From a virus (taxonomy: Duplodnaviria > Caudoviricetes), in the IMG/VR virus record IMGVR_UViG_3300010359_000007, positions 1 through 34,466 of that record: 34,466 nt of DNA. One strand, 5' to 3'. This document shows, piece by piece, positions 1 to 34,466 of this stretch. How positions within the stretch are numbered: position 1 is the first letter of the stretch; each line of letters opens with the position of its first letter. The notes under the pieces are model-generated. The model made no database searches, had not been told where the DNA came from, and saw only the letters and a program-made list of their open reading frames with translations. The translations under genes were made by a program, and so were the position numbers.

Positions 1-140
1 GCGAGGCAATCCACCTAGCGATTGGCCTATGGCGTTGGAGAAGAGCACTGCGAAGGCAGCGATGGCTTAGCCAAAAGGCTGAGGACTAATCGGCAAGGGG
101 AGGGCTGCAAGGCTCTCCCCTCCTTCAGGAGGCAAGGGCA

Positions 141-362
141 ATGGCAATCAAGGTTATGGTTGGCACAAATCACGGCTTGTATGAACACACTCTCCAAAGC
201 GTCATGCCAGTGGTGGCCTACGCTGTGGTAGAAGGCAAGATATGGCAAGGGATGGGGGATGACGCAAGGGAAGCCTTATGTGATCTGGCCCTGCGTTTGC
301 AGGAGTACGCCAGGGTTGAAGGGCTAAACCTTGACGACCCGGAGTTCGAGATCGTAGACTAG
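141..362 (+). CDS. hypothetical early phage protein
   Basis: 73-aa ORF, AGGAGG RBS upstream, followed by a hairpin. Confidence 0.7.
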   Translation: MAIKVMVGTNHGLYEHTLQSVMPVVAYAVVEGKIWQGMGDDAREALCDLALRLQEYARVEGLNLDDPEFEIVD

Positions 363-380
363 CCAAAGGCCAAGCCAGGA

Positions 381-404
381 GGCCAGGGGAGCGATCCTCT
401 GGCC
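381..404 (+). terminator. GC-rich hairpin with GNRA loop, probable weak terminator
   Basis: GGCCAGGGGA-GCGA-TCCTCTGGCC just after stop of 141..362; U-tract poor. Confidence 0.45.
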
Positions 405-419
405 TTCAGCTATTTGGAG

Positions 420-434
420 GAACAAAACACGAAC
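420..434. promoter_or_regulatory. alphaproteobacterial-type LexA (SOS) box
   Basis: GAAC-AAAACAC-GAAC matches GAAC-N7-GAAC with A-rich spacer, in an intergenic region. Confidence 0.55.
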
Positions 435-670
435 GCCTGTTCACGAAATGTCTCGGCCCAGGATGCGTCCAAAGGCCGGCCGCTACTGGGGTAGCGGGGG
501 CAGGCGGAAAACGCACCACGGGGCTCCGCAGGGGCGTGGCGGGGCATTCCAGCGGCGACCAAGAGGCGTCCCAAGATGCGTCCAACCGCCAAGAGGCAAG
601 AGGCAAGGGCCAGGACGCTTAGGCAAGAGGCAGGCTGATGGCCACTTGGCTTGCCAAGGCTGCTTGACCA

Positions 671-691
671 GGTGCGACACGTTGTCGCACC
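671..691. promoter_or_regulatory. palindromic operator, RegA/RegR/PrrA-box-like
   Basis: GGTGCGACA-CGT-TGTCGCACC immediately upstream of a putative -35. Confidence 0.65.
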
Positions 692-693
692 CC

Positions 694-722
694 CTTGAAA
701 CCACCGACCGCGATCCCCATAT
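694..722 (+). promoter_or_regulatory. putative host sigma70-type promoter P1
   Basis: CTTGAA-N17-CCATAT, resembling rhizobial CTTGAC-N17-CTATAT; upstream of the 777 operon. Confidence 0.5.
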
Positions 723-776
723 GTAGGGGAGCCACCGGCAGCGGCAGGGAGGCTAACCAGCGAAAGGGCAAGGGCA

Positions 777-968
777 ATGCCAGAGCAAATGCTTCATATG
801 ATTGATTGTCACCACGAGGATGTAGAGATCCGCATAGCAAAGGACGGCGAGGGTTTCAAGGTCTGGGTCAATGTCAACGGAGTGTGCAGGCTCAGGGCTT
901 ACAAGTCTAGTCTAGTGATCCACGCCTTGGGAAGGGATATGGACCAGGTATGGAAAGAGGAGGACTAA
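777..968 (+). CDS. hypothetical protein
   Basis: 63-aa ORF, first of a tightly packed run. Confidence 0.65.
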   Translation: MPEQMLHMIDCHHEDVEIRIAKDGEGFKVWVNVNGVCRLRAYKSSLVIHALGRDMDQVWKEED

Positions 969-971
969 AGG

Positions 972-1178
972 GTGCCAATGCTTACAATGGAGGAAGTCAA
1001 GGCCCTGGACAAGCGGACCGATCCAGCCAAACTATTCCCAGGGACAATCGAGTTCTTGAAGGACTGCCGATTGGAGATTAACAAAGGGATTGAGCGAAGG
1101 AATGAGGCAAGGGCAGACGGTGAGGAGCCCGAGCCCTTGTGGCCTTGGACTAGCGAAGATGAGAGGAGATATCCATGA
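972..1178 (+). CDS. hypothetical protein
   Basis: GAGGAGG RBS, GTG start, ATGA overlap with next gene. Confidence 0.7.
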   Translation: MPMLTMEEVKALDKRTDPAKLFPGTIEFLKDCRLEINKGIERRNEARADGEEPEPLWPWTSEDERRYP

Positions 1179-1519
1179 ATGTAGAGAAGTTTACCAAGGT
1201 CGGTACAATGGCCCTAATCAAGGCCACCCAAGACCCCACAGCGCCAATCAAGATGCAGGAGTTGTACAAGTTCGCCAATCTAGTAGGCAAGATGCTTGCG
1301 CCATGCTCTGATAGGAAGCTTGTGGCGAGGATTGACGAGCTTCTTAATGATTGGGACGCAGGGGATGGCTGCGAGTTGGACCAAGAGGAAACGGCCAGGA
1401 CTCCTGAGTTCGTCATGGCCTTGTGTGCATCCTTGTGTGCCGCAATAGTGGGGTACACTGAGGATTTGGTGAAGAACTACAAAGAGGAGGATCAAGAGGC
1501 GGGGGAGGCCCCTAGATGA
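1175..1519 (+). CDS. hypothetical protein
   Basis: AGGAG RBS, ATGA coupling at both ends. Confidence 0.75.
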   Translation: MNVEKFTKVGTMALIKATQDPTAPIKMQELYKFANLVGKMLAPCSDRKLVARIDELLNDWDAGDGCELDQEETARTPEFVMALCASLCAAIVGYTEDLVKNYKEEDQEAGEAPR

Positions 1520-1704
1520 CCTCCCAAGCGAAATGGTGGAGGGCCAATCTGGCCCTCCCTCTAAAGACCCAGCGGGTCTTGGTTGGAGTAGTGGAGGTCA
1601 AGGCCATCGACAGGACTGATGCCTGCAAGACCTTGGCGACCTTGCTGAAGCGCCATGTGAGGTTTGATAATCTCCAGCCATGTATGAAGGAGAATGAGGA
1701 ATGA
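1516..1704 (+). CDS. hypothetical protein
   Basis: GGAGG RBS, ATGA coupling. Confidence 0.65.
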   Translation: MTSQAKWWRANLALPLKTQRVLVGVVEVKAIDRTDACKTLATLLKRHVRFDNLQPCMKENEE

Positions 1705-1970
1705 CAAGTCCGTGGAAACAAGGCCACCAAAAGGTTAGCTCAACCTACGTAGATCTAAAGCTAACCATTGCACAGGCTTGCGTAGATAGCGGGCTTAGAA
1801 CAACCGATGTTCTATCTGCTCTTGCAGTCTGTTATGTTACCCTTGGGATGACGCATATGCGCCCTGGGGCAGATATAGAGGAGACTATCGACGCACTAAT
1901 GGACGGTGTCAAGAACGCTATAGGCCACGCACGCAAAACAATAGAGGAGCGCCTCAATGACAAGCCTTAG
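1701..1970 (+). CDS. hypothetical helical protein
   Basis: AAGGAG RBS, ATGA coupling. Confidence 0.7.
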   Translation: MTSPWKQGHQKVSSTYVDLKLTIAQACVDSGLRTTDVLSALAVCYVTLGMTHMRPGADIEETIDALMDGVKNAIGHARKTIEERLNDKP

Positions 1971-2205
1971 TCCAAAAGAGTTCGCGGCCTTGCTAGTCAA
2001 GGCCAACGAAATCCATGAAGCTTCTTGGCGATACGGAGTGCCTAATCGCTTTGGCAGCTACGCTAAAGACTGGCGCCAATGCTGCCGAGAGGCAGGGGCA
2101 AGCGAAGCTTGGGTAACCATCATGACGGTCCTACTATTCCCAGGCTACTCGGATGTGTGGGATTGGACTGAAAGGCAACTGAAGGAAGGGAAGCAAGATG
2201 CGTAA
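1957..2205 (+). CDS. hypothetical protein
   Basis: GAGGAG RBS, short overlaps with neighbours. Confidence 0.7.
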   Translation: MTSLSPKEFAALLVKANEIHEASWRYGVPNRFGSYAKDWRQCCREAGASEAWVTIMTVLLFPGYSDVWDWTERQLKEGKQDA

Positions 2206-2449
2206 GCCAATCTACTGCGAAGACCAAAAGCATCGGGTAGTTTCGTTCCCCAACGGCCAGTGGGCTTGTCAGGCTTACAAGCCTGAGCCCAATCGCAGGG
2301 GAACCTTTGCTGGGCAGAACTACAGGCCAAAGAGCAGCAGCCTCGATCAAGGCCAACCCCACATCGACCCCTGGGTCAACACCCAAAGGCCGACCACTAA
2401 GGACGAGGCCCTGCGACAGCTGGCCTTGTTTGGGAAGATCGCAGTCTAA
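2198..2449 (+). CDS. hypothetical protein
   Basis: purine-rich RBS, ends just before the operator pair. Confidence 0.7.
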   Translation: MRKPIYCEDQKHRVVSFPNGQWACQAYKPEPNRRGTFAGQNYRPKSSSLDQGQPHIDPWVNTQRPTTKDEALRQLALFGKIAV

Positions 2450-2451
2450 GG

Positions 2452-2490
2452 CTGCGACAACTTGACGCAGGGGTGCGACATCTTGTCGCA
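2452..2490. promoter_or_regulatory. tandem pair of palindromic operators, RegA/RegR-box-like
   Basis: CTGCGACA-ACT-TGACGCAG (2452-2470) and TGCGACA-TCT-TGTCGCA (2474-2490), abutting the -35. Confidence 0.7.
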
Positions 2491-2519
2491 TTGACGCCGC
2501 ACCCCAAAGCGCCTATATT
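2491..2519 (+). promoter_or_regulatory. sigma70-type promoter P2
   Basis: TTGACG-N17-TATATT upstream of 2581. Confidence 0.75.
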
Positions 2520-2580
2520 AGGCAGGTAGCGGTCGCAATACAGCGGCCTGAGACAACTCAAATCAACGGAGACTAAAGAA

Positions 2581-3198
2581 ATGTCTGTCATGCAAATCCC
2601 AGTGGTCAAGGCAAAGGGCCAGTTCGTCGAGATCGACACCGACAAGCTTCCCGAGGCAGTCTATGCCTACGCGCTCCAGATCGGGCTCAAGAGCTTGATG
2701 AACCGTGGGACCACGGGCAAGGATGCCAAAGACCTCGATGCCGATGGCTATCTGGCGCTTGCTGAAAAGCAGCGCGAGCAAGCCTACGCTGGCAAGACGC
2801 GGATCATTGGTGCCAAGGCCACCAAGAAGCGCGACACCGTCGAGATGGCTGAAGCTGTCCGAATCGCCAAGCAGACCGTGAAGGACATGATCAAGGCCAA
2901 CGGGGAGAAGATCTCCCACTACTCTGCTGCCGAGATCACCAAGGCCGCGAAGGCCATTGTCGAGGCCGACGCAGATACTTATCTCGCCGCAGCCCGGGAA
3001 AACCTTGCAAAGGCTGCAAGTGTTGTGGGCAAGGGCGGAAAGGCCGACATCATGGCCTTGATGGCCAAAGATGCGAAGAAGGTTGCAGCTGCGGAGGCCA
3101 AGAAGGAGAGCACAAAGAAGGAGAAGGCGGCTACCTCTGCTGGCAAAGTCCCGCCCACCAAGCCTACCGGACCGCGGGTTGTTCCTCCGCGCCACTAA
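2581..3198 (+). CDS. Ala/Lys-rich basic protein, possible DNA-binding or nucleoid-like early protein
   Basis: 205 aa, GGAG RBS, own promoter, strong codon bias, A/K-rich; function is inference. Confidence 0.75.
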   Translation: MSVMQIPVVKAKGQFVEIDTDKLPEAVYAYALQIGLKSLMNRGTTGKDAKDLDADGYLALAEKQREQAYAGKTRIIGAKATKKRDTVEMAEAVRIAKQTVKDMIKANGEKISHYSAAEITKAAKAIVEADADTYLAAARENLAKAASVVGKGGKADIMALMAKDAKKVAAAEAKKESTKKEKAATSAGKVPPTKPTGPRVVPPRH

Positions 3199-3211
3199 CG
3201 AAGGAGATCTA

Positions 3212-3233
3212 GGGGAGGGCCTTGACCCTCCCC
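3212..3233 (+). terminator. perfect 8-bp hairpin (terminator or processing site)
   Basis: GGGGAGGG-CCTTGA-CCCTCCCC after stop of 2581..3198; no U-tract. Confidence 0.4.
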
Positions 3234-3254
3234 ACCCCAAGGGAGTGTGCCGCT

Positions 3255-4052
3255 ATGCGGTATGATATTCGAGACAAAGCAGGCAAGTTCACCAAGATCG
3301 ACTGGGCAAGAGTAGAGAAGGGCAACACAATGACAATCGACCACGAGACACACGAGCAGGTTCAAGAGCCTTCAATGAGCGAGGCCACTACCAATGGTGA
3401 CATCTCCACATCAACAGGGCTGGTTCTGGGACAGGAGGAGAGCGTGATCAAGGGAACCATGAGCAAGCTGGCGGACGGGCTTGTGAAGCTTTCTTCCTAT
3501 GCGAAGAAGTTCGAAGACATGGACAAGCGGATTACCGAGCTTCTGACTGCAATCGAGAATGCCGAGCAGCGGGCCAAGGAAGCCATTGCCGAGCGAGATC
3601 AGGCGTTTGTGGTAAGGGATGAGGCCTTGACGCAGGCTAGGATGGCAAGAGAGGCTTACAACGTCGTCAATGCCGAGCGACAGGCTTTGGTTGGCCAGCT
3701 TGAGGTTGCCAACAATCTCCACAGCGAACTCCGCCAGGCCCACGATAGGCTCTCTAGCGAACACAGCTTTCGAGGCGACGAGGTTACTCGCCTTACTAAT
3801 CTCCTCAATCTAGCCCAGGAGGAGCGAGATCGCTTCAGGGAGGAGGCTGGAAGCGAGCGGACCAAGCGAGAGGACGCCGAACTCAAGGGCCTTGAGCTTG
3901 AAGAGCTTAAGGAAACCCACGACATCACCAAGCGAGCCCTGGACGACTGTGCAGCCAGGGTGGCGCTTCTCAAGGCCGATGCAGACGAGGCCAAGCGTGC
4001 CAACTCCGAGCTTACCATCAAGCTCGAAAACATCCGACGCCAGGTTAACTAA
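3255..4052 (+). CDS. long coiled-coil protein
   Basis: heptad E/L/A/R-rich sequence; ATG 3255 with GGGAG RBS, alternative ATG 3330. Confidence 0.8.
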   Translation: MRYDIRDKAGKFTKIDWARVEKGNTMTIDHETHEQVQEPSMSEATTNGDISTSTGLVLGQEESVIKGTMSKLADGLVKLSSYAKKFEDMDKRITELLTAIENAEQRAKEAIAERDQAFVVRDEALTQARMAREAYNVVNAERQALVGQLEVANNLHSELRQAHDRLSSEHSFRGDEVTRLTNLLNLAQEERDRFREEAGSERTKREDAELKGLELEELKETHDITKRALDDCAARVALLKADADEAKRANSELTIKLENIRRQVN

Positions 4053-4077
4053 TCTCAGTCTGGACCACTGAGCAACT

Positions 4078-4110
4078 GGAGAGGGGCAACCCTCTCCCCT
4101 TTTCCTTTTT
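4078..4110 (+). terminator. Rho-independent terminator
   Basis: GGAGAGGG-GCAA-CCCTCTCC followed by CCTTTTCCTTTTT. Confidence 0.75.
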
Positions 4111-4120
4111 GGAGGGCCAG

Positions 4121-4390
4121 ATGTCCAGAGCAGCCCAACTAGAAAGCGCCAAGCGGATTGCCAAGTGGAAGGCCGATCAATATCTTGGCCTTGGGGTTGA
4201 AGACCTTGATTGGCTGGCTATCGAGATCCTAAGGATCAACGAAGACATAGCTATGCTCATCAAGCGCCGAGACGAGCTTATGAACAAGCAACGCGTCTTG
4301 CAAGGCCAGACCTCCAACAATCTCCAAGCCCTTGTGGCCAAGGCCATCGCTTCCTCGCCAAAGCCCAAGGGCTTCATCAGGCGAGTTTGA
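4121..4390 (+). CDS. hypothetical coiled-coil protein ending GFIRRV
   Basis: GGAGG RBS at 4111, ATG 4121. Confidence 0.75.
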   Translation: MSRAAQLESAKRIAKWKADQYLGLGVEDLDWLAIEILRINEDIAMLIKRRDELMNKQRVLQGQTSNNLQALVAKAIASSPKPKGFIRRV

Positions 4391-4459
4391 GCAGACTGTT
4401 GGGGCCACTCTGGCCCCAATGGCCTGCGCATTCCGCGTGGGGAGAAGGAGAAGACTAGA

Positions 4460-4642
4460 ATGAAGCTTGTGTCCATGACTGTTCTGGCCCTTGTGGCCGC
4501 TCTTGCCTTAGCCTCCTGTGCCAACGAAGGCCCCCGTGGTCAGGTCGGCCTTGCGGCAATTCCTGTTTGCCCACAATCACCGATCCCTCACGGTCGGCAC
4601 GATAGCCTGTGCAACCACCACGAAGGCAATGGCGGAAACTAG
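4460..4642 (+). CDS. small lipoprotein
   Basis: AAGGAG RBS; signal peptide with LASC lipobox. Confidence 0.65.
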   Translation: MKLVSMTVLALVAALALASCANEGPRGQVGLAAIPVCPQSPIPHGRHDSLCNHHEGNGGN

Positions 4643-4649
4643 CTAGGAG

Positions 4650-4674
4650 GGGGTGCGTCACTATGACGCACCCC
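4650..4674. promoter_or_regulatory. palindromic operator with the same core as 671 and 2452 (may also act as a hairpin)
   Basis: GGGGTGCGTCA-CTA-TGACGCACCCC about 50 bp upstream of promoter P3. Confidence 0.55.
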
Positions 4675-4723
4675 ACCAACCCAGGAAACTCAGCCTTTTG
4701 AGCCTCTTGAGGGCAATTGAGGC

Positions 4724-4752
4724 TTGACATTGGGTCCAAAGTGTGGTATAAT
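4724..4752 (+). promoter_or_regulatory. consensus sigma70 promoter P3
   Basis: TTGACA-N17-TATAAT with extended -10 TG. Confidence 0.9.
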
Positions 4753-4777
4753 AGTCCTTTAGGACGCGGAGGAGAAG

Positions 4778-4933
4778 ATGCAGATAGACCTAACCCGCGA
4801 GGAAATCAACGATCTAATCCGTGCCATTGAGCAGGTGGATACTTACGACACCCTATTTCGTAAACGATTACGTCCCTTGGAAGAGAAGCTAGTCCGCTAC
4901 TCCGACCAAGCGCTTAAGGAGCCACAAGAATGA
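4778..4933 (+). CDS. hypothetical 51-aa protein (MQIDLTREE...KEPQE)
   Basis: GGAGGAG RBS directly after P3; below ORF-track length cut-off, translated by hand. Confidence 0.7.
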   Translation: MQIDLTREEINDLIRAIEQVDTYDTLFRKRLRPLEEKLVRYSDQALKEPQE

Positions 4934-5082
4934 AGGACAAAGCAGAAAGGCTTGAGAAAGTCGTCAAGTGGATTTTAGAAGACGCAGCTTTCAAGGCTCC
5001 CGAGGAGTTCAACTGGCTTACTCGGCGCTATGTTGACGCCCTTGAAGCGGCTTGGCAAGGAGATAAGGAGCCTCAAGAATGA
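4915..5082 (+). repeat. 19-bp direct repeat TAAGGAGCC(A/T)CAAGAATGA at 4915-4933 and 5064-5082
   Basis: 18/19 identity; each copy holds RBS plus overlapping stop/start. Confidence 0.8.
4930..5082 (+). CDS. hypothetical 50-aa protein (MKDKAERLE...KEPQE)
   Basis: TAAGGAG RBS, ATGA coupling at both ends. Confidence 0.7.
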   Translation: MKDKAERLEKVVKWILEDAAFKAPEEFNWLTRRYVDALEAAWQGDKEPQE

Positions 5083-5345
5083 TCCATTCCCTTCTAATAA
5101 CCTCCTCCATCCTTCTGGCCCAATGCGGGCCAGAAGGAGCCTTTCGCTGTGGTCCTCCGCCGGGTCCAGGTGGCTACCCAGGCGAGTACCGCCAACCCTA
5201 TCGCTACTACTCTCCTAACATGCCCATGATGCGACCAGGGGAATATCCGCCAGTGAGGCAAGGCCCGCTATTCAACCCTCGCTATCGCTCCAGGCCAGAG
5301 TTCTACCCCGGCCCAATGTTCCCTCCCCCTCCGGGCTATAGGTGA
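5079..5345 (+). CDS. small secreted Pro/Gly/Tyr-rich protein
   Basis: hydrophobic N-terminus then low-complexity P/G/Y/R region; TAAGGAG RBS. Confidence 0.65.
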   Translation: MIHSLLITSSILLAQCGPEGAFRCGPPPGPGGYPGEYRQPYRYYSPNMPMMRPGEYPPVRQGPLFNPRYRSRPEFYPGPMFPPPPGYR

Positions 5346-5348
5346 GCT

Positions 5349-5486
5349 ATGAACCTTGTTATAGTCACCACCTCACTTGCCTTGGCCATTTGGTCCGGTC
5401 AGGTCTGGTCAATGGTAGGTTGCGCTCTCTGCGCGGGCTTTGTATATGGCCACGCAACCTGCATGTTCCAGCATAGGAAGACTTGA
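5349..5486 (+). CDS. small membrane protein, 45 aa
   Basis: AGGTG RBS, hydrophobic sequence MNLVIVTTSLALAIW..., TGATG coupling. Confidence 0.5.
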   Translation: MNLVIVTTSLALAIWSGQVWSMVGCALCAGFVYGHATCMFQHRKT

Positions 5487-5869
5487 TGCTAAAACGCTGC
5501 CTACCTGCTATCTTCCTCCTCTTGGCCTCCCTACCTGCTGTAGGAGGGCCAAAGGACCAAAATCTCCAGGCCCTTTGGGCAGAGTTCCAGACATGGAACA
5601 CCGAACGCTTAATGGAGCTACCGCATGGCGAGTTATCCCAAGGACGAGCCTCCCTTGATGCAGCTATACGCGAAGCCAGAGCCAAGGGATCTAGATCTAA
5701 GGCCAGGAGGCATAAGCTTCACCGATCTCACAAACCGCATCACAAATCCCTTAAGCGAGATTGCCCTTCTAATTGGCTCCCTGACCTATGGGGAAATGAT
5801 CGAGCTTGCCAAGGCCATTTGGGCCGTCGGCCCTATCACCGAGGCTACCCTACCACAAGTTCTTCATGA
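5486..5869 (+). CDS. putative secreted protein
   Basis: signal-peptide-like N-terminus, TGATG coupling; C-terminal half overlaps 5625..6047. Confidence 0.4.
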   Translation: MLKRCLPAIFLLLASLPAVGGPKDQNLQALWAEFQTWNTERLMELPHGELSQGRASLDAAIREARAKGSRSKARRHKLHRSHKPHHKSLKRDCPSNWLPDLWGNDRACQGHLGRRPYHRGYPTTSSS

Positions 5870-6047
5870 CTGGAGCAAGAACCATGGCAAGAAAGCGGAA
5901 GCCTCAACTAGCCTGCAAAGACTGCCACATTCCGATCATCAATCCCAACCTGAAGCTGGTGAGGTGCGAGGAGTGTCACAGGCTCTATCGGATAGCACAA
6001 AATACCAAGCGCCGGGTAACGAAAGCTCTCAAGGCCCTCAAGGCTGA
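5625..6047 (+). CDS. hypothetical helical protein
   Basis: GGAG RBS; amphipathic, globular-looking core; overlaps both neighbours. Confidence 0.55.
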   Translation: MASYPKDEPPLMQLYAKPEPRDLDLRPGGISFTDLTNRITNPLSEIALLIGSLTYGEMIELAKAIWAVGPITEATLPQVLHDWSKNHGKKAEASTSLQRLPHSDHQSQPEAGEVRGVSQALSDSTKYQAPGNESSQGPQG

Positions 6048-6072
6048 GCCAAGGCAGGGAAGCATCCAGTGA
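5884..6072 (+). CDS. basic zinc-finger protein
   Basis: GGAG RBS; CKDC...CEEC plus K/R-rich helix. Confidence 0.6.
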   Translation: MARKRKPQLACKDCHIPIINPNLKLVRCEECHRLYRIAQNTKRRVTKALKALKAEPRQGSIQ

Positions 6073-6118
6073 TGTTGTAGACGACTAGGACAGGGCTAAG
6101 CAAATCAAGGAGCTAACC

Positions 6119-6676
6119 ATGCCCACCCAAGAAGAGATTGAAGCAGCAACTAGAGCAGTTCACAAAGAAATGCTTAATTCGGCGACGACAACGGAGACCA
6201 TTGCAAGGTCTGCTCTTGCCGCCGCAGAAAACTTTATAATTGAACGATGCGCTCAAGCCAGCACAAGAGGATTTGTTCAAATGACCGACGCACCTGACAC
6301 GCTGCCGCCGGGACCGTGGCGAGTTAGCAGCAATGATGATTGTTTTGTCATAGCTGATAATGCAAAGCCGCCTCCTAAAGTAATTGTTATAGCGGATTGT
6401 TATAGTCCAGCCGTAGCCAGCGCCATCGCCGAGCGGGAACGGGAGATAGAGCGGCTGCAAGCACAGCTTGACACCCTTGGACAGATCAATCGCGAGCAAG
6501 CCGCAGCCATCAAGAAAATCACCAGCCATGAATTTGTCGAAACGGAATTCAGCAAACTCCGTGCCCGCGTGGCGGAGCTGGAGGCCGAACTTGCCGCAAC
6601 AGAACGCACGCTTAATGCCTGGATAGTCCGGGCAAAAGAATTGGAGCAAACCTATGCCCACCCCAGCAGCGTATGA
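6119..6676 (+). CDS. mosaic hypothetical protein with coiled-coil C-terminus
   Basis: AAGGAG RBS; PGPW motif and heptad repeats. Confidence 0.75.
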   Translation: MPTQEEIEAATRAVHKEMLNSATTTETIARSALAAAENFIIERCAQASTRGFVQMTDAPDTLPPGPWRVSSNDDCFVIADNAKPPPKVIVIADCYSPAVASAIAEREREIERLQAQLDTLGQINREQAAAIKKITSHEFVETEFSKLRARVAELEAELAATERTLNAWIVRAKELEQTYAHPSSV

Positions 6677-7061
6677 TTACGAGTGCGAAGACTGTATCGG
6701 AATGAAAGAGCATGGTTGCTATTGTCAAGCAGTAGGAGCAATCACACCTGGCGGTCCTTCACCCGAGGCTGTGAAGTCTCGTGATGTAATTCCATGCGAC
6801 AAACTTTCGGAATGTGATTGGCCGGCTTGCCCTCCCACTTGTAAGGGACGTCCTGGAGGACCCATGCCTACCCCAGAAGAGATTGAAGCGGCGAAAAAGT
6901 CAATGCTAAAGCTAATTCCGCATGATCTGCCAATCACGGAACGTGACGTCGCTGTGTTAGCAGAAGCCGCCCTCGCCGCTGCGGAGGCCGTGCGGGAAGA
7001 ACCAAGAGGGTGTCCGACGCCAGGTGCTTGTTCGTGTCTGCCTCCAAGGGAGGAAACGTAA
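6654..7061 (+). CDS. Cys-rich mosaic protein with internal in-frame start at 6864
   Basis: GGAG RBS; three Cys clusters; GGAGG before the internal MPTPEEIEAA. Confidence 0.65.
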   Translation: MPTPAAYDYECEDCIGMKEHGCYCQAVGAITPGGPSPEAVKSRDVIPCDKLSECDWPACPPTCKGRPGGPMPTPEEIEAAKKSMLKLIPHDLPITERDVAVLAEAALAAAEAVREEPRGCPTPGACSCLPPREET

Positions 7062-7312
7062 TGACCAATAATCCACGAGACATGCTGGGAGAAATCGGCA
7101 GGCTTGAAGATAAATTAGAAAAAACCGAAGCCCGCATCCGGGAACTGGAGGCCGACAACAAGAAAATGCTAGCAATATTAGGCGGAAATATGGCCGCTCC
7201 AATGGGCTACAGCTTGCTGATTGAAGCAAACAAGAAGCTAAATGCCCAAGTGGCAGAACTAACAAAGGAGCTAGAAGCCAATGGACTGCGGAGCTTGGAC
7301 AAACAACGATAG
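7061..7312 (+). CDS. coiled-coil protein
   Basis: GGAGG RBS, TAATG coupling. Confidence 0.7.
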   Translation: MTNNPRDMLGEIGRLEDKLEKTEARIRELEADNKKMLAILGGNMAAPMGYSLLIEANKKLNAQVAELTKELEANGLRSLDKQR

Positions 7313-7556
7313 AATCCCCTACGTCCTAAGGATCAGGGGATGCGAGTTCGGCCTCACTGGCGCGGATCTCTGCGAGATCAGGGAGCATATAGATAACATC
7401 CTGAAAGGCCACCTGGAGAGTATCTCCGAGGACTGTCGGGATCTAAGGATCCAGAAGCGGAATCAAATGCGTGGGGTTGACCTTGTCAAGCGCCTAGGGA
7501 TCCCCACCAAACCCAAACCGACCTTCGTTCTGGAAGGCTTTGTGAGGAGAGTCTAG
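7281..7556 (+). CDS. hypothetical protein ending GFVRRV
   Basis: AAGGAG RBS, 91 aa. Confidence 0.7.
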   Translation: MDCGAWTNNDRIPYVLRIRGCEFGLTGADLCEIREHIDNILKGHLESISEDCRDLRIQKRNQMRGVDLVKRLGIPTKPKPTFVLEGFVRRV

Positions 7557-7796
7557 ATGGCCATTCGCCTTCCCTACGAAACCAAGGCCGGCGAGTTCTC
7601 CGAAGCAGAGAGCATCCTCCAGCTGATCGAACACCTGCGCCTTGCCGCTGAGGCAGCCTACTCGGTCGGCCACTTTCGCAAGGCCAACGATGATCTCCTC
7701 ACGGGCCAGATGTTCCTTGCCTACGGACAAGCGTTTGAGAAGGCCTGCGAGATGATCTCTCGAACGGCCACTAGACACGCAGGAGCGCCCAACTGA
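7557..7796 (+). CDS. hypothetical helical protein
   Basis: GAGGAG RBS, abuts previous stop. Confidence 0.75.
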   Translation: MAIRLPYETKAGEFSEAESILQLIEHLRLAAEAAYSVGHFRKANDDLLTGQMFLAYGQAFEKACEMISRTATRHAGAPN

Positions 7797-7969
7797 TGAC
7801 TGAAGACGACCTCCCAAGGCAAATCACCTGCGTCATCGGGAATAGAAAACACGTCCTCTACCTGCGATCCGACGAAGGGCCAGGTGAGTACATCTATGCC
7901 ACGCCCAGGTCGAAAGCCATCAATGGGGAGGATCCTATAACAGTATATATTCCAAAGGAGCGACACTAA
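7796..7969 (+). CDS. hypothetical 57-aa protein
   Basis: AGGAG RBS, TGATG coupling, translated by hand (MTEDDLPRQ...). Confidence 0.6.
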   Translation: MTEDDLPRQITCVIGNRKHVLYLRSDEGPGEYIYATPRSKAINGEDPITVYIPKERH

Positions 7970-8012
7970 TGCCCTTCTTTCCAGCCCTTGAAGCAGCCAC
8001 AAGGAGCCCCAC

Positions 8013-9422
8013 ATGGACCCAACCCCAGAGCAACAAACCATCCTGGAAGGCGTTGCAGGATCTGACACCAACCTCCAAATCAACGCCTACGCAGGATGCG
8101 GAAAGACCTCCACCCTCGGGCTCATCGAACGAGCGGTAAAAGGCCCAACCCTTTGCTTGGCCTTCAACAAGGCCGTTAAGGAAGAGATGGAGGAACGCTT
8201 TGGTGCGAATACGACGGTTAAAACCCTCAACGGCCTCGGCCACTCGGTCTGGGCCTCTACCTGCTCCTCAAGGCCAATCCTCAACACCGACAAGTGCAAG
8301 GCCATCCTCAGGGAGAAAGTCAAGGCCCTTGGGAAAGAAGACCGTGACGCGGCATGGGAAGGCTTCTACGAAATCCTCGCAGCAGTCGGCCTTGCCAAAA
8401 GCCTTGGCTACATCCCTGAAGGAAAGTTCCCAGCAGCCAAGCGCCTCCTCTCCAGAGACGAATTGGTCGGAAGGCTTGAGGAAAAGCCCACTGATCTCCA
8501 ACTCGCTTTACTGGACGCAACCCTCCACCAATCAATCCTCTCTGCCTATCATGGCAACATCGATTTTAACGATCAGATATACATGCCCGGGCTGTTCGGC
8601 GGATCGTTCCCAAAGTTTCCCCTTGTTCTTGTCGACGAGGCTCAAGATCTCAGTCCCACAAATCATGAAATGCTGCTGCGAATGCGGACATCGCGTATCG
8701 TTTCTGTTGGTGACCCCTTCCAATCCATCTATCAGTTCCGAGGGGCCTGCCAGAATGGAATGGGTCGATTGGCCAGCCAGTTTAGAATGACCGAGCTTCC
8801 TCTCAGCGTCAGCTGGCGTTGTCCTAGCGAGGTGGTGAAGAATGCCCAATGGAGAGTACCCAAGTTCCGCTGGTCAAGGGAAGGCGGACGAGTGGAGAGG
8901 CTTGGACATCTTAACTTTGATGACATTCCTCCAGGAAGCGCGATCATCTGTCGTAACAACGCTCCCTTGTTCAGCCTTGCGTCCTCGGCGATATCTAACG
9001 GCCGGTCTGTTAGCGTGGCAGGATCAGATCTTAGCGCAAAGCTGGTCGGTGTCATGCGCCGATTCGGGGACTCGTCGCTACCTCGACCCGCAGTTCTGTC
9101 TGCCATCGACGAGTGGTACTTTAAGCGCCAAGAGGCCGGGTCCAAGACCGCTGGGGACGCAGCCGAGTGTATGCGGATCTTTGCTAACAAGGGCAAAGAC
9201 CTTGGCCAGGCGATTGCTTATGCTGAAGACATCTTCAAGCAGAAGGGCTCCGTCAGGCTAACCACGGGCCACAAAGCCAAGGGCCTTGAATGGCCTCACG
9301 TCTACCATCTTGATCCCTGGCTCCTAGGGGACGATGAGCAGGAGCTAAACCTCCGCTACGTGATCCAAACCCGCGCAGCAGAGGGCTACTACGAGATAGA
9401 ATCGAGGAACATAGAATGGTGA
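8013..9422 (+). CDS. UvrD/Rep-like superfamily 1 DNA helicase
   Basis: motifs AYAGCGKTS, LAFNK, VDEAQD, VGDPFQSIYQFRGA, SWRCP, ICRNN, HKAKGLEW, YVIQTRA. Confidence 0.95.
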   Translation: MDPTPEQQTILEGVAGSDTNLQINAYAGCGKTSTLGLIERAVKGPTLCLAFNKAVKEEMEERFGANTTVKTLNGLGHSVWASTCSSRPILNTDKCKAILREKVKALGKEDRDAAWEGFYEILAAVGLAKSLGYIPEGKFPAAKRLLSRDELVGRLEEKPTDLQLALLDATLHQSILSAYHGNIDFNDQIYMPGLFGGSFPKFPLVLVDEAQDLSPTNHEMLLRMRTSRIVSVGDPFQSIYQFRGACQNGMGRLASQFRMTELPLSVSWRCPSEVVKNAQWRVPKFRWSREGGRVERLGHLNFDDIPPGSAIICRNNAPLFSLASSAISNGRSVSVAGSDLSAKLVGVMRRFGDSSLPRPAVLSAIDEWYFKRQEAGSKTAGDAAECMRIFANKGKDLGQAIAYAEDIFKQKGSVRLTTGHKAKGLEWPHVYHLDPWLLGDDEQELNLRYVIQTRAAEGYYEIESRNIEW

Positions 9423-9802
9423 CGCCAATCTCTAGACTAGCCTACGCCGCGGAGTATGACCTGATGGACCAGGCCATGGAAAGCGAGCGTGGTGTGCAAA
9501 GGCTGTTTCCCAATGAGGCCAATGGCCGGGGGGCAGCGTTCAACTTTCGTACACGGCTCCACAAGGCCAGAGACTACGATCGAAAGGAGAATAGAAAGCT
9601 CTACGGCCCAGAGGATCCCCTCTACGGCCAGACGATCTACGCCCAGCTAACCGTCCATGATCCCTACTGGGACGAGGATAAGCAGGCTTGGGTTCTGCGG
9701 ATCGTTAAGAACCAAATCACGGAGATGATCATCGAGGAGATCCCTCCGGTGAGGGAAGAGCCTGAGGAGCCCGAGGTCAAGACCTTCGAGAGGCGTGTGT
9801 GA
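9416..9802 (+). CDS. hypothetical protein ending TFERRV
   Basis: GAGG RBS, overlaps helicase stop. Confidence 0.8.
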   Translation: MVTPISRLAYAAEYDLMDQAMESERGVQRLFPNEANGRGAAFNFRTRLHKARDYDRKENRKLYGPEDPLYGQTIYAQLTVHDPYWDEDKQAWVLRIVKNQITEMIIEEIPPVREEPEEPEVKTFERRV

Positions 9803-10038
9803 GCGACCAGGATGTTGCCGCTGAGGTGTGGGCATCTGCCCTTGAGCACCCCTACGGCGTAAGGATCGAAACGGACGACGTTCAACGCTTGGTGGCGGTC
9901 TTGTACGAGTACAAGCGCCAATCCGACGATCCGCGCCTGCTTTCCTACACTGTCTCTCAGCGAGGAAGCTTCGTCTTGGTTGCTAAGACCAAGGTGGAGT
10001 TGAAGACGAATGGAGAACATAGACCGTTGGAGGTTTAA
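9799..10038 (+). CDS. hypothetical protein
   Basis: GTGA coupling, GAGAGG RBS. Confidence 0.7.
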   Translation: MSDQDVAAEVWASALEHPYGVRIETDDVQRLVAVLYEYKRQSDDPRLLSYTVSQRGSFVLVAKTKVELKTNGEHRPLEV

Positions 10039-10287
10039 GTGACGAAGGAAGTCGAGATTATTCCCCCAGGAGGCGACCCAACCCTTGAGGCCCTAAATCG
10101 AGCAGCCGCTGAGATGACGCCACAGGACATCGACCTCATCATCGCCTACCAGCGGAAGCAGCGAGGGGCCTGGGAGAGGGGCGAAAGGCCAAAGAAAGGC
10201 GACGGCGGCAATTCGCCAGCCTTGAGTAAGCTTCTCAACCTGCCTTCCCCGGTCAAGATGACGGGAGAGTTTAAGAGGAGGGTTTGA
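10039..10287 (+). CDS. hypothetical protein ending EFKRRV
   Basis: GGAGGT RBS, GTG start. Confidence 0.75.
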   Translation: MTKEVEIIPPGGDPTLEALNRAAAEMTPQDIDLIIAYQRKQRGAWERGERPKKGDGGNSPALSKLLNLPSPVKMTGEFKRRV

Positions 10288-10442
10288 TGACACAACTTGA
10301 GACAGCGGCAAGGGACTTAGCCACCATGGCCTTGAAGGGCACTGAGGCTAGCCAAGAGGACCAAGAACAGCTAGCAGAAGCTTTGTTTAGGCTTTGCGAG
10401 GACGCTAGAATAGTAATGACAGGAGCCATCGATGAGCATTAA
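10287..10442 (+). CDS. hypothetical 51-aa helical protein
   Basis: GAGGAGG RBS, TGATG coupling, translated by hand (MTQLETAARD...). Confidence 0.6.
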   Translation: MTQLETAARDLATMALKGTEASQEDQEQLAEALFRLCEDARIVMTGAIDEH

Positions 10443-10746
10443 TGAATGGATGAAGAAATGGTTAGGGATTTGGGATCTGGAGTATCGGATTGCTAAGCTC
10501 GATGCCGAAACCCGTACTAATCGTGACCATCTACACAGATTGGACCGCCGTATCGTGGAACTCGAACGCCAGGCCCGCGTCAACCGCGAGGCCATCGAGA
10601 AGGCCATCAACAACCGAATGGACCTGCGGAGCGAGTTCTCCAAGGAGCGCCAAGCGGAGAGCGACAAGATCGGCGAGGAGGCCCTCAAGCGCCTAACGGC
10701 CGAAGACGCTGCTCGCCGTCATACGGAAGGCAAGATGAATGGATGA
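10432..10746 (+). CDS. coiled-coil protein
   Basis: AGGAG RBS, heptad pattern. Confidence 0.7.
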   Translation: MSINEWMKKWLGIWDLEYRIAKLDAETRTNRDHLHRLDRRIVELERQARVNREAIEKAINNRMDLRSEFSKERQAESDKIGEEALKRLTAEDAARRHTEGKMNG

Positions 10747-11677
10747 CCAAACGCCAGTCCAAAGCCCCTTCATCACCGGCACCCAGATCCAATGGGCCTG
10801 GGACTCGACCTGCCTTGGGGACTTTAAGAAGTGCCCGCGGTACTACTACTACAAGCGGATAGAAGGCTGGACGCGCGAAGGCGCTATCCACCTTCGTTGG
10901 GGCGGGGAGTTCCACACAGCCGTTGAGGAATACGAACATGCCCGAGCAGAAGGATACAGACACGACGATGCAGTCCATTTCTCTTTACGGGGTTTGTTTG
11001 AACGTATCGAGGAGTGGGACCCGGACCCCAGGTCAAAGAGCGAGGAGCTTAAGACGAAGGCTAATCTCGTTCGAACAGTTGTTTGGTACTTCGACCACTA
11101 TGAAGACGACTCCGCGAAGACGATGGTTCTCGCGAATGGTAAACCTGCGGTAGAGGTTAGCTTTCAGTTTGAACTGGACTATGGGCCCCAGAACGGCGTG
11201 GCCAACTACACCCTCTGCGGCCACCTCGACAAGGTCGTCCACTTTAACGACGACCTCTTTGTCCTTGATCACAAAACCACCACTACCACCCCGGCGTCGA
11301 CTTACTTTGAAAAATACGACACCGATAACCAAATGACCCTCTACACCCTGGCGGGCCAGATTGTGCTCAACGCCCCAATCAAGGGAGTGATCGTCGATGC
11401 TATACAGGTTGCTGTTGGTTTCAGCCGTTTCACTCGTGGTATCACTTACCGTACTCAGGACCAACTCGACGAGTGGTTGGACCATACAAAAGACTGGCTG
11501 GCATACGCTGAACGATGTGCTAGCGAAGGGTTTTGGCCGATGAATGATACGAGTTGCGACAAGTACGGCGGATGTGAGTTTCGCGGAGTATGTGGACGAA
11601 GCCCGAACGTGAGGCAGAGGTGGTTAGAGGCGGAATTTAGAAAGGAAGAACCATGGAACCCTCTCAAGCCGAGATGA
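10739..11677 (+). CDS. Cas4/AddB-like PD-(D/E)XK exonuclease with 4-Cys Fe-S staple
   Basis: N-terminal KKCPR, GHLD...DHKT, QMTLY, C-terminal CDKYGGCEFRGVC. Confidence 0.88.
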   Translation: MDDQTPVQSPFITGTQIQWAWDSTCLGDFKKCPRYYYYKRIEGWTREGAIHLRWGGEFHTAVEEYEHARAEGYRHDDAVHFSLRGLFERIEEWDPDPRSKSEELKTKANLVRTVVWYFDHYEDDSAKTMVLANGKPAVEVSFQFELDYGPQNGVANYTLCGHLDKVVHFNDDLFVLDHKTTTTTPASTYFEKYDTDNQMTLYTLAGQIVLNAPIKGVIVDAIQVAVGFSRFTRGITYRTQDQLDEWLDHTKDWLAYAERCASEGFWPMNDTSCDKYGGCEFRGVCGRSPNVRQRWLEAEFRKEEPWNPLKPR

Positions 11678-11874
11678 GACAAGCGTGGGAGCAGATGCAG
11701 AACCTTAATAAGTTCTTCAATACCATCGAAGGTCGACTTATCTATGAGTTGATGATTAAAGTAGGCCATCGGCAAGAGGAGCTTAGGGTCCTTCGAGAAC
11801 GCCTAATTTCAATCGCAGAACGGCAGATGGATAGGCCCTTCGTACTGAAGGAGAAGCCCAATGCCAACCCTTAA
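11653..11874 (+). CDS. hypothetical protein
   Basis: AAGGAAG RBS, fills gap in operon. Confidence 0.6.
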   Translation: MEPSQAEMRQAWEQMQNLNKFFNTIEGRLIYELMIKVGHRQEELRVLRERLISIAERQMDRPFVLKEKPNANP

Positions 11875-12748
11875 GGATCATCAATCCAATGAATACATCA
11901 AACTCCTCATCGAAGGTGACTCTAAGTCGGGGAAAACTGGAGCACTTGCTTCACTTGTCACGGCTGGCTATGACCTCCGTGTCCTTGACTACGACAACGG
12001 GCTCGATGTCCTTAAACAGTTTATCCTTCGATCATCTCCGGGAGACCTTGAAAAAGTTGAATTTCGAACTCTCCGAGATAAGCGCATCGCAGGGCCAGCA
12101 GGGCCAAAGATCGACGGAACTCCAAAGGCATTCTCTGATGGAATCAAGATGCTGGATCGATGGCAGTATCGGACTGACGATGGTGTCGAGATTGACTATG
12201 GAGTCCCAGCTGTTTGGGGGCCCGGAGTCATATGTGTTCTCGACTCCCTTACCTTTTTCGGTGACGCCGCCTTCGATTATCGCGAACCACTCGCTTCTAA
12301 GGGACGAGATGGAAAGTATGATCTACGAGCAGTATACAAGGATGCGCAAGATGCTGTCGAGAATGTCATCGCTCTTCTCACCAGCGAGCACTTCCGGACC
12401 AACGTCATAGTGATAAGCCACGTCAAGTATGTGGACAACCCTGATGGGACCCGCAAGGGCTACCCCTCTGCCATAGGCTCAGCCCTCTCACCCCTGATCC
12501 TAAGGTACTTTAACAACGTGGTGAGATTCACTATGCGCGGAGCCAAGCGGAGTATCGAGACAGTGTCGAACCCTATGTTCGATCTGGCAAACGCTAAGCC
12601 GTTCGAGATGAAAGCTAGTTATGATATCGAGAACGGCCTTGCGGAGATCTTTGCTTGCCTCAGGCCACCACCAAGGAAGGAGGCGCCGGCAAAGCCATCT
12701 GTTCCAACCATAGCTAAACCCCTACTGAAACCTGTAAGGAGAGTCTAA
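11861..12748 (+). CDS. AAA_24 / Sak4-like P-loop ATPase (recombination), ending KPVRRV
   Basis: Walker A GDSKSGKT, VLDSLT, VISH; located between exonuclease and SSB-like gene. Confidence 0.8.
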   Translation: MPTLKDHQSNEYIKLLIEGDSKSGKTGALASLVTAGYDLRVLDYDNGLDVLKQFILRSSPGDLEKVEFRTLRDKRIAGPAGPKIDGTPKAFSDGIKMLDRWQYRTDDGVEIDYGVPAVWGPGVICVLDSLTFFGDAAFDYREPLASKGRDGKYDLRAVYKDAQDAVENVIALLTSEHFRTNVIVISHVKYVDNPDGTRKGYPSAIGSALSPLILRYFNNVVRFTMRGAKRSIETVSNPMFDLANAKPFEMKASYDIENGLAEIFACLRPPPRKEAPAKPSVPTIAKPLLKPVRRV

Positions 12749-12750
12749 AC

Positions 12751-13194
12751 ATGAGCACACCATCCTTCGCCCCCATCCTGGACCGTCCTGCTTCTGAGAT
12801 CGAGCGCCCGAAGCCCATCCCTGCTGGAACCTACACTGCCCTGGTGAAAGGCCTGCCGGAATTTGGCGAGAGCAGCCAGAAGAAGACGCCCTATGCAAGG
12901 TTCACCTTCGAACTCTTGGCGGCTGGAGACGACATCGATCAGGAGGCCCTTGAGGAGATGGGCGGCATCGGAGGGAAGACCCTTCGGAACGACTACTACC
13001 TCACCGAGGATGCCCTTTGGAGAATCAAGCAGTTCGCTGAGGACTGCGGAGTGGATCCTGAAGGCCTGACGGTTGGCCAGATGCTGGAGTATGCAAACGG
13101 AGCCCAGGTCCAGGTCGTGGTGAGGCATGAGCCTGCCCGAGATGGGAGTGATAACATCTTCGCCCGGGTTGCAAAGACCGCACCGGTCGCGTGA
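12751..13194 (+). CDS. DUF669-like single-stranded DNA-binding protein
   Basis: PIPAGTY N-terminal motif, beta-rich pattern, adjacent to Sak4-like ATPase. Confidence 0.7.
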   Translation: MSTPSFAPILDRPASEIERPKPIPAGTYTALVKGLPEFGESSQKKTPYARFTFELLAAGDDIDQEALEEMGGIGGKTLRNDYYLTEDALWRIKQFAEDCGVDPEGLTVGQMLEYANGAQVQVVVRHEPARDGSDNIFARVAKTAPVA

Positions 13195-13204
13195 GGAAAG
13201 CCAG

Positions 13205-13234
13205 GGGAGGGCCACAGCGCCCTCCCTTTTATTT
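13205..13234 (+). terminator. Rho-independent terminator
   Basis: GGGAGGGC-CACAGC-GCCCTCCC-TTTTATTT. Confidence 0.85.
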
Positions 13235-13320
13235 GGTGAGGGGTGGTAGAGCAGGACGTATGTCGATGTGTACAGGGCTCTACATCAACGCACCCCTCTC
13301 CCAATGAAAGGAGAAGCTCG

Positions 13321-13614
13321 ATGCCAAGACACCAGTACCATCAAGATGGCGCAAAGAATAGTATGTGGAAGGGAGGCTTATCGCGATCGACGATCGAAAG
13401 AACAACAAGAAAAGTTTTAAAAGAAGCTGGCCGCGATCTTAATACGTGCGAACGGTGCCAATTCAACACGCCATTTCAGGAGCTTCCTCGACACCACAAA
13501 GATCGCGATCGCGGTAATAACACGGTAGAGAACTTAGAAGTCTTATGCTGGGGTTGTCATAACGCTGAGCATAATAAAACCAGGATCCGTAATGTACTGG
13601 GGCAATTCGAATGA
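13321..13614 (+). CDS. free-standing HNH endonuclease
   Basis: AAGGAG RBS; WKGG, CERC, HHKDRDRGNN..ENLEVLCWGCHNAEH; AT-richer than flanks. Confidence 0.88.
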   Translation: MPRHQYHQDGAKNSMWKGGLSRSTIERTTRKVLKEAGRDLNTCERCQFNTPFQELPRHHKDRDRGNNTVENLEVLCWGCHNAEHNKTRIRNVLGQFE

Positions 13615-14627
13615 CAGCTATAGCATTAGTGGGGGAGGCATATGGAGAGGCCGAAGAACGAACCCGCCAACCCTTTCAAGGAGCCGCAGGATATGAACTC
13701 AACAAAATGCTTTCTGAGTCAGGCATCCGTCGCGCTGACTGTCTCGTCACTAATGTATTTAATCTACGGCCCAGAGGAAACGATGTCAAGAGTCTTTGCG
13801 GGCCAAAACCTGCTGGCTTGGTTGGCTATCCTTCTCTGGGCAAGAGTCTCTATGTAGCGAACGAGCTTAGACCTCACTTGGAAAGGCTAGCGGATGAGCT
13901 TATCGAATTTAATCCCAACGTGGTTGTTGCGCTGGGTAACACTGCGATGTGGGCTCTTACTGGCAGGACGGCAATTTCTAAATTCCGAGGTTCCACGGTG
14001 CTTTCGAGCCACACTGTTAGTGGATTTAAAACCCTACCAACATATCACCCTGCGGCTATATTACGGCAATGGGACCTACGACCAGTGGCCGTTATCGACC
14101 TTGCCAAAGCCCTCCGCGAGTCGGCCTTCCCAGAGATCCGCCGACCGCACAGGGAGATCTGGATAGAGCCAACCCTGGAGGATATCTATGAGTTCCACGA
14201 GAAGCATATTAGGGGATGCCAAATCCTTAGTGTCGACACTGAAACGGTTGGACGAAGAATTACATGCATTGGATTTGCACCTTCACACCACAGAGCGATC
14301 GTCATCCCGTTCGATGACCCGGGCAGACTGGGTGGAAATTACTGGCCTTCTCCTAAACTTGAACGTCAGGTCTGGGACTATGTCAAGGAAGTGTGTGAGG
14401 ACCCTAACCCGCCTAAGCTCTTCCAAAACGGCCTCTACGACATAGCCTTTACCTTCAAGGGCTACGGAATCAAGATCGCTGGAGCAAGGGAAGACACCAT
14501 GCTCCTTCACTACAGTCTCCAGCCTGAGAGCCTCAAGGGATTGGGTTTCTTGGGCTCTGTTTATTGCGACGAGGGCTCCTGGAAGGAGATGCGGGAGCAC
14601 AAGAAGACTTTGAAGAGGGATGATTGA
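13611..14627 (+). CDS. family-4-like uracil-DNA glycosylase fused to partial 3'-5' exonuclease (N-terminal half of split PolA)
   Basis: UDG motifs GEAYG..E....PFQGAAG, TNV...RP..N, TYHPAA; ExoI DTET, ExoII FQNGLYD, DTML; no ExoIII. Confidence 0.88.
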   Translation: MTAIALVGEAYGEAEERTRQPFQGAAGYELNKMLSESGIRRADCLVTNVFNLRPRGNDVKSLCGPKPAGLVGYPSLGKSLYVANELRPHLERLADELIEFNPNVVVALGNTAMWALTGRTAISKFRGSTVLSSHTVSGFKTLPTYHPAAILRQWDLRPVAVIDLAKALRESAFPEIRRPHREIWIEPTLEDIYEFHEKHIRGCQILSVDTETVGRRITCIGFAPSHHRAIVIPFDDPGRLGGNYWPSPKLERQVWDYVKEVCEDPNPPKLFQNGLYDIAFTFKGYGIKIAGAREDTMLLHYSLQPESLKGLGFLGSVYCDEGSWKEMREHKKTLKRDD

Positions 14628-14815
14628 TGCCAAAGATAGCAGAGCTGAGGAAGTTTCAAGGGGCCATGTGGGCTAGACTTGATATAGACTTGGATAGCGG
14701 CCCTATTAGTCTGTATACCGAGGATGAGATAAAGGCCATGATCAAAAAGGAAAGAGATAACATCATCACGATGATAAGGAACATCGATAGGGTTACCCTA
14801 AGGGAGGACGATTGA
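14627..14815 (+). CDS. hypothetical protein
   Basis: TGATG coupling, GAGGG RBS. Confidence 0.65.
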   Translation: MPKIAELRKFQGAMWARLDIDLDSGPISLYTEDEIKAMIKKERDNIITMIRNIDRVTLREDD

Positions 14816-14816
14816 A

Positions 14817-15032
14817 ATGGCAACGACACTACTAGATCCAAAGGTTATGGTTATTCCCTACGATCTTCTAGAGCCAAAGGACTCCAGGGAGGCCATCGAA
14901 AAGGCAATGGATAGCATTCGAGGAGAAGCAGTTTCAGAAACCATGAAGGTAACTTGGCTTCCACATGATGCCACAACCATTCTCTGCATCGTCGAATGGT
15001 GCGTTTGGGCACAAAGGGAGGAAGAAGAATGA
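14817..15032 (+). CDS. hypothetical protein
   Basis: GGAGG RBS. Confidence 0.65.
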   Translation: MATTLLDPKVMVIPYDLLEPKDSREAIEKAMDSIRGEAVSETMKVTWLPHDATTILCIVEWCVWAQREEEE

Positions 15033-15145
15033 ACCTCGATTGGCATTGCATCCGTGGCACCGCAGGCGGGTTCCTCGTGTTAGGAATCTTCGCCTTTGGT
15101 AGCCTTCGCCTTGCTTGGCTCACCCTGACGGTGCTTATCCGCTGA
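15029..15145 (+). CDS. 38-aa hydrophobic membrane peptide
   Basis: GGAGG RBS, ATGA and TGATG coupling at its ends. Confidence 0.5.
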   Translation: MNLDWHCIRGTAGGFLVLGIFAFGSLRLAWLTLTVLIR

Positions 15146-16632
15146 TGGCAAAGATCATCCACACCGATCGCTTGAAGCCAACAGACCTCAAACCGCAGGA
15201 GCGAGAGTGGGTATATAATGGACTTGACTGCCTTATCACAGCTGAGTTGCTTGAGGTGCTTAAGCCGCAGCTGGACAGCTACACCAGTAGAACCTACGAT
15301 TTCTCACGCCGCTTACAAGGTCCAGTGCTCGAAATGCGGCTTAGGGGTGTGCTGGTTGACCGAGCAAGGAAAGGCCATGTGCTTGATAAATATCACGATG
15401 AACTCGACCGGCTCGAGATCCAGCTTGAACGGATCGTACGTGAAGGGGTTGGGCAGGTAGGGTTCAACTGGCGTAGCAACGATGACTTGAAGGAGCTTTT
15501 CTATGATCGTCTGGGCATACCACCAATACGACGTCAGGGACGAGTCACAGTTAACCGAGATGCTCTTGAGAAGATGGAGCAGTACATTATCGCGCGCCCC
15601 ATCATCTCCCATATTAAAACAATGCGAGATATCGGTAAGAAGATCGGGGTCCTTAAGACGGAGATTGATCCTGACGGTCGAATGCGAACTTCCTATAATA
15701 TCGGAGGCACAAATACTGGAAGGCTGTCGTCGAGTCTGTCGGAATTTGGGACTGGAACTAACCTCCAAAACATCGAATCCCTCCTCAGAACAATCTTCAT
15801 CGCCGACCCTGGAATGAAGATGGGGTACTTTGATGCCCAGCAAGGTGAAAGTAGAGTCGTGGGGGCGATCGAATACCGGCTGTTTCGTGACAGTCGCTAT
15901 CTCGATGCCTGCGAAAGTGGTGACCTTCACACGAGCGTTGCCAAACTTGTCTGGCCAAAACTGGCTTGGACGGGAGATCTTAAAGCTGATCAGGCGCTGG
16001 CCGAGCTACCGTATTACCGTCACTATTCGCGACGGTTTATGTGCAAGAAGATTGGTCATGGAACCAACTATGGCGGTCAGCCGCGGACCCTCGCGCAGCA
16101 AGCGAAGGTTGACGTCGAACTGATCGAGGAATTCCAGCCGATCTATTTCAAGGCCTTCCCGGCGCACCTGCTTTGGCACCTGAATGTGGACGAGCGGCTC
16201 AGAACCACTGCCACCATTATCAACCTCACTGGGCGTAAACGCCAGTTCTGGGGAAGGCGGGACGATCCGGCAACGCTCAGGGAAGCCATAGCTTACGACC
16301 CTCAGGGCTCCCTGGCGGACATCGTCAATGAGGGGATGTACAACATCTGGCTTCAAAAAACCGCCCAGCTTCTCATGCAGGTCCACGACGCGGTTGTGGT
16401 CCAGTATCCTGAGGAGATGGAGGAAGAACTGGTCCCAATAATCCTAGACCAACTCCGGTACCCAGTCAACTTGGGCGACCGTGAGTTGATCATACCCTAT
16501 GACGCCAAGGTTGGCTGGAATTTCGGGGAGTACGATGATAAGACCAACCCCCACGGACTTAAAAAGTGGCAAGGTCAAGACCAACGGTCACGCCCAGAGA
16601 GTGTGCGAATCCTGGATCGATACCTTTGTTGA
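15145..16632 (+). CDS. polA: family A DNA polymerase (ExoIII plus polymerase domain)
   Basis: ExoIII YNGLD; TGRLSS, NLQNI; motif A DAQQGESR; motif B RFMCKKIGHGTNYG; motif C QVHD. Confidence 0.93.
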   Translation: MAKIIHTDRLKPTDLKPQEREWVYNGLDCLITAELLEVLKPQLDSYTSRTYDFSRRLQGPVLEMRLRGVLVDRARKGHVLDKYHDELDRLEIQLERIVREGVGQVGFNWRSNDDLKELFYDRLGIPPIRRQGRVTVNRDALEKMEQYIIARPIISHIKTMRDIGKKIGVLKTEIDPDGRMRTSYNIGGTNTGRLSSSLSEFGTGTNLQNIESLLRTIFIADPGMKMGYFDAQQGESRVVGAIEYRLFRDSRYLDACESGDLHTSVAKLVWPKLAWTGDLKADQALAELPYYRHYSRRFMCKKIGHGTNYGGQPRTLAQQAKVDVELIEEFQPIYFKAFPAHLLWHLNVDERLRTTATIINLTGRKRQFWGRRDDPATLREAIAYDPQGSLADIVNEGMYNIWLQKTAQLLMQVHDAVVVQYPEEMEEELVPIILDQLRYPVNLGDRELIIPYDAKVGWNFGEYDDKTNPHGLKKWQGQDQRSRPESVRILDRYLC

Positions 16633-17761
16633 TCACACCGACAACATCGAAACACCGGAGGTATGGAGACGATGGACAGCGATCATAACAGTGGCAGCGA
16701 TGATGGAGCAAAAATGCTGTATGCTGACCACGAGCCTGCTTTATCCAAACTTATATGCCATAATTGTAGGGCCACCTGGAGTGGGGAAATCGCGTACTAT
16801 ACGCGTGGCTCGTCAATTGGTGCGGTCGTTATGTGGGACGGCTCCAACCCAGTTGCACCTAGCACCGGACTCAATGACTGGTGCATCTTTGACGGATGCC
16901 CTTGTTGCGGCTCGCCGAGATATCCCGAGATATGGGGAGGAAGGGGCTTTGACCTTCAACTCGCTATTTCTGATGCCCGACGAGCTAAGCGATTTTATGA
17001 AGGTCTACGATGAGAGCCTGATCGGGAAGCTGACCAAGTTCTACGATGTGGATCCTTACACAGAGACCCGGGTCACGGGCAGTATCACCAGGATCATCGA
17101 GAGCTCTCAGCTTTCAATGATCGCTGGATCAACGCCATCCCACCTGCTCACCAAGATCCCAGAGTACGCTTGGGAGCAGGGCTTCTTCTCCAGGACCATC
17201 CTCGTCTACGCAGAGGAGCGCCGACTGGAGGATGATATCTTTGCAGCAGAACTTCGAGACACAGGAAAGCTAGCCCATGACCTTAAGTGCATCTTTAGCC
17301 TTCAGGGCCAGTTTAAGCTTAGCGATGAGTTTCGTGCCGCTGTCAACGATTGGCGGCGAAAGGGTGAACTGCCTAGGCCCGGTCATCCCAGGTTTAAAAA
17401 CTACTGCGCCCGTAGACTTGGGCATGTACTCAAGCTATCGATGGTCTCCTCCGCTGATCGAAGTGACGATCTACGGCTGGAATTGCGCGACTGGGAAAGG
17501 GCGTTAGGGTGGTTGCATGAAGCGGAGAGTACAATGCCAGGGATCTTTGGCACAGCAACCTCGATCGATGCTGGAGTCATTGACGAGGCCCTTCATTACA
17601 TCGGCGCTGGAGAGGTCAACTCGCACCGGCTCACCCGCTGGCTATCAATGAAGATCCCGGCCTTTCAGGTGAAGACGATTATAGCGACAATGGAAGACGG
17701 CGGAATGATCAGTGTTACTAAGGTCGACAAGATGGGATTGAAGACCTATCGCCGCTCTTGA
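16499..17761 (+). CDS. DUF3987-like P-loop helicase/ATPase (start uncertain, probably further downstream)
   Basis: YPNLY..IVGPPGVGKS Walker A, LMPDE Walker B, GFFSR; C-terminal wHTH-like segment. Confidence 0.75.
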   Translation: MTPRLAGISGSTMIRPTPTDLKSGKVKTNGHAQRVCESWIDTFVDHTDNIETPEVWRRWTAIITVAAMMEQKCCMLTTSLLYPNLYAIIVGPPGVGKSRTIRVARQLVRSLCGTAPTQLHLAPDSMTGASLTDALVAARRDIPRYGEEGALTFNSLFLMPDELSDFMKVYDESLIGKLTKFYDVDPYTETRVTGSITRIIESSQLSMIAGSTPSHLLTKIPEYAWEQGFFSRTILVYAEERRLEDDIFAAELRDTGKLAHDLKCIFSLQGQFKLSDEFRAAVNDWRRKGELPRPGHPRFKNYCARRLGHVLKLSMVSSADRSDDLRLELRDWERALGWLHEAESTMPGIFGTATSIDAGVIDEALHYIGAGEVNSHRLTRWLSMKIPAFQVKTIIATMEDGGMISVTKVDKMGLKTYRRS

Positions 17762-18051
17762 AGCTTTTCCAAGGCCGTGAAGACCCTAGTGAAGGTGGTA
17801 TCGGTCCGCTCGGTGTTCTGGTCCATGGCCTTCTGAAGTTGGAGGATCTGCTCCTTCTGAACGGCCAACATTTCTAGGGTCTTCTCGATCCCCTCGATTG
17901 CTTTTTGCACGTCAGTCAAATCCTTTGAGTGGTTTTCAAACCTTTCGCCCAGGCCGCCTAACCGCAGCATGATAAGTCCGGCCGACACTACGATCGACCC
18001 GGCGATCCCAACTACTCCAACGATCAACACTACCCACGCTTCGGCTGGCAT
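17746..18051 (-). CDS. membrane-anchored coiled-coil protein (possible lysis accessory)
   Basis: AAGGA RBS; N-terminal TM helix then heptads. Confidence 0.7.
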   Translation of the reverse strand: MPAEAWVVLIVGVVGIAGSIVVSAGLIMLRLGGLGERFENHSKDLTDVQKAIEGIEKTLEMLAVQKEQILQLQKAMDQNTERTDTTFTRVFTALEKLQERR

Positions 18052-18144
18052 GGCGAAAGTCCTTTAGCAGGAACAGGATTACATCAATCAGGCCCTGCTG
18101 ATATTCTAGCAGGGCCTTTGGTTCTGGCCAGAGCCGTTTGGGCA

Positions 18145-18807
18145 TTAGAACTTGTAGAGATACTTGGCTAGGACCTCTTGCTCTTGGCCGATCTTGATCG
18201 GGATTCCGGCAGCGTCCACGCCCTTGTCGTAGTTGACGTGGCGATATTCGACAGCAACGGCTGAGTGACCACCGAGGGTATACTCGATCCCAGCACCAGC
18301 CAGGAAGCCTGAAAGGTGCTCCCGCTGCCTACCGCCGACGATAAGGAAGGGCGACATCATTGCGCCATTCAAGGCCTGGATCGGCGAGATCGGGCCATTG
18401 GCTGGAGAGGGCGCGGAGTTGAATAGGCCCTGAAGGCCATAGCCGGCCTTGCCTACATAGTCCACCGACCAGTTGGTGTTGACCCCAGCGATGTTGGAGA
18501 TGGTGGAGTTGGTCCCAGCGTAGTAGGTGCCAGAGAGTTCGGCGGCCAAAAAGAACTGGCCATTCCAAAACTGGTAGCCGATGTCACCGCCAAGGCCAAC
18601 CCCATTGGAGAAGATCGAGCCATTGATGCCAGAGCCTACGATATCGGCGCTAGTACCTCCACCTGCGATATGGAAGCCTCCGTAGAAGCCTGTGCAAGCA
18701 ACGACGGTGCAGCCCGTGTAGGCAGGAAGCACTGGCGCTTTCTGCGGTAGATCAGCTGCCAAGGCCGGTGAGGCCAGCAGTGTGGTGGCGAGTAGAATCT
18801 TCTTCAT
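18145..18807 (-). CDS. Omp25/RopB-like outer-membrane beta-barrel protein
   Basis: signal peptide MKKILLA...ALAADLPQKAP, TGFYGG, GYQF, GAGIEY, EYRH, C-terminal YLYKF barrel signal. Confidence 0.85.
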   Translation of the reverse strand: MKKILLATTLLASPALAADLPQKAPVLPAYTGCTVVACTGFYGGFHIAGGGTSADIVGSGINGSIFSNGVGLGGDIGYQFWNGQFFLAAELSGTYYAGTNSTISNIAGVNTNWSVDYVGKAGYGLQGLFNSAPSPANGPISPIQALNGAMMSPFLIVGGRQREHLSGFLAGAGIEYTLGGHSAVAVEYRHVNYDKGVDAAGIPIKIGQEQEVLAKYLYKF

Positions 18808-19076
18808 TTCCCAGCTCCTTTTGCTTGTTCCAAGATTTGGTTGGCCTCCGCCACAGTGGTTGGCTTTGCCAATGGTCCTGTGCCTGGGCCTGCGTAGCCG
18901 TTCAAAGCTGTTTGAAAGCTCATCCACACAAAGACGCAGAATCCCATGTAGGCAGTAACGGTTGGAATAGCCTCCATGGGAATAAGCCCAGTGAGGTGAA
19001 TCGTTCCGGCGGTTATCCCCTGTGCTAGTGTTGCAAAAAAGGACAGCCAGAATAATACTTTCGGTGGTACTTTCAT
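18804..19076 (-). CDS. two-TM membrane protein, holin candidate
   Basis: AAGGAG RBS; two hydrophobic segments, charged C-terminus. Confidence 0.6.
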   Translation of the reverse strand: MKVPPKVLFWLSFFATLAQGITAGTIHLTGLIPMEAIPTVTAYMGFCVFVWMSFQTALNGYAGPGTGPLAKPTTVAEANQILEQAKGAGK

Positions 19077-19086
19077 TCCTTTCTCC

Positions 19087-22000
19087 TTACCTTGCATTCC
19101 TCGGCGGAGTATATCTTTTCCCTGGTGCTAGCCGCTCTAATATGTCAGGAGGCGTCGGCGGCATCGTCGTCCCCTTTGTCACTCCCCGGTAGAGTTCAGC
19201 GAAATCTTTTGGCCCTTTCTCTTTCCCGGTGTGAAGGTTGTAGAGGTATTCAGCGAGGTTGCCTTCGGCTGCGTTGGTAAGGCCAGTGGCACCGCCGAAA
19301 GCTACGATGGCGTGCTTGATGGTCTTCCCCGCGTGCTCTCGCCCAAGGCCAACGTCGCCTTTGTTGAGGTCCCTCACAAGGTCAGTGAGTTCCTTGACCC
19401 CTGCTGGCCCAATGCCAAGCTCAGGATCTTTGCCATCAATCAAGGCCCTGGCCAGGTCACGGATTCCGACCCAGGATGAGGAGAGACCCAAGGCCAGGCC
19501 CTTCGCTGCCCGCTTGCCCCAACTCTCGTGCTCGGAATTGGTGTAGGGTGTGACGAGTTCTTCAACAATGGCGGGGGCAATTACGTAGGCAAAGAGGCCA
19601 AAGGTGAAGGAATGGCCAGCAATGTCTGGCGCTGGGGGAGGCTTGACTCCACGGGCCCAATCGCTGGCTCGCCAAGCTAACTGGTACTGTTGGTTAGCTA
19701 CGTGATTGAAGAAGCCGTAGAGGGAGGCCATCCAGGGCGAGCTTCGCATAACTCCAGGACGGCTGGTGATGGCAGAGGAGCCATGGGCTTTCCTAACGGC
19801 CGTGTTGGCGCCATAGACTGCATCGCCTTCGGAGAAGCCTTTATCAATTAGCTCATTGTAGCGCGCAAGCCAGGTCGGCACAGCGGAGTAGAGATCGAAG
19901 AAAGCCACTGGCGCTGTGCCTGTCCTGAGGGCCCAGGCTCGCGCTTGGTTGAATGTGCTGGTGAAGCCTGTGCCTACATTGGTTTGATGAGTGCCTAAGA
20001 CCTGCTCTTGAAAGTTCTGATGCCTCCGCTGGAGTTCCTCGCTCTTGTCCATCGCCATATCCCAGTTCCGCTTCCACTCCATTGGGTTGTGGATAGCAGC
20101 GAACTCGCGAAGCCAATTAGCAGGGCCGACCTCGGCCATAGAGTTAATGGCAGCGGTGATGGTGTGCTTCTGGATGGTTCGGGGATTAAGGCCAACCAAG
20201 GTCCCGATGACGTTCTGGCGAAAGTACTCGCTGGTCGTGTTCGCAATGGCCTGCCTTTCGGTGTCCATGTTGGCCGCGTTGGCAACGTCCTTGACCCAGC
20301 GAACAAGCATGTCTGAGTAGGCACGGCCAAGGTGGGCAGTTACGTGGCGTTGAAAGCCAGGATCTCCAATCAACTTCCAGGCCTTGATCACCGGTTCGCG
20401 GAAGGAGACGTCGTGAATCTCTTGGACCAGGCGGTTGGTGATGCCATCGAGGTTGAGGTCAAGCGGTCCGCGGTATTCTGTACGGCTCTTGGTGTAGCCA
20501 TCCGGAGTACCGACCATTTGGTACTCTTTGGCAAACAGATCGCTGGCTGGCCCTGGATGGCGACCTGGGAAGGTGTAGTCGTGGATGATCGGGTGGTACC
20601 ATCCAGCATACTGGCCGTGGGGAGTATCGATGGGGAAGACCGGGACCGACTCAGGAGCATTGCCACTCAAGCGCCGGTACATCCGATCGCTTTGATCCTT
20701 CAGCTGCTTGAACACATTGCCAAACCGCTGGACGTAGTCCCAATGGGCCTTGGTAGCGACGGAGTTGACCCAGTCCATCACCACCTGCGATTCGAGCCCA
20801 TAGCCCTGGGCAAGCCGCTGGAGGTTGTCAGGGTTCCCGAGGTTGTGCATGACTGCTAGAAGATTCTTATGCGTCATCTCCAGCGCTGTGGTGGCCTTGG
20901 TCCAGTCGAGCTTGCCGTCAGTTTGGAGAGCTTCCTGCCAGCGCTTGAAGATGGTGTTAGGGACCTTGGCGCTGAGGTTGATGGAGGAGGGAACCTCGGG
21001 TAGTTCCTTCGCCATCTTCTTATCCAAGGCCGACTTGGAGTTGGCTCCCTCGACCATGTCGCGGATGATCCATTGGGTGACCTTGCCAAAGACATTGCCA
21101 AAGTCCATCCGGTTGACGAGGAACTCGGTCTGAAGGGTTGCGGAAAGGAACTTCCGGCCCGCGGCCCAGATTACGTTGGAGGGCTCCTTCCCAGGTCCAA
21201 GGAGCTTCAGCTGGGAGTTAACGTCTTGACGAGCCTGGGCAAGATCAAGCTTCTGGCCTTGGATCTCCACAGTGGCTTCATCTCGCCCAGCCTTCTTGAG
21301 GCTCTTCACCGCGTTGAATACCTGCCGGGCCTCGTCCACAGTCATATTGGCTATGGCCTTCGGGGAGGCATAGCTGGCCCAATTGGGATCGAACATGAAG
21401 TCTGGGATCGACAAAGCCGCTCCCATTCGGCGCTTCTCATTCACGAAGTCGAAGAGGCTGGTGCCGGACTCGTTGGCCTTGGTCTCGTCCTGGAGATCTT
21501 GGATCGACCTGCGGATGGGACGGCCGACCCTAAGGAGAGTATCGTGGATCCAATCGGTGTATTCGGAATCGTAGCCCTTGACTTCGCGATCCCGGAACTG
21601 CTTGGCCGTTCGCTCAAAGGCCTTGCCTTCCTTCTCGATCTGGCCCATGAGCTTGGACATCTGGGCACGCTGGTATTGGAGTTGAAGCTCTTTCAGAGCC
21701 TCCAAGGGATTGTTCTCTAACAGGCGGTTCTTAGCATTCAGCAGCGAGGTCCTAGACTGCGCCAAGAGCTTCATCGCTGAAAGGCCACCAAACTTCATCT
21801 TCTTAAGCTCGTTGAAGCTTCCCCAATCCATGGCGGCCTTGTTCAGCGGCAGAGGGGCACCAAGGTTCTGGGCCAAGGCCATCGTCTGCTCATGGAGCAT
21901 TTCCATCGTGGTAAGGGAAAGGGCATGGTCTTGGACCTCAGCCAGCCTGTCGGCCGCGTCTCCGTCGAGTTCGGCATGTAGGCGTTGATCCAGCCTGGCC

Positions 22001-25000
22001 TTGGTGAGGCGATCGACGATGTCCTTCCCAGGCGATCCAAGGGTCTCCCTTGCTACGGCGCTGAGAGCGTCCATTAGCTCTTGACCAGTGGAGTAGCCAA
22101 ACATCGCAGCCACCTGATCAGGATGCTTGCCGCCGTCGCGGATCCAGCTTTCCGGCAAGGCCTGGAACTGCTCAGGAGTCAGCGCCAAGCGGTCGATCTT
22201 TGGCCTACGGGGCAGCTTCTGCCCGTAGATCTCACCCTTCTCGAAATAGTTCCATGCCCTGATCTCAGGCATCCCCTCGACCTCGGAACGGATGTCAGGC
22301 TCCAAGGCCTTGCTCCTGGCCTTCCATTCCTGCGAGTTCTCCAAGGTCGCCTGCTTCAAGGCCCGCTGGAGTCGCCAAGCAACGTCCTCACGGTCCTGTT
22401 TCTCGATCAGATCTAGGAGCTTCTGATAGTTCTTCTTCGTCTCCCCAATCGCTTTACCCGACGCCAGGGGCCCGGTTTGGTAGAAGACCTTACCTTCAGG
22501 CGTGTCTGGGCGGATTGGATCAAGGCCACCTGCGTCTCGAATCCCTTCTAGCGCTCCATCGTCAGCAAGGAGGCGATCGAAGAATCCGCGCATCTCCTCC
22601 GAGAGCGGAGCTTGTGCTTGGACAACCTTTCGAGCGATATCCACCAGCCACTGGGCGAGCCGCTGGAAGATAGACTCAAGGCCAGGCGGGCCTTTGCCTT
22701 CGCGGAAGTATTCCGTGGCCTTCTCAGCAAACGCCTCATGGTGTTCTCTTGCTATCTGGTCCGGGGATTCAACGCCTAGCTCTTTCAGCAAGGTCCCCAG
22801 GTCGGCCTTCATCCTCTCCGTAGCCAAAGGGCCAGTAGAGTCTTGAAGAAACTCCTCCAACCAAGTGTGGGCAAGCTCGTGGAGGGCTGTTTCGAGATCG
22901 CCGCTTTGGAACATCTCGACCAAGGGCCTGCCCATTCCGAAGGTGGTTCGCCCCAAGGGTTCGTCCTCGCCCAGCTGCATGAGCGGAAAGCCACGCTCGG
23001 AGACGGCCTTCTTGATCTCCGGAGTCAGGTCCAAGGTCCCGATGTGGTCAACTACCGGGTTGTCCAACCAATCCAAGGCCTCATCGAAGGAATCAAAACG
23101 CCTTGGGAAGTCCTTCCTGGTCTGCGTTACCGGGTCAGAGTATTGAAGCCCCCACCTCCCATCCTCGCCCAGCTTCGGCACGACGTTCTTCAACTCCGCC
23201 ACAATCGGCTCTTGCTGGAGCATGCCTCCGGAGTCTTTAATCGCTTGTTGCTTCCTCAAGATCCTCGGGATGTCCTTGGTATAGCGCTCGATGATTGGGG
23301 TAACGTCTTGGCCTTCCTGCATCCAACGGTTGTTCTCAAGGGCCATATCTTTGAACATCTGGATTTGCTGAACCGTAGTGGCCTTGGAGGGCCAGCCGAT
23401 CTTATCGAACCCATGCTCCACTGCGTAGCTCACGGCGCGTTTGACGAGGAGTTCTGGCCAAGAGGTTTTGAAGGGAGCCTGGGGAGGCCTGGCCTTGGTG
23501 GCTCTAAGGGCATCATCCGCTTTCTCGCCACTTCGAACTAGCTCTTGATACTCAGTCGCAACTGGAAGAACCTTCTTAGTCTCCTCAGCAGATAGCTTAT
23601 CGTATACGTGACTAGGCCTTCCAGAGAGAGAATCCATAATAAGCTGGATCTTATCTTCTTTCGAAAGGGATGTGGCGTTAACCGCGTCCTTGACAACGTC
23701 AGCCCCCTCCTCAAGCTTCTTCCTATTAGCTTCCACAGCCTCCGCGGCCTTGGCCTCATCCTCCGGCCCTCTATATCCTCCCTTCTTAATCGCATCCTCA
23801 TGCCAATCCGACTGGATCTCCTGGATCATCATCACCCGCTTGCCTTCGGCGGTCTTGTAAGCGCCAAAGCGGATGTGGCCAACAGGGTTAGTGATTTGGT
23901 TGCCCCAGTGAGAATTGGTGTAGATGCCCTTGCCACCAGTGATTTCCTCCGGGAACTGGGCAATTAGTTCGCGATAGTCACTGGCGCCTGGGACCTTGCG
24001 CGCGGTCCAAGCTGGCTGGCGTTTGGCTATTTCTTCGCTAAGGCCTTTCTGCTCCCCAACAAGCTCATCGTCGAGTTTAGCCGCTGCTATAATACGCTCG
24101 TCACGGTTGACAAGCCTTCCAATCTCGCGATTAGAAAGGCCCTCATTGAAGGCGCGGCTCTCAAGCTCTTGCTCATACGCAAGCCTTGCTGCCCGAAGCT
24201 CCTTGATCTGACGTTGGTTCTCTGCAAGCTTGTCCCGGAAGGGCTGAGCCTCCGGCCCCGACTTCTCCGTTTCCACCAAGTGCATCTGGTGGGCTTCGAT
24301 GAACTGCCCCAAGGCCTCCTTGGTAACAGCCTTCCCTTGGGACCTTAGCCAAGGCTCAAGGCCAAGGCCAGTCAGTTCCTCGGGCTTGATACCTGCGGTG
24401 TTGCGTAGAGTAGCTAGCCATTGCTCTGGCGAGGCCTTGGGTTGCTTCGAAGCCTCCACGGCCTTGCCAACTGCGGAATAGAAGCCTCTGATCCGCCGTT
24501 GGTAGAAGGAGCGGCCTTGGGAGATCTCGCCCATGGCCTTCTGGATCTTTGGGCCCTCAGAAGTAAACAGTTCTGTAGGATCTACCCCAAGGGCCTTAGC
24601 ACGAGTGCCATAGCGGGAGGCTTCCAGCGCCCCAACGACCTTGGCTTGCTCAGGCGCAAGGCCTGTGGCTTCGAAGGCCTTGGCTACTTGGTCACGGATT
24701 GGCTGGAGCGAGTCAGCTGTCAGGCCCTCCTGAGCGGCCTTGATCTCATTCAGCGTATGATCGCCGGTAGTGACGAAGTCCTTGACGTCGTTCCAGTTGG
24801 CCTTGTCGAAGTGGGTGAGGAAGTCAGCGCCACTAACGCTGATCTTCTGCCCCGGGCCAGCGAGCTTGCCTTCCAGATCTCCGATCCATTCCCAAGGCTT
24901 TGGGTTCTGCAGAATGGCCTGCTTCTCCACATCCAGCGTCACGTCAGGATGGCGAGTGAGGAACTCGTTGAACTTGGCAGGATCGCGGGCCTTCAGGGCA

Positions 25001-25959
25001 GTTTGATCCCCATCATCCAAGGCCTGCTTGATCGAATCCTGCTGGGCCTTAGCAAGGTCTTCCCTTGTGGAATCGTAGAGAGGGCTGACCCCAAGGGGCG
25101 GCTCCCGCCCGGCCTTGATCCAGGGCTCCAGCCGGTCCATCTCGCGCTTGAGGATCTCGGGATCGAATCCAGTACCCCCAGGGGCCGCAGCAGTGGTTGC
25201 TGATGGGGGCATCTCTCCCCCTGCTGCGGGTCCCCCAGGAGCCTGTGGAGGAGGTTCCTCGAAGTTGGCCTCTTGGAGCCTCCGAACTGAGCCAAGCTCT
25301 GCCACTACAGCATTCTGTGGGGCCTTGATAGAGGGCTTGCCGAGGTTAATATCGCCGCGCTGGAGAAGGTACTCAGCAAGGCCAGCTGCTTCGTTGAGCA
25401 TCTGGCTAGGAGCACCAAGCGCTTCAGCACCCCGCCTTGCGGCCTCTATTCCTCCGCTAAACAGCCGAGAGGCCACATCCAGCGGCAAGCCAGCCTCGTG
25501 CTTCAGCCAGCTGAGTTGATTGTAGAGCCTTGGATAGTTTTGAGCAAACTCCTTATCTGCCTCAGGAATCACATTCCTGTCGGCTTCAAAACCCTCCCAG
25601 GCCTGCTTGAACCCTGACCAAGCCGCACCAGCCGCATTAGTAGCCATGCCGCGGTAACTGCGCGAGACGTTATCAAGGGATCCAACATCGTCTGAGACAA
25701 GTGGACCATGAAGGGGATGAGCGTTGACAAAGTCTTGGATGTACGCATTGTTCTTTATAACCTCCTGCCCAAGCGACCCTTTGGTCTGGGCCTCAAAGCC
25801 CTTGATGTCAGGCGCAATGTTCTGTGCAGGGACTCCCGTCCCGCGCGAGAGTTCGAAGGCCCTTGCAGCATCATCCGGCGAGGTCTCGCCCATCAAGCTG
25901 CGGGAGGCAGCCCTATTGCGCGCCATCACCTCTTGAATCGCGTCGTCAAACTCGTCCAT
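19087..25959 (-). CDS. large internal virion/ejection protein (gp16-like position) with polyvalent-protein domains
   Basis: 2290 aa, last of the ejection genes; EIQSDWH-type domain and HELAH zincin motif. Confidence 0.8.
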   Translation of the reverse strand: MDEFDDAIQEVMARNRAASRSLMGETSPDDAARAFELSRGTGVPAQNIAPDIKGFEAQTKGSLGQEVIKNNAYIQDFVNAHPLHGPLVSDDVGSLDNVSRSYRGMATNAAGAAWSGFKQAWEGFEADRNVIPEADKEFAQNYPRLYNQLSWLKHEAGLPLDVASRLFSGGIEAARRGAEALGAPSQMLNEAAGLAEYLLQRGDINLGKPSIKAPQNAVVAELGSVRRLQEANFEEPPPQAPGGPAAGGEMPPSATTAAAPGGTGFDPEILKREMDRLEPWIKAGREPPLGVSPLYDSTREDLAKAQQDSIKQALDDGDQTALKARDPAKFNEFLTRHPDVTLDVEKQAILQNPKPWEWIGDLEGKLAGPGQKISVSGADFLTHFDKANWNDVKDFVTTGDHTLNEIKAAQEGLTADSLQPIRDQVAKAFEATGLAPEQAKVVGALEASRYGTRAKALGVDPTELFTSEGPKIQKAMGEISQGRSFYQRRIRGFYSAVGKAVEASKQPKASPEQWLATLRNTAGIKPEELTGLGLEPWLRSQGKAVTKEALGQFIEAHQMHLVETEKSGPEAQPFRDKLAENQRQIKELRAARLAYEQELESRAFNEGLSNREIGRLVNRDERIIAAAKLDDELVGEQKGLSEEIAKRQPAWTARKVPGASDYRELIAQFPEEITGGKGIYTNSHWGNQITNPVGHIRFGAYKTAEGKRVMMIQEIQSDWHEDAIKKGGYRGPEDEAKAAEAVEANRKKLEEGADVVKDAVNATSLSKEDKIQLIMDSLSGRPSHVYDKLSAEETKKVLPVATEYQELVRSGEKADDALRATKARPPQAPFKTSWPELLVKRAVSYAVEHGFDKIGWPSKATTVQQIQMFKDMALENNRWMQEGQDVTPIIERYTKDIPRILRKQQAIKDSGGMLQQEPIVAELKNVVPKLGEDGRWGLQYSDPVTQTRKDFPRRFDSFDEALDWLDNPVVDHIGTLDLTPEIKKAVSERGFPLMQLGEDEPLGRTTFGMGRPLVEMFQSGDLETALHELAHTWLEEFLQDSTGPLATERMKADLGTLLKELGVESPDQIAREHHEAFAEKATEYFREGKGPPGLESIFQRLAQWLVDIARKVVQAQAPLSEEMRGFFDRLLADDGALEGIRDAGGLDPIRPDTPEGKVFYQTGPLASGKAIGETKKNYQKLLDLIEKQDREDVAWRLQRALKQATLENSQEWKARSKALEPDIRSEVEGMPEIRAWNYFEKGEIYGQKLPRRPKIDRLALTPEQFQALPESWIRDGGKHPDQVAAMFGYSTGQELMDALSAVARETLGSPGKDIVDRLTKARLDQRLHAELDGDAADRLAEVQDHALSLTTMEMLHEQTMALAQNLGAPLPLNKAAMDWGSFNELKKMKFGGLSAMKLLAQSRTSLLNAKNRLLENNPLEALKELQLQYQRAQMSKLMGQIEKEGKAFERTAKQFRDREVKGYDSEYTDWIHDTLLRVGRPIRRSIQDLQDETKANESGTSLFDFVNEKRRMGAALSIPDFMFDPNWASYASPKAIANMTVDEARQVFNAVKSLKKAGRDEATVEIQGQKLDLAQARQDVNSQLKLLGPGKEPSNVIWAAGRKFLSATLQTEFLVNRMDFGNVFGKVTQWIIRDMVEGANSKSALDKKMAKELPEVPSSINLSAKVPNTIFKRWQEALQTDGKLDWTKATTALEMTHKNLLAVMHNLGNPDNLQRLAQGYGLESQVVMDWVNSVATKAHWDYVQRFGNVFKQLKDQSDRMYRRLSGNAPESVPVFPIDTPHGQYAGWYHPIIHDYTFPGRHPGPASDLFAKEYQMVGTPDGYTKSRTEYRGPLDLNLDGITNRLVQEIHDVSFREPVIKAWKLIGDPGFQRHVTAHLGRAYSDMLVRWVKDVANAANMDTERQAIANTTSEYFRQNVIGTLVGLNPRTIQKHTITAAINSMAEVGPANWLREFAAIHNPMEWKRNWDMAMDKSEELQRRHQNFQEQVLGTHQTNVGTGFTSTFNQARAWALRTGTAPVAFFDLYSAVPTWLARYNELIDKGFSEGDAVYGANTAVRKAHGSSAITSRPGVMRSSPWMASLYGFFNHVANQQYQLAWRASDWARGVKPPPAPDIAGHSFTFGLFAYVIAPAIVEELVTPYTNSEHESWGKRAAKGLALGLSSSWVGIRDLARALIDGKDPELGIGPAGVKELTDLVRDLNKGDVGLGREHAGKTIKHAIVAFGGATGLTNAAEGNLAEYLYNLHTGKEKGPKDFAELYRGVTKGTTMPPTPPDILERLAPGKRYTPPRNAR

Positions 25960-28151
25960 TATCTGCTCATTGGGACCTTGGGAGCCTCTTCCTCAGCGCC
26001 AGGTGGAGGCTTCTTCGCCATGCCCTTGCCAAAGAGATCTTTGAATAGGTTGGCGTTGTAGACTTGGCGGATCTGCTCTTCAGTAGGAGGAACGCCCTTG
26101 TTAACCGCTGACCATTGCTTGATGATCTTCTCCCTCGACTTCTCCAGATCAGTGACCGATTGGCCACCGTGCATAAGCCACCAGGGAAGGTTGCCCAAGT
26201 TGCGGAGGTCGAAGTTGCCGTACTGCCACTTGCTAGAGTCGTAGGGCGGTGGGACGGCAGCTTGTTCCTTCAGAATATACTGCCCCATCTTCTTGATCGT
26301 GTCCCGATCAGGGTACTTGGCGTAGTTCTTCTCATACTCCGCGATGGCATTAGAGATAGCACCAGTGACCATTGGCCTCAGCTGCTTGTCCTGCCATTGG
26401 TCTTCGGTCATAATGCCTTCCTGGCGGAGGATAGACATAGCGCCAGAGGCCTTGACATCGCGCTCGCCGCCCTTCCTAACGGTGTCTTGGAGCTTAACCA
26501 GCTGGGCCCAATGAGCAGTGGAGAGGTTGCGGTTGTTTTGGATGTCTTCCTTAAGGAAGTCCTGCCGGTCTTGATCGTCGCCTGAGTGGGCCATTCCCCA
26601 CAAGCGCTGGAACTCCGCAGGATCCCCTGGCGGTGGAGCGGCAAGCCTACGATCGATGGCCCTTTGGGTGATAGGGGAAAGGGAGAAGTAGGCCTGACGA
26701 GCCTCAGGGATGGCAACAAGGTCCTCGGTGGTCCGGGGAGGATCTGGCCGGTTGAGGATGTCCTGGATAGTGGAGACGTTTTGGTTGTCCTCGTCTCGCT
26801 GGAGCGCGCGCTCTTTGTTGATCCGGGCCTGGGTGGCTAGCTGAACGCGTTCCTTGAAGGCATCATCGTTTGGCGCTACTCGATCGGCCTCAGCGCCAGC
26901 TGAAGCTAGGATCTCACGCTCAGGAAGCATATCTGCGCGGACTTTGATTGGCCCCTTGTTGTCCCTGTCAAGCTGGATATGGACGGTATCGAACTTGGAC
27001 CTTGGGCCGGTCAAGATTCCAAGGCCGTACTGACCCACATGAGCGCGGACCCAATCAAGCACAGGCCCTGGGGCCAAGTCTACTGCCTGACCAAACTCGT
27101 GTCGGGACGTGCCCGGAGGAGCAGCTAGAGGGCCACCACGAAGGTGGCGCTCGTATAGTACCTCTTGTTCCTCGGAAGTTCTAGTACCTGACCTAACAAC
27201 AGCCTTCTCTCCAGTGGCCTGCTCAGCAGCTTGAATGGCCGCGACGATCCGCTGGCCGAACACGGGATCAAGGCCTTGGGTTCTGGGGGCTCCCCTGGCA
27301 GCGAGGAAGCCCTCAGGATCCTTGTAAGTATCCAAGGCCCTTCGAGCTATGGTCTGTGATCCTGTAGTGTTGAGGTGGCCGTCGACGAAGCTCCAGACCT
27401 TGTCTATGTCCTGGGAGTGCAGCTCGCGCTTGTCCAGCGAATCCAGCAACATCTGCTTGGCTTCGATTGGATGGTTGCGGGCCACATCTTCGATCAAATG
27501 GGCCTTGGCAGCCGATTTCCATTTCCAAACGAACGAGGCCCTGGCATCCGCATCCATGCCCATATCATCAGCCATCTTATTGGCTGTGGCTTCGACGGTG
27601 TCGAATTGGCCTTTCTGATCGTTTGGATTCATCCCATAGCGGAGGGTGGAGATAGCGGAGTCGATCCTGGCTTGATCAGCAAGCCTTGAAGCGTCCCAGT
27701 TCTGCGTGGCCGCGTGGGAAGCGCCAGAGAGAATGAGCCGCCGCTGAATGGCAAGGCCTTCCGCATCGTACATCCGCTGAGCAGCGGGGTTGGTGAGGGA
27801 GTCCCGCCACTTCTGCCTAATGGCCTGAACATCGTTTTGGTACTGCTCGTAGCCCTCAACGGCGTTCTTGCCTCTCAGGGAATTGTAATCAACCTCCCGC
27901 TTCCCTGCTTCTAGCTCCATCGATGAGATGGCGTTGGTCTTATCCTGCTCGTTCCTCAGCTGCTGCATTGCCAAGGCGCGATTGAACAATTCTCCAGAGG
28001 CCCTCTCAAGGCCGGCCCCAAGGCCTTCCACAGCCCGGCCGATATTGGCCCCAAAGGCGTTGGGATCCACACGAACGTTCAGCTGGGGAGCGTAGGTTGT
28101 ACGATCCTCGGGAGTGACGTCAGGAAAGGGTTGGTAAGGTACCTGTGCCAT
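25959..28151 (-). CDS. internal virion protein (gp15-like) with M15-type peptidoglycan peptidase domain
   Basis: helical protein with RSGTRT..EQ..LY, SRHEFGQAVD and DTVHIQL motifs. Confidence 0.8.
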   Translation of the reverse strand: MAQVPYQPFPDVTPEDRTTYAPQLNVRVDPNAFGANIGRAVEGLGAGLERASGELFNRALAMQQLRNEQDKTNAISSMELEAGKREVDYNSLRGKNAVEGYEQYQNDVQAIRQKWRDSLTNPAAQRMYDAEGLAIQRRLILSGASHAATQNWDASRLADQARIDSAISTLRYGMNPNDQKGQFDTVEATANKMADDMGMDADARASFVWKWKSAAKAHLIEDVARNHPIEAKQMLLDSLDKRELHSQDIDKVWSFVDGHLNTTGSQTIARRALDTYKDPEGFLAARGAPRTQGLDPVFGQRIVAAIQAAEQATGEKAVVRSGTRTSEEQEVLYERHLRGGPLAAPPGTSRHEFGQAVDLAPGPVLDWVRAHVGQYGLGILTGPRSKFDTVHIQLDRDNKGPIKVRADMLPEREILASAGAEADRVAPNDDAFKERVQLATQARINKERALQRDEDNQNVSTIQDILNRPDPPRTTEDLVAIPEARQAYFSLSPITQRAIDRRLAAPPPGDPAEFQRLWGMAHSGDDQDRQDFLKEDIQNNRNLSTAHWAQLVKLQDTVRKGGERDVKASGAMSILRQEGIMTEDQWQDKQLRPMVTGAISNAIAEYEKNYAKYPDRDTIKKMGQYILKEQAAVPPPYDSSKWQYGNFDLRNLGNLPWWLMHGGQSVTDLEKSREKIIKQWSAVNKGVPPTEEQIRQVYNANLFKDLFGKGMAKKPPPGAEEEAPKVPMSR

Positions 28152-28708
28152 TATCCACCAAAGAGACCACCAAGAATGTTGCCGCCGAACATAGTATCGT
28201 TATTGCTTAGCCCTGCCGCTTTGCCGGCATTCCACTTGTCGATGAAGGAGCTACCACCACCGAGGATCGAAGTGAAGGCTCCAATGGTTCCAGCGGTCTT
28301 AGCTGTCGAGGCTGCCATTCGATCGAGGTTGGCCTGGGCAATGTCCTGGACGGCCTCGACCTCATCCCCATAGGCCCTTCGGTTGGCGTTGAAGATTATG
28401 TTCCCTTGATCAATCTTCCCTATCTGGTCCATGCTCTCGCGGACCTCGACGTTGGTGCCTGATTGAACGTCAAGGCCTCCTGCACCTTGGGCAGCACGGG
28501 CTTGGCCTATTTGGGCCTTGATCTTCATCCCTTCCTGAACCTGCTGCGTCTGGCCCAAGGCCCTCTCGAAGCCAGCATTCTGGTTTGCTATCCCGGCATT
28601 CATCTGCGCGATCTGGGCCTGATAATTGTAGGCCGCTGCCTGCGCATTGCCGGAGAAGATCGATCCAATGGCGCTTACTGCGCCGCCAATAAGGCCAACT
28701 ACTGCCAC
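28151..28708 (-). CDS. internal virion protein (gp14-like)
   Basis: G/A/Q-rich, hydrophobic N-terminus, synteny with T7-like module. Confidence 0.75.
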   Translation of the reverse strand: MAVVGLIGGAVSAIGSIFSGNAQAAAYNYQAQIAQMNAGIANQNAGFERALGQTQQVQEGMKIKAQIGQARAAQGAGGLDVQSGTNVEVRESMDQIGKIDQGNIIFNANRRAYGDEVEAVQDIAQANLDRMAASTAKTAGTIGAFTSILGGGSSFIDKWNAGKAAGLSNNDTMFGGNILGGLFGG

Positions 28709-28712
28709 GACA

Positions 28713-29126
28713 TCACCCTATCCGGAAACGGAAACACTCAAGAGGGCGCGAACTAAAGTCAAACTCCGCGCCAAGCCACCTAAGCCAAGCCTGTGAATGT
28801 TCGCTATCACACTTGCACAAGCCAACGATGATAGGATAATCACGACGAATCTCATCCAACACCTTCCTACTCCAGCGGATGAAGCGCAAAGGATGCTGCT
28901 CGCAAATCCGCGTGTGGATTAACCAGATGTAAGCCCGAGAAGAAAAAACCGAACCATAAGGAATAACTCCAGCAGCAGCGGCAGGAGCACCGTCAGCGCG
29001 ACCAAGCCACATAGCTGTCGAGTCCTTAAGGCACGGCGCATGAATCGCCAGTTCCTCCGGACTCGCGTCATAACCGAGGAGGTCACGGAGGTCAAAGGAG
29101 TCTACTCGCTCGATGGTAACGATCAC
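28713..29126 (-). CDS. gp13-like protein with GNAT-like fold
   Basis: follows tail tubular B; C-terminal AWLRWLGAEF motif. Confidence 0.7.
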   Translation of the reverse strand: MIVTIERVDSFDLRDLLGYDASPEELAIHAPCLKDSTAMWLGRADGAPAAAAGVIPYGSVFSSRAYIWLIHTRICEQHPLRFIRWSRKVLDEIRRDYPIIVGLCKCDSEHSQAWLRWLGAEFDFSSRPLECFRFRIG

Positions 29127-31777
29127 TTGGTATCTCCGATTACGATTTCAGGCACCACCCCAAGGACAGTCGAAGGAATAGGGTCAGTGACCTGGAAGTA
29201 GTACTGGCCCAGGGTATCGTAGAGAGGGTCGATCACAATGCGCTCGTCGCCAGAGATCAGGGGGATCGGGGAGCCCAGAGGGACACTGGCAGCCATCTCT
29301 TTGATGGGGATGATGGTGGAGAGGGAGCGACCAACAGCAAGGCCACGCGAACTGGAGACTTTGAAGGTCACAGCAGCGATCTTCTTGCGCTTCCCCTGAA
29401 CGGTTGGCTCACCAACATCAAGGGGCATCGTCTGGCCTTGACAGGTAAAGGCCAAGCCAGCGGTGACCTTGGTAGCAGCCACAGGCAGGGTAATCGACCC
29501 GTCAAAGGCCACCACCTGCGGAGGAAGGACACCGCCGTCGGCATTGATCACCACCGTTTGACCAATCAAGTAGTCAAGGCCAAAGAATTTAGTCGCTGGG
29601 GGCGTGATGCTCCAAGTGCCCGCGGCAAAGGGCAAGGGCTGGCCGTTAGGAAACGTCTGGCTTATGGCTTGCGTGACGCTTCCAGTGATGAGAGTCGATG
29701 ATGTGAATCCTGTAATTGATATAATCCCTCCTCCAGCGCGCAGCACTTGGCCAACACTTGAAGGACTAAAGACGGGGGCGTTTGCCAGAATACTGACGAT
29801 TCCGCTGGCTCCAGATATCGTGATAGTAGCTGACGGAGTTGGGAGAGAGCTTCGAGTTCCTGCGTCAACGGCCCAAGCGTCCTCACAGCCATAGGTTAGA
29901 GTCCTTTCCATCAACCGCTCGATCCACGAGACGGTGGTACCATTGGGGAGTTGGCGTTGAACTACCACGTAGGGAGCGTCGACCTGGCCTTCCTGAATGG
30001 CGATTACTGAGGTGAAAAGGCCTTGAGTATCGTGGTGTGCCCAGCCATAGATCTGTTGTTCTTTCATGAACGTCAGCGAGAGCATTATTCCGTCGTCTCG
30101 AATGCACCACACCAATTTAAAAGGCTCTTCAGCATAGGCCCACTGAAGAATATTATGTCCGAAGAACAGGTGATTGGACCTGACGGAGATGTCGGTTCCG
30201 GTGTAGATGGCCGCGTAGATGTTGTAGGAAAGGTCCCGTACGATTGAGCCCTTCGCCTGGATGTATATGAGATCTTCGTTAATAACAAGCGGCGAGACAT
30301 CTGACGATCCGTTGTAGGCTTGAGACATTATGGTTGCATTGAGAGGAGTAACTGCAAGAGTAGCGTTTGCGCCCTGTCCAGTTGTAAGAGTAAAGGCTGC
30401 GCGTCCTGTAAGGAAAATGAGCCCTCCTGGCATTGGTACCATATGCTTGATTTGATTGAGTTGATTTGACACAATTGTTCCTGTAATTGTGTCTGAGGCC
30501 TGGACGGGGTTGGAGATGTTGAAGTTCTGGAAGGTTCCTGGTTGAGAGGCCCAGAAGGTTGCTGGGAAGGAACTAGATCCGGCATAGTAGACCCGTTGTT
30601 GGAAGAACGACACAGCGCCAGGATTATTGCCAGCCGCGAAAGGGTTGTTCTGGAAGATCGGAGGAGCGGTGGCGAAGTCAGGCTGGATCCCGGTATCGAT
30701 GAAGCTTTGGGTGCCGGTACCGGCGGGGGCAGTACCGAGAAAGCCCAGCATGGCGTTGGAGGGGATCGACAGCGGAGTTGGATTGCCGACGGTAAACTGG
30801 GTACGGTAGATGTTGTAGCTTGAGGCAGCGGCAACGCCAGTCCATTGGAACTGGATGGTGACGGAGGTGGCAGTGATGGCCCCAGTGCCAGCGGCGTTGG
30901 TGGTGTTGACCTGCGGAGAGAGGGCTGGGAGGGACTCTTGGCCTTGGCCATCAACGGCCGTGACAGCATAGACGTAGCCGGCGATCACGGCCGGGGTAGC
31001 GGTGCCGGGCTGGGGGATGTTGATAGAGGCGATCAAGGGATTGGTGGGGGTAGCAATGGTGGTGGCGAAGACCAAGGTAGTGAAGAACCAATTCGTTGGG
31101 GCCGCAAAGCTGAGGGTCGTGGGCGGGTAATTGGGGTGGGCGATGTAGAGAACACTGACGCTTTGGGCGAACTTGATCCCTGGGGCACCAGTGAGGGGGT
31201 TAGGGAAGAGATCGGCTGCCGCGTAGGGAGAGGTGATGGTGTAGATACGAGAGGCTGTGCCACCGCCAGTGTAGGCTCCGTAGAGGGTTGCATCGATAGC
31301 GTTGCCATTGACGTCGGAGACAGAGACTGTAGTTGCTGTGGCGGCGATTACTACCAGGATCCGATTGTCAATCGCCAGCATCCCCGACACGCCGGTGACG
31401 AAGATCCAATCGCCGATGACAAAGTTGTGGCCTGGGACGGTGATGACTGCCGGGAAACCATTAGTGATGTTGGAAATACCGAAGGGGGCTTCGAGGACCG
31501 GCGCCCCGTTGTTGATGAATCTACAGTAATGGTCGCCGAACTCTATTGCATAGGTTACGGTGGTGGACACGGAAAATGGGACAAGACGGGATCCGGGGGA
31601 CTTGCAAGGCAATACAAACTTTGTACCTTGTCTAGTAGATACCCCAGAACGATAATCGACAAAAAAGTTCCTGCATAAAGCAAGGCCGTTGTGGTAGGCA
31701 GCCAGATCCGTACGGGCGAAAATAGACGGCGCGAGTTCACCCGACGCAAACGAGGTTTGGATGACATTCTCACTCAC
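29123..31777 (-). CDS. tail tubular protein B (gp12-like nozzle)
   Basis: QTSFASGELAP N-terminus, R.GT.FV, EFGDHYCRF, FFQQR, WAHH; 884 aa. Confidence 0.9.
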   Translation of the reverse strand: MSENVIQTSFASGELAPSIFARTDLAAYHNGLALCRNFFVDYRSGVSTRQGTKFVLPCKSPGSRLVPFSVSTTVTYAIEFGDHYCRFINNGAPVLEAPFGISNITNGFPAVITVPGHNFVIGDWIFVTGVSGMLAIDNRILVVIAATATTVSVSDVNGNAIDATLYGAYTGGGTASRIYTITSPYAAADLFPNPLTGAPGIKFAQSVSVLYIAHPNYPPTTLSFAAPTNWFFTTLVFATTIATPTNPLIASINIPQPGTATPAVIAGYVYAVTAVDGQGQESLPALSPQVNTTNAAGTGAITATSVTIQFQWTGVAAASSYNIYRTQFTVGNPTPLSIPSNAMLGFLGTAPAGTGTQSFIDTGIQPDFATAPPIFQNNPFAAGNNPGAVSFFQQRVYYAGSSSFPATFWASQPGTFQNFNISNPVQASDTITGTIVSNQLNQIKHMVPMPGGLIFLTGRAAFTLTTGQGANATLAVTPLNATIMSQAYNGSSDVSPLVINEDLIYIQAKGSIVRDLSYNIYAAIYTGTDISVRSNHLFFGHNILQWAYAEEPFKLVWCIRDDGIMLSLTFMKEQQIYGWAHHDTQGLFTSVIAIQEGQVDAPYVVVQRQLPNGTTVSWIERLMERTLTYGCEDAWAVDAGTRSSLPTPSATITISGASGIVSILANAPVFSPSSVGQVLRAGGGIISITGFTSSTLITGSVTQAISQTFPNGQPLPFAAGTWSITPPATKFFGLDYLIGQTVVINADGGVLPPQVVAFDGSITLPVAATKVTAGLAFTCQGQTMPLDVGEPTVQGKRKKIAAVTFKVSSSRGLAVGRSLSTIIPIKEMAASVPLGSPIPLISGDERIVIDPLYDTLGQYYFQVTDPIPSTVLGVVPEIVIGDTK

Positions 31778-31998
31778 AGGGTTGGGCGCTTTGTCTTGGG
31801 GTTGTCGTAGTGGTTACAGCAGCCGTTAGCAAGGTCGACAGTTTTGTTGGCGACCTCGGGATCTTCGTTGGTGCAGATCTGGCCCTTGATGTACTCGCAG
31901 GTTCCACAGCGGAAGGCGATGCCAGGGGCATTGACCGCGTAGTCGGCGGGGACCTGGGAGGGGGGCGAGCCCCCTGTGTTATCGTACCAGTTTGTCAT
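31774..31998 (-). CDS. HiPIP-like small Cys-rich (Fe-S) protein
   Basis: ATGA/GTGA coupling to both tail genes; Y...CGTCEY..C...V...GCCNHY pattern. Confidence 0.6.
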   Translation of the reverse strand: MTNWYDNTGGSPPSQVPADYAVNAPGIAFRCGTCEYIKGQICTNEDPEVANKTVDLANGCCNHYDNPKTKRPTL

Positions 31999-32810
31999 CC
32001 ATACGTAGGCAAGAATGCCCCCCAATCTACTTGGCCCCAATAAGGGCTCCATGCAAAGTCACTGACCGTGTCAGCGCCCCTGGCCCTGATCCAGTCCGGC
32101 GTGATGTCGTTGATAGTCAAGCCCTCATTCCCGTCCCCTACCCTTGCGACCTGGATGGTGCGATTGGCGTCCTCGATCCTCAGATTCGCAAGGGCCTTGT
32201 CTCCAGTGAGGTCAATCGTCATCTTCGCCGCAAGGAACATGGCCCATGCTTCTTGAAGCTGATCGTCCATCACCGAGGGGTCGGAGAGGTCTTTCGTGTA
32301 GGCAAGGACAGCGAATTCTTGATTCGTCCATATGACCTTGACATCAGGACCGCCGACCGCTGGAACGCCATTAACAATCTGATCAATACCCACAGCAAAC
32401 TTAACTGGTGGCCCTTGCCAGAAACTCGGAGCACCACCGGTAACAGCAGTAGTGATAGGGATCCCAGAACTAAAACCAGTATTGAACTGAGGAACAATAA
32501 ACACAGGGCGGATGCAGTCCGTAGGATAGGCATACTCGTAATTCCACGGCGGCGGAGGAAGGCCCTTTTGCCAAAAGGCCACCCCAGCGGTGGGATTTTC
32601 TGGCGTTCCAGGGGCCGCTGCAATCAGCGTCAGGGTGTTGTAGTTCCGTGAAGAGTTCCAAGGGGCCATGCGAAGAATCTGCCGCCGAGTGGTGTCGATC
32701 CACTTGTTAGCGGAGATGCTTTCATTTGACCCCTCAGAAAGCGAGGCTACCTGTGATCGAGTGCCGATAGCACTCAACGCCCTGTTGGTGATATCAACTA
32801 GTGATGCCAT
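31995..32810 (-). CDS. tail tubular protein A (gp11-like adaptor)
   Basis: MAS.VDI.NRALSAIG, PWN, YAYPTDC motifs; upstream of tail B. Confidence 0.85.
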   Translation of the reverse strand: MASLVDITNRALSAIGTRSQVASLSEGSNESISANKWIDTTRRQILRMAPWNSSRNYNTLTLIAAAPGTPENPTAGVAFWQKGLPPPPWNYEYAYPTDCIRPVFIVPQFNTGFSSGIPITTAVTGGAPSFWQGPPVKFAVGIDQIVNGVPAVGGPDVKVIWTNQEFAVLAYTKDLSDPSVMDDQLQEAWAMFLAAKMTIDLTGDKALANLRIEDANRTIQVARVGDGNEGLTINDITPDWIRARGADTVSDFAWSPYWGQVDWGAFLPTYG

Positions 32811-32991
32811 GGCACTGCTCGTCGAACTTTTGTCTTGCCATTAACTCAACGCCGATCTGACGAGACCCATACCAAGTGAATTGGCCCACCAAATTGGGAT
32901 CATCAGTTGGCGCCCACGCTAGCCGGATGAAGTCATTCTCAGCATATAGAATGCCGTCATCCACCCATCGACGAGTCGGTCCGAGATTCAT
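32794..32991 (-). CDS. hypothetical protein
   Basis: GGGAG RBS, abuts upstream stop. Confidence 0.55.
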   Translation of the reverse strand: MNLGPTRRWVDDGILYAENDFIRLAWAPTDDPNLVGQFTWYGSRQIGVELMARQKFDEQCHGITS

Positions 32992-33270
32992 TTAGTGTCT
33001 CCCCTGGCCTCCAGCTGGCCGCGGAGAGTCGCCGCCGATCCCTGGAGCGCCAGAGCTTTGGCAAGACCCATAGTCGCCGCCCTGGGCTCCGTCCCGCCGA
33101 GGGGAGTCACCGTGAAGGCCTACTCCTTTGGGATCGTAGGGCGTCTTGACCCTCGTCGGCGGCTGGTAGTCGTTGACATCCCGCTCACCTGGGCGAGAGA
33201 GTCCAGTGAGGCGCTGAGAGCCCATAGTGCGTTCAGGTCCGTACTCGGAGAGGATTCCTCTTCGTGCCAT
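32992..33270 (-). CDS. Gly/Pro/Arg-rich low-complexity protein
   Basis: GGAGG RBS, TAATG coupling; internal GDSPR repeated twice. Confidence 0.65.
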   Translation of the reverse strand: MARRGILSEYGPERTMGSQRLTGLSRPGERDVNDYQPPTRVKTPYDPKGVGLHGDSPRRDGAQGGDYGSCQSSGAPGIGGDSPRPAGGQGRH

Positions 33271-33431
33271 TATTCTTCCTCCTGAGCAGCGGGCTCTTCC
33301 GGGGGAGCCTGCATGGCTTGAAGCTCAGCCGTTGCAGCATCCCGAAGGGCAGTGAAGCTGGTGCCGTGGCGAGCACAGGCTTCGATCACATTGAGGAGGG
33401 TAAGGACATGTTCCCAATCACCGGGTTTCAT
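33270..33431 (-). CDS. hypothetical 53-aa protein (MKPGDWEHV...)
   Basis: GGGAG RBS, coupled at both ends, translated by hand. Confidence 0.6.
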   Translation of the reverse strand: MKPGDWEHVLTLLNVIEACARHGTSFTALRDAATAELQAMQAPPEEPAAQEEE

Positions 33432-33610
33432 TCGAATCTCCCTTGCACGCCTTTGTTAAAGACGCTCTGACGGCACTTCAGGGGATCAGTCTCAGCATAG
33501 CCGTCGTCTGCTAAGTACTGATTCACTTCCCGCGATCCGTCGCGGGTGTTGGATTCTCCCAGGCGTTTAGCGACCCAGCCCGGGTAAGGGGGGTTGCCTT
33601 GGATGATCAT
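33428..33610 (-). CDS. hypothetical protein
   Basis: GGGAG RBS, TGATG coupling. Confidence 0.6.
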   Translation of the reverse strand: MIIQGNPPYPGWVAKRLGESNTRDGSREVNQYLADDGYAETDPLKCRQSVFNKGVQGRFE

Positions 33611-33849
33611 CAGTGGCTCCCTTGGGATCCTGATCGCTTGACATCACGATTGCCACCAGGGCCTTGTTCCATCCCATCGGTAGGGCCTATATGGGCAGCA
33701 TAGCCCTTGCCCATAGAGATCTTCTCAGCTGCCCTTGGGTCAATAGCAGAGCCAAGCTGGGAAGGGAAGTTGGGGTTGATAGCGTAGGGCCGAGGCTCTC
33801 GATGCCAGCCCTCCTTGACGTTGCGATCTGCGTAGCCTTGCTTTTTCAT
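33610..33849 (-). CDS. Gly-rich low-complexity protein
   Basis: AAGGA RBS, ATGA coupling. Confidence 0.65.
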   Translation of the reverse strand: MKKQGYADRNVKEGWHREPRPYAINPNFPSQLGSAIDPRAAEKISMGKGYAAHIGPTDGMEQGPGGNRDVKRSGSQGSH

Positions 33850-34076
33850 TCCATTGGTCCTTTCGTTGCGGCTTTGACTGCGTGCATCGCACCAGTCTCA
33901 AAGCAATCGGCAGCAAGCCGAATGAGACGATCTCTTTCGGTTGTGATAGAGGGATCGCCTTCGGGCATATTGTAGATAAGATCGATCAGATCAGCCGCAG
34001 CACGTTTGATCTTATTGACCTGCTCATTGCCGCCCGGATTGAACGAGATTCCAACTCTATATTCACCTAGTGTCAT
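33846..34076 (-). CDS. Acb2/Tad1-like helical hairpin protein (putative nucleotide-signal sponge)
   Basis: FNP..N..V.KIK..AADLID and RL..LA...FETGAM.AVKAAT resemble Acb2-family helices. Confidence 0.6.
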   Translation of the reverse strand: MTLGEYRVGISFNPGGNEQVNKIKRAAADLIDLIYNMPEGDPSITTERDRLIRLAADCFETGAMHAVKAATKGPME

Positions 34077-34462
34077 TGCTTAAACTCCAGTTGCTTCGTA
34101 TGGTCGTAACGGTTGTGGGGATCCTCAGCCATCTCCCGACGGACCTTAGCAAAGGCCCCATCTTCGTGGTGAAGGCCCTTGAGGATCTGGCGATACCGAT
34201 CGTGGAGCCTTTCCATCTCGTCGAAGATATGCTTTGGCGCTTGAAGGCCGCGCTCTTCGTAGGCGTAGATGATGTCATGGACATCGTGGAAGTAGTTCAT
34301 GAAGCGCCGAACTTTTTCAGGAATCTCGGCCTCAGCTTCCCTTGTGTACCGCAGGAGTTCGCGGTTAAGAAGCACCAACTCACGGATGTCCCTTGAGATC
34401 CGCTGGAGGTAGACCTCGGTTGACTGAAGCTCGTTGTCCGCCACTGGCCTTTCTTCGCTCAT
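34073..34462 (-). CDS. hypothetical helical protein (start at window edge)
   Basis: 129-aa ORF, ATGA coupling to the next gene. Confidence 0.65.
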   Translation of the reverse strand: MSEERPVADNELQSTEVYLQRISRDIRELVLLNRELLRYTREAEAEIPEKVRRFMNYFHDVHDIIYAYEERGLQAPKHIFDEMERLHDRYRQILKGLHHEDGAFAKVRREMAEDPHNRYDHTKQLEFKQ

Positions 34463-34466
34463 CTGA

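What the first reader, a model, noticed from the sequence alone, without database searches (positions are those of the whole stretch)
4121..12748. Five unrelated proteins share a C-terminal (F)-x-R-R-V tag: candidate docking or degradation system
Seen: 4121..4390 ends SPKPKGFIRRV*, 7281..7556 ends PKPTFVLEGFVRRV*, 9416..9802 ends PEEPEVKTFERRV*, 10039..10287 ends PSPVKMTGEFKRRV*, and the Sak4-like ATPase 11861..12748 ends PTIAKPLLKPVRRV*. The bodies of these proteins look unrelated. Each tag follows a Pro-rich, probably disordered linker, and four of five have Phe at the same position. Codons differ (AGG-CGA-GTT-TGA, AGG-AGA-GTC-TAG, AGG-CGT-GTG-TGA, AGG-AGG-GTT-TGA, AGG-AGA-GTC-TAA), which favours selection on the peptide. 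No minus-strand structural gene has the tag; the DUF3987 helicase ends in a near match (KTYRRS). Inference: a short linear motif that lets several early proteins bind one hub (phage or host), or a timed degron resembling basic-hydrophobic ClpX C-terminal signals. Caveat: AGGAG doubles as the next gene's RBS in three cases, but the 4390 copy has no coupled downstream start and an RBS does not explain the Phe or terminal Val.
Basis: partly seen in the sequence, partly recalled or inferred. Interest (0 to 1): 0.88.

Follow-up and report, generated by a model that had tools for sequence, protein, structure and literature searches.

The report
Shared basic tail on phage proteins
Five unrelated proteins of this uncultured phage, and about one gene in eleven across its relatives, end in the same short arginine-pair tail that is kept at the protein level and changes in step within each genome, so it likely plugs them into one shared partner, probably made by the phage and not yet identified.

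Summary
The five RRV ends are real and far beyond chance. The tag (hydrophobic-x-[RK]-[RK]-[VILF]-stop) marks one clade of uncultured podophages with BPP-1-like heads: 129 of 1442 gene ends in 26 families, against 0 of 502 in the sister clade. It is selected as peptide: it survives without a ribosome-binding site, a close strain swaps AGG for CGC in the uncoupled copy, and tails are not DNA copies. The last residue (V, I, L, F, A) switches genome-wide between close relatives. Virion proteins and core replication enzymes never carry it; Sak4, terminase-small-subunit-like, HNH-type and small accessory proteins do, late-strand genes included. Phe is a local flavour; the DUF3987 near-match is not conserved. 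Cultured BPP-1 and Caulobacter phage BL94 tag similar roles with an acidic tail. Best reading: a docking motif for one phage-encoded hub (0.5; SSB at 12751 and the 79-aa gene at 7557 are candidates); rival: host ClpXP degron (0.25). The partner is not shown. The scan noted shared C-terminal tags with other sequences in other phages; its look-ups returned none for this motif or clade.

The parts
4121..4390 (+). 89-aa orphan protein, tagged; no downstream coupled gene (next start 69 nt away)
   Evidence: no Pfam/PHROG hit
4373..4390 (+). tag F-I-R-R-V-stop, the uncoupled copy; first Arg codon AGG is CGC in strain contigs of runs X2 and X4
7281..7556 (+). 91-aa protein, tagged; both homologues found are tagged too (one ends KRRF, one MRRL)
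7476..7502 (+). older amphipathic motif (D-L-x-x-x-L-G-I type) that precedes the basic tag in small proteins and is itself the C-terminus in tag-less relatives
7539..7556 (+). tag F-V-R-R-V-stop; AGGAG doubles as RBS of 7557
7557..7796 (+). 79-aa protein of no known family, with conserved Glu25, Glu32, His39; candidate reader by distribution only (10 of 10 tag-clade genomes; one weak hit among 7 outgroups); never tagged
9416..9802 (+). 128-aa conserved protein behind the UvrD helicase; tagged in 15 of 31 distinct family ends
9785..9802 (+). tag F-E-R-R-V-stop; strain contigs change the linker in front but keep E-R-R-V
10039..10287 (+). 82-aa helical protein before the PD-(D/E)XK nuclease; tagged in 24 of 36 distinct family ends; sister-clade homologues stop at the older L-G-L helix
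10270..10287 (+). tag F-K-R-R-V-stop; AGGAGG doubles as RBS
11861..12748 (+). Sak4-like RecA-fold annealing ATPase; residues 276-295 predicted disordered; tagged in 25 of 44 distinct family ends
12731..12748 (+). tag P-V-R-R-V-stop; AGGAG doubles as RBS of the SSB
12751..13194 (+). phage SSB without an acidic tail, on average more acidic in the tag clade; candidate reader; never tagged (0 of 48)

Best explanation
The last five residues form a short peptide motif, kept by selection on the protein and exposed on a predicted flexible Pro/Lys-rich tail, that likely docks otherwise unrelated accessory proteins onto one common partner, probably a protein of the phage itself acting at its replicating DNA. 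Shown: the motif, its restriction to one clade, selection at peptide level, its absence from virion proteins and core replication enzymes, and the switch of its last residue in step across a genome. Inferred: a pocket with an acidic site for the Arg pair and a hydrophobic site for the last residue; when the pocket changes, all tails follow. Where a gene is coupled downstream, the Arg codons also serve as its ribosome-binding site.
For: Clade restriction 129/1442 vs 0/502 and 3/215; 115 terminal vs 4.7 expected from internal frequency. RBS null fails: 81 of 455 coupled RBS-bearing genes are tagged in the clade, 1 of 217 outside; RBS-like bases in 81/102 coupled vs 12/25 uncoupled tags, p 0.004 (first set 57/71 vs 4/16, p 5e-5); AGG to CGC in the uncoupled window copy. 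No DNA copying: same codon at 128 of 406 shared residues, 149 expected. In-step change: 94 of 212 within-genome pairs share the last residue, 41 expected, maximum 68 in 5000 within-family shuffles; 50/86 vs 18 on six lineages; no visible link to GC; close neighbours of the window use V, A/G/D, F and L. A P-I-K-R-R-[IF]-stop DNA pattern hit this clade in 17 of 20 viral contigs. Acidic tails mark the small terminase, the post-cement gene and SSB of BPP-1 (Bordetella) and BL94 (Caulobacter), so there the tag type follows phage lineage, not host class. Sak4 is known to work with its own SSB through an SSB tail (PMC5928155) that this SSB lacks, while this Sak4 gained one.
Against: No column of any conserved phage protein tracked the tag flavour convincingly; the best was z 7.4 in the nuclease against 9.3 for a tag residue itself. 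Sak4 and the post-cement protein keep their own flavours in some genomes. SSB acidity has exceptions (net 0 in G002, -1 in L058, -5 in three tag-less outgroups). The 7557 family has a weak homologue in tag-less G035. The DNA polymerase and helicases are untagged, unlike the T4 clamp case. Tagged roles are so mixed (nucleases, late small proteins) that shared turnover is as simple an account. Hosts are unknown, so in-step change could follow host switches. The clade's small-terminase-like and post-cement proteins show no sequence likeness to those of BPP-1 or BL94; the parallel is positional, and both acidic patterns were chosen after seeing the ends.
Confidence: 0.5

Rival explanations
1. The tail is a degron or tether for a host AAA+ protease, most likely ClpXP: accessory proteins are cleared or disassembled after use, or the small ones act as SspB-like adaptors.
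For: Basic pair plus hydrophobic end on a free disordered tail resembles C-motif-2 substrates MuA and FtsZ (PMC3983244; PMC12723719); only non-structural, non-core proteins are tagged; ClpX N-domains are species-specific (PMC5422525), which could give lineage flavours; domain-linker-tail layout as in SspB (PMC12373786).
Against: 0 of 115 tags match R/H-x-K/R-K-hydrophobic; Lys at -2 in 18, Arg/His at -5 in 2. No other virus group used the tag in two collection scans, though these patterns are narrow. Flavour changes between close relatives. Two cultured Caulobacter phages lack it.
Confidence: 0.25
2. The tail binds another host hub (for example a polar scaffold, RNA polymerase or a division protein) that differs between host species.
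For: Flavours could track host switches; the nearest named cellular relative of the phage's outer-membrane protein is from Bradyrhizobium (30% identity), a group with many species.
Against: No host is assigned: the genome scan found only mis-binned phage contigs. No known host ligand of this form was found.
Confidence: 0.13
3. The tail is a non-specific basic extension that binds DNA or anionic membrane, with no pocket.
For: Tails are Pro- and Lys-rich (0.12 and 0.10 vs 0.05 and 0.06); many carriers act on DNA; in some lineages the end is R, G or D.
Against: Fixed register at the very end and in-step change of the last residue are not expected without a specific reader; non-DNA-binding-looking late proteins carry it.
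Confidence: 0.09
4. The RR-hydrophobic end is a by-product of the next gene's Shine-Dalgarno sequence, or a rare-codon pause signal.
For: AGG/AGA make up 128 of 176 Arg codons in coupled tags against 24% genome-wide.
Against: 1 of 217 coupled RBS-bearing genes outside the clade ends so; 13 of 25 uncoupled tags have no RBS-like bases; all six Arg codons occur; AGG to CGC in a strain.
Confidence: 0.03

Closest known systems
T4/RB69 C-terminal sliding-clamp epitopes of gp43, gp55 and gp33 binding gp45 (PMC2988020, passages read)
   Same: Unrelated phage proteins end in one short interchangeable motif behind a variable unstructured linker and share one phage-encoded hub.
   Different: T4 motif is hydrophobic and acidic, on three proteins including the polymerase; here it is basic, on 26 families, never on the polymerase, and no clamp gene was recognised.
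ClpX C-motif-2 degrons (MuA, FtsZ) and the SspB XB tether (PMC3983244, PMC12723719, PMC12373786, passages read)
   Same: Basic pair with a hydrophobic residue at a free, disordered C-terminus.
   Different: Published consensus met by 0 of 115 tags; XB ends in Lys and need not be terminal; no degradation shown here.
SSB C-terminal tails, e.g. HK620 SSB recruiting Sak4 (PMC5928155) and the DUF669-Sak4 'Healer' pair (PMC13687109), passages read
   Same: A terminal hexapeptide links an SSB and a Sak4 encoded side by side.
   Different: There the acidic tail is on the SSB; here the SSB has no tail and a basic one sits on Sak4 and on many other proteins.
Acidic D/G-L-V-type tails of BPP-1 and BL94 (seen here; literature not searched)
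   Same: Shared end on small terminase, post-cement protein and ssDNA-handling proteins of phages with the same head type.
   Different: Opposite charge; there the SSB itself is tagged; replication modules are not homologous beyond a weak PolA match.

Membership tests
ClpX C-motif-2 degron | consensus R/H-x-K/R-K-hydrophobic near the C-terminus (as given in PMC3983244) | tested here: not met
   0 of 115 tags
ClpX C-motif-2 degron | basic residues on a free unstructured C-terminus | tested here: met
   Sak4 tail pLDDT under 50 over 276-290 and 293-295; basic pair at -3,-2
ClpX C-motif-2 degron | ClpXP-dependent degradation, transferable | not testable with these tools
   needs reporter assays
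SspB-type XB tether | binds the ClpX zinc-binding domain | tested here: inconclusive
   see Tried and rejected
T4-type clamp-binding tail | hydrophobic-acidic terminal motif | tested here: not met
   motif is basic; 27 acidic of 805 last-seven residues
T4-type clamp-binding tail | carried by the DNA polymerase | tested here: not met
   PolA 0 of 38, UDG-exonuclease subunit 0 of 39
T4-type clamp-binding tail | shared by unrelated proteins behind a variable linker | tested here: met
   26 families; linker changes beside a kept tag
T4-type clamp-binding tail | a phage-encoded hub binds the tails | tested here: inconclusive
   profile and covariation screens give candidates only
SSB C-terminal tail (DDDIPF type) | acidic tail on the SSB | tested here: not met
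   SSB ends at its last strand in all aligned members
Capsid cargo-loading signal | goes with one capsid type and marks packaged proteins | tested here: not met
   G034 and G035 have the same capsid family (62-67% identity) but only 3 of 68 and 0 of 53 broad matches; internal virion proteins 0 of 50 ends

The most novel reading that the evidence does not exclude
Mid-sized podophages with their own DNA polymerase run a private addressing system: a five-residue tail, evolved afresh on any protein with a free end, docks recombinase, small terminase and accessory proteins on one phage-encoded reader, and tail and reader co-evolve so fast that sister lineages use mutually distinct codes, up to a full charge reversal between this clade (basic) and BPP-1/BL94 (acidic).
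Probability: 0.3. Interest if true: 0.85.

Novelty: new variant of a known kind. Interest (0 to 1): 0.66.

Why it matters
The tag labels which of the many unknown small proteins belong to one network. The acidic counterpart in culturable Caulobacter phage BL94 makes the question testable now, and lineage-specific tail-reader pairs would be orthogonal recruitment tags. If it is a degron instead, it is a new protease signal read out of 129 natural examples.

Tried and rejected
Co-folding the last 33 residues of the 10039 protein with the Bradyrhizobium ClpX N-domain dimer plus zinc gave no answer (score 0.01, mark 0.32); it counts neither way. No RNA holder listed. Host assignment from GTDB genomes failed: 8 loci, all apparently mis-binned phage contigs; the outer-membrane protein had no plasmid or phage match. 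Covariation between tag flavour and columns of 27 phage families gave nothing convincing. Folding 10039 gave three helices, pTM 0.45, no PDB match. Atlas searches of 9416 (unnamed viral clusters) and 7557 (0.82, lead only) named nothing; Pfam and PDB sequence searches of the 7557 alignment found nothing significant. Second DNA pattern (P-[IVM]-K-R-R-V-stop): 12 loci, none at a gene end, none of this clade. Rejected: DUF3987 KTYRRS as a tag; recent tail copying by recombination; GC bias; capsid loading. The BL94 count typed into one search was wrong for its pattern and is replaced. Recalled, untested resemblances (MinD membrane helix, proline-rich termination-blocking peptides, beta-clamp motifs for the older L-G-L end) were left as leads. 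The RegR-box idea for the palindromes could not be confirmed.
Full report
What the window is. The record is a linear, about 71% complete virus contig. The plus strand holds early genes and a replication block: UvrD helicase 8013, PD-(D/E)XK nuclease 10739, Sak4-like ATPase 11861, SSB 12751, a family-A polymerase split into a UDG-exonuclease and a polymerase gene, and a DUF3987 helicase; the minus strand holds internal virion and tail-tube genes. Complete relatives are 44-52 kb with a major capsid protein 48% identical to BPP-1 Bbp17. The closest cultured relative by Sak4 and polymerase is Caulobacter phage Kuura at 28-36%. The host is unknown; the nearest named cellular relative of the outer-membrane protein at 18145-18807 is from Bradyrhizobium (30%). 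Related strains were laid from soil metagenome runs.

Observation. The five ends, coordinates and codons are correct. The bodies are unrelated. Five RRV ends among 52 called genes have P 2.5e-12 under residue frequencies, and no tripeptide reached more than three in 20,001 resamplings of real ends.

Range. From 64 and then 80 of 390 Sak4-bearing loci and stretches of 24 larger records I called genes with a simple hexamer model (genes scoring under 3 and duplicate ends were dropped before counting). The strict tag [RK][RK][VILF]-stop ends 129 of 1442 genes in 67 records of one clade, in 26 families; 0 of 502 in 25 records of the sister clade; 3 of 215 in 8 more distant records. The tagged clade is a single branch on a Sak4 plus nuclease tree rooted on Kuura. 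Position -5 is L/I/V/F/M in 71 of 115, Phe in only 16. Carriers: Sak4 25 of 44 distinct ends, the 10039 family 24 of 36, the 9416 family 15 of 31, a gene placed before the large terminase with a weak terminase hit (E 0.026) 5 of 12, a late protein behind the cement gene 6 of 12, HNH 2 of 10, GIY-YIG-like 4 of 4. Never tagged: SSB 0/48, UDG-exonuclease 0/39, nuclease 0/44, PolA 0/38, DUF3987 0/32, UvrD 0/29, and ten virion or packaging families 0/126 (these denominators include a few sister-clade loci). A DNA pattern for P-I-K-R-R-[IF]-stop over all viral contigs gave 22 loci on 20 contigs, 17 of them this clade; the pattern was built from the clade, so it speaks only to absence elsewhere. A second pattern gave 12 chance hits.

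Peptide, not RBS. Most tags are coupled to a downstream start and use AGG/AGA, so the codons do double duty. But RBS-like bases fall from 81 of 102 coupled tags to 12 of 25 uncoupled ones (p 0.004; 57/71 vs 4/16 in the first, smaller set), and coupled RBS-bearing genes outside the clade end this way in 1 of 217 cases against 81 of 455 inside. In contigs of runs X2 and X4 the uncoupled 4390 copy has AGG changed to CGC, Ile to Val at the free position and three silent changes nearby (543 other difference rows were not shown). At 9802 an X4 contig of depth 4 alters four linker residues and keeps the tag, and an X2 contig has Leu for Phe. After 7555 and 10290 strains carry different downstream sequence, yet align through the tag (7 rows not shown).

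In-step change. Within a genome, unrelated families share the last residue: 94 of 212 pairs against 41 expected, never above 68 in 5000 within-family shuffles (18 records, some related; 62/166 vs 30 without the two richest), and 50/86 vs 18 after collapsing to six lineages. Shared residues use the same codon in 128 of 406 cases, 149 expected, so tails are not recent DNA copies; flavour shows no visible link to GC. The window uses V; its neighbours use A/G/D (G026, L035), F (G028), L (L017, L198). G024 uses F-R-R-R. So the invariant part is hydrophobic-x-R-R at the end, and the last residue is set per lineage. This is what a changing reader would produce.

An older layer. In the small carriers an amphipathic L-x-x-L-G-L stretch precedes the tag. 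In tag-less relatives the same families stop there, and in G035 four unrelated proteins end in L-[SN]-L-x-D-L-G-L. The basic tag was therefore added behind an earlier shared end.

A parallel in cultured phages. BPP-1 ends 6 of 49 proteins in [DG]-L-[VI] (0.07 expected): small terminase, Bbp15 behind the cement gene, methylase, exonuclease, SSB, Bbp45. BL94 ends 8 of 52 in an acidic stretch plus Val (1.0 expected), including small terminase, primase and the post-cement gene. BcepC6B scores 0 of 46 by that rule but ends four corresponding genes in D-L-A, D-L-Q or E-L-D. phiV10, AF and CP2, with similar heads but no annotated polymerase, score 2/55, 1/65, 0/40 (patterns chosen after seeing the ends). 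BPP-1 and BL94 infect different proteobacterial classes, so their shared acidic type follows the phage. No homology links their tagged proteins to ours.

Mechanism. Shown: motif, selection, distribution, coordination, predicted disorder of the Sak4 tail. Inferred: a single reader with an acidic and a hydrophobic site, probably phage-encoded (0.5). The SSB is the best-named candidate: Sak4 proteins are recruited by their own SSB through a terminal peptide (PMC5928155, passages); this SSB has no tail, Sak4 gained one only in the tag clade, and the SSB is more acidic there (-4.4 vs -2.3 per 100 residues, four clade-specific acidic columns), with exceptions. The 79-aa gene at 7557 fits by distribution and a conserved Glu-Glu-His stripe at seven-residue spacing, but nothing more. 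Against both, no column followed the flavour. The ClpXP reading (0.25) explains the mixed set of carriers well and the chemistry is near C-motif 2, but the printed consensus is met by 0 of 115.

Known and new. Shared C-terminal docking motifs are known from T4 (PMC2988020), SSB tails and ClpX signals. Papers seen as passages only: PMC12723719, PMC12373786, PMC3983244, PMC5422525, PMC10665427, PMC13687109, PMC5928155, PMC2988020, PMC4064962; all others as listings. The scan's own notes describe similar tag systems with different sequences in other, mostly larger phages and returned nothing on this clade. Verdict: a real, clade-wide, peptide-level tag with an unidentified reader; new variant of a known kind; interest 0.66.

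Noticed in passing
L200 (BPP-1) 18009, 25734, 29758, 35386, 36107, 39249; L199 (BL94) 1644, 2868, 5162, 7081, 8700, 11348, 19280, 35669: Cultured BPP-1 and BL94 carry their own shared acidic C-terminal tag on small terminase, post-cement protein, SSB and others; BcepC6B (L204) has a D-L-[AQ] variant.
   Followed up: partly
window 673-689, 2453-2469, 2474-2490, 4654-4670: Four copies of the palindrome TGCG[AT]CA-N3-TG[AT]CGCA (0 in 100 shuffles), three just upstream of sigma-70-like promoters at 2491 and 4724; single similar copies in 6 of 21 relatives. Likely operators; the RegR/RegA-box likeness is recalled, not confirmed.
   Followed up: partly
L158/L159 (G035) and sister-clade 10039 homologues: Older shared end L-[SN]-L-x-D-L-G-L on four unrelated small proteins of G035; Kuura has D-D-L-L/F ends on two genes.
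   Followed up: partly
window 32992-33270, 33428-33610, 33610-33849 (-): Small Gly-rich late proteins share a second C-terminal motif, G-S-Q-G-[KR]-x, across the clade.
   Followed up: no
window 2581-3198 (+): Lys/Ala-rich 205-aa protein present in all relatives; basic in the tag clade, acidic in outgroups; 7 of 17 ends are His, as in Lon-type degrons (PMC10665427).
   Followed up: no
window 13611-14627 and 10739-11677 (+): The UDG-exonuclease ends in a conserved T-[ILV]-K-[RK]-[DE]-[DE] in both clades, whose first four residues resemble the tag; the nuclease ends in a conserved W-N-P-L-x-x-R.
   Followed up: no
window 33846-34076 (-): Acb2/Tad1-type anti-defence protein (PF24729, E 3e-8) inside the late block.
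   Followed up: no
window 33270-33431 (-): Truncated-looking member of a late family whose relatives are tagged; the window copy ends in acidic residues.
   Followed up: partly
window 18145-18807 (-): Phage-borne outer-membrane beta-barrel-like protein with about 37 homologues at 39-95% identity; possible superinfection-exclusion gene, untested.
   Followed up: no
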